Shown here: piece by piece, positions 1 through 64,000 of the stretch | How positions within the stretch are numbered: the stretch's first letter is position 1 | Layout: each line of letters begins with the position of its first letter | Assembly (NCBI GenBank): GCA_951406725.2 | Contig: OX597814.1 | Location: forward strand, 26,474,001-26,538,000 | DNA length: 64,000 nt | Direction: 5' to 3' | Source of the DNA: Octopus vulgaris | Taxonomy: Eukaryota | The notes under the pieces: model-generated | Told to the model about the DNA's origin: nothing | What the model saw: the letters and a program-made list of their open reading frames with translations, nothing else | Databases searched by the model: none | Position numbers and translations under genes: made by a program

Positions 1-105
1 AAGCTATAATAGAAGACACTTGCCCAAGGTTCCACGCAGTCGGAATGAACCCAAAACCATGTGGTTGTTAAGCTAGCTACTTACCTCACAGCCAGTCCTG
101 TGCCT
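1..105 (-). mobile_element. 5' part of tRNA-derived Octopus OR-like SINE
   Basis: Minus strand reads AAGGCACAGGACTGGCTGTGAGGTAAGTAGC..GGTTTTGGGTTCATTCCGAC..ACCTTGGGCAAGTGTCTTCTATTATAGC, giving A/B-box-like motifs plus the family core seen in many other copies here. Confidence 0.8.
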
Positions 106-136
<31 letters not shown>

Positions 137-328
137 CTTAGGTCCTGGTAGGGTATTTCCAGAGAACCATTCAAGCTAAATTCTGGGCTATCATCACTGT
201 TGGATTCCAGACCAATGCTGGAATTCTTCAAGTTTAGTAAATCCTTGTTTCACGATGGTAACACCATTGTGTGTGTTTGGTGAAGAGTAAATTATAATCC
301 AAATACTAAGAAGACAGAAATTCTTTAA

Positions 329-474
329 CACATCTTTAATGATTTGTTACAATTGTTTCTGAACCAACTCTGCTTGCAATGCCTGTTTATGCAAAAATTT
401 AAAGTGAAAATTTACATAATGTTTGCAGTTTTAGACATTTGAATGGCACTTCATCAGACTTGTGCATCAAAGGT
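329..474 (-). ncRNA. Second copy of the hammerhead-like motif, in the left arm
   Basis: Minus strand: CTTTGATGCACAAGT-CTGATGA-AGTGCCA...TGGTTCA-GAAAC-AATT-GTA-ACAAATCATTAAAG. Confidence 0.55.
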
Positions 475-653
475 ATGCTATCACGTAGTGTGTTTTCCAG
501 ACATTATTTCTTGGTTATATCAGGATGAAACAAAAGTAAATAAAAGTGTGTTCAGAGGATGAATAATTAGCATAGAGATCATGAAGCGGGGGATAAAGCA
601 GAAAAATATTAAGAAGAAGTAAAAGGAGAAGAAAGACGTACAATGTAATAGAG

Positions 654-798
654 CACCTTTGATGCAAGTCTGATGAAGTGCCACTTAAATGTCTATAATC
701 GCACACATTACATAAATTTTCACATCAAATTTTTGCATAAACTGGCATTGCAAGCAGAGTTGGTGCAGAAACAATTGTAATGAATCATTAAAGATGTG
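654..798 (+). ncRNA. Type I hammerhead ribozyme-like motif with enlarged stem II
   Basis: CTGATGA at 670-676 and GAAAC at 768-772. Helix III is the palindrome ACAATTGT with a GTA cleavage triplet at 777-779. Stem II base GTGCCA/TGGTGC; distal stem I CTTTGATG/CATTAAAG. Confidence 0.6.
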
Positions 799-856
799 TT
801 AAAGAATTTCTGTTTTGTTATTATTTGAATTGCGTGTGTGTGTGTGTGTGTGTGTG

Positions 857-912
<56 letters not shown>

Positions 913-3900
913 GGGAAAGAGAGAGAGAAAGAGAGATAATCAGCCTTATTCTTTCATGATTAGTTTGTAATTAAATACTGACCAGCCGGTTTCCTAGAAG
1001 TAGTTAGTAGTAGTAGTTTCTTAATTAGGTGTGAAGTATTCATGAGGAAAAAACTGCCCAAAGCAAGGTCTGAACTTACAATCACAAAGCCAGACATTCA
1101 GTACCTTATCTACTTAAAATACTGTATAAAACAAAAGCTGCTGTCAATGTGGAATCCTTTATGTGGTCATTTAATCTTCTAGAAACAACAACCAAGTCTC
1201 CTTCAAATCAGACCCTATTGACTTAAATAAAGGATACATAGAATAATGTATCCTTAGGCAAATGACAACAACAATATGAACAATTACAGAAACAACAGTA
1301 ATAATCCTGCATAGACATTGAAATTTCATATGTAGAAGAGGGAGATTTCCAGTGCCATTCATATCTTTCTTAAAGATAAACAAACTAAGCAAAGCAGTTC
1401 TGTTTCGGAATTGAAATTGTATTAACTGACTGAAACAACTGCTGCAACACTCAAAAATTTACCAGATAACTGAATAAGTGAATGTTTTGGAATACAGGAT
1501 TTGTTCTGTTTTGTTTTAATTTTTGATGCAGCTGCTTCTTTTCACTTTTTTTCCAGTTTTATTTAGCTAACAGTCTTTTTGTTTCTTTGCTTGTTTTTCT
1601 TTTTCTTTTTGTTTCCTAGAATTAAACATTCATGGAAATTTTTTCCTTTTTTTTATTTCTACTGAATTAAGTCTCACCTCTTAAGTGAATTGGGTTAAAG
1701 TCAATACATTAACAACAACATTGATGTAGAGATGCTGGAGTGCTGACAATCCTAAGTAAATAGTACAGTGAATGGTTATTTTAGATTGTCTCATTGATCA
1801 ATGCTGACTAAATTGCTTAAGCTTTGTATAGTGACCTACCCACGGACACCATTTGCCTCTGCCCACCCAGCTTCACATATCATTATCAGTAGTTTTATCG
1901 TCGTGATCACATTAGTGGTGACAAACAGTTTACTTTGTTCCTACTAACATTGAATTCTCACTCAGACCACTCCCCACCTATCCAAAAATCAATTAATCTG
2001 TTTATTTAAGGCCTTATTGATTTTCTAGGACTCACTAATATTCAATCTTATTTATATATTTTTTTGTTTTTGTCGTCCTTTTGTTTCCTGTGCTTTTTCT
2101 ATTAATTTACCTCATCTCTTATTATCTAGTTTTTTACATTCTTCAGAGAAATACTCAGTTTGCAGAATTTTTTTTTTATTCTCATTTATGTTCCACTTAA
2201 CATTCTTCTATCATTTCAACAAGACTACCTTCTCATCACTTTTATAGATTCCCATTCTTCAATGTCTTCTCTTTCTGAAAAAAAAATGTTTTCTTCATTC
2301 CTCATCAGAAGCAGCTTAATATCTGTATCGTTGTTGTTGTTGCTCTTCTTGTTGGATAAGCTTCATCAACATTTGATTGAACCGATTAATGGTTGTGACA
2401 TAGAAATCCAACATATCAAATATGGCGTAAAATTTGGCTGCTTATCCCAGTCAGTATATCACTAGTGCTTACCTCATCAACTTTGAAAAGCTTAGTTAGA
2501 TTTTGGCAGGATTTCCATTGAGAAATCTTATCTAATGAACAGCTGAGATGGTCAGTCTTATATTCAGTCTAGACAAATCTGCTCTCTATCTCTCAGCTAT
2601 TACATTTTACATGCCCATTTTTAATTGTTTTTTTTTTATGCAGGCTGAGTTGAGTTGTTAAACAGTTTCCCTCTCCGTTAGTGCTTTATTCCTTTGCCAT
2701 TTTATCTATGAGATACCATTTTCTCACATTCACACCAACAAATCAGAAGAAATTGAGAAGAAATAAAGAGATATATAAAATGAAAGAAAAAAATCAATGG
2801 TCATTTGAGAAATCTAATGGTTCTTACAACTGTATTTCTCAACATAGTTGTGTAGTTTCTTTGAACTAAACCATATTCTGTGGTGTCCATTTTGGCGGCA
2901 GTCATCTTTTGTTTGAAGGCATGTTACATTGAAAGAAGCTCATTCAATTGTGCTTTTCCCTTTTGGCTAGTGTCTCCTTTTGTCTGCTCATATTCAGCAG
3001 CCATACATCTCTTCATGTAACTTCATTCCAGAAACCAGCTGCAGTTTTCACACTTGTCTGAAAAGCTGTAAATACATAGGTTTGCATGTTGAAGTTATAT
3101 GGTTCTCTCAGTTGTTATGCTAACTTTAGTCTTCAACATAGGAATTTTTTTTCCCTCCTTAGTAGATTTCCTCTTTAGTTTTCTGCAAATGATATGATTA
3201 TATTCATCTTTAATATTTGCATTGTTACTACTACTACTACTACTACTACTACAACTACTACGTGGTTGTGATGGTGATAGCCGTGATGACAGTAATGGTG
3301 ATGAGGACACTGGTGTTAAATTGTATAGTGAGCAAATTTGTGACTGGTTCTGTACTTGAAGAAAGTATCAATACATTTAATGCAAAGTGAACTTAATGTA
3401 TCTACTCAGAGCAATACTAATATGTACTCAATGAGATTAGATCTGCATTGCTACAATAGTTTCAAAGCACTTATATATCAGTAATGCCAATACATCTGTG
3501 ACAATGCAAGAAGATTTTTACTTCTTTCAACATATTAAACTTGCGTTTTCTTATTATTCACATGTTTAAAGCATGTGAAATATATTAACATTTGTATTTT
3601 CTCTTAACTATTTACATGTAAACCTATTAGTAATAGTTATTTTAGCTGTTATTTACTTTCTGCTAACATTAGACATGTTTCAGTCTTGATTTGACTGACC
3701 TCAGCAAATCATATTCTACTTGATTGATAAGACTTAGCATTATGGTAAAAAGACAGGAATATGTAGGATAGGCAGTGGGTGGAGAATGACTGGCAATGGC
3801 AGAGGTAGCCAAAAGTAAGGTTCAGTAAAAAGAAAAGAAAATATGATGGAAAAAGAACTATTTGAGTGAAGTTGAAGGAAAGGAGAGCAATTGGCAATAA

Positions 3901-5943
3901 TAGAGGTGGTCATGAGTTGAGATGGGTAAGTGACTGGCAATAGCAGAGGTGCTTCAAAAACAAAAGCCCTGATGAAAAATTTGAGTTCATGATTTAGGAT
4001 CAATTTCAGAATCATTTTGTCAATAATCTTAAACATGTCCAGTGTAAATTCAAAAAGTTATTTTAGAACCACTAATATTACCAGATGATTTGCACACAGA
4101 ATAAAAACTAAAAATAGTTTTGAATATTAGGGCTATCCCTTCCCTTCACTACTACCTTCTTTATATTCTGTACCCATATGAAAATTTCCCCACCACCCTA
4201 GGAGGTAATACTGACCACTTTCAGGAGCACTGCTTGACACAATCTCAACCATCACTATTCTCCTATATATCTATAATTGATTTTGTTTTACTGAGGAAGC
4301 CAGGAAATGTCCTTAGTATTTGTAAGAATTACTCTGAGGAAGCCAGGCAATGCCTGTAGTATTTGTTAGAATTCCTGTACTGGTGTGCAGATGGTTTTAG
4401 GCATAACTGGATAAGGTCCACACTATTAATGTAGGTCATATATTGCTGAGTAAATGAGAGAAGGGGTTGCTAGTTTTTCTGATCTTTTTATTGTTGTTGA
4501 AGTTTAAACAAACAGTGCAGGAAGTTTTCATGGAGGTTTATTTTGTCATGAACAGATTCAAAGGCTCTGTAGTAGACCCCACTCTGTTTCAGAGATAACC
4601 TCATAATTCCAACAGAAATGAGAAATACAAACATGTTTAAACCCATTTAATGACTATTGAATGTGACTTTCATCTTTTTCTTTTATTAGTTAGTAAGCCT
4701 ATTAAGTGGTAGGCTCTTGCCTACAAGTATTGAACAGTTTTCCTGTTTTATCACAACAATTTATTTTGACCTTTTGTTTTATATATAATTTTTTTCATAT
4801 GGTAGGTTGATTAAATGTCATGAAGGAATTGGGGGTAAATAATAGTTAGGACCTATTTTTTAAGGATTTTTCCTTTTTTTCCTATTTTCCATTTTTCCTT
4901 CTTTTTCTTTTAATTCCAATCTACTATTGATTGCCAAAATAATCCTTCTTTCCCTTTGGCATTATTCAATAAGGCAAGGTTCAACTAAAGTATCTTCTGC
5001 AATGATAATCAATCTCTTGTGTGGGTGTACTATGACAAAAATATAAGATTACTGTTATTCAACACTGCCATACAAAAGTAGTTTCCTCTGCCATACTATA
5101 TTTGATGATAATCTCTCCTTTTCTATAAACCTGTAATATTTACCAATGTTTCCTTTTTATGGTGTAATATTACACTTCCAAAAGAAAAAATAAATAAGTG
5201 CATAGTTAAAGAAGCTGATAGCTATAATAGTAACTGCATGACTGTAAGATCAATTCTAGTTTATTTCCACCTTAAAGTGCTGTGGTTACAGAAAGTGAGC
5301 AACATGTAGGTGAAATGTGAAAGTCTGGGGGTGATTTATTAGTGCAATATCTTTGCTAGATACATTAATTCATTAAAATATGCACCACAAGCAGCCACCT
5401 GAGATAATGCATCATTAATAAATCTAACTTTACCTTAAGCAGTTGCTTGCGTTTTCAATGGAGCGGTATATTTGATTTCCTTAAATGCTATATTTTATGT
5501 TAAGAGCTTATTAGAAATCTCACCTGGATGAGGAAATCATTCACAGTTGCAGAGTTCTTAATCTAATTGAGGTCAGTGCTTACAAATGCACAGAAAATAT
5601 TGCAGGCAGCAAAATGCTTTGAAATTAAAAGAAGATTATCCTGTTATTTCACCAGATTTTACATTATTTATCAATCAGTTCAACATTATGATTAATAATC
5701 TTCCTTAGTTTAAATCATTTCACTTCATTTCAGTTCATTTAACATCTTTTCCATGACTTTACAATATTTGCCTCAATCTATGTAATTGTAAAATAGACTG
5801 AATGTACTTCACACTTCACAGTTCAATAATTAGTGTTAGAAACATAATCCAGCAGTAAAATACACACACCAGCATCCATAAAAATGCTTGCAGATTTTGA
5901 ACTTATTGACTTTGATACAGTAAAAGAAGTTTAGATATAATAG

Positions 5944-6100
5944 CAGGCATGGATGTGTGGTTAACAAGTTTGTTTTGCAGCCATGTGAGTCTGGTTTCAT
6001 TGAAATTTCACTGCATAGCACTTTAGGCAAGTTTCTTTAGCTTGATCAATGATTTGAGAATGAGGTTTGGTAGATGGAAACAGTGCAGAAGCTAACTCTC
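5944..6100 (+). mobile_element. OR-like SINE, degenerate 5' part
   Basis: CAGGCATGGATGTGTGGTTAACAAGTTTG..GCACTTTAGGCAAGT..GGTTTGGTAGATGGAAAC, followed by (TG)n. Confidence 0.7.
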
Positions 6101-7209
6101 TGTGTGTGTGTGTTATGTGTTTATATTTGTATGTCTATCTTTATCTTTCAACAATATAATCAACACAAAATGCTAACATCTGCAAGATGTCAATCTGTGA
6201 GAAAAACAAAAAAATAGTACTTTCAAGCAAAATCCAAGTGATATTTGTTGTGATGATGTAGTACAGACAATCCCTCACTATCCTTATCATAAGTGTTGTG
6301 AATCAGTGATTTTTTCCATAGTAAATCTTTTACCAGCAATACTAGTGTTCACAAAATACAATAAAAATAATTTGCATGTGTGTCAGAAGGAAAAATAGTG
6401 AGTATTTCAGTCAAATTTATGTATTTCATAGCTTTTATCATTCATTCTTCTAAATATATCCAGTAGAAACGTTTTACAAACTCTTCAGAGCAACATTTCT
6501 CTCTTGTGAAAGATATTATACAATCAATCACGGCTGAGTCCATAAAGGAAATATACCCATGTAAGCTAGAAGACATAGTCAAGACACCCTCACAAAGTCT
6601 TGTACCAAAAGTTGTACACAAGACAATATGAAGTTGTTATTGGTAAACAACAAGACATTTATTCTATCTGTTTATTCCAATGAGTCTTCCTACATTTTTT
6701 TCAACCTCTTACCTTACATTTTTGTTTTGGCTAATTTTGTTACTTGTTACTTGCTTACAGCTTTCTTATTTCCAGTTTACTTTTGGTTTTTCTATTATTT
6801 CTGGGTTTTTGTTATTTCTTTTCATCCTCCAAATATATTTCTGTTGCACAGTTTCTTTTCTTTTTCTCACTCTCTCTCTCTCTCCTTTTCCTCATTCTCT
6901 CTCTAATTTATTTTTCACTTAATGCTCAAAGACAATCAAAGCATTAGAATACAATAACAAAATATTGAAAAAAAAAGAGAAAGAAAACTGTATATTTTGT
7001 ATTGCTTCTTTTTCTTCTTATTCCATTTTGGTTATGTTTTAGTGTACACTCAATCACTTGATATTTTCTTAAGGAAATGATAAAATAATATTAAGATTCT
7101 GATATCTTGTGAATAAAACATATACGATACCAAGTGTAATTATTATCAGTTTCAAATAAACAAACAATATTACATGTGTCTGTATATACAATATTAGTGT
7201 GTCACTTTA

Positions 7210-7276
<67 letters not shown>

Positions 7277-7519
7277 ATGTGTGAGTGTGTATGCATGCCT
7301 GTGTTCATTCAAATTTGCGGCTTCACTCCATCACTAGTTAGAATGCTTAGAATCATGATGGAGTGACATCTCAGCTCCAGAGGATTCAATTAATTCTGCC
7401 ATGTGTATCAAGTAGTTTTTTTTATTTAACATTTGTACATTCATGTGTGTGAATGTCTAATACACAAACACACACACACACACACACATGTATGTATGTT
7501 TGTCATTTGTTTTTACATC

Positions 7520-7817
7520 ATAGCTACATGGTTAAGTAGTTTTCTTTGCAGCCACATGGTATCAGGTTCTGTCAAACTGTGCAGCACCCTGGCAATTGTT
7601 TTCTACTATACCCCCAAGCTGATCAATGCCACATGACTTAATCTGGTAAAGAGAAACTTTGTAGAAGCCCATGTTTATGTGTGTGTGGTAAGAAATTTGC
7701 TTCCAAACCACAAGGTTCCACCACATGTCACCTGGGTCTTCTATGATAGCCTTGAGATAATCAAAGCTTTGTGAGTGGATTTGGTAGTCAGAAACTGAAA
7801 GAAGCCTGTTATGTGTG

Positions 7818-7878
<61 letters not shown>

Positions 7879-8115
7879 GTGTGTGTGTGCGTGTGTGTAT
7901 GGTGTGTGTGTGCCTGTCTTTGTCCCCCAACACTGCTTGAAAACTGGTGATGGTCTATTTACTTTCCCTTAACTTAGCAGTTCAGCAAAAAGAGATCCAA
8001 TAGAATAATTCCATGCTTAAAAATAAGTACAGGAGTTAATTTGTTTGAATTAACCTTCAAGGCAGTCCTCCCGCATGTCTGCAGTCCAATGACTTAAACA
8101 AGTAAAATAAAAGAT
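7520..8115 (+). mobile_element. Two tandem OR-like SINEs, the second near full length with internal (TG)n
   Basis: GTGTGGTAAGAAATTTGCTTCCAAACCAC..GTGAGTGGATTTGGTAG..GAAACTGAAAGAAGCC..(TG)n..TAACTTAGCAGTTCAGCAAAAAGAG..AAACAAGTAAAATAAAAG. Confidence 0.85.
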
Positions 8116-8122
8116 ATACTCA

Positions 8123-8802
8123 TGTATGGGAAGAAGTATGCTTCCTAAACACATGGTTCTAGATCAGAGGTTCTCAAACTTTTTGGGCCCCCTTCATGGT
8201 CATATAATGTCCTCAGCGCCCCCACCTTATTTTTATGTATAAATAAATATTTAATATTTTACTAATTTATATATACTATGAATCAGTTGATATTTAATAT
8301 AATATTATATAATTTGTATACAATACTATAATAATATTATAAATTCATAGTATCCCCCAGTTTACTGCCTTCCTCCCAATGCCTCCCTTTTCTCTATCTC
8401 CCTCTTGCACCGCCCCCATAGACACCAGTACCCACCTGGACCCTCTCAATGCCCACGGGGGGTGGGGGGTGGCAGTAGCGCCAACTTTGAGAACCTATGT
8501 TCTAGATTGTTCTACTATGTTGCACCTTGAGCATGTGTCTTCTATGATAGCTATGGGGTGACCCAAGACTTAGAAGCCCATCATGTATGTGTCTTTATGT
8601 TTGTCCCCACCACCACTTGAAAACTGGCGTTGGTTTGATAACTTCCCAATAACTTAGTGGTTCAATAAAAAAGAACAATAGAATAAAGTATTAATAAATA
8701 CTAGACTTTAAAAAAATAAATAATAAAGTTGATTTGTTTGACTAAATACTTAAAGATAATGCTCCAATATGAATGCAGTCTAATGAATGAAACAAGTAAA
8801 AG
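8123..8802 (+). mobile_element. OR-like SINE interrupted by a hAT MITE
   Basis: The SINE head (AAGAAGTATGCTTCCTAAACACATGGTTCTAG) resumes after 8507 with GCACCTTGAGCATGTGTCTTCTATGATAGC and ends in GAAACAAGTAAAAG. Confidence 0.8.
8165..8499. mobile_element. hAT (Charlie/Buster-type) MITE
   Basis: Terminal inverted repeats (TIRs) CAGAGGTTCTCAAAC / CTTTGAGAACCTATG. Exact 8-bp TSD TTCTAGAT at 8157-8164 and 8500-8507. Confidence 0.9.
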
Positions 8803-9057
8803 GTGTATATATGTATGTGTGTGCTTGTATTTGTCTCTACATTACTTGGCAACCAGTGTTCTTTTGTCTGTGTCCCTGTAACTAACTGGGTCAACAAAAA
8901 AGAAAGTGATAGAATTAGTACAAGACTTAAAATATGTACTAAGGCTGATTTTTTTTACTAAACTCTTCCAAATTCAGTGCATAGTAGAAGGCAAGTGCCT
9001 TCTACTATGGCCTCAGGCCACCAAAGTCTTGTCAGTGAATTTGGTTGATAGAAACAG

Positions 9058-9415
9058 CCAGGTGCAGTGGTATCACTGGAAGACTAACTGAGAAAATAGT
9101 CTTTACATGTGGCAGATGTGCAGGTACATTAAAGACCAGGAATGTACAAAAATAGACTCTCTCAAATGGAAGATCCTTGAAAACAGTAGACAGTTTTTGT
9201 TACTTAGGTGACCAAGTTAGTAGTGAGGTAAGTAGACAGTAGACAGTTTTTGTTACTTAGGTGACCAAGTTAGTAGTGAGGTAAGTTGTTCTAAAAGCAT
9301 AGCTACTAGAATAAGAATAGGTTGGGTGAAGTTCAGATAGCTACTACCCTTGTTAGCAAAAAAGACCTCTTCCTCAGAGTGAAAGGCAGACTGTATGATG
9401 CCTGTGTACAAACAT
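9058..9415 (+). pseudogene. RTE-clade LINE reverse transcriptase C-terminal fragment, degenerate
   Basis: Translates with shifts and stops to RCSGITGRLTEKIVFTCGRCAG...FCYLGDQVSS..IATRIRIGWVKFR*LLPLL..LRVKGRLYDACV, which is typical RTE sequence from the F.YLG motif onward. Confidence 0.85.
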
Positions 9416-11711
9416 GTGTCCAAACAATCAAAACTGTGCATGCACACATCCACGTACCCAGAGAGGTGCACAAAGTGCATACTTACACATGTCTCTCAAG
9501 CATACAACACACCACTCATACTTCATTCCAAAGATTATATCTAAGTGCTTTGATGAGAGACAGAGAGTTTTAATTTAAATCTTGCCAATATCATTTCATT
9601 ATAATCTAAGGGTAAGGCAATATTCTCTTTGTGTAAGAATATTTTGCTGTAAAACTTCCTTTAATTTTTTTATGGTTGTCCTTTACAAAGATGTTTAGTG
9701 TTGTGTTTGTTGCTTAACCCAAGGCCAGTTTTGATCGAATAAAACTATGATGAAAAACGTTCTGGTCCTAATTATCTTAGGGATGACATTATCTAATGAA
9801 TGATTCAAGAAAACAGTATGTGATTACTGAGGGAGATTTGGCTTCTATTTCTCTGTTGAGCCTTCTTCAATAAATTATGTTTAGTACTGTTGAAGTACAT
9901 TATGTAATAACTCATGTAAATACATATTTAGGCAGAAGTAACAAGGACAGATTAAAAAAGTAGTAAAAAAGAAAACAATAACAGAACCACTTTTTTTCCA
10001 AGTGTCTTTTTTTGTATCTAAATATATTCCAATGTACGAGCGAAATGGCCTGGGTAATAAGGTATCATGAATCATGAATTCTGATCCATTACAGATATAA
10101 CCATTGAATTTTATGATAGGACACTTAATTCTGTATACCTCAATTTATCTAGATGTCATTCAAGTAAAAGGTAACATGGTTTGGGGGAAAAATTACATAT
10201 GAAAATCTATAATTTTATTCAAATGGGAAATTTATATACATATCATCTGTTTAATGCTTCCGAAAAATACTGAAGTTAATCAACAGCCATGTGGATTCTC
10301 ATATCAGCGCTAAATAAACATTTGGAATATATAAGGATTCATTAAAAGTAATTCAATTTTGATATTAACTATATTTTAGCAACAATATATTTCACCATTT
10401 ATTGGATATCTGTTTCTGCTCCAATGCTTTTCATTTTGATATGTTAAATTAACACTCATCTTTCCAATGCATTATTTTTTCAACATATTTATTTCCATTT
10501 AGATTGTTGTAACCATTGAGTCTGTTGCTTTATCAATTATAGAAAAGATTATGTCAATTTTGAACCCCCTTATTTTTCTCTTGTATTATTAGAACTTCCC
10601 AAAGCCAGTAGTAGCTATCAAAATAATCTCTTTGCTACCAGTAACAAACCAAATTCTGGTCTAAGCTTTACCTAACTGCTTTAATACTCTTCCTACAATA
10701 AGTTATGTTCTACCATCTCTCTACCTGTCTATCCTTGCTTCTTAACTTATTGTATAGTCCAACATGATGTTTTCTTCTAGTAAGCTACTTATGGATGAAG
10801 AAACATTCTGGTTGTTTAAAAGGTATGCTAACTGAAATAAACAAATTCATTTTGTGTGTGTGTGTGTATGTATGTATATGTATATATATATATATATGTA
10901 TATATATATGTCTGTCAGTGTGTATGTGAGAGAAAGAGAGAGTGAAAAAAGAGAGAATATGAGAGAGTGGGAAAGAGAGAGATTTATGTTCTTAAAGAAA
11001 GCAAAGAACTTGTAGCATCAAGAGATTAACATGGATTATAGTAACTGATTCTTTTTCTCTGCTAGTGAGGAATGATAGTTCATCTATAATATTTATCTTG
11101 TAACACGATAATTGCTTTGAAAGGTAATTGCTGATACTTCTAAGATGCGTTAATCTGACAAGTTGTAACCTTGCTAGTAAGGTTAATTCCCTTTCATCTT
11201 AAACAGTATCCACTGTTTAAATCTTCTAATCCTACTAGAAAACATGCAACTGTTTCTACCATCATATTCATATCATACTGAACGATATGAACATGATGGC
11301 TGAAGCATTTATACAAGCTTTCATATTGCTGAATTTGTAAGTTCTGTTTTGGTTGGTAATATTAGTTACAGATTAGGTGATCAAGTTACTTGGGACTGAA
11401 ATTTAACCCTTAATCAATAATTTTTCTTTTCATCATTAACTTCATCTTTTTAACATTCTTGAAGATCTCACTAACCAGGTTGCAAATATGCAGCAAAGGA
11501 CTTAGAACCTAACTTCTCATCATCATCATACACCAACTTTCCATGCTGGCATAGACTTGTTGTTATGGTCCAAGTTAGATCCTTTTTGAGGGTTACTTCC
11601 TTGTAGCTAGATCAGAGGACCAAGTTTCACTTGTACATTTCAATTTTGACATGGTAACCATGACTGGATGAGCACTTGTAACTTGCCTTGTACCCCCTGA
11701 TATTAGAACCG

Positions 11712-11712
<1 letters not shown>

Positions 11713-11785
<73 letters not shown>

Positions 11786-11817
11786 CATTATTGTCGTTGT
11801 CGTCATTATTATTACTG

Positions 11818-11851
<34 letters not shown>
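11713..11851. repeat. (ATT)n microsatellite
   Basis: Long ATT tract; it explains the poly-N ORF in the track. Confidence 0.95.
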
Positions 11852-11852
<1 letters not shown>

Positions 11853-12519
11853 AGTTAATGATAAAGTGAAAGAGAATATAACAATAAATGTATTTTTAAT
11901 TCTGACAAAGCTTCTGCCATGGTGCAATTGCTTTAATCCCAACACTTGCCAAACAAGTGCAAATAATGTCTTAAAAGAACAAAAATCATGTTGCTTTTAT
12001 TTTTCATCAAACTTACATAACATATATATGTGTAGTAGCAGCATACATAGCTGCTATTTTTTACATATGTAAAAATATCTGAGTCATTTATAGATGATGG
12101 AAATAGAATGTTATGATGTTCATACCTTTCCTGTCAACATTATTGATGTAAGAATAATGTTTCAATTTAACAAGGAATCTAAAGTGGATCAGATTCAGCA
12201 TTCAGAGAGTTTTATGTCATATCAGTCTTTAGCAATAATATATATCCTTATATAATCCTTGTTTAGATGTGACAATTGATAGTGTTCATTGATAGTGTCT
12301 TCATATTTTGGTTTAAAATCTGCTTTTACCCTAAAGGCTGAATTGCACTTAAAGGAAGGAATGGAATGAATTAACAGATGTTATTGTCAGGAATGGGATA
12401 CAAGACTTCTTCAATAACACATAAGTATTTACTGCTGTAACAGTTATTAATTTTATTACAAAACTAAAACTAATAATGATGATGATGACGACGATGATGA
12501 TAACAACTATGATGAAGAT

Positions 12520-12990
12520 TGTTCCAAATTTTTGGACAAGACTAGTAATTTTAGGAGAAAGAGGTTAGCTGATTACTTCAACTCCAGCTCTTGTCAGGTA
12601 TTTCATTTTTTGATACTGTAGAGATAAAAGGTAAAGTTAACTTCAGAGGGATTTGAACTCAGAACATAAAAATCTGGAAGAAGTATCACTAAGCATTTTG
12701 TCCAACATGCCAACAATTCTGCCAACTTGTTATTTTTATAACAGAAACAAATAAATAAATGAATATTAATGATGATAATCTTTTCTACTAAAGGCACAAG
12801 GCCTGAAACTTTAGGAGTAGGGGGCTAGTCAATTTCATCAACCTCAGTGCTTGACTGGTACTTATTCTATCAACCCTGAAAAAATGAAAGGCAAAGTAGG
12901 ACTTTGCAGAATTTGAATTCAGAATGTAAGGACAAACAAAATGCCACTCAGCATTTTGCCCTGTGTGCTAATGATTCTGCCAGCTTGCAT
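12520..12990 (-). mobile_element. Two tandem Meta/MESC-domain tRNA SINEs
   Basis: Minus strand: GCTGGCAGAATCATTAGC..GAATTCAAATTC..TTTGCCTTTCATTTTTTCAGGGTTGATAGAATAAGTACCAG..GGCCTTGTGCCTTTAGTAGAAAAG. Confidence 0.8.
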
Positions 12991-13688
12991 CTAATTTCAA
13001 CTATTATTTCTATCTAGGATTAGCCTAAATAAAAACACATCATCATCATCATCATCTTTACAGTAGTTGGTAGTGAGAGAATAGATGGGCTGCATTATAA
13101 GTTCTTGCAGAACTTTAAAAGCTAACAGTAAAATGATTATTTCTCATGTTGAGTATTAAAAATTGAGCTCTTGAGCTTTGTGGATAAAATGTTACAGCAA
13201 TGAATAATGAAATAACATATTGATTCATACTTGTTGATGGAATAAAAATCAATTCAAAGAAACTTAATTTTCTATTTTTACATGAAAAAATTCTCTCAGG
13301 TGAAAACTAATCCTCCCCAAGGGAGAATGTAATTTAAAGGAACTCTTTTGACATCATCATTTCCTCCCATAGAATTCCAAGTGGATCAAAATTCAATTTA
13401 TTTTTTTATCCTTATTGCTTTGTTTGTTTGTTTTATTTTCATTTTCCAGTAAGAAGCTAAGGAAGATATTTATGAAATGATTAGATGATCAACTGAAATT
13501 GAATAATATATAATTTAAGTATAAATGTGAATATGATGCACTGCTTCTAATTTAATATTTTATGAACATAAGTTTATGAAAAAAAATTTTTATATCAGAA
13601 TTTCATAAAGAATATTTATTTAATATTTTTATTTTATTTAATCAAAGCAACTAGTTGTAAAATACATTTTCATGACAATAATAGTATT

Positions 13689-14565
13689 GGTCCCAAATTT
13701 TGGCACAGGGCAGCAATTTTTGAGGGGAGGGGAAGTTGAATACACTGATCTCAGTAGTTGACTAGTACATATTTTATCAACCCCAAAAGGATAAAAGTCA
13801 AAGTCAGCCTTGATGGAATTTGAACTTAGAACATAAAGAACAAAATGCTGATAAATATTTTGTCCTGCATGCTAATGATTCTGCCAGCCCACCACATTAA
13901 CAACAATGATAATAATAATAATCTCTTACAAAAATACAACCCATGAATTTAAGGGGTAGATAACAGTTTATTATAATTCTATAACATGACTAGTATTTCG
14001 TTTTATCAACCATGGAGGTATGAAAATCAAAATTGATCTCAGTGAGACTTGAACTCCAAACATAAAGAACCAGAATAAATAATGCTGGGTATATTGTCCA
14101 ACGGTTATGTAAAGAGACAGAACAAATACCAAATCTCCCAATCTATTTGCTTAACAGCAACAATGATAAAAATTGTTTTAAATTTTGGCACAAGGCCACA
14201 AGACCAACAATATTATGGAGAGAGTGTTAGTCAATTATATTGACACAAATACTTAGCTGGTTCTATGTTTTATTAACATCAAAGGCTGAAAGACAAAGTT
14301 GACCTCAGCAGTATTCAAACGCAACATAAAAATGCTGGTAAGCATTTTGTCCAACATGCTAACAATTTTACCAGCTCACAACAACAACAACAACAACAAT
14401 AATTCTTTCTCCTATAGGTACAAGGCCTGAAATTATGGGGTAGGGGGTTAGTCAATTTCATTGATTGCAGTGCTCAACTGGTACCCATTTCATCAACCAT
14501 GAAAGGTAAAGTCAACCTCAGCAGAATTTGAACTCAAAACATAAAATGGGCTAACAATTCTGCCT
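13689..14565 (-). mobile_element. Array of four head-to-tail Meta/MESC-domain SINEs separated by (AAT)/(AAC) tracts
   Basis: Repeated blocks at ~13689-13897, 13920-14160, 14175-14380 and 14401-14565, each with AAAGTCAACCTC..ATTTGAACTCAGAACATAAA-like sequence on the plus strand. Confidence 0.8.
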
Positions 14566-14919
14566 TAATAATGATTATAATAACAATAATAGATAACAAT
14601 GTATGAAGATCGATGTAACCCTCAGTAAAGGTAAATAAGCACTAAGAAGAGCATGATACAATTTGTAATAAACAGAGATTGACTCTATTTATTGAAATGA
14701 ATAATATTTCAACATATTGTCAGTAGCAAGGATGAGGATGATGAGGTAGTTTTTAAAACAAAAGAATAATAGTGTAACTATTAAAATATAGAGTTTTAAC
14801 CCTTTCCAGACGAATAGAGAACTCAAACCATGTTGCCAAGAAAACCATCTTCAAAAGAGAGAAGAAACTTTTAAAAAACAAAAGCAATATTAAATTATTA
14901 TGAGAATTTAAGTATCTCT

Positions 14920-14980
14920 AATCATCATCATCATCCTCATTTAACGTCCGTTTTCCATGCTGGTATGGGTTGGACAGGAG
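14920..14980 (-). mobile_element. 3' end fragment of V-domain SINE with (GAT)n tail
   Basis: (CAT)n-TTTAACGTCCGTTTTCCATGCTGGTATGGGTTGGAC, matching the 45968-46340 copy. Confidence 0.8.
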
Positions 14981-17018
14981 CCAGTAAAACATAAAAATCT
15001 TGCACTTAAGGACTTTTACTCATTCTGATTGGTTGCATTTGTGTGTGGAGGGGGGGGGGCTAGGCCCAACATGAATATTTCTAAGAGATGAATATATAGA
15101 ACACTAAAAAAGAAATATATATCTGTATCCATAAACCCCCTCAGGACATCCCATTTTTCTCCAAAGAAGCAACTGAATGCAGCACTAAAATCTAATGAAT
15201 GACTGGTCAGTTCTACTATACTGCAACTTTTTGGTTGTAATTCAGGCAGCTGGACCACAACCAAAGCTGTAGCACAACTTTCTCTCCCTTCCTCTCTTTC
15301 AGATTGAGAGTAAGAGTTCAAACCATTAGATTCTTAACTTCATACTGCAATCAAACTTATCAAACTCTTCTATGAATTCACCTATGAATGCAGGCCACTA
15401 ATGCAGGCCATCATCCTTTATCTTGAATTCTGGGTTTTATATTATTCCTTTGAAAGTTAGTTGCCTTTGCTAGGGATATCCTGTGGTGACTGTGGTGACA
15501 GGACATAAACTGTTGGCCTTTCAGTTAGTTAGCTATTACATGTTCACACAGCCAGAAACACTCTTGGAAGGATGTAGTCATTTTGAAATGAACCTTGTAT
15601 ATTTTAGTTCTTATTTTATGAATTTTGTTTTCTGAAAAGTCAATCTCAGAAAGGTTTAATATCAAACCAATGAGGTACCTAAGTAAGTAGAATAGATATT
15701 TTCTATAGAGTTCTTCAGTTATGTTCATCACTATCAAAGAACAGTTAAAATAAAAATAGATGATTTTTGTCTAGCATGAAGCCTATTTTTGCGTTGGCTC
15801 TAATATTCTTGGCATTTTTTGATATTTTCCTTCCTACAAAACTAGTGAGAGAATGGGAGGAATTTATCATCAGACCTAAGACCTGATCTGAATTCTTGCA
15901 ACAGAGTGGATTCTAATAAATGGGCAGATGGTGATGTTAAACTGGGTAACAGATTATGTCAACCAGCCGTGAACAAGAACAATCCATTTAAATGGCTTTC
16001 AATCAAGCAATGGTAGAAAGTACCAAATCATGACATCAAACCTGAAATCATGCATTTGTAAACAAACTTCTGTGCCGCACTGCCATGACTATACCAATTT
16101 TTTTAATGAATTTTTATACAATTATAAGACAAAAATTATTCCAATTCAAATTCTTTTATCACTTGTATGCAGTAGCTTAGCATTATCAATAAAGCAAACT
16201 TACAGTATTTAAATTTTCTTTCTCTGGCATTTGAGTTCCCACAAAACTGAAACCCCGGCATATACTGGAATTGAGTTTGTTAAGTAAACCTTTACTTCTG
16301 AAAAAATTGTCAACCTTGTATCAGTATTAGAAATACTTACTTGACTTTAGAATCAGGAAGGTTGGAACTAAATATTGCCATACATTTTCTTTTTTGTCAT
16401 GCTCTGCATTCCTCACCAACTCAACTAACCTAATATTTCAAGAATACTATTTACAGAACACTTTGTTCATTGAAAGCAAAAAGGTTTCTGAATAAATGCT
16501 AATATTCTTTACAGCTTAGGAATAGGAGATTCATCCTTATATTTACTCTTTTGCTGCTTTCAGCCATTAGGCTTTTTTTTTTACCATACACCATATTATA
16601 TTCCCATTCACTTTTTGTTTTGTCTTGTTTTTTGTGGTGTTTCACTTTTTATATTCTCTCTTTTGTTTGGAGGTGCAGACATATTCGCTTTGTTAGTTGA
16701 CCTTTTTTTGTGAATAGAATTTCCCAACAGTGTTGGAGCTGTCCATGTTTTAGTTGTGAGGGGTCAAGTTTAAGAACCCCTCCTCCAGCAGATGTGATTC
16801 ATGAACAACAAACTACGACATAATTTATGGATGACACACCAGAATGTTCTGTCACCCTGCATTCCAACAATGACCCAATACATCAGCTGTACATATATGT
16901 TTACAAGTGTTTGTGATGGGTGCTGTGTGTATTATTTGTGCATACATCCATGGCTTTGATATTTATATGTGCTTGTGGTGTGTGTGTGTGTGTGAGAATG
17001 CATATGCACAGACACATG

Positions 17019-17051
<33 letters not shown>

Positions 17052-17508
17052 TAACACACATCCCCAAAAACATTTACACTGGCTTTCATGCCACATATAT
17101 GCATGTATGTTATATATCTATATATGCAGCAAAGGGGAGTATGAATACCTTCATGTAGACTCATCCTTTAATCTCTCTTTCTCACATATATGCATACATG
17201 TGTACACTTCAGAGTGTGGTGTCACGTAATATCCAGACATTATGTGTCTATGTCATGCAAAGGTATGTATGAGTAAAATATTGAATAGAAGTATACATTG
17301 ATTTACATATACTTACACTTTATACATATGACATACAAGGGAGTATGCATTGTGTCATATACATATATAAACATTGTATGTGTACATGGCAAGCCAAAAC
17401 TGTGCAGTAGCATCTAAACATACACACTTGTATGCTAAATCAATATATGTATGTGGTTGTATGTGAATGGTTTTATACACACATAGACACACACACACAC
17501 ACACTTGT

Positions 17509-17540
<32 letters not shown>

Positions 17541-18255
17541 ACATTCTTTCACATACACAAATATTGATTTATCATATCAGTGTATGTGTGATGTCATGCA
17601 AAACCACACACATACACACTCACACACACGTGAACATGCACAAATGCATGCAGAAAGACACCCTTGCATTCAGCAAACATGACATATCAGTTTATGTGTA
17701 GCATCAGGTATGCACATACACACATGCATGCACAGGCGCACACACACACACACACACACACACGTGCATGATCACACATGGAAATATGTATGTACATACA
17801 CACAAACAGGCGTAAATACACACACACACATATAACACCATTTGATATTTATGAGATTATAGACATGCAAAAGTATGCATGTTTATATTATATTAATCAA
17901 TACAAATAGCACGAATCAAATTCCAATGGATGCTGGCAGTCCTCTTGATCATTGGTTGGGGAATAGGGAAGGGGTGAGAGGTGGCTGCCGATAGTGGCAG
18001 GGGTGGGGCTGATAATGTAAGGGACAAGGGAGGGAAGAAAATAAGGGTCAATGCCAGCTACAGTCATTGTCTCTATACTGTCAGCTCTACAGGAAGAATT
18101 CTTTCTGATCAAGTTCCCATGACAGTATCAGAATGATGTCATAACATTTCTCTTTGTTTCCATTTAAACATTTTTCTCATTTCATTAGGATTCATTTCAC
18201 CACACAGAGGTCAGTCATTGATTGATGTGCTACACAACTGAATGCTTCTGCACAT

Positions 18256-18310
<55 letters not shown>

Positions 18311-19876
18311 GTGCATGTGTGTGTGTACACACATGCATACATGTGTGTGTGTATTTATATATATATATATGTATGCATATGTGTATATATATATATATAT
18401 ATGCATGTGCTTCATTTCTCAGTGCTTCTGTTGATGTGCCTTCTGCATTCTATCATGGTTCCCATATCATCAGGAATCCCGATGTTCCTCCCCATTCTTA
18501 GCTTGCTTTTATATTTTGCCCCCTATGCACGTGTGTCTGTTTGTGTGCACCACACTTACACATCCTAGCATGTATATGCCCTAACATATATACATACAAA
18601 TATGTCTGCGTCCTTGTATGTGACTTTATATGCATACAGACAGCCTTGCATACATTCCAGCACTATTACGCTTTTCATCTTTTCTTCTTCTGTCCTCATC
18701 CTCTGTCTTTCTATTCTTCTTCCCTCCTCTCTCTCTCTTTCTTTCTCCCCTCTCTCTCACTCTCCATATCCTGTCTCTCTCCCCATATTCTTTTTGCCAT
18801 CAAATTGTGAGGGTGGGAGAAATATTGCTTTCAGTGACAGCAATCATGACTGCTAACAAAAAACAGTCAAACAATGCACGTGATCAATGGTGATAATGAA
18901 CAAACAGCCACCGACCAAGCACTTAAAAGCAATATTCAACATTGTTAGCATTTTGCCATCTTGTTGTTTCATCTTGCATTTTTCATCTCCACAAGTTTCA
19001 TTGTATTTTGTATATTTGTTTTCCAAGAATATGTTTTGTATTGCTTTTTTTTTTTACTTGTTTGTGATTTTATTTCTGTTGCTTTTGTAGTTGTTGTTTT
19101 GTTTGTTTGTTGTTGTTGTTGTTGTTACCCTTAATCGAATTCTTTATCTTTCTCACACTTCCAAACTATATTGCTTTCATTCCACCATTTGCTGCATGCC
19201 TGGAATTCCGACCAAAAGACACTTGTCCGCTTTAGCTTCCTAACTTTTCTGCCTTAACAACTCTGAATCCCATAAATTTATTCTTAAAATATAATGAATG
19301 AATGAATGAATGAATAAATAAATAAATAAATAAACAAGTGCCTTTATTGGTATGGGGGAGGAGGAAATATATCTTTGAAGTGGTGAGTAGTGGTGGTGGT
19401 GGTGTCAGTAGGGAAGGACTTGCAGAGAGGAAAAATTGGAATGGAAAGGGGGTTGTCTTATTTACCCAATCCCTCAATTTTAATGACTTCAGTATCCATT
19501 CAGTATCTCCTTTTCTCCCTCCTTATCTATCTACCTCCCACCAAGCAAATAACTTAAAGCTTGTTAAATAATGAAAATATATGGAAAATATATGGACGCG
19601 TTTCAATGTTGATTTACTACTGATGATTTTGAAAGAGGGGAGGGCAAAGACATGTTTCCTTTTTATTTTCTTGATATTTGCTTTATTTATCATACAGGTC
19701 TCATTTTTGGGGAATGACATCATCTTCATCATATTTACTATCATACATTCCACCACCAGCCAACCAACTAACCAACTGCCATCCATCAATTATGATTACC
19801 ACTGTCCTTCAAGTCAAATAGGGAGACTCAAAAGCCAGTCAGAAAGTCTCCCAAGCCAACAAAGAAATTCCTAAAG

Positions 19877-20172
19877 TAGTGGTTTCCATAATTTCTCCAA
19901 CCTCATTCCCCTATCACCCTATACTTAAGATATGCAACAACCTTATTGACACTTTTTATGTAAGGTCTGTTATTTAAATTTAAAACCTTCTGACACCTCT
20001 CACTACTGTCTTTAATAAGCTGGGGTGTCATGACACCCTGATGGGAATCTACTGCTTTACATGGGCACTGAAGGGTACCACAACATTCTGATTAAAAACC
20101 ACTGCTCTACATAGATACCCTAGGGTGTCATGACATCCAAGGGTGTCATGACAACCCAGTTGGAAACCACTA
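19877..20172. mobile_element. hAT-type MITE with triplicated right end
   Basis: Left end TAGTGGTTTCCA. Three right-end units resembling GGGTGTCATGAC..GGAAACCACT end at ~20054, 20104 and 20172, each followed by CTYTACAT. Confidence 0.6.
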
Positions 20173-20591
20173 CTTTACATGGCTACTTAAAATGCTAGAA
20201 ATAGTGGGCAAGCCTTCTTCAATCCTTATCCACATATATCCCTATGCAACTATAGCTTGAATGTTATTGAAACTAAATTTTCTCAATCAGGTCTGACTTA
20301 GAGCTAAACAATAACAACAGCCATACTCCATGCTCCTTAGTTAAAATCTAATTCAGACAGCCATTCAGTTGAATAAAACCTTAGCTACAATCACTTTGGT
20401 ATGGATGGTATCTTAGGTACTACTGGTATGTAGTTTAGACTGAAAATAATATATTTCATCCATCAAAGGTGTGTGTGTGTGTGTGTGTACATATGTACGT
20501 GTGTATATATACACGTACATATGCCAGAGGCTAGATTTATGGTAATGTTTATATGCATCTCACCTGCTGACTCTCTCTCTCTTTCCATATT

Positions 20592-20626
<35 letters not shown>

Positions 20627-20677
20627 TGTGTGGACAAATGAAAGAAAAGGACACTCAACACATTTAGTGGGAGTCAC

Positions 20678-20877
20678 ATGTATTATTTAAAACAGATCCA
20701 AACACATGTGACTTAAAGTTTCGTAGGCCTCTAACAGAAACCCACCTCTTTCAGGCAATAGTTTACTAGACCATCTGGTTCTGGTAATCCATAGCCCTGA
20801 AAGAGATGTACTTCTGTTAGAGGCTTGTGAAACTTAAAGTCACATGCAACTGGATCAGACTGTTTTAAATAACACAT
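20678..20877. repeat. Inverted repeat (arms ~20678-20755 and ~20796-20877) with a variant hammerhead-like motif in each arm
   Basis: CATGTGACTTAAAGTTTCGTAGGCCTCTAACAGAA..CTCTTTCAGG is the reverse complement of CCTGAAAGAG..TTCTGTTAGAGGCTTGTGAAACTTAAAGTCACATG. Confidence 0.85.
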
Positions 20878-20902
20878 ACACACATATATATATATAAAGT
20901 AA

Positions 20903-21215
20903 AAAGACCCCCTTCAGTCATGAATAACCACGGGATTACACTTAGAAAGTTCTCCTTTGGGGCACAAGTCCAGGCAAGTTTGTTTGTGGAAGACCAGCAG
21001 TCACCCATGCATACTAGCCTCTCTCCTGCACACCATTGATGTTGCCCAAAGGAAAAGCAATGGCTGATACAGACAGTGCACCTCGTTTCTGGAGTGAACT
21101 GGAGCAATGTGAAAGTGTCTTATTCATGAATACAACACAGAGCCCAGTCTAGGAATCAAAGTCACAACCTCACAACAGTAAGACTGACACTTTAACCACT
21201 GAGCCATGTGCCTTC
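20903..21215 (-). mobile_element. tRNA-derived SINE, second family
   Basis: Minus strand starts GAAGGCACATGGCTCAGTGGTTAAAGTGTC (A box), then TGAGGTTGTGACTTTGATTCCT (decayed B box) and AAGACACTTTCACATTGCTCCAG. Confidence 0.8.
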
Positions 21216-21254
21216 ACACAATCACACACATATAAATGTGCATACACACATACA

Positions 21255-21400
21255 ACAGGCTTCTTACTGTTTCTGCTTATCAGATCCACTCACAAAGCTT
21301 TAATTGAAGCAATAGTAAAACACAGTTGCCCAAAGTGCCATCCTGTATGACTGAACTGGGAACCATACATTTGGTAAAAGAATTTCTTAATTGTACAGCC
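21255..21400 (-). mobile_element. OR-like SINE fragment
   Basis: Minus strand: GGTTCCCAGTTCAGTC..GGCACTTTGGGCAACTGTG..AAAGCTTTGTGAGTGGATCTG. Confidence 0.7.
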
Positions 21401-21429
21401 TAATACGCACACTGTACAGCCTAACACAC

Positions 21430-21474
<45 letters not shown>

Positions 21475-22088
21475 CACACACACACTCTCACACACACACT
21501 CTCACACACACACTCTCACACACACACACATAAAACAAAAAATGCATATAGTTTAAACCATGCTAACGCATTTTGGAATGCCTAGTTTTACATCACTTAC
21601 TCATCTCCTCACTTTTGTGTGTGTGTGTGTACATGCAAAAATACTTATATATATTCAGAGTAAAATAGATGGTATGGAGATGGTGCATTTTAGCAAAACG
21701 TTGTCATTGTACATTTTTCTATAAAGATAGAGAAATGATGTAATGGAACGAGTACTCAGTCAAAATTTGTGGTGATTGCATTAATGCAAGAAGGCATATA
21801 CAAAAATATGTGCACTTGTGTGCAAATATAATGTATACATATATATGCATATCCAAAATATATGCATGTATATATCTATATGTATAAAACAATACAAAAT
21901 AACAACCATACAAGGGTTCCTTCAAGTTTCTTACATGTGTGTATGTGTGTGTGTGTGTATGGCTTAGAAGTAAATAACAATTATAGTATGAACAAATTTA
22001 TACAGTTCTACATATCTTTCTCTGAGGAAGATATGTAGTATTGTATAGATGTAGGCCTCATTATACAAATGTATAATTTTATGTTCAT

Positions 22089-22120
<32 letters not shown>

Positions 22121-23814
22121 ACACATGTATATACATATGTGCATGTGTTTGCGTGTGTAAGGAATCTTGTGTGCATAAAAATGTATGAATAAAACTGTAT
22201 TTGCATGTGTATGTATGAAAGTGTGAGGAAATCGCACATATACTGTCAATACAGTCTAGTTTCACAGCATGTCATAGCATTCCTTTTGCTGGCAACCATC
22301 AAAAGATCTTTCATAAGTCAAACATGAATGTAGTAGCTGCTGGTCATTTTACATTGTTCTGAATCTTCTTTTATGATGAGTCATTGCTTTCTAATCTTCA
22401 GCAAATGATTAAAAAACATTTATTGCTACCTCTAAGCAAGTAATGCGAATTTTACATAAAAACATTTCATATGAGCACACATATATGCTTATAGAGGCAT
22501 ATCCATATTCGCATACATACACGTTATATATGTCGATGTGTGTGTGTGTGTGCATTTATACTAATGCAGGTGTTGCGTGTGTGTGAGTACATGTGTGTGT
22601 GTGTGTGTGAGTACATGTGCATGTATGTGTTCGTGTGTGTGAGTACATGTGCGTGTATGTGTTCATGTGTGTGCGTGTAAGTGTGAGGACGCATTATTTT
22701 CATTTTTATATGTTCTATACTTCTTGTTTTCTTTTATTTTCTGTTTTTGCATTCTGATTATTTTTAGTTGGATGATATTTTTTTCATTTGTGAATGTGTG
22801 TGTGTGTTTCATTATTATTATTATTATGATTATTATTATTTTCCTGTGAAGAAGCAAGTCAATGAAGATTTTTAAAATCCCGCCTCTAAATAATGCTTAT
22901 TCCTTAATAATTTCTTAGGGCTATCCAAATGGTGTTTGAAGGAACAATTCTCACAAACAAACTATTAATCAAATAAAGACATGCAGATAGAAAACTACAG
23001 TAATGTAAAGTAAATAATAAGAATTTTGAAGCTATCCTCAACTTGAAGCTATATATATCAGCAGTAGAAGCACTAGCTGCTCTGAGCTGAAGGCTATGAC
23101 ACACTATTAGGAGCAGCTGAGTGACTCAAGTCTCTCCTCTAGAAGATGAAAGCATATTTGTCTTTTTTTTTCATTGGAGTTGCTATGGATTAGTTTTATT
23201 GGAGAATTCTTTGGAGAATGCACAAAATGCTAAAAATTGATGTTAAATTAGTGCCCTTTCTCTCCCTTTAAGAATTCTCTAATACCATACTAATTAAGCA
23301 ATTACTTCTCCTATAGTAATTTTATAGATTCCCTTCCCCAATGAGTTTATGAGTAAAATATCTGTTGGGGAAAATCTATTTAATGGGTCTCTATCCGTAT
23401 ACATCTACATTTATACCTATTAATCCCTTTTATCTTTATTGCTTTCAGACACAGAGGAAGAACCACACACACTCACACACACAGGCCATATATGAAATCT
23501 AATTTAAGCTTGAGCTATGAAATCCATCATTTCACTTTTGCCATTACTTCACTCCCTACTCACCACCAATTTCCACTTTACCCCTCCTAAGTTATTTCCC
23601 ATCCTTATCAAGCACCTTAAAACTACAATATTTTCAACATTTACAAGTTCACTGTTTCCATCATTGTGAATTAAGATGCCCTAAACTCAAATCTACCACT
23701 CTTTACTATTTTCAAATGTAAAGTTAAAATAATTTCTTGAACTATCAATAACTCATTTTATGAAAACTGATTTTAACCTGAAATACTTCTTCAGATCATA
23801 TTACTTATTCTTTG

Positions 23815-23955
23815 AGCTGTGTGAAGAACTTTATTTTGCAATTATGTGGCTCTTGATTTAATTTCAGTGCACAATACCTTCTAGTATAGCCTCAAGTTGA
23901 CCAATACTTTGCTAATGGAATTTAGTAGGTGGAAATCGTGCAGAATTTTGTTATA
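23815..23955 (+). mobile_element. Degenerate OR-like SINE
   Basis: GCTGTGTGAAGAAC..CTTCTAGTATAGCCTCAAGTTGACCAA..GAATTTAGTAGGTGGAAATC. Confidence 0.6.
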
Positions 23956-24578
23956 TATATTTGTGTGTGTGTGCATGTGTGCGCACACACCCTTCAGGTC
24001 AGGAAACATAATAAAGACTGTTTTTTCCAAATGAATTCCTGTACCATATTTCTTTGTCACTGATTACTTACTCCCTTGCCGCTCTTCATAAGAAATGGAC
24101 ACCCAGTGTTTGGTCATTGAAAATTTGTAACCAATAATACTACTGTTCAGTAATTTCTATATAAAATAACAACAGATGAATGGTCCATTGTTTATCTACT
24201 TATTTAAATGAGATGTTTTTGCTGTTTTATCTCAATACTGAAACAAAGGTGAATATATTTGCCACAAGTTGAGCCAAATGGGTCTTGCCATGTTTTATTC
24301 CTTGCTCGAGAATAAACTAACTGGCTAATTGTAAGAGATAAACTTTTGATGATGGTGATAGTAGTTCATCACTTTATACTCACAACTATTGTGCCTTTTA
24401 ATGATTAAAAGGGGAAATTCAGAGAAATTTTTCAAAATCATAGTTACTAATGCTGTAAAGTATTCTGAAACTATAATTAATTTCATGTACAGACTGTAAC
24501 TGTATGATAACATTACTGTATGATCACTTTTTTATCATTAGAATGCTCACAGAATAATTATGGCAGAGAAATATTAGC

Positions 24579-24739
24579 CATTCAAAAACATACATATATG
24601 TTTATTATTTGGTGTCAAAAGTTTCATCACAACACAGTGGTATTATGACAGAGACCATGTTGCAGTTGGTTGCAATGAATATTTTGACACCAAATAATAA
24701 ACGACTAAGTGAAGTTAAGTATTTATATGTTTTTGAATG
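24579..24739. repeat. Short inverted repeat
   Basis: CATTCAAAAACATA..GTTTATTATTTGGTGTCAAAA pairs with TTTTGACACCAAATAATAAAC..TATGTTTTTGAATG. Confidence 0.8.
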
Positions 24740-24847
24740 TACCTATTCATATTAATAGAAACATAACCTAGAACTGGTATCCCAGTTGTATTTAGAACCA
24801 CAGAGACACTTGTTCATGAAGGAATGTAGTACATCAGATACATAGAT

Positions 24848-24992
24848 GTAGGCATGACTGTGTGGTTAAGAAGTTTGCTTTAAAACAATGTAGTTTCAGA
24901 TTTGAGCAAGTGGAAAAGTGTCTTCTAGAACAGTCATAGGTCAGCCAAAGTTTGTGTAAAATGTGGTGGGTGTCAACAGTGTATGGAAGCCT
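24848..24992 (+). mobile_element. Degenerate OR-like SINE
   Basis: GTAGGCATGACTGTGTGGTTAAGAAGTTTGC..AAGTGTCTTCTA..GGAAGCC. Confidence 0.65.
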
Positions 24993-26688
24993 TTCAGTGG
25001 GTGGGATTGCTTCAACCTAATCATCTTACAGCTATTTTAGGTGCAATATTAACAGAACAACTACATGTAATTAAAGCAGATTTTAGGGCACCAAGGTAAA
25101 GAAAATGCTAATAATGAATTTCTTTACAGTATTTAGTTCTTTTCCTATATATTCTGAAGTTGAATTTTGCACTGATTGAATTTGCCAATAAAATAAGTAC
25201 CAGTAAAAATTGGTCATGCACTGAGTTAAAGGAAATCAATGTTTCTAAATAGATTGTAATAGGCTTTAACAGCATGATGACACCAATAGTGATATTAGAA
25301 ATAATTTGTTTGATGTTATTGCCAGTTAAGAAACAGTTAATAATAATAGTAATACTAATAAACTATCATGCTGATTTCCAGACAATGACAACAACATTGT
25401 GAATCAGTTTCAATAATTGACATTAAAATAGATTTGTTTGGGTTTATCAATAATAATATCACAATTTGTTTTTATAATGTTATATTTGTTGGTTCCATCA
25501 TTTAGATAAACTCAGAACAACATAATTTTTGGCTAAATAACAATAGAATAATGTCATTGAAGTTTAGTTTCATACGGAATTTCATACTTTATCACATTAA
25601 AGAAAAAAATTAAAAGAATCATTGTTTTCAAATTATTTATCAGATTTTAGATTTTATTTTTTCTTCCTGGAAATATTTGGAGATGTTCTCTCTGAATGGT
25701 GACTCTTTCAAGTATGCTTGGTGTAAGTTTGATGCTAGTTTTTACAGATGGAAATTTAGCATACAGTTTTAAAGGATTCACTAATAAGGATGTCTGAATG
25801 CCTCAATAGGTGGTATGCCTAAGGAATCATTCCTTTTGAGCTACCATTTTTTTTGACTATGGAAAATATTTTCTTCCCTTCACTTATAAAATTAGCTCAT
25901 TTTTCATGGATGTTTACATGCATGCTGCATAAACCTCAAACGAAACATTATTTCAGGACTTGTTTTATTTTCCTTTTCTTTTCTACTTATATATTTGTTG
26001 TTTTTGCCATTGATGTTATTATTGTTGTTGATCTGATTGTTGTTGTTGCTGCTGCTGCTGCTGCTGCCAGAAAGAGACAATCTAGACTCTTATCACTATA
26101 ATTTTTGGAATGAGAAAAATTCACAAATTGTTTAGTTTAGATAACAGAAGTCAGAAGAGGGTTCATCTGCAGAGAATATTATTATTATCATTATTTTCGT
26201 CATCATTAGAACATCTGCTCTATCAATAATTTCAAAAACATTCATCTGCAGCTATTTTGATGTTTTCTTAAATCAATGTTGTTTTGCTTTTGTTTTTGGC
26301 TTCCTTTTCACACTTTTAATGACAATTCAATAGCTGATCTACTTATATATCATGATCATTACCATTGTTTTAATGTCTAATTTTCCATGCTTGCATGGGT
26401 TAAATAGGATTCTTTGATGCAATTTTTCTACAGCCTGATGTTCTTCCTGTTACTAACACTTACCTTTTTTTAAGCAAAGTAATATTTTCCCTAATCTGGA
26501 TAGGTTTTCACTAGAGATTTCAAACAAGCAGCACCACTTGAATGATGCCGATGTTTGTTCACAATTAATACATAACATCAAGATAAAATTACACACACAT
26601 GCACACACACAGATATATATATATATATATATATATGAAAATATACATACATAATATATAGAAACAGATATGTAAAGCACACACATTA

Positions 26689-26726
<38 letters not shown>

Positions 26727-26729
26727 CAA

Positions 26730-27590
26730 CATCATCATCATCATCATCATCATCATTTAACCTCTATGTTACATGTTGGCATGGGCTGGATGGTTTGACA
26801 GGATTCAGTGTGACCAAGGACTGCATCATGCTTCAATGTCAGCTCTAGCAGAGTTTCTATGGCTAGTTGCTCTTCCTAACATCAACCACTTTACAGAATG
26901 TACTGAAGTTTTTTTTGTTTTTTTTGCACCCCTTCACTATTGAGGTTATTGAGGATAGTGCAGGGGGCCTGAAAAGCACCAAGTTCACATTGTATATATA
27001 TGTATGTATGTATGTGTGTGTGTATGTGTGCAAGTATATATGTATATCATCATCACCATTTAACATCCATTGTCTATGTGAACCATGGGCAAGACAGTTT
27101 GACCAGTGCTAGTAAGCTGGGAGGCTGCACCAGACTCCAGTCTAATTTGGCATGGTTTCTATGGCTGGATGCCCTTTCTAATGCCAACTACTCTGAGAGT
27201 GTAATGGGTGCTTTTACGTGCCACCAGCACAGGTGCCATTTGTGTGACACTGATATCTACCACAATTGGGATTTTGCTCGGTTTGATGAGTCTTCTTCTC
27301 AAGTACAGTATAATGTCAAAGTTCTCAGTCATTGCCCCCACGAGACCTAACACTCGAAAGGGGTTCAGCCACCTTGCCTCCATGAAGCCCAATGCTTAAA
27401 AGGTGCTTTTTACGTGCCACTAGCATGGGTACCAGTTACATGACACCAACATTGGCCATGACTACGATTTCACTTGGCTTGACAGGTCTTCTCAAGCACA
27501 GTATATTGCCAATGGTCTCGGTCACTAGTCATTGCCTCTGTGAGACCCAAAGTTTGAAGATCATGCTTTACCACCTCATCCCACATCTTC
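26730..27590 (-). mobile_element. Two V-domain SINE copies with (GAT)n tails
   Basis: Copies at ~26730-26930 and ~27045-27590: (CAT)n-TTTAAC..CATGGG..GTTTCTATGGCTGGATGCCCTTTCTAATGCCAAC..GGGTGCTTTTACGTGCCAC. Confidence 0.8.
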
Positions 27591-27624
27591 CTATGCACAT
27601 GCATACATATATTTATTTATTTAT

Positions 27625-27766
27625 TTCTGCCTACCAAATTACCTAATTCAATCACATGGTTTTGGTCAGACAAAAGATATATAGTTGAAGGGACACATCC
27701 AAGGTGCTGTGCATTAGGGCTGAACCTGAAATTATGTGTTTGTGAAGTAGACTTGTTAACCACATA

Positions 27767-27770
<4 letters not shown>
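27625..27770 (-). mobile_element. OR-like SINE fragment
   Basis: Minus strand: TGGCTATGTGGTTAACAAG..CAGGTTCAGCCC..GCACCTTGG..GACCAAAACCATGTGA..TTTGGTAGGCAGAAA. Confidence 0.7.
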
Positions 27771-27809
<39 letters not shown>

Positions 27810-28593
27810 TTACTTGTGTGTGTGTGTGTGCATGCCTGAATTCAATCATACATACATACATACACACACATGCATGGCCTATCTGTACATATAGAAAGTG
27901 AGAGAAAATTTCTCTTTGGTCTACCATCACTCTGCAGATATCTAGCTTAAAGCATACCTTGAGCTTTTTATGATTCTTTATTTTAATCAGTTCTTCAGCT
28001 ACTTTTAATTTCCATGCAACATCATAGCTTCCACTAGATTTAACACAATACAGTGTGCAATGCCTCTTACTTTTAATGTCAAGTACAGTTACAATATACA
28101 CTTCACACCTAATTTCCCAGTGAAGTGAGCATCTGCATGATCACTCACACTGCTATTCCTAGCAGTGTGATTTGGGAAATCACACAGTATTGTAAAAATG
28201 GTAAGTACAGGAGACATTTGATATAAAGGAGCTCAAGTTGCCTGAGATAAAATAGAAAGATCAAGGCTAGAATGTCTTTGAAGGCTGGAATATCTTTATA
28301 ACTTTGGCACTATCAGGGTTGACCTGGGTTTAAACAACAGCAACAGTGGAAATCTAGGAATGCTTTTTCACTAGTCACTTTGTTGTGACTGAAGAATTTT
28401 TCTCAATTTAATTTGTGAAATAATAACTATGATAAGTACATTAATATAACTGTTAATTACCTACAAAATGTGTAGAGGTCTCAAATTTACTTATATGCAA
28501 TTTCATACTGACATACATAAATACACACATGGGCACATAATGCAAGCAGCATATATGCAATGGTAGCATTATAGTATGGCAGCTTACAGGTGG

Positions 28594-28640
<47 letters not shown>

Positions 28641-29114
28641 GGGTATTATTAATTCCAAAGAGAAAGGGCAATGCCAGCTGTGCTTTTAAGCCCATTCTGA
28701 TTAGGGAGGTAAAAATAATTGGTAGTATATAGTCATTAGTAGCATTAGGATAAAATAGTGGCTTTAAAAGGTGACAGTACAAAATCACTTAGGATGATGG
28801 GGAAAGCAATCTTTTCTCTAGGAAAAAACTTAAAAATCTAAAAAGCATTTGAAAACAATTATATTTTTTTGAACATGATGAACTATAAATGCCACTTGAA
28901 ACTTCAATGACGTTATTTTCTTGTAATTTAGCCAAGTAGGAGTACAAGAGAATGAGAAATATCATATCTCATTTACACTGACCCTCAACTTTATATACAC
29001 AAGTAATTTACACTCTGGCAACCTTATCTACATCAATATCATACACACCATTTCATACATATCAGTACTTTATACTATACTTCATCTGCACCTACACTAC
29101 ATCATTATCTACAT

Positions 29115-29383
29115 CAGTGGTCATCAACTATGGTCCATCTGGCTCTTTGGGGTCCATATAAGATTTTGTTGTTAAAATTTATGTGCAATAAATTGGTTAT
29201 ACTTCTACAATACACAAAATATTTTAACAACATTTTTTATACAATTCCTAATAATATTTAATTATAAAGCTATAATAAGAATTTTTTTTAATGTTTTTTT
29301 AATGTTGTATGGCCATTAGGTTCCCTCTGAGTAAAATAGAAATCAAAAGGGGTCCATGGTCAAAAAATAGTTGAGAATCACTG
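29115..29383. mobile_element. hAT MITE
   Basis: TIRs CAGTGGTCATCAACTA / TAGTTGAGAATCACTG with subterminal GGGGTCCAT. Exact TSD ATCTACAT at 29107-29114 and 29384-29391. Confidence 0.9.
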
Positions 29384-29409
29384 ATCTACATGAACATCAA
29401 ATCTTCTAA

Positions 29410-29708
29410 CAGGCATGTCTGTGAGGTAGGAAGCTTGCTTCCCAATCATATGGTGTTGGATTCAGACTCACTGTGTGACACCTTGCACAAGTTTCTTCTA
29501 CTATAGGCCAGGCCAATCAAAACCTTGTGTGTAGATTTGGCAGACAGTCCGTCATGTGTGTGTGTGTGTGCACATGTGTCTGTGTCAGTGTTTGTCTCCC
29601 ACTACCACTTGATAAACAGTATTGGTGTGTTTATGTCCCTGTAACTTAACAATTCAGCAAAAAGGGCCAATAGAATAAGTACAAGGCTGAAACAAGTAAA
29701 CGGTAAAA
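29410..29708 (+). mobile_element. OR-like SINE, near full length
   Basis: CAGGCATGTCTGTGAGGTAGGAAGCTTGCTTCCCAATC..GACACCTTGCACAAGTTTCTTCTACTATAG..GTCCCTGTAACTTAAC..GAAACAAGTAAA. Confidence 0.85.
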
Positions 29709-30581
29709 GGCATTCCACTTTATACTAACCCCCAACTTCACTTCATTTATTCCAACACTCCATCTACCATCAACACTCTGCTCTCTATTTTCTCTACATA
29801 AATAGTCTGCACTCCACTTCATCTACACTATGATTCCACTTTAGCTACAGCAACACTCTACTCTCCAGTTCATCTTCACCAGCAAAACTCTCCACAACAT
29901 CTGCACCAACATTACATTTTATCTACACTAGTACTCTATACTCCACAGAAACTACACCCAAACTGTTCTAAGCCTCTCTTCATCTACTTCAACATTCCCT
30001 GTGGATATTTTCTGATTTATATTCATAACACAGCTCTCTCACTAAACCAAAACTACCAACACCATCACCACAGCTAACATTACTATTACTACTACTACTA
30101 CTCTTTCTAGTATACATCCTCTTGGCACTAGCACACTACAACAGTTCCACAATTTATCTCCTCTAAGGCAACATATTACAGTAATAGTCATAAAAATGAT
30201 ATTCAAGAAAACTATCATAATGGTTGTTTTTTTAATTTTTATTCACATTTCCTGTGAAGTTTCAGAGACTTTGTAAACCATAATAAAAAAGGAGAAAAAT
30301 TTAAAAGAATATATATTTTTTTTTAGCCATTTTAAAAATATATACATTTTATAAAACACTCAGGAATATCCACTTACAGATATACATTCTTTTTACTAAC
30401 ACATATGTTCTTGCATATACATAGCTCATGTGAGTAAATGTGTGTATATGTGTGTGTGCATGCTTGCATGCTCCAAGCTACAAGTAGTTTTGGTTATATC
30501 AAGTGAACTATTAAATGATCCGTTGAAAATATAATGTGAATAATTCCAAAGACTCTTAGTGCTTTATTACTTTCTTTCACT

Positions 30582-30621
<40 letters not shown>

Positions 30622-31319
30622 TCACCTATATATATACACACATACAGACACACAAATATTCATATATATATTCATATTTATGTACATATATATATAGATA
30701 GATATATAATGTATATCTTTATAATGTGTATGTATATAGTATAATATATAACATAAATGTACTGTGTGTTTACATGTTTATATATTCATTATACACATGT
30801 ATAATTTTATATATATATTATACATACACACACGCACTCACACACACACACACACATATGAAAGAGAGAGAAAGTGATAAAATTGAGTGGCTGGAATTAT
30901 ATATTGAGAGAGATAGAGAGATGCTCAGCAAAAATATTAGTGTGCATTTGTATTTGTTTATATATAGGTATATATTTTTTATATTTTATCTACTTTTAGC
31001 AAACTAAATCATTAGACTTTCTAGTGGATACAAATGGAAAAAAATAAGGCAAGAGAATTGAAATATTGCTTGTTGCATATACATGCATATCTGCAGTATA
31101 CTTACATATATACATATATTTACAACCAACACATGCATATTCGTATCTACATAGAGACATATATACCCTATACACACATAAATCTATGGCTCTGTGAAGC
31201 TCACAATTTTTTCTTGCATTGCCCACCCCACTTTACACAGACACACACACATATTTTGTGTGTACTTATGTGAAAGAATGTATAAATCAATATAAAAATA
31301 TGCAGACAAACATATTGAG

Positions 31320-31540
31320 TGATATACATACATGCATACACACACAGACACACATATGTATGTATGTGTATATGTATGTGTGTGTATGTATATATATATA
31401 TATATATATACATACATATATATATATATACATATATATATATGTATGTATATGTATATATATATGTATATGTATATATATATGTATATGTATATATATA
31501 TGTATGTATATATATGTATATATATATGTATGTATATATG

Positions 31541-31587
<47 letters not shown>
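31320..31587. repeat. Compound (TA)n/(TATG)n microsatellite
   Basis: Direct inspection; it accounts for the I/Y-rich ORFs. Confidence 0.95.
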
Positions 31588-31590
<3 letters not shown>

Positions 31591-32327
31591 GATCCATAGA
31601 TACATAAATAAATACACCTTTGTATGACTGTGTGAGAGAGAGAGAGAAAGAGTAGATAAGTACTATTTTATCTCGCTTGGAGCTATCTTTGTAAAGCAAA
31701 GACAATTTTGGCAAAAACAGTTCTCAGAACTTTGAAGCACTAAACATTAGATATCATAAAACATCCATAGAATTTTCGTCTATGTCTGCCAAATGCACTG
31801 CTATGTTTTTAGAGCAATAATAGTATATCTTTGTTGAGGTTTTTTTAAAGCTTTCATGACTATGTATCCAATATGTAGTGTGCACACATGCTTCAATTAA
31901 TTTTCAGTACAATGAGGAATTTGGAAGGGGTTTAGTAAAGTACTACATTTCATATTTGTGCATCATGTTTGGTGTTGACCAACAGAGGTTTCACAATATC
32001 ATTCATATTATGAGACTCAGATCATGATTTTAATTCAGATATGATCATTTCATTACTGGGTTCCTCAGGTGGGTTGGATGAGTGTTAATATTTTCAGCTT
32101 GGTGGGAGATAGCAATATATATATATAGATAGACAGACAGACAGACAAAACTTACTTGGAAAAGGATGTGTGGCATTCGATCATATAATAATATAATATA
32201 TAAATATATGCATATACATACATACATATATGTACATACCTTCATATATATGTATATATACATGCATATATGGGTACAGGACATCAAAAACCGTTTATAC
32301 AACTGGATACTCTTCCTAATGCCAACT

Positions 32328-32500
32328 AATGCTTAGTGACATTTTGTCTGTCTTTACATTCTGAGTTCAAATTCTGTCAAGTCAACTTGCATGTCATCCT
32401 ATCAGGGTCAATAAAATATGTACCAGTTGAGTACTGGGGTTGAGGTAATTGACTTAGCCCCTCCCCAAAACTGTTGGCCTTGTGTCAAAATTTGAAACCA
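32328..32500 (+). mobile_element. Meta/MESC-domain SINE, 5' clipped
   Basis: AATGCTTAG..CATTCTGAGTTCAAATTC..TCATCCTATCAGGGTCAATAAAATATGTACCAGTTGAGTACTGGGGT..GGCCTTGTGTCAAAATTTGAAACC. Confidence 0.85.
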
Positions 32501-32516
32501 TCATTTACTCAATAAA

Positions 32517-33060
32517 CTTGACAGAGCAAAAAATTGGTATGACCACAAACCTGAAGGCATCATCAAAAATAGAAATGCAAGGATCCTATGGGATTTCATG
32601 ATTCAGTGCAACCATGAAGTAGAAAATAGGAAGCCAGACATAGTCTTAATTGAGAAAGAAAGTAAGCTATGCTGGATCATAGATATAGCATGCCCAGCTG
32701 ACAACAAGGAATGTGATAAGGAAGAAACAAAAAGTGGAGAGATATGACAGGTTAGCTTGGGAAGTTAAGCAGTTGTGGTCAATGAAAAAGGTAGCAGTAG
32801 TACCAATAATTATCGGAGCCCTGGAAACAGTGAGCAAAAATCTCAAGGAGTACATGGAACAAATAGGAGCTGTAATAAGGGTGGAGCACTTGCAGAAAAC
32901 AGCACTGCTTGGAACTGCTAGAATACTCCGGAAGGTGCTCGAAAAATAAGAGGTGTTACTTAGTTCACTGGGAGTGAACAACTGACACTGTAGAACATCT
33001 CCAGCATTATAAGCTATGCAAAGGCAATGATAATAACAATAATAATGATGATGATGATTT
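32517..33060 (+). mobile_element. 5'-truncated R4/Dong-clade non-LTR retrotransposon: restriction-like endonuclease C-terminus, 3' UTR and (AAT)n tail
   Basis: 32517-32949 translates with one frameshift near 32727 to LDRAKNWYDHKPEGII..ILWDFMIQCNHEVENRKPDIVLIEKESKLCWIIDIACPAD../KVERYDRLAWEVKQLWSMKKVAVVPIIIGAL..LQKTALLGTARILRKVL*. This contains the PD..D restriction-like endonuclease motif. Confidence 0.9.
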
Positions 33061-33840
33061 CAAATTTTGGCACAAGGTCAGCAATTTTTAGCTAGGGGTG
33101 AGTTGATCACATGAACCCCAGTATTCAATTGATACTTATTTTATTGACTCCAAAACGGATGAAAGACAAAGTCAACCTCAGCAGAATTTGAAATAATAAT
33201 GATAATAATTTCTCTTATTAGCCACAGGGACGTTGATGAAGGAAGGAAATCACAAGAACAGTCAACAATTTGTGTAGGGGTTTACATAAAAGATGAGGGA
33301 AAGAAATGGAAAAGTCAATGAAATGTTTTAAAAGTATGCATAGTATACAAAGTATGTGATAATATGAGTGATGCAATCCTTCTGATACAGGATAAACACA
33401 CTTACTAAAAGCAAGAGCCCTCTCCCAACTATCGTTATCTTCAAATTTACAGGTGCATGCTTAGAGTTGAGCCATTCCCCCTAACTATTTTTGCTACAGC
33501 CACCCATTTTTTCACAAGTTCAACGGAAGATAGCATTTCCCTCCCCACCCTCACTTTCCAAGTGGAGCAATGATGATAATAATCCTTTCTACTAAAGGCA
33601 CAGGGCCCAACATTTTTGGGGAGAGGGCTTTTCGATGAAATCAACCCCAGTGCTTACTAGTACTTAATTTATCAACCCTAAAAGAATGAAAGGCAAAGTT
33701 GACCATGACAGAATTGGAACTCAGAACATAAAGAGGAATGAAATGCCACTAAACAGTTTGTGCAGTGTGCTAATGATTCTACCAGCTTGCCACCTCAACA
33801 ACAGCAACAGCAACAACAACAACAACAGCAACAGCAATAG

Positions 33841-33871
<31 letters not shown>

Positions 33872-34332
33872 AATAATAATAATAATAATAATCCTTTCTA
33901 CTATAGGCACAAAGTCTGAAACTTTGGGAAGGGACTAGTCAATTACATTGATCCCAGTGTGCAACTGGTATTTATTTCATCAACTCCAAAAGGATGAAAG
34001 GCAAAGTCGACCTCAGCAAAATTTGAACTGAGAACATAAAGACAGACGAAATACCACTAAGCATTTCACCCAGCATGCTAACAATTCTGCTAGCTCACTG
34101 CCTTAACAATAATAATAGCAACAATGATAATTTTCAAACTTTGGTACAAGGCCAGCAATTTCAGGGGAGGGTGTAAGTCAGTTACATTGATACCAGTGTC
34201 CAGCTTGTACATATTTTATCGACCCTAATAGGATGAGAGGTAAAGTCAACCTTGGTGGAATTCGAACTCAGAATGTAAAGACAGACAAGATGCTGTTAAA
34301 CATTTTGTCCAGTGTGCTAATGATTCTGCCAG
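33058..34332 (-). mobile_element. Cluster of four Meta/MESC-domain SINEs embedded in (AAT)/(AAC)/(GAT) tracts
   Basis: Copies at ~33058-33192 (truncated), 33580-33795, 33890-34103 and 34131-34332, e.g. GGATGAAAGGCAAAGTCGACCTCAGCAAAATTTGAACT. Confidence 0.88.
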
Positions 34333-35889
34333 AACAACAATAATAATAGTAAAAATAATAATGATGATGATGATAATGATGATGATGATAAAGCATCAGA
34401 AAGAAACACTAGCTGCAACAGCTACAACTATAATTCTCAGGTGAATATAAAAAAGGAAATGTGATAAAATTAAGAAAGAAACAAATCTAATACCACCTGA
34501 CAATGAAGCAGATTTGATGTAGTTGTGAAAAAGATAAAAACATATGAATAAAACAAACAAATGATATCTAAATTCAGTTTTATTTTTTCTTAATTTATTA
34601 CTTTTTATATTTTATTTCTTTTAGTTGAAAAAAAATTCCAACTGGCTTGAAATAATCAATATTTCTTTCCGCTCTTTTATAAACTTCCTATAAAAGATTT
34701 GCTATATTATAGTATGTTTCCTTATATACATATATATATATATATATTTACTCTTTGTTTTTATCTTCTAATTTTTTTATTACATTATTATTAGTATTAT
34801 TATCATTATTTATAATATTTTTATCTGAGAAAAAAATTGTAAAAGAAAAATTGGCAACAGAGATTTCTTGTAAAACAAACTTTTTTTGTTATAGATTTCA
34901 AGAATCAGACATGAAATATTGCAAGTTATATCAGAATCATTGCAAACCATATCAGTGGCTAGCTAGTCAATACTTGGTTTAAAGTAGTAATAGATTCTAT
35001 AAAAACTACAAAAATTTACTTTTTATTTTTTCATTTTTATTGCCTTTTCTTATATTTTCAAATTGATTTATATCCATTTTCCAATGTTAACATCTACTGG
35101 TTGGGTAACTTTTCAAAATCTTTGAATTTGCATGTTATTGGGACAATTCCGTTTATTGTTGTTGTTATTTAGCACCTGGATTTTTTGGATCGTAGGTTTC
35201 CTAATTGAAGAATTCTATGATCAAAGGTATTCCAGCTATCATTGTATCATTCTTTACTCAAGTTTGAACAAAGTTTGAAAGAAATGTGGTTTTATTTCTA
35301 GCAAGCTGAGAAGTTATGTAGAGGCACTCTAACTTTTTTATCTTGACTCGTCTATTCACTGCTCAGGTAAAATAATTGTGGAATTTGTTTAATAATGAGG
35401 TTTGTTTTATAGTCACACATACATGTGTAACTACAAACCTTATTCAGAAAAGCATTGCAATGGCTGCATATGAAAAGTTTTGCAGCACATGCCAATGTAA
35501 GGTCGATAATTTGACAGTAATGGAATATCTGCAGTATATTTGAATTCCAACCCTATAAGCTTTCCTCTTATTTTGAAAACATTAGCTTTAATTTATATTT
35601 CAAATACATTTAAGAAAGTTTAATGTGTTTTCAAAGATATAAATTCTTTATTGTATTTTTTAGGCTATATTGGTGTGCCTATGCATTTTGCATTTGGCAA
35701 TATAAGATGATTGGAACATTGATTTTCTTGGACATTGTATTAATGATCTGGTGTGCTGCTGATACACATTCATATTCCTTAGTTTGGTTTAGATATATAA
35801 TCATCCCAGAGCATAGTATGTGTGTGTGCATGTATATGTAAATATATATGTGTGTGTATATTTAAAAAGTAATAAACATGTATATATAT

Positions 35890-35951
<62 letters not shown>

Positions 35952-36002
35952 GGAGACTGGACATTAAATGATGGTAATGATAAATATATGTACATATGTC
36001 TG

Positions 36003-36285
36003 GGGGTGTGGGTTAGGATCTTGTACTAATGATTATAAGATCATGGTTTCAGTTCCTAGGCCAGGTGATGCGTTGTTGTCTTGAGCAAAACATTTAATCT
36101 CACATTGCTCTGCAATCACTTCAACACCTGACATGTGGTACACCATGCACCTGTTCAGACAACGTCGGTTTGATAGAGAGTGAGCTAATATACAGCACAA
36201 GCATTTGATCACTATAAACAAATCATTTGTGCAAGTTGTTCAGCAAAAAGATGAATGCTCATACGAGATCTTCAACGGGGGAGTC
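36003..36285 (+). mobile_element. tRNA-derived SINE related in its 5' half to 20903-21215
   Basis: GGTGTGGGTTAGG..CATGGTTTCAGTTCCTAGGCCAG..GTCTTGAGCAAAACATTTAATCTCACATTGCTC. Confidence 0.7.
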
Positions 36286-36329
36286 AGTTATTATGTACAT
36301 GTGTGTGTGTTTATTTCTGTATGTAAATG

Positions 36330-36367
<38 letters not shown>

Positions 36368-39074
36368 TTTTTATATATGTATGCATGTATGTATTTGCTT
36401 TTTGACTTTATTATGTTAGAAAGATATATTTGATAACATAATAATCTGAAATACTGATTTCTTAAATAAGCACAAAGCCTCAATTTTGAAAAGTAGAAGA
36501 ATGAGATAATGGGATGTTAATGCCTTTTCTCAATTGTGTCAGCAGGGTTATTAAGCAAAGTAAATTGGCTTTTACAGAGAATAAAAACCTACCAACATAT
36601 TCAGCTCACCAAGAGCTTATCTCTACAGTGCTTGCCAGCCATTATCTTAGGTATTTGATATTCTGAAATACTATCATGTAATCTGATAATGTGAAATATT
36701 TCTATATAATCTTTTGAAGAAAAATATTTCTGCACAATTTGATAATCTGACATTATTTCTAAATAATTTAATAATCTTGAAATTGTTGAACATAATCTAA
36801 TAATGTCAAATATGCCTACATGATGTTGTTATCTGAAATGACCCTCTATGGTAAGCAGGATTTTAGAAGTCTGTAACAGTATGTGTTCTTGTTTTGACAC
36901 ACATCAAAGCTTATCATTGCTTCAAACCAGTCAATGAATGTTGTTGAAAATATTTTTTTTATGAAATCATATTTTTACTAAGTGAAATTATATTGTTAAT
37001 TTTATAGAAAATTACAAAGTGCAAATATGTTTTATATCGTTACTCAATCTTTCTTGAACTATTTCAATATTTATCAACAATTGTCAACCATGTTATGACA
37101 TTGCAGTAAATAATCTATAATAAGCTACTATTTTGTTTGAATGTTTAATATATAGTTGTAATATTAAGGGGGAAAATATTTTTCTAAAAGCAAAATAGCA
37201 GTTTCAGATCAAAAGTATCAGAGTAAAATGTAAAATGCTATTGCATATCAGAAAGTGGGAGTAACAGGAGACTAGGAAAGTGACAACAAGGAGAGTAATG
37301 AATGAAATGGAAACAGCAGAGAAAGAAAACAAAAAAAAGAGAGCAAGAAAGAAAGGGTGAGACCTCAGAGAAAGATTGAGTAAATAAGTAAATTCCATGT
37401 GTGTCAAACAAAATATTAGTGTATGGTTAAAACAACACAGTATAATGACAAACAGACTAACATAATGTGTTTTGAAATGTCAAGGTTTTAGTGACATGTG
37501 ACAATTTATGCTTGAAATCAATGCATCATTTCAAATATTAATGTTTGGTACAATCTGGAAATTGCTTTAGTCTCTCTCTCTCACACACACTTAAAGCTTT
37601 CTATATTACAGATTTACATAAATGAGTAGAAAATAAAAGTTAGGGCTCTGAATTAGGATAAAAGCATTGACCCTCACAGGGTAAAAATGCTAAAATCACT
37701 ATGATATATATTCTTTAATGAGGACTAAGGGCAAAGGAAGTCAGTCCCTAAAGAGTAATAGTTTGCTGGTTTAACAAAAAATATTACATATATTTGCATT
37801 AAGGCAAAATTTACTGTCATTGAATATCAATGTATCAAATTCGAACCCAACAAAATGGCTAGCATATAAACAAAATCAAGACTTTTGCTTTTAGAAGTAA
37901 ATACTATTTTTGCTCTTTTTTTTAGAAAATTGGAAATTTATTATTAGAAATTTACTCAAAACTTGAAGAAAAAATCAAAAAATTTAAAATTTCAAAAATC
38001 GCTCATTCAGCATTTTTTATTGAACAATCAATTGCAAAGTGTTTTGACTTTTCTTAAAAAGGTAAAACTTTTCCAAAACTGTTCTTCAAACAAGTATCAA
38101 TTAAAAATAACAATTAAGTAGACTTAAAATTCAGAAGTCATTTATTTATTGAAGTGTTTGCATGATTCTGTTAAATGAAATATATGATTTCATCCTACAT
38201 TTGTTTGTGAGTTAATGACACAATTATTCATCATCTAACAGTTGACACAACAAACTACAAAAGTAAACAGTAGCTGTGAAACATTTTGATTAGCATAACT
38301 GTGTCTCTGTAATAAATGATAACAAAAAGACAGAGAAAAAAAGCAGAATAGAACCCATAGAATGATGGTTTATTGCTATACAATAACAAAAACTTTCCAA
38401 TTTGTGCTAATAGCTGCTTTACATTAGCCAATATTCTTCAGAAAACGACCAATTAATGTTTCCCCACATATTTTGGACAAATAAAAGGAAAGAACTGTAA
38501 AGAGCAGAAGTGAATACACTGTCAAATTTATGTCTCAATAATGTTTTATTTAAGGCAATAAAAAAAAGGTAAATTTCCATAAACAATAATGAGAATACTT
38601 GCTCCACCCATTCAAAAAACTTTAGAAGGTAAAATAAAAGATAAATAGCATTTCAGAGACAAAGACTTGACAGTAAAGCAGCAGACCCATAAATTATTGA
38701 ACAATAGTAGAACAGAGCAAAAATGAAACCGTGCCTTAATAATCATTCCATCTCTTTTGTTTCATACTCACATTCATAAATCTACTTTCTTTTTACATTT
38801 TATTCCCTTATATATATAAGAATGTGTGGGTGTGCGTACAAGCGTGCAAGTATTCAGAATAAGATAAAATTCAATAAAATCTATAAACTGAAAGTACAAT
38901 GTTAGCATATGTTTGTTGGAATATGTTGCTATATATTCAAATGTTATAACTGGTTTACACAGGGAAATTTGCAAGAAGTCTAAATGTGATATAAGAGTTT
39001 TATAATCAAAGTAAATAAAACATTAAAGGGAAGAAATATCTAAGATTATTAGTATAATAAATAACATTTCACAG

Positions 39075-39345
39075 TTGAGATGACAAAGTGTGTGTGTCTG
39101 TAAGCATAACTGTCTCCTCATTCTGACATCACATGATAGTTGTAAATGAGTATCACCATCTTAGAGGTAACGTCATTTATTTCCAATCTTCCCTGAAAAG
39201 ATACCCAGTTACAGGGGAAATGTTATCTTGCTCAAAAATAGATGGAGGTTGGCAACAGAAGGGGCTACTGGCCATAGAAAATCTGTCACAATTAATTTCA
39301 CCTAACCCATGGAAGCATAGAAAAGCAGGCATGAAACAATGATGA
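39075..39345 (+). mobile_element. Degenerate V-domain SINE
   Basis: GGTTGGCAACAGAAGGGGCTACTGGCCATAGAAAATCTG..CCTAACCCATGGAAGCATAGAAAAGCAGGCATGAAACAATGATGATG. Confidence 0.65.
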
Positions 39346-39397
39346 TGTTGTTTTTATGCATAAGATAGATATATACATATAAGTAACAAGAGTAAGA

Positions 39398-39724
39398 TTA
39401 GTCAGAAGAATTGAATGAACTGTTCCAAGGTTTATTTATATATCAGAACAAAAAGTCTTCGAATTTTTTAAGGAAATGAAGTAAACACACAAAATATTTA
39501 CATGATTACATTTCAGAATTCATTTAGTGCTTGTGCCTCCAGTACAGGCACAAGCATTCTCAAGAGTCCAACAAATTCTTAAAAAGTAATGGCATAAATA
39601 TTTTATCATATTTTGCTTCATTTTATATTTCACTTCATTTCATTTCTTTGGAATGATATTCAGGTACATTCTCCAACAGTATATAAATAAACATCGAAAC
39701 AATTCATTCATTTCTTCAGACTAA
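39398..39724. repeat. Degenerate palindromic (MITE-like) element
   Basis: TTAGTCAGAAGAATTGAATGAACTGTTCCAAGGTTTATTTATATA pairs with TATATAAATAAACATCGAAACAATTCATTCATTTCTTCAGACTAA. Central hairpin TGCTTGTGCCT/AGGCACAAGCA. Confidence 0.8.
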
Positions 39725-42502
39725 AGCATTCTCATTGTTAAATTTTTCAAATTGTTCAGAGTATATGTGTGTTTGAAAATTTCAACAACAAAAGGGCTTA
39801 CACACAATACAAAAATTTCCTCCCAAAAAGTTTTGGTCATTCTGTTTTTTAAAGATTTTTTATATAGTTAATCTTTATTTTAAGAAAATCTTTCTTTACA
39901 TACACACATAGAAATATGTATATACATATACACACACACACAAACACTCACACATATAAACACACCAGTGCTTCTAGACATGTATTTATTATATCAACTG
40001 CAGATGAAGAAAATGTTAAGTTGGCCTGCATAAGATTTGAACTCAGAAACAATATATCATCATCTTACAATGAATTCTTGACTTTGAATCCTACTTTCTT
40101 TGCAAGTATGTATGGTTTAAATGATGCCTACATGCAACACATAAATAATATACCACCATTACTACCACTCTGTCTGCATGTCTGTCTGTCTCTTACTCTC
40201 TCTCTCTCTCTCTCTCTTTATATCACTCTGTTCAAACACACATGCACACTCATATGCACAACTCACACACACACGCGTGCGCACACACACACACACACAT
40301 ACACATACTTCATTCTCTAGTAATTCTACTTTTTGACTGCTACTTTCAGCACTCTTTTAAAGTTGCTAACATGATTTTGTTTATTGCATTTCATCAATCA
40401 TTAGCCTTTCTTTAACCTGATTTCATCCCTAATTATATCCATTCCATTTTGCTTTAAAGATTTCTGTAGGACACATCTTAGTGAAAAAGCTCTCAGCATT
40501 TCCTAGCTTTTTGAAACAGTGAAGAAATTAACTTATGCAAAACTTATTATAGACCAGGAGGAAAATTTAATTTTCGTATTTTCTATAAAGGTTGTCTGTA
40601 CAGCAGAAGAAATAATTTATTGGGTCAGAGTTTAGAAGAGTATCTAGAATGTTGTGTTTGGAGAAATTTCATAGTATTTAGACTGGATAAATGGCATGAG
40701 TTTTTTTTATATGTTTAATTCTGTGTTTCTTTTGTTTCCTTTTCTTTCTTATTATTGAGATATAATTGGTTATTAACTTAAGAAGAAAAATATAAAATAG
40801 TTTTAAACTGTATAATCTTAACTAGGATTTTATTTATTTTTCTTTATATGGTAGTGCTCCAGCATGGTCTGAGCCCACTAGTTGGATTCAATAAGAGCAA
40901 ATGCTGACACAGAAAAGAGAAAACAGTTTTCAAGCATTTATTTGCCCTGCTTTTATTTATGTCTCATCCATACTCGGTCTGAAATATCTAGATGTGTTCT
41001 TTTATCAATCCTATTTTAATATTAATGAAATAATTGTTTTTAAAGTAGTGGAATATTTTACATTTATTAATGCAACAAATATCTGTTTAATTTCATCAGA
41101 TAATGCATTTAATCAAAGGAATTAAATTTTACTATTTGTTTCAGTTATTGAAGTAAATAATAGTTATAATATTAAAGCAACTCAATAAAATATAACACTA
41201 GTCCCTAAATAAAATGAGCTAACATACATGTTACAATGTTTATCTAGAATTTCTTTTTAGATAATGTTTAAGTAACCATGTTGTCTACAAGTCAAAATTA
41301 GAAGGAAACACTTTTCATAGGATTTTTATTATAATGTATTTATATTTATCCCTGAAATGATGAACAAACCCAATAATTTCCCTTTCCTATATTTGTGAGA
41401 CTGGTTATTTGGTGAATAGATCTTGTTCTTAATTTATCAAAATTGCTATATGCTTCATTTATTTCTGGACAGTGAATTATATATAGGTACCCTATTTTCT
41501 ATCAGTGAAATTAATATAGTTTTTGGAACATCTACTTTTTTTTACATGGTTTCAAAGAGCTGTGGTTTGTAAATATTTTACAGTTAACATCCAATATATA
41601 CAGGCACTTCCATTATTCTCAACACATTTGTTGTACAAATACGAAAATATAACATCAAGTTTTCTCTTTTCTAATGATCTGACTACCCTTTATGTGTAAT
41701 GGGGTATTCTCATTTACTTCATTTGTGATAAATCACTGTTTAAAAAATAAGTTTCTATCAAACTAAATCTATTGTGGAATTTTTATTTCTCTCTGTGTTA
41801 TTAAGAGCATTCAAGGCACCTTGAAGACCACAATTCATATAAATTTTCCCATATAGTCAGTAAGATTGACACACCACAGATGGATACTTCTGATCAGAAA
41901 AAAGTAAAGAAATTGACTTTTTCACACTAGTGTACTGAAATGAAGAAATCTTTATCTAGAAGTTTCATATATTTATTTCTAAATGATGATACAATTTATG
42001 AGATACAGTAATAAGCATTACAATGTTCTCAGATTCCATCCCATGACAATTTGGTCATGAAATGGAAGAAAAACATACATAATTCATGTATAATGTTCCA
42101 ACTGCTTTTAGACAATGTAATATACTTCCACAATTCAAATCTATGTGGGTCATTATGGATATGCAGAAGTAATAGCAGTAAATAATACATCTGGTGCAAA
42201 TTTGACCCACAAGTCCAAGTAGAATTATGTGCTTTGCCTAAGGTTACTATGCAAGACAACTTGCAGAATATAAACTGACAGTTCTTCTGCCAAGAGTTCA
42301 ATATCTTAGTGACCTAAGTTTCTCATACATATACTTGGACATACACACACACAGATTTACATGCAAACACATACACATAAGGAGAAAATAAAGAAAAGAT
42401 AAATTCAGTATGTGAATACATAAAAATTATTAGTTCACACAAAAAAGATACATTTACACATGTATATGTACTCAAGTGCACTCACACAGACATACACACA
42501 TA

Positions 42503-42563
<61 letters not shown>

Positions 42564-43149
42564 TGTATAAGTGTATGCATGTATGTGTGTATTATTGCAT
42601 ACAGGCACAAGTATTATGCTAATATATGAATTTATGTGTGTGTATGCATGCATGTGTGTGTATTTATATATATATGTGTATATTTTAACTCAAGCACATA
42701 TATACAAACATGATGCATCAAATATATCTAAACCAAAAGAAACAGAAAAAGTAATCAGTAAGAAACAGATAGACTGGTAAATTCAAAGAAAAACGCCTAA
42801 AAACATTTACATGCATAACTCTCATAGAATTCTATGAATGTGCATAGATAATTGTGTATATATATCAATGTAAATATGTATGTGTAACTTTGTCAATTCA
42901 GTACTGGCAAAGTTCACTCCTTAATCAAGAGGGATTTTTAGCTATTCACTGTGGTTGGAGAAGTTTGAATGGGATTTGGTATATTTTATTTTCCATTTTT
43001 GACACATTTTATATTTAATTAAGAACAGGCATAAAATGAATAAACTCAAACAGATATTTTATTATATAAACATTTCTCATGAAATATATGAAATCAAAAA
43101 ACAAATAGCAATGATGACAACAACTACAATTATAATAGCAACAATAATA

Positions 43150-43181
<32 letters not shown>

Positions 43182-45581
43182 GGTATAATAAAATTCCAGA
43201 AAGCCTTAGGAAAATAATTTATATTTCTAAAACAATAAGGAAAAACAGATAAAGGTGCTGGGAAAGAAAAGAAGAAAAGAAAGAGGTGAAGAATTTAGAA
43301 ATAGGTGTTATTATAGATTGGCTTAAAGAATTCCAGTTTAGTCTTCATGTATCTGCACTAGAAATATTGTTACAGTCAAATAACATAGTTGTATGTCATA
43401 AGAAAGCTTTACACTTCTTTTCTCCTTTGAAGGATGTGTATGTAGAGATGTGAAATGGAGAAAGAATGACAAGCAAAATGAGAAAAAAAAAATGAAAAAC
43501 TAGAAAGTAATGTAAAAAAAGAAGTAGCTAAACCACACTGATAAATGAACAGAAAAGTATACAAAGAAGCTGAATGAGAAATGAAGGAGAGAAAAAAGAT
43601 GGCTGTTTGAGAAATTGAATGATAAATCACCATCCTTAGGAAATGGTTTTAAATATTTAATCAAAAATGATTGATAATGTGTGGCATAGGATTTTATATC
43701 AAGCTATGAGAGTGCTCCAAGAAAGATCCAGTTGGAGCCAAATATTTAGAGCAGGCGTGCAGACAGACAGACAGACAGGCAATCATTTCTTTGAATCTAT
43801 TGAGATGTACAGGGTTGATTGAGTAAAAAGTAAAGGACAACTTTTCTGTGATAGTACCAGTAATTTCACTGTTATTAGCTTGGAAACAAATATTTCCTTC
43901 TCTCCAACTCCTCATCACATTCTAGCAAGAGTTACCAGTTGTTTGTACCCCTCCCACACACTCTTCCACTTCACCACAATTGTAAATGTTTATTATCGAA
44001 AGACAACTTCCCTCTAACTTGTTTTCGTTATTGTTTGCTAATCTTGTTCTGTGGTTGATACTTCTCTCTTCATCTTTCCCTCTATGTGTCTGAGTATCTT
44101 TCTCATTCTTCACCCTATCTTTTCCCTGCCATGCTCTCCCTTTCTCTTTCCCCTACCCACCTTGTGTCTGCATATTCCTAACCTTTATCTCTCTTTCTCT
44201 CTCTGATATGTGCACATTATTTTGTTTCATTTTTTTTTTCCATACATCACACATTACTGTTACTCCGTTCTTAATACTTTGTTGTAGTTTGTTAAAATAC
44301 TTGTAAATGGGGGACAGACACAATGGTTCTTTTTTTAAGCAAACTCAGATTAAATTAATTTTCTACTCTTTCAATACATAAATGAAGTTCAAGAAATAAA
44401 CAAAAATAAATCAACTAAATTAATTAATAAATCTAACAAAATTGAACCATTTCAGGCAATATCACAAGATCAGTCTAGTGAGCAATATGAATTCTATAAC
44501 AGAGCATATGCTCTGTCAGGAAAATATGCTTTGTCATATAGCATGAAACCTCAACTTAAATACAAACTTCAATACGAATTTGGGAAATTTCAAAGGTTGA
44601 ACAATTTTAAGGAATGTTTAAGTACAATTCATTGTATAAAATCTGTATAATAAATCTATTAACTCAAACCAGAATTAAAGCAATAATTTCATACGCTGCA
44701 CCAAATTATGTTTGTTTAGTACACCCACCTCCAACATGGTAAAACCACATATTTCTTCATATATTAAAGGGCTTCTTTTTTATTTTTTGCATTTAAAAAG
44801 GCTATATAAATTGGTAATTCCTTTTGTATGTATAAAATTATTTTGCTTATTTCTATTTTACTTTTCTTTTCTTATTATCTCTTTAGGCTTATTCAATATT
44901 CAGCTCTTTTTTTTTCCATTGCATCCTTTTATTTAGTTTTCTGACAGCCAGCTATGGGAGGGAGAAAAATGTCTGTTTTCATTTCTGGCAGTAGCTACTC
45001 TACCTACTCTCAGGCAGGGATGATGGCGTGCAAAGCCCTAATATGTGATTCGAGCCTGTCATGCAACTAAGGTTTATATTACTTAATGCTTCAACTTCAG
45101 TCTCATCAATATTATCACTACTACTACCATCACTTTTGCTTTTGCTGCCTTTACTACTTTGGCCAGCTCAAGGAACTCTTGAAGTAGATGCACAAATTAT
45201 AGATATCAATGCAAAAAAGTAGACATTAGCAATGCATAAATTATAGATATAAATGCCAGCCACCCTCTCACACAACAAAAAAAGAAACAATAGAAATTGT
45301 CAGATCAAGATATGAAAGAGTAATCAGAATATTAAATTCATTTTTTTGTTTCATTTACAGTTTTTAACTAGTAATATCTCATGTGTATGTAGATGTGCTT
45401 CTATGACCATGTCTCTGTTTATATTTTATTGTTGATGTTTTGAAAGTTAGAAGTTTGACGCATATGTACCACACTGGAATAAGTAATGGAGAATGCTTGT
45501 GGCTGAGTGGGGTTCAAAAGGATTGACCAAATCCTTAAAGGCAGTGTTCTTAGTAAGGAGGCAGTCCAATTACTGAAACCA

Positions 45582-45614
<33 letters not shown>

Positions 45615-45898
45615 AGAGAAAGAGAGAGACCAAACTGACATTATCTGAAAAAGAAAAAATGATGAGATGAAATATTTCACATGAAGCATAATGTCATAAG
45701 TGCTTTTTATACTTTACAAAGGGTAAAACTTGTCACCACAAGTGAGGAAAAGGTCTGTTTCTTGTTCATTACTGGTAATACATATATATATATATATATA
45801 TATATATGGCACGCAATAAGTACCATGCATGCATGGATCATTGCCAGTTCAGTCTTATTGGCTCCCTATACATATATATATATATATATGTATGTATG

Positions 45899-45966
<68 letters not shown>

Positions 45967-45967
45967 T

Positions 45968-46340
45968 ATCATCATCATCATCATCGTCGTTTAACGTCCG
46001 TTCTCCATGCTAGCATGGGTTGGACGGTTCGACCGGGTTCTGGGAAGCCAGAAGGCTGCACCAGGCTCCAGTCTAAATTTGGCAATGTTTCTACAGCTGG
46101 ATGCCCTTCCTAACGCCAACCACTCCGTGAGTGTAGTGGGTGCTTTTACGTGCCACCTGCACAGGTGCCAGGCGGGGCTGGCAACGGCCACGGTCAGATT
46201 GGTGTATTTTATGTGCCACCGGCACGGAAGCCAGTCGAGGCGGTGCTGGCATCGGCCACGAGTCGGATAGTGCTTTTTACGTACCACCAGACCAGGGATC
46301 CTGGCTGGTTCAATTCGATTTCGATTTCGCTTGCCCCAAC
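45968..46340 (-). mobile_element. Young, CpG-intact V-domain SINE with internal tandem repeats and (GAT)n tail
   Basis: Minus strand contains GGTTGGCGTTAGGAAGGGCATCCAGCTGTAGAAAC (V-domain core) and ends GGACGTTAAACGACGATGATG. It carries three TTTTAYGTRCCACC units. Confidence 0.9.
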
Positions 46341-46341
46341 A

Positions 46342-46372
46342 TTATTATATATATAATATTATATATATATTA

Positions 46373-46414
<42 letters not shown>

Positions 46415-46728
46415 TATATATATATATGTATATATACTATATATATACTATATATATATGTATATATACTATATATATACTATATATATGTATATATATA
46501 TATATATATACTATATATATATGTATATATACTATATATATACTATATATATATGTATATATACTATATATGTATATATACTATATATATGTATATATAC
46601 TATATATATATGTATATATATATATATATATACTATATATATGTATATATACTATATATATATGTATATATACTATATATATATGCATATATACTATATA
46701 TATATGCATATATACTATATATATATGC

Positions 46729-46804
<76 letters not shown>

Positions 46805-46817
46805 GTGTGTGTGTGTG
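46342..46817. repeat. Compound AT microsatellite (TATATATAC/TATATATATG units)
   Basis: Direct inspection; source of the 237-aa I/Y ORF. Confidence 0.95.
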
Positions 46818-46922
46818 TCATCATCATCGTTTAACATCCGCTTTCTATGCTAGCATGGGTTGGACGATTTGACTGAGGACTGGTGAACCAGATGGCTGCA
46901 TCAGGCTCCAATCTGATCTGGC
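46818..46922 (-). mobile_element. V-domain SINE family 3' end, truncated
   Basis: CATCATCATCGTTTAACATCCGCTTTCTATGCTAGCATGGGTTGGACG..CAGGCTCCAATCTGATCTGG. Confidence 0.85.
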
Positions 46923-48448
46923 CGCAGTCTCATGCTTGAAACTAGTAAAAGATAAAAGATGCATACACTCACACACACATGCACACACACACACAAACAC
47001 AGGTCTGAATGGTCAAGACTGTATCATTTACTTGAAAAATACATAAGCTATCCAGCTGTAAAACATTATCTCACTAACAGATTTATCTAACCCATGCTAG
47101 CATGAAAAATACAGACATAAAATGAGCAAATGGACAAATATAGACAAATATATATAAGGCTGATGGAGAAAAAGCAAGAAAGCAGCATTCACTTTGTACC
47201 ATTTGAAGATAACATGCCAATATGCTTTCATAAATTGGATTGAACTAAACAGAACATGCAAAGACAAAAGAAGGAGAGAAGTGACACTATGCAAATATGT
47301 ATGTGTTTGTGTGTCTAGATTTTCTCTCCATTCTAAGAATAATGTGAATCTGTATGATGTATGTATGTTGTTCGTAAAAAGTATGGAAATATCTGTGATT
47401 GCTTCCTGTATATGTATGACCAAGTGAGTAGATATGTGCTTTCCTACAATACCTTTTGTCCCAGTATATCTCTTTAAGTATGTTTCTGTATGTACTTACT
47501 GAAAACCATTTACTGTTAAAAGTAAAAATCTGTCAGTTCAAGAATCTTTAGTTTCTATCATAAATTCTTTGCATGTTTGTATGTATATGCATATATATGT
47601 GTGCGTATGTATGTATGTTTAAATATATATGTGCTTATAAGCATTTCTCTATGCATACATGTATGTTTATACATGTGCATGCCAAGTTAACAAATATTTA
47701 AGTATGCATATATAGGAAACAGACATACTGATGATTGTTTCAAACATTAAAACTATGTGTATGAGTGCCTAAAAGTGTATGTGAACACACACGCATATAA
47801 TGTTCACATGGAGACCACATGCATGCAGAGATATACACATGTATATATTCTCATACATACATTCATACATACATGCATAAGTGTGTGTCTGTGTTTGAAT
47901 GTGCAGTTTGAATTCTATGTAATTTCTTTCTCTGATTAACAACAGCAACCAGAACACTAACAAATGGAAGCAGAGATGGGAGTGTTGGATGAAGTGCAGA
48001 TAGCGTTGGTGGTGGTAATGGAACGCTTCACTTTCCAGTCCCTTGACTTGGTTCACTATAAACTGCTCAAAGGAAAGAGAAGAGCATAAGAGTCAGCATA
48101 GCGAAAGGTAGTGGTGGTGATCAAGTCTCTGTGATTGTATCTGATCAAGGTCCACTAGTCCAGCAAGGAACAGGAGACAAGCTTTCAATAATAACTACCA
48201 TTCTTTCATTGTTACATTACCATTGGGAATACTAAAAGCTTTCCAAATGAAGCTGGGAAAGGGAAGGGAAATAAAAATCAAATAGGAAAAATAAAAACAA
48301 TTTAGAAAACAAAGCAAGATAAACTGAAACACATATGTATGTGTGTGTGTGTATGAATGTATGTACATATATATATATATATATATATTTGTATACATGC
48401 ATATATACCTACATATATACATGAATAAATACACAGACATATATATTG

Positions 48449-48491
<43 letters not shown>

Positions 48492-51400
48492 TTGTATACC
48501 TACATATATATGAATAAATACACACACATATATATTGTGTGTATATATATGTATATATATACATTTACATACAGAAACACACACACACATATTGTGAATG
48601 TATATGTATGTATGTTTATATGTGTATGTGTGTATACATACATATATTGCATATATGTGTGTGTATACTAAAGTTGTGGCTTTGTTTTAATTATACATAT
48701 ATATTTCTATTTCTATCAATCCCAAAGTGAATTCAGCAGTAGTTAATGCTAGAAAAACAACATACTGGTAAATAATATTTACTCCTAGTAGTTATTTACT
48801 TGGTTTTAATGTACTCATTTATTTCATTTTGATTGATTGATCATTTTTTTTCTGTCAGTTTGTTTGCTTCTTGGTTTCTTCACTTATTTTACGACTAACA
48901 TCTGTTATATTAAGTGAAGCTTTCTTGAAATTTTTGGTACCCTAGTAGATTTGTAAATCTCACTTTAAAATAAATTTGCTCATTAGTTAGAATTGAGTTA
49001 AGTAAGTTTTATGTTGACACCCACTTTACAGCAATGTGAAAACTAGAATCTTTGCAAACTAATGAAGAATGATTATTTTTTCTTGTTAAAAATAGCAGCA
49101 AAATTTCTTACAAATCATGCTTTTAGAGTCTCAGCTGGAATACCTTGCATCATTTCTTCTGGCATTCAGTGCTCTGAGTTCAAATCCAGCCACAGATAAC
49201 TTAGTCTTTCTCTTTTGAGGACAGGTGAGTGGGTGGTTTGGTAGAATTTTAAGGATGTCAGGCCAGACACCTTACAGCATTTGTTCTGATTCTTTGCGTT
49301 CTGAGCTCAAATCTTGCCATTTCCCATCTTTATGGTTGACATATTCTATTTCCTTGTTTAACATTACCACCTGGCTTTTTGAGTGCCTTTTAGCAGAGTC
49401 CACACTGATGCAAGCATTTGGATGAAGTCTCTAGTTTGAGTATACCCTCCCTCACACTAATTTCAAAAGTCCTGTGAAAGATTGTAGGTACTTCCTTCTC
49501 TGCTAACCATAAAGATAATTTTAAAAAAATGCTAAAGATACATCAGATTAGCTAGTGTAACTAAAAGAATGGATGATCATGGCCTGACTGCCTTTGATTA
49601 TTATTTTTTGAAATTAACCCAATCTCAGGCTAAATAACAACAAAAGGTCTACATTTACAAAAAGAAAAGAAAAAGCAATCAATGATATTCTTAAGATAAG
49701 AGAAGAGTGAGTTCTGCTGTATCACACAGGGCCATCCTTTGAAGGGATAAGAAGTGTTTTGGAAAGTTGATGGAAACACACCAACTTTCACTTCAATGTA
49801 ATTTTAAAATAATGTTAACTTCGCTGTTACTAAGTGAATTTATACTTTAGATATTTTCTGTCTTTGCTAATGGTGCTTACAAGAAAACATAGCTCACTTC
49901 CAAATATGTAGTCTTTGTTTATTTCATATAACTACCCAGTCCACAAAACTTCAAACCATCATTAAATATATCACCAATTCATTTGACATCAAACATCAAT
50001 CAGAAAAAGACAAAAAACATTTTCTTTCAGCATCAAACATCAGTGGAAGTCAAATTATTGATTGCTTCATATCTTTTCTTTCTTTCCTATCATGTTTAAC
50101 AGACACAAACACATATAGATGTGCACACACACACACACACGCACGTGTCCACACACACAAACATACATTCTTTAAAACAATCTTGAAGTTTAATTAAGTG
50201 ATAAAATGGTTAAGCTAAAAATAAATGCTTCTATTATATGCTAAACTTAGAAACTATTTTCTTTCTACTTTCTAGACTTCTGAAAAGACATCAAAATTAA
50301 AATGTATTTAACTTATTCTATTTCAGAATAATAGAATTATTTTTGTCTCTTTTTAAAATGATAACAAAGAAATCATAAATTTGAGCAGAATATTCAAAAT
50401 TGACTGTACCAGCGAAAAATGTATTGTTAATAAAAATGTAAGGTTTGTTTAATAATAGTCTAAGGTAGCAGATTTAAGATGTCATGAGTTCAAACATACT
50501 GCAAATATTACTTCGTATCCAAAGGCAAAGTAACATAAACATACCTTGCCTCAGTTCAACCAACTAGAAAATAAATATTAAGGTTCCATTGAAATGGAAC
50601 AACAATGATTGATAAGGAAAACGTTGTTAGTAAATGATGCAGCAAATATTATCAGAGTGTGTTAGAGTAATTTCTTGAATTAATACTGTTGATATTATAG
50701 TTGTTGATGTTTTTGTTGCTGTTTTATATACATTCAGATCAGTTGGTTTGTTCGATGGCAACTGATAAACTATTTGGAAAGAGTAATTCAAATACTTGTA
50801 ACAAAAATGAATGGAATATCAGATGAAAAACTATAAAGACAAATAAAACACAAGAATATAGTGAAACCTATCTGGTAGGAGTAACTCGAAGAATGACACT
50901 GAAAACAACACAAGACAAGCAGATAACAAACAGATGTGACCAGCCATCTCAAATTGATAGCTGAATCAAAGACAAATCAGATTTGTAAATCACTATAGCA
51001 AATATAATATGTAGTCTTATTTTTTTTTATATGAAAATGGACTCTTGAGGGATGATGAAAATCTAAACCAACTATATACAGATTTGAAATAAGAACATTC
51101 CTTTAGGCATAACACAAAGTTTCATTTTCAAGTAATAATTCAAAGAAAGACTTTCTGGAAGGGTGTTATTTTTCCCTTCCCAAGACTTAAAAGAAGAAGA
51201 AACACCCATCAGAAATAGAGTGCTCCAGCTGCTTACTGAAATGAATTGTACTTCATTATAATACATAGTTACAGTTAGATTCGAGGAACCATTGAGAATT
51301 AAGTATTTTTGCACAATACATAAGACATGAACCAATAAATATATTGACCGATTCTGGTGTTAGTGATAGTAAAGTATCAGCACAAAGGATAATCAAGGAT

Positions 51401-51534
51401 ACAAATAGTAGGACATGTGTGACAACAAGCCAGTTGAATCACCCGCTGAAGATTAATATTGTCATAATATTATGTAAATGACTGAGTAGTAGAATAGTTT
51501 CTATTGTAGACTTTCTGTGAGAGTTAATATATCA

Positions 51535-51906
51535 TGGTTGTATACTGTCAACATAACATGACAGTCCTGTAAAGAGAATTACACCACCGCTATTTAGCCC
51601 TGGGAAGCATCGACACTTCCTGTCGGCATTGACACATTTCCTGTGTCCTTATATTTGCAAAGGGGAGGCAAGCACCCCCACCAGCTAGGACTAGCAACCT
51701 GAAGACATGCATGTTTCTGGGTCTTGCCCGTCATCAGTCCAGCATAGCAAGTCCTGCTAGTTGAGATACCTGCCAAGCCCTCACAAATATAAGGACACAG
51801 GAAATGTGTCAAAGCTGACAGGAAGCGTCGATGCTTCCTAGGGCTAAATAGCATAGGTGTAATTCCCTTTACGGGACTGTCATGTTATGTTGACAGTATA
51901 CAACCA
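51535..51906. mobile_element. 372-bp palindromic element with a hammerhead ribozyme in its loop
   Basis: Arms 51535-51657 and 51784-51906 (123 bp) differ at 9 positions by manual count. Looser complementarity continues inward to ~51697/51745. Confidence 0.92.
51699..51742 (-). ncRNA. Type I hammerhead ribozyme
   Basis: Minus strand: CTGGA-CTGATGA-C-GGG-CAAGA-CCC-A-GAAAC-ATGCAT-GTC-TTCAG. Stem I is CTGGA/TTCAG, the core CUGAUGA+GAAA is intact, stem II is GGG/CCC, helix III is the palindrome ACATGCATGT, and the triplet is GUC. Confidence 0.85.
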
Positions 51907-53189
51907 CTCTATTGCTCCACCACTGCTCATGTCTCTTTGAGACATTTAGAAATTCAATATTTCTAATTAATATATCATGTTCAAAGTGAAATGTTAGAAA
52001 CAGATTAGCAATAGTGACATGGGTGGAGGTGTGGTAACTGGTTTAATACTAGATAAAGATTGGTGTGAACATCTTATTTCTGTGTCCTCAGTAAATGTTC
52101 GTTTACATCAGTACATTATGATATTGCTGTTACCCATGTTCTCATAAAAGGTATGATGATTCATCTACCATTATCACTGAATGCAATAAGGGGTATTGGA
52201 GTGATATCACATTAGATGTATCATGACATTGGGAAATGGATAATGTTAGTGAAAACGATCTGTGGTAACTGTGATATGGGATAATTACTTTGGCTGCTGG
52301 TCATACTTTAGCCAGGACTCAAATTATATTGCTAAATAATTATCCTTATCATCACCATTACCACCCTCATTGCCATCATCATCATCAGTAGCAACAGCAT
52401 TCGTATTTCATGCTTTGGTATTGTTGTTGTGGTTTAGTGCCTTAGGGTTATGCTGATATTTTTACCTCAAACTAAGAAAGAAATTTGTCAGCAATTTCAA
52501 TTATCTGTTTACTTTTGATGGTATTATTGTTAAAACTTATTCTAGATTGGCTTCATAAGATTTGTACATTCTGTTTTTGGGGGGTTTTGCCATTTTCTTC
52601 CTTCTATGGTATGTGGACTCATCATCATTCACTGAAAGGGACCAAGTGTCATGTTGATTAACCTGCAGTTGAAACATTAATGATACAAAAGAAAACAGTG
52701 AAGATAAACAATAAAATAATGATGTCGAAGAAGATGGAAAAATAGAGAGTAACTGAAGAGGAAGAGAGAAGGAAATGGGTGATGGATTATGTTAATAGAA
52801 TGAATGCTAGAACAAACCCCTGCCATATAAACACACATTAACACTCTCAATGTATGCACACAAGGAATCTAGTTTTACCACATTAATTATTTAAATTTAT
52901 TTCTATTTTTTAAAGGAATCAATAAATCATTGAAAACCACACAGCAAATTTTAAAATGTTTGTGATTGCATCAATGTTTTTTATACAGATATTTATATAC
53001 ATAAAACAAAGTGTCACACATAGAAAGATATAATGATGAAGCAAGGAATTTATGTTTTAAAATATTTATACCATGTTTTGAATAAATTGTTTGCCTGTTG
53101 AAAGTTAAGTACAACTAAATTGTTTAGCAATAAGATGGGTTTTACTTTTTATCTTTTGGTTTGGAGGAAGGGGCTGAGGCTATTGCCTT

Positions 53190-53420
53190 TGCAAAAGTTC
53201 TGGTGAGATTGATGTAGTAAATATTACTCTTAAATAGTTGCAAGTTGACAGTTGTAGAGAAAGCATAGTAGGAATGGAATTCTGGAAACTCAATGTTTTA
53301 TAGGAAAAGATCTGGGGCACAGGAATTAGTGCTGAGTCTAGAGCAAGAGGGATGGACAATATTGGCAACAAGGGACTTGAGTATGCAAGAAGAAAGTATG
53401 TGAGCAGAAGTAGAATGTGA
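53190..53420 (-). pseudogene. Highly decayed CR1/Jockey-like LINE 3' end
   Basis: Minus-strand frames give KTLSFQNSIP and then VNLQLFKSNIYYINL, resembling the RT..LWNSLP..NLQ.FK C-terminus of CR1-like ORF2. Confidence 0.45.
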
Positions 53421-53689
53421 CTAACCTGTTCCACAGAGCAGTTCTGATATTTCTAAGGGATCAAAAGTAGTTTTTTCAAATTTGTGTAATACTTGGCTAG
53501 AGCCATCCATACCTTGTTTGGGTAAATAATTTATAAATAAATAAATAAATTTGCTAGTCCCATTCAGTAAAACATGTTATTGTAGCTGATAGAGAATCAG
53601 TTGATGTTATTACTAAACCTGTTACAAGTACTCAAAATTATTCATAGCAATAAAAAATTTCTTCTTCATTTACATGCACCATTCATGTA

Positions 53690-54085
53690 TGATCTGGCTC
53701 CCATGCCTGTAGCATGTAAAAAGCACCATTCAAGTGTGGTCAATGTCATTGCTGGCTGACTGGTCCCATGCCAGTGGCGCATAAAAAGCATCATTCAAGT
53801 GTGGTCATTGCCAGTACTGCCTGACTAGCTCCCACACCGGTGGCATGTAAAAAGCACCATTCAAGCATGGTCGATGCCAGTACTGCCTGACTGGCCCTTG
53901 TGCTGGTGGCACGTAAAAAGCACTCACTACACTTTCGGAGTGGTTGGCATTACGAAGGGCAACCAGCTGTAGAAACTCTGCCAGATCAGGTTGGAGCCTG
54001 GTGCAGCCTTCTGGCTTGCCAGCTCTCAGTCAAATCATCCAACCCATGCCAGCATGGAATGCAGACGATAAACGACAATGATGAT
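53690..54085 (+). mobile_element. V-domain SINE with four internal ~59-bp tandem repeats
   Basis: Repeated GGCATGTAAAAAGCACCATTCAAG..CTGACTGG, then GGTTGGCATTACGAAGGGCAACCAGCTGTAGAAAC, then a tail of ACGACAATGATGATG. Confidence 0.88.
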
Positions 54086-54089
54086 GTGT

Positions 54090-54305
54090 GTGTGTGTATT
54101 TGTGTTATGTGTTTGTCCCCCTCACCATTACTTGACAACCAATGTTTGTGTGTTTATGTCCCTGTAACTTAGCAGTTTTGCAAAAGAGTCTAATAGAATA
54201 AGTACTAGGCTTACAAAGAATAAGTCCTGGGGTCAATTTATTTGACTAAAGGCAGACTAAAGGGCTGCAGTCAAGATGACTGAAACAAATAAAAGAATAA
54301 AAGAA
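54090..54305 (+). mobile_element. OR-like SINE 3' half
   Basis: GTTTGTCCCC..CTTGACAACC..GTCCCTGTAACTTAGCAG..AGAATAAGTACTAGGCTTACAAAGAATAAGTCCTGGGGTC..ATGACTGAAACAAATAAAAG. Confidence 0.88.
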
Positions 54306-54310
54306 TATAC

Positions 54311-54360
<50 letters not shown>

Positions 54361-55172
54361 TTTGGGTCCCATCCCTTAATTATCCCTTAGTTATGCAGCA
54401 ACCATCAAACTTAGTATAATTAATGAATGGAAAACAGAAGAGAATGAGAAGAATACTTAAACATGGTAGAGTTTTATTGAAAAGCTCAATAGCTTTGTAT
54501 ACTCCAATGCAGAAAGTATGATTAGTGTTGAAATAGTTAGGCTATAACAGAAGTTATATTGCAGTGAACTTTTGTTGAAAGCCAACAGAACTACATTTAG
54601 AACTACATATATTTAGCAATTTGTTTCAGTAAAATCAAAGATTTTTTAAAAATCCAAACATTTTATTCTCCCCTTTCCACCAACACTATGTTCTTTTCTT
54701 TCTTTTACTCAATCCAGTTTCTGGATTTACTTCATTAATTCATTCATTTTTGTTTGTTTTTCCTTCATTTTATTTCAGTTTCTTTATATTTTCTGCATAC
54801 CAATCTTCAAAAGCTGTAAACCTGTAATTTGATTCGACCATTCTTAGAAGATAATTTTAAGAAGTGAATTTTACTAGATCTTGTACGTTTCAACTCTGAA
54901 TGTTCTCACATACTTACAGACATCTGTAGAAATACTCATACATATGCTGGAAGAAATATAGACACATTTAACTGGCAATTATTTTGCCTTATACAGACTC
55001 TTTAGCTTTGTTGATCATTTGCCAAATCAAGAATGTGATTCAATTTATTTTAAAAAAGTATTTTCATTTTTATTTTATTTTTACTTTATTTTTAAAGATA
55101 TATATTTAAAAATAGAAAATACAAAAACACATTTTGGGTATAAAATGAAGTAAAAGAAATTCCTTCACGTCA

Positions 55173-55253
55173 TTCTTCTTCTTCTTCTGCTTCTGCTGCT
55201 GCTGTTTCTGCTTCTTTCTCTCCCCCTCTTCCTTATTTTTCAGTTTCTGCATC

Positions 55254-55284
<31 letters not shown>

Positions 55285-55366
55285 CTTCTTCTTCTTCTTC
55301 TTCTTCTTCTGTTTCTGCTTCTTTCTCTCACCCTCTTCCTTATTTTTCAGCTTCTGCTTCTTCATC

Positions 55367-55397
<31 letters not shown>

Positions 55398-55425
55398 CTT
55401 CTTCTTCTTCTTCTTCTTCTTCTTC
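55173..55425. repeat. (CTT)n region with a ~107-bp tandem duplication
   Basis: CTGTTTCTGCTTCTTTCTCTC.CCCTCTTCCTTATTTTTCAG occurs at 55202 and 55309, each followed by (CTT)n. Confidence 0.9.
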
Positions 55426-55785
55426 TCCTGCCCCTTGTCTTCTTCTTTTCCTTCGTCATCATCATTATAGTTGTGATGAAGAGGTGGTTGAGTGATTTGT
55501 GATTTCCTTCTTAATCTCTCATTATCTCTCTTGCCTTCCCCCTCTGTTTACTACTACCTCTTTTCATATGCCTTTACCATGATCATTGTTAATAAATTTA
55601 TTGTATCTCTTATTTAATAAATGCCTACAAGTTCATTTTAAAAGAAAATGTAAACAAAATCATTGAGACAAAATACCAAACAAAATTAATCTTCTGTAAA
55701 AATCTTAAAGAAATCTTTTTAAAAATATACTATCTTTGTAATATTTACAGCTATTATCATATTTTGCTCTTCTTGAAACATTATG

Positions 55786-55830
<45 letters not shown>

Positions 55831-58445
55831 GCTTGTTGTTTTATGAACCTTTATCATTGTTCATTTGTTTTTCTAAATTCATTTCTTTCACACTGAATTT
55901 TGTTAGAATCAGAAAAAGGTGTAAACATCCTAACTGCAAAGATTTTAATATTCTCAATTGTTTTTGGCAACTTAAAACTATTAACTTCAAGAATAAAAAT
56001 ATAATCTTACAAGTTCTTCATTTAGTGGAGGCAAAATTACTTGTTACTATACAAGCCATGATTAAAATCTGAATTAGTTATTGGTACACAAAAATTTATT
56101 GAAAAATATTGATGATTCATAAGATTGTAAATCCATAATTCTAGTTGCATGCATTGTTATGAAGAGATATTAGTTGAGGTTGAGTACTCTGTTGCAACCA
56201 CTGCATTCTCTGCACAGAATAGATACTATTCTACTTGTTTCCATTTCATTAGTTGTTAAAAAAATAGGAAACAGTATATTATTTCAATCTTCCATCACCA
56301 TATGCACTTAAAACTCAAAACATAACAATAATTCCACTTAAATGATGAACTTATCAGCCATACATGGAGACCAGAAGCTATGTTGAAATAGATATTTGAC
56401 AAATCTTGTTACATTTAAACAATCATGTTCTATAATCTAAGCAACAATGTTTTTTTTAAAAAAAGGCTCCTTGTACTGAGTAAAAGCAAAATGACTTATT
56501 TCAAAATATTATGTCAACTAATTTCTATTTGAAGACTTCATGGGGTACAGTTAAAGTGATATTTCCAGGGAAGGGATATAGCTCAAAGTGATCGTAAACT
56601 AAATTTGTATTTGTATGAACCTCAAACTGTTTTCCTTTCTAATATCAAGAGTTATTGTTTTCATGCTTTCATTCTGTGTCTTATTTTTTTTTTATTACTA
56701 TTAAACCAGCACCCAGAACTCTGTTGCTTGCAACTATATGTAAATAAATGTTCTAGGATATTTTATCAAGCTTTTGTATATTTGAGGCAGGCTAAAATGT
56801 CCAAATTTTCTCTTCCCATAGCACAGAAAACTTTTCTTTAATGAATTTTATTAAATTTTCTGCTGCAACAAACCATTATTAGTTTCCTCAAGCTCTAAAT
56901 TTTCTCTATATATTTCTGTTTACATTTCAAAATAAGTGCAATAGGCTAATATATAAAATACTTAGATGTGAGTGACTAAAAATATGAGAAACCTTGTGAG
57001 AATGTATTTCTAACTTCTTATATCACTGCTATTAATTACAAATACATATATACCACTTTTCAAGATTTTTTTAAAGTGAATCACTGAGATATATGTTACA
57101 TCTCTTCTTTCATACAAATCTCTAGTAATACTTACATGAAATATTACAGTGTGTGAAATTTAATCTGATAAGTGCTTTTCTTTTTTTGCTTCTATTTATA
57201 TATTTTACATTTGTTTTTGTTATGGTCTTAGCTTTTAGATAAATATAATGGTTGACTCACTCTTTACTGCAAAACAAGATTCTGAAATGATTTGTTCAAT
57301 TTCTCCATACTACCTTAGCAGTAATTATCAATACAGTGTCTTCTTCATTGAACTGTAAATATTTGCATCAAATAACCATCAATCATCAAATTAATGATAA
57401 TCACACCTTTCTTGTTTTGCTTGTGCAATCATTGTAGTTTTTATCTCACAATTTGTTCACAAAGCAGCCATTTAGATGACAATCTCTCAAGTCCATTTAT
57501 GCTAGCATTTGTTAGTGCCATCAATGTTATCTACCACTACCAGCATTTGCACTGTTATTAAAATACGTTTGCTTCAGTTTACAATGTAGTTTTCATGATA
57601 ACCTATCAATTTATTTTATCTATATATTTTATCTATATAGTGCCGTCAAATTATTCTTTGTATTTAGTACACATTCAAGTTCTGAATATGACTTTAAATA
57701 ACAGTAACTTTGTTTTTACAATATTTTTTAAAATCCAGTATTCAAATTTTTAAATAGTTTCTTTATTTGTAGTTTACTTTTTATTTTCTGTCATTCATGC
57801 AACTTCAAATAATTAACACTCAAATTATGATATAGGAAATTTGCTACATTATTTATGAATTCAGTCTCTCTATTAACTTCAAAGAAAAAGTATTGAAAAT
57901 CCAGTTTTTCTGGAAAATTATTAAGTTTTCTTTTGTGCTCATATTATCCTAAGAATCAATAGGTACTGAGAACTTTCTGAGAGCAAGATAATTTTACAAA
58001 AATTTATTATGTTAAAAGTAATGTTACAGCAATTAAAATTGCTTGTTAGTAAGAACTTATATTTATAATTTCATGGAATTAATTGCTAGTAAACAAAATA
58101 AACTGCTGGCTAGAATTGATCTAAAATCAATATATTCAATAATGGCTTTCTTACTCTGTTTATTAAAATCACTAGTCATATGGTACAAATTAACAAGATT
58201 ATTAAGCTATGATTTAAAAGGACAAAATTTGTATCTGAACTTATTTAATTATATATATTATTACTTTAATATTATTAGTAAATTATATTGTTGTTTTTTA
58301 CCAAATTCATCATACCTATTATTCGCTCAGAAAGTAGTTATAGTTTTGATAATGTATGGAATGGTATTTTTAAGTTAAAAGTGCAAAGTATTCATAGATT
58401 AATTTTATTCTTTGAACTGAGGCCACCATTTTTAAGATTCTATAC

Positions 58446-58760
58446 TAGTAGTTCCCAACCTTATTTTGCTTGTAGACCCCCTGAGAGCTATCTCATCATC
58501 TGTGGACCCCATATATGCACATATAAATTTTTGAAATTTATTTGTTTGTAGGTTAGTAAAAACTAACAACGAAACAATTTTGTTATATTCATAACATAAA
58601 GGCCAAACGCAAATCTTGAAAATTTCAATGAATACAGGTACCTCTCTTAGTAAACAAAATTTATATATGGACCTACAAATTACAATCTTTTACTTGTGGA
58701 CCACCTTATAGCTTCTGTGGATCTCTGGGGATCCATGTGGATCCTGGTTTGGAACCTCTG
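58446..58760. mobile_element. hAT MITE
   Basis: TIRs TAGTAGTTCCCAACC / GGTTTGGAACCTCTG with GGACCCC subterminal motifs. TSD TTCTATAC / TTTTATAC (one mismatch). Confidence 0.8.
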
Positions 58761-59238
58761 TTTTATACTAACTGATATATCCCAAGATTTTGTTAATCTC
58801 AAAATATTGATAGGCAAAATTAACCTTCAGAAAGAGTTGAAAAGATATGAGGTACCTGAAAAGAATGTAAAAAGACGTGACTAAAGAGTGGAAAAGATAT
58901 ATGCCGTCTATGATTCTACCAATTTATTTCCATAAATTTATATCACTGACAGAAGCAGAATCAGCACAACATAAAAAAAAAAACGGGGAGAAGGCCATGT
59001 ATATTTGGTTTCATTTCAGCAACATTTCAGGTTTATTTTACCATACAATCTTACAAAACACTAAATATCATTAGAAAATATATATTGTGCCCAATATAAC
59101 CACTAAAACTACTTTATATAACCATTTGTATCAAATGTGTGTATGTTTAGTTGGTTATATTGAGGATTTATATACGTATGGGTGTGTGTGTGTGTGTGTA
59201 TGAATGAATGCATGTATTTACATACTCTTACTTAGTCA

Positions 59239-60604
59239 AGTAGTATATTCTTGATTATGGTATGTAACATTACCAAAGGTTTTGTATCAATTATTGCATT
59301 TGGAAATATAGACGACTTATCAAACATGCTAACTGGAAGCAAATAGTCTCTTTAGCTTCTAGAAGCACATAGCCTTACTGATAGCGGTAAATATACAGTC
59401 TAGATCAGTTTGGTAGTGGAAAAAAAGACCAAAAAATCCTGTCTGAGTGGGTTTGTACAGTTCCAGCCATAGCTGAAGTAAGTCAGCTATGCCTGTCTAT
59501 GCTTTTTCTTTTCTAAAGTCTGCAAACGAGGAAGACCAAGTTTCCAATATTAATTTTCTCTCATGAGGGCAGCAGCTAAAATTTTCACTTTTTAAATTCA
59601 AGAAGGTACCTGAATTGTGCAAGTGATTTAGGATTGTTTTTCAGCTAAGCAAAATTTGACCATCTGTTTCCATTGGCCTGGGGTGTTTCAGCAGCTTCTA
59701 GTATATTTTGTATGGCATGCCCTTCTCTTTTAATCACTGGCTAATATTTTAATGTGGCACCTCCCTGGGATCCTAAAAAGGATCAGTGGCTATATTGCTA
59801 GGCCTTAAATGAGCTCCTGTTGCTCCAACATATTTCCACATGTGTGTCATTTCATTGCTGCTGCTACTGTTGGACATGACCTCTGTTTCATAAACTACAG
59901 CCACAGTGTTGCAGTAATCAGTCACTGGACACTCTACAAACCAGAAGTGGTGTCAAAGAGTTGCAGCAGCAACATAAGGACGCACACATACGGAAATATG
60001 TTATGGCTACAAAGAGTCTGTTTGAAACTAGGCCAAATAACCACAGGTTCACTTTTAGGATCCCAGAGAGACACAACAACATTAGCCAGTTATATATCAC
60101 ACTTAAAACAGGCAAGAACTGGAAAATGCTGGAACAACCTGGGCCATACCTCAAAGGAAGCAAATAGTGCAAGCTTTGCTTAGCTGAAAAAACAATGATC
60201 CTAAAAAATTTGCACAATCCAGGTCCTTTCTTGAATTGAAAAAGTGAGCTTTTTAGCTGTTGCCCTCAAAACAGAAAATTGTATTTGGAAACTTGGTCTT
60301 CCATATTTGTAGACTAAAGAACCTGAAAAGCACATGCAAGCACAGCTGACCCACTCTGGCCACTGCTGAAATTATACAAGGGGAAGCAACTTTTTATTTC
60401 TTCTGAGAAAGGGTTTTTTGGTTTGTTTTTGTTTTTCCTACAACAAACATGACCAAGCCAGTAAATTTACATTTATCAGTAAAAAAGGGTATGTGCTTCT
60501 GGGCAACATATGGTGAGTATTTTATATTCCAGAATGCAATAGTAGATGTGAAACCAATGGTAACTTTCTGACCAGTTATATACCATAGTGAAGAATCTAC
60601 TGCT
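59239..60604. mobile_element. Old fold-back / non-autonomous DNA element with ~470-bp degenerate inverted arms
   Basis: Arms ~59239-59702 and ~60118-60604. Matching blocks: GGAAGACCAAGTTTCCAA/TTGGAAACTTGGTCTTCC, TTTTTCAGCTAAGCAAA/TTTGCTTAGCTGAAAAA, AGAAGCACATA/TATGTGCTTCT. Confidence 0.8.
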
Positions 60605-60807
60605 CAGTTACATAAAATAACTGCTCCAAATTTCTTTTAGAATGTGCTTTTTCTGAGTTACAGAGAACTGAGTGACATATATATATTCTTTTTCCTGAAT
60701 TTGTGTAAATGTGTTTAGAATAGGATATCAGTTGAATAAAGTTACAACATGGTCTGGTTTTCACGTTATTATTTTTGCATTAAAAAATTTTTTTATGATG
60801 TTGAAGT

Positions 60808-61230
60808 GTATTAAACATCAAAAAATATTTAGTTATGTTCATAAAGTTCAATTAGCACCTTCATACTTTTGTAGTAATCATTAGATTTAAAAATGTATTA
60901 ATTGACAGTTGAGCTGAGTGCTTGACAACTGTAGCAAAATAAGTGACTTCTTCCTTTTTATACCTTTTGGAAGGCTCCAACAAGCCAAAGTTTTTTAATA
61001 CAGTTTTGACCAGTCAGCATGCTGCTTAAACATCATGTTTCATGATTGGCAAATTTGTTGGAGCCTTCTAAAAGGTATAAAAAGGAAGAAGTCAGTCATT
61101 TTACTGCAGTTGTCAAGCACACACCTCAACTGTCATTTAACACATTTTGAAATCTGATGATTACTACAAACATATGGAAGTGCTAATTGAACTTTATGAA
61201 CATTACTAAATATTTTTTAATATTTAACAC
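60808..61230. mobile_element. Palindromic MITE-like element, ~176-bp arms
   Basis: Arms 60808-60983 and 61055-61230, e.g. TGACTTCTTCCTTTTTATACCTTTTGGAAGGCTCCAACAA versus TTGTTGGAGCCTTCTAAAAGGTATAAAAAGGAAGAAGTCA. Confidence 0.9.
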
Positions 61231-62064
61231 AGTAGGTACCCAGGATCAAGAGTAACTATAAGAAGAATGCAAGATAATTTTTCTGATAGTGAAACTGTAG
61301 TGATGAAGATAAACATAATGACGATGATGATATATGTATAATGTCTGCATACTTGTATGAAAAGTCAAGCATGCACACAAGCAACATACACCATAATGAG
61401 TTGGCAGTGAAGGCCCATAAGTTTATTTTGATTCCTTGTAGATGCCATCCGTTTCATGTTACTATTGTTCCTCAGAAAAGCATAATCATCACACTTATCA
61501 GAAATTTCTAAGATGAGGAAAAATCACAGCTACATGTTTTCATGGTATATTCTGACACTATCATAACAAGCCCAAACTGGGGGCAGATACTGCTATATTA
61601 TCTTTGAAAAGGAATAAACATACATATGCACACATACATTGCACAATATATATATATTAACTTTCACACAAAAGAAAATAATATAGTTTTATCATATTAA
61701 GAAACACACACACATTTATATATATGTGCATGTGCACACACACATGCAGATATACATATTCAGAAATGAATTTGAATTATAAACTAGAAGTAAATATTGT
61801 AAAATATCTACAAATGTGTTCTCACTAAAAATATTTGTTTAAAATGAAATTCAAAGAAACTTTCTAAACTTCAAGCCTTAATCAATAACATGATCTCATT
61901 ACTTCCTTTTTTCTTCAGTGTTCTACATAAAATTTAAATATTTCTAATCCCACTGTGAGCATATATATATTCTGCACAACTCCATAACTGAATGACAATA
62001 CGTTCTATTGAGTTGTATTTTTTATCTACAGTTACAGTTGTATCTCTTTCTCTCCCCTCTCTCA

Positions 62065-62106
<42 letters not shown>

Positions 62107-64000
62107 ATATACATACATACACACATATATATCATATATATATATATATTGTGCACGTCTGCAACAGATTTTTCTTGTACAAAAGCAGTGTGCATATTGT
62201 TCCATGTATATTTATTACATTGGTTATAGATATTTGTGTATGTTAAATTTTATTTTTTATTTTATTTTAGACCTGTATGAATTTAAAATTTTAACAAAAC
62301 ATACATATATGTGCATGTATGTATGTGTATGTATATGTATGTACGTTATTTCATACTCATCTCTTCTATTTGTACCCCTTTTGAATACACAACAAAGGAA
62401 TATTTATCAAAAGAGAAATGAGGGATTTCTCTAAAAGTTAATGTTCTTTTCCTTTTATGAATTTAGTGATTGTTTTAATTTTTATTTATTTGAAATCTTC
62501 AAATGTGATTTGTCTTTTTTTTCCTCCTCTTGTTTTTCTGTTACACAATATCTCAGATATTGAAAAGACCAAATAAGAATTTTTATTTAGAACAATGGCT
62601 TTATTTAATATTTTTCTTTTTCAATAAAAGTTAAGGACTGCTCATTTTATAATAATGGAATTTAATATGTTACTTCTGAAATACTTTAAAGTATAATAAT
62701 CCTTTGAGTAGGAAATACTTGGTATTATTTTCTCAGACAGGATAATTCTATAGAATTTGATTTCTTTCTTAGATGTGGAAACAGATTAAGCCATTTTCCC
62801 AATACCCTTTTCCATACTTTTATGACAGTGAACTAATTCTATGGATTTATCTTTAAACATAGCCTCAAGTTAAAGTGTATATAAAATAAATGCATTGATT
62901 CAAAAGCATTTAGCTGCGTGTAGTTTTATTTGGATAAGACAGACTAGGGTTTGAAGGATTTGAACTAAAATTCACCCCAAATATCTGAACAAAAGAAAGT
63001 CCTAATTGAAGAGTTATTAGACTGGTACAAAGTACAGTTCAGATATTATAGAAAAGCGAAGTTGATTACTTCTTTCTTCAGAAAAGGGATATTTTGGTTA
63101 TCTAACATCTCATACAACTGTCAACTACTAATTATGCTTTACTGCTTTACTATTGACATCATTGTGATTATTTTCCCTACTCATTCTTTTTCTCATGATA
63201 ACATAGTTGAAATGGTTCTCTTTAATTGCTTTGCTCAACCCAGTCATGTCTCAATCTCATATCTCTAAAATTGGTCCTAATTGCCTGATTCCATGTTTTT
63301 ATAAACCAACTACAACTCTAATTGTGTCTGACCAGCAAACAATGAAGTTTGTTTACCCAGTTCACATTATCTGCTCTTGTCAGCTTCTCACTGGATTGCG
63401 ATCTATTTTTCTCTCTTCAACAAATATTACTTGATATTCTTATTGTCAAGAGACTTAATGACTCTGAATTACTGAATAACTCACAAATCATCTTGCACAT
63501 TAAATACGGCATGTATTTTCAATGATCCAGAATGTCCTATATTAATATAATCAAGAAAATATATTTAATGTGTTCCTTGTTGACTTATTTAGAATGTTTG
63601 TTTATGTATTTTAAAGTAATATTATCCTTTCATATAACTATATGTATAGAGAAACTAAATAAACATTTGCATAAATAATTAACTTTTTAATTAAAGTTAT
63701 TTACATATTGTCTAAGTTCAGTTTCAAGTTACACTTATTATAACTTTATATATAGGTTTAATACATTAAATCCATATTCTACATAATGACTAAATATTTC
63801 AAAACCTTCATAAAAGTTTCAATTCCTAATCACTGGTAAAATACAAGGTCAGAAACTAGCAATACATTTTATTTGACCAATTATACTGCATTAGATTTTT
63901 AGCAGAACTGTAAATGCAAGATGTATCGTCAGATTTGATAGCTAAAGCTGAAGGTATATCATTTATATTCAGCAAAACTATAACAAAAACAAACTCTAGT

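Follow-up and report, generated by a model that had tools for sequence, protein, structure and literature searches.

The hammerhead-bearing palindrome in the window (the whole 64,000-nt stretch of Octopus vulgaris DNA that was analysed) is an insertion of two 5′-truncated copies of a 354-nt repeat monomer, placed head to head within the monomer's own hairpin. The pair was likely retrotransposed by the enzyme of a Penelope-like element (PLE), a reading given a probability of roughly 0.85. The insert spans positions 51536–51966 and is bracketed by a 13-nt direct repeat. Monomer positions (M) are numbered along an intact natural copy of 354 nt (L034:1574–1927), against which the insert resolved into M38–293 on the minus strand and approximately M171–354 on the plus strand, joined via an ambiguous overlap of 9 nt. 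The features are collected in Table 1.

Table 1. Features of the insert and its flanks; positions are those of the window.
Feature	Position	Strand	Basis
Target-site duplication, left copy, 13 nt, last bases overlapping the element end	51524..51536	+	direct repeat
5′-truncated monomer copy M38–M293 with the hammerhead, stopping at the short 3′ end	51536..51791	-	91% to L034:1574-1927
Native long imperfect hairpin of the monomer, M38–M180, ribozyme at its tip	51650..51791	-	z = -5.3, 0/200 shuffles
Type I hammerhead	51699..51742	-	motif match; family covariation; family model 80 bits (by construction)
Helix I and core	51738-42 with 51699-703; core 51731-37	-	hammerhead parts
Helix II, with C/A mismatch at 51730/51718	51727-29 with 51719-21	-	hammerhead parts
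Self-complementary helix III segment, 10 nt	51705..51714	-	predicted duplex -13.3 kcal/mol
Head-to-head junction in the M38–47/M171–180 microhomology, 9 nt ambiguous	51784..51791	.	segment alignment
Second 5′-truncated monomer copy, about M171–M354, inverted relative to the first	51784..51966	+	alignment to monomer
One-sided 60-nt tail M294–M354, overlooked in the sequence-only reading	51907..51966	+	family sequence
Target-site duplication, right copy	51967..51979	+	direct repeat

The sequence-only reading of this stretch had described two 123-bp arms of about 93% complementarity, which was borne out: 114 of 123 nt are complementary (92.7%), or 86% over 151 nt, and the palindrome has a predicted fold z-score of −26, with none of 100 shuffled sequences equally stable. 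The mini-hairpins that it noted within the arms are present. It had ended the element at 51906, which is too early, as family sequence continues to 51966 on the right side only and leaves a tail of 60 nt on one arm. The weaker pairing that it saw further in does exist, but is the monomer's native hairpin M38–M180, and the apex loop, taken to be unique sequence, is part of that same hairpin. A plain monomer is predicted to adopt this fold. The copy had also been called young. Its two segments differ by 5.4% and 4.5% from the family majority, where the median of 140 segments is 5.4%, and 7 of its 17 CpGs are kept, with 3 of 6 in each arm over M180–290, the family median there being 5 of 6. The arms differ from each other at 9 of 111 positions, the ordinary rate of decay in the family. 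The window copy is of median age within its family, not young.

The minus-strand type I hammerhead was found exactly as first written, with the core elements CUGAnGA, GAAA and UH, helices I–III and an open helix I, and with the predicted cut between 51704 and 51703; the plus strand of the element lacks a hammerhead core. The C/A at the base of helix II, previously remarked on as an oddity, is present and is the norm for the family. Rfam scans returned no hammerhead match at E ≤ 10, only low-complexity noise. The core motif occurs in 93 of 102 family rows, in which a few loci are counted twice. Covariation was measured on an alignment of 90 of these rows (A1; 84 distinct), from which 12 rows comprising duplicates, second arms and part-deleted copies (L008, L036, L101) had been dropped. 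Over 12 pairs, 94.5% of the cells were paired, and there were 39 double changes against 9.0 in shuffles, a number reached by none of 500 shuffles in a test inflated by the relatedness of the copies. Sliding the register lowered pairing to 17–46%, and two of the five covariation measures were not above the shuffles (42/500 and 202/500). The variants of helix III across the family remain palindromic, some being shorter. Judged from this alignment, every whole 354-nt monomer of the family typically carries the ribozyme, and its helices covary, which answers in the affirmative a question posed by the sequence-only reading; it lies inside the repeated unit, not in the unique loop of a fold-back as had been supposed.

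Self-cleavage by the hammerhead is a prediction. Nearest-neighbour folding favours an inactive alternative, which is calculated to be more stable than the hammerhead fold by 3.5 kcal/mol for the palindromic transcript and by 4.4 kcal/mol for the monomer. The self-complementarity of helix III is predicted to allow a double-hammerhead dimer, whose predicted energy of −25.7 lies just under that of two separate monomers (−23.8) and above that of the best misfolded dimer (−34.1).

The genome (2.8 Gb, 227 contigs) was searched for the family, the first look giving 2504 and 2822 candidates, 40 of each being scored. The family unit is a non-palindromic, non-coding monomer of 354 nt, with tandems that join M354 to M1, and the copies take the form of singles, partial tandems and head-to-head pairs. 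Bias from a palindromic query was avoided by sampling all 48 exact matches to a 34-nt stretch of the ribozyme, which gave 21 single copies, 6 tandems, 19 copies called inverted (L177 and L186 among them are probably self-matches of internal hairpins) and 2 direct copies with an ORF1 insert. The ribozyme sits at the apex of a fold-back in five of the 48 (L148, L149, L167, L180 and L181). Joins of M354 to M1 are common and two tandem ribozymes were found at L065 and L089 only; no arrays beyond about 2.1 units were seen among the copies examined, which differs from many retrozymes and counts against the retrozyme/Penelope reading. Only 5 of 258 segments start at M118–132. The cleavage site thus shows no excess of 5′ ends, and the insertions are not simple cut-to-cut monomers, a form that was considered and rejected. 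The upstream flanks of seven copies starting at M1–10 had nothing in common at the junction. None of the data sets that contain the repeat is recorded as RNA; four runs of assembled contigs, taken by guess to be RNA, cover the repeat, such contigs being blind to ends, strand and circles. The family is new, of a known kind, and may already be catalogued, Repbase and Dfam lying outside the comparison.

The marks of Penelope-type insertion were examined over 258 unique segments at 195 loci. The 42 inverted junctions are all head to head, with none tail to tail, and fall at many positions. Free 3′ ends form two clusters that hold 141 of 181, with 78 at M349–354 and 63 at M291–305. Duplications of at least 9 nt flank 12 of the 16 inverted copies with non-microsatellite flanks, compared with 7 of 600 in a random-pair control with wider slack, and the lengths of all 19 duplications found are 9–14. 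Direct copies with plain flanks show a duplication in only 7 of 42, which counts against the Penelope reading. Microsatellite flanks accompany 63 of 121 insertions versus 618 of 3100 random pairs (20%). The family shows partial tandems, an inverted 5′-truncated head-to-head copy and an optional one-sided tail, together with a variable duplication of about 8–14 bp at AT-rich or microsatellite targets that is weak in direct copies. Duplications and tandems, which the sequence-only reading had proposed looking for, were both found, as the 13-bp duplication at the window insert and as the partial tandems of the family.

A family of this genome with intact RT and GIY-YIG was used as an in-genome control, and an optional tail of about 30 nt was observed in 17 of its 30 copies. 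At L199 the inverted arm carries the tail and the direct arm does not, the same arrangement as in the window. The PLE family at L199 and L246–L275 is very young, with 100% protein identity in 76 of 76 scored hits, and includes several head-to-head pairs and insertion at (TA)n.

Partial tandems with an inverted 5′-truncated copy are described for PLEs in the covered passages of Craig 2021 (10.1101/2021.04.23.441226) and Arkhipova 2013 (PMC3846280), as are head-to-head junctions at palindromes, a tail at one end and duplications of 8–10 bp. The part of Frangieh 2024 (PMC11167929) that was covered reports a PLE protein that nicks and extends both strands, two internal start sites on the RNA with a spacing equal to the tail, and insertion in vitro for which ribozyme cleavage is unnecessary, the last counting against the present reading. 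In the proposed mechanism a GIY-YIG endonuclease would nick both target strands about 13 nt apart, and reverse transcription would be primed at each nick from an internal site of the RNA, either M354 or approximately M293–305, the tail corresponding to the gap between these two initiation sites. Both cDNAs would extend toward the 5′ end of the RNA and be joined where they are complementary, at the native hairpin base M38–47/M171–180. As a by-product, one ribozyme would be left at the apex of an extended palindrome. Normally the ribozyme would serve to cut tandem or read-through monomer transcripts, probably as a dimer via the palindromic helix III, as in animal retrozymes.

The same family and enzyme could also have given the inversion through self-priming of one cDNA that folded back, perhaps copied from an antisense template as proposed in the covered part of Arkhipova 2013 (PMC3846280), or through a later flip of the loop between the arms. 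This is the less probable course, although several observations suit it: both arms of an insertion have private variants in common, many of the junctions keep register inside the native hairpin, and the 5′ part of the monomer has a TATA-like palindrome readable both ways. Over 19 insertions the arms of one insertion differ by 7.4%, compared with 10.6% between insertions, and have 3.8 times more private variants in common, which speaks for the main reading as well; the own partner arm is the closest in only 9 of the 19, which counts against the main reading, and tandem units follow the same trend more weakly (8.0% versus 9.6%, 24 pairs). Fold-back of a single sense-templated cDNA would, however, place the tail on the ribozyme-bearing arm. 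In the window copy and 7 more of 15 palindromic copies, the arm without the ribozyme is the one that carries the tail (the remainder having it on the ribozyme arm in 5, on neither arm in 1, with 1 ambiguous), so that the window insert is not a simple fold-back of this type, and many junctions are out of register or lie between tandem arms. The family statistics, with both tail orientations, arms of one lineage and a hot spot in the hairpin, bear on the origin of inverted Penelope insertions. At L042:1259–2116 an inverted insertion has arms identical over 111 nt, with 8 shared private variants and a broken ribozyme core; it may be a recent insertion of a diverged template or the product of gene conversion.

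As one of two possibilities, the sequence-only reading had suggested a MITE-like family. A palindromic family mobile at the DNA level and carrying the ribozyme in its loop would suit the long inverted arms and the recurrence of the window junction at L001, L002, L004 and roughly L020. The unit is instead non-palindromic with asymmetric ends, the junctions are variable, and duplications range over 9–14 bp; neither TIRs directly inside a short constant duplication nor a homogeneous family with fixed ends was found, and the 13-bp duplication in the window lies outside a one-sided tail. The four copies with the same junction differ in their ends and in the orientation and side of the tail, their nearest relatives are non-palindromic copies, and the other three rank 24, 60 and 73 of 84 by relatedness to the window copy. 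The apex form therefore arose repeatedly, and the ribozyme-sampled copies contain only the five examples given above. Transposition as a MITE is extremely improbable, and a literature search for hammerheads with MITEs gave nothing relevant. The window insert is a clean case of Penelope-type insertion making a MITE look-alike, and as such a trap for annotation. The other suggestion of the sequence-only reading, an integrated copy of a rod-shaped retrozyme RNA, fared no better, the monomer being predicted to fold as one long hairpin with short branches, and arms of 123 bp occurring only in inverted insertions.

The apex arrangement might alternatively be functional, its transcript being a long dsRNA hairpin able to cut itself within the loop and act as a source for small-RNA silencing. 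The predicted hairpin is very stable, the hammerhead fold is within the 3.5 kcal/mol of the minimum given above, and the arrangement recurs independently. This recurrence is accounted for by the complementarity within the native hairpin, however, and the decay of the arms is that of the family at large, making such a function very unlikely. A loop-nicking hairpin transcript is possible, and the architecture itself is explained as a by-product of insertion.

The monomer could also be a terminal repeat shed by some larger element, either the ORF1-bearing unit of 2 kb or an autonomous PLE that has gone unseen. At many loci M1–85 and M64–354 flank an ORF1 body, and in the part of Li 2026 (10.64898/2026.07.22.740005) that was covered retrozymes are derived from pLTRs. 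The ORF1 body is nevertheless accompanied by a 9–20-nt duplication of local monomer sequence that differs by subfamily, is also found 5′-truncated at the same site (L101) and in tandem with the duplication between units (L102, L112), which points to insertion of the body into the monomer; monomers also join M354 to M1 without coding sequence. Origin as a shed repeat is considered improbable.

The search for an autonomous element carrying the monomer, which the sequence-only reading had proposed in the form of longer copies to look for, found none in the loci covered. BLASTN gave no hit in 30 of 6136 GIY-YIG candidates, a small sample, and none of 4 longer PLE loci matched. Nor did the ribozyme covariance model, run over 31 sources, reveal a link to an autonomous PLE. 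Its one match beside a PLE, at L136, was rejected as a partner, being a separate tandem of a sister family within a microsatellite. Sister hammerhead repeats of about 360 nt with a U3–A8 core were found at L276 (approximately 1940–2530), L231, L232 and L243; they have the same 3′-terminal hairpin as the monomer family with little similarity in the body, and occur as a partial tandem in a microsatellite. An abundant two-ORF PLE (L196–L198), in which a long ORF precedes a 781-codon RT + GIY-YIG frame, is present in many near-identical copies. Its terminal repeat contains a hammerhead-like motif with a U3–A8 core and a short palindromic helix III, as in some variants of the monomer family.

The sequence-only reading was right to link the element to Penelope termini and animal retrozymes. 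The animal non-LTR retrozymes, in the sections of the sources covered, have a similar non-coding unit of about 350 nt (350–390 in mussel) and co-occurring autonomous PLEs (PMC7229834; 10.64898/2026.07.22.740005), and also a type I hammerhead with palindromic helix III and head-to-tail repeats, the axolotl HHR_Amex2 having a comparably weak helix II base (PMC7229834). The octopus family differs in occurring mostly as singles, partial tandems and inverted pairs, two whole ribozyme units being rare. With a non-coding unit in the range of 150–450 nt that carries a type I hammerhead, it is a probable member of this group, which it resembles in unit size and ribozyme. Li 2026 (bioRxiv 10.64898/2026.07.22.740005), in the part covered, derives the animal non-LTR retrozymes from PLE terminal repeats and gives the connection as untested outside vertebrates; here retrozyme-type units are tied to PLE insertion marks in an invertebrate.

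The inverted-pLTR insertions of endonuclease-bearing PLEs, as described in the covered parts of three papers (PMC3846280; 10.1101/2021.04.23.441226; PMC11167929), share with the window insert the partial tandems, the inverted 5′-truncated copy, the junction at a palindrome, the one-sided tail with two initiation sites, an AC-rich short end, duplications of 8–14 bp and a microsatellite bias. The monomer differs in having no ORF and a tail of 50–60 nt against the published 30–40, and both arms in the window are so short that the insert as a whole amounts to one palindrome, its apex occupied by one ribozyme. According to the portion of Cervera 2014 (PMC4209133) covered, the hammerheads found in PLE terminal repeats are type I with a palindromic helix III and an extra unpaired base after A9, as here, and include opposite-strand paired ribozymes and a U3–A8 variant, the latter likewise present in the sister families and the two-ORF PLE of this genome. 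Helix II has 3–4 bp in the monomer and helix III can form 3 bp with a tetraloop, placing this hammerhead closer to those of canonical retrozymes than to the minimal ones. The word 'ribozyme' is absent from the covered passages of a recent octopus repeat annotation.

The ORF1 body is a 1.68-kb ORF1-only LINE-like retroelement (L091:476–2155; also L092–L095, L098–L117 and L203–L245), with a zinc knuckle (PF00098) below the cut-off and a ZCCHC3-like assignment by Atlas at 0.88–0.92. It is inserted at M64–85 with subfamily-specific duplications of 9–20 nt and in 5′-truncated and tandem forms, other subfamilies forming tandem arrays or lying within other repeats. Of 44 ends from protein-selected loci (18 of these loci being hand-picked), 12 have a hammerhead core 21–40 nt beyond the element, as do 16 of the 25 ends from monomer-linked loci; the corresponding figure for window controls is 6 of 5000. 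The ribozyme model adds three more, at L231, L232 and L243. A span of 5.7 kb at L200 was considered as a full LINE and proved to be nested fragments. The covered part of Kojima 2015 (PMC4494074) describes Tx1 inserted into Tx1D, and Tx1-Mar and SINEU-3 into Mariner-N4. Like these Tx1-clade elements, the ORF1-only element would use a fixed site in another repeat, with duplications of 15–20 nt in the published cases and tandems separated by them; it differs in targeting sequence on the 5′ side of a hammerhead, which it does in several diverged repeat families, and in having ORF1 only, without RT, so that it is likened by insertion habit and not by clade. A literature search joining hammerhead and Tx1 gave nothing relevant.

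A head-to-head pair at L165:1378–1760 (= L279; G000:C10, approximately 102.70 Mb) has arms of M69–125 each, which end at the predicted cut site of the monomer and are fused to a second AT-rich repeat family, joined from its own predicted cut site with microhomology absent. In terms of predicted cleavage products, the 5′ product of the monomer's hammerhead is linked to the 3′ product of the other family's. The ends of the insert are the short and long 3′ ends of the second family, for which there are 1687 candidates and a hammerhead-like core directly upstream of the cut site in 6 of 11 copies. A search for a second chimera with a 20-nt pattern, allowing one mismatch, picked up nothing beyond the L165 arms themselves and a single chance match, and a literature search for cross-family ribozyme chimeras gave nothing relevant. 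The simplest reading of this one locus would be cleavage and cross-ligation in vivo followed by retrotransposition, although an untemplated switch at both sites by chance may also have produced it.

We consider it slightly better than an even chance that the hammerhead cuts in vivo with its ends religated across families, L165 being the fossil, and that an ORF1-only parasite is aimed at ribozyme repeats, landing 20–40 nt upstream of the hammerhead in several diverged families and afterwards being carried along with them. Cleavage and ligation of PLE-type hammerheads in vivo are assumed and so far poorly shown: the covered part of Cervera 2014 (PMC4209133) is without in vivo evidence for either, and in that of Frangieh 2024 (PMC11167929) reads ending at the cut site are absent. 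The L165 chimera, if true, would give evidence from genome sequence that retrozymes pass through a cut-and-ligate step in their cycle, and ligated chimeras of its kind can be counted in any genome; the ORF1-only element, if this reading holds, would be a parasite targeting ribozyme repeats. Both are of more interest than the window palindrome. A TATA-like palindrome lies at M33–41 (within M28–M70), and the start of the L165 arms at M69, together with the ORF1 element at M64–85, would fit a transcription start near M65–70.
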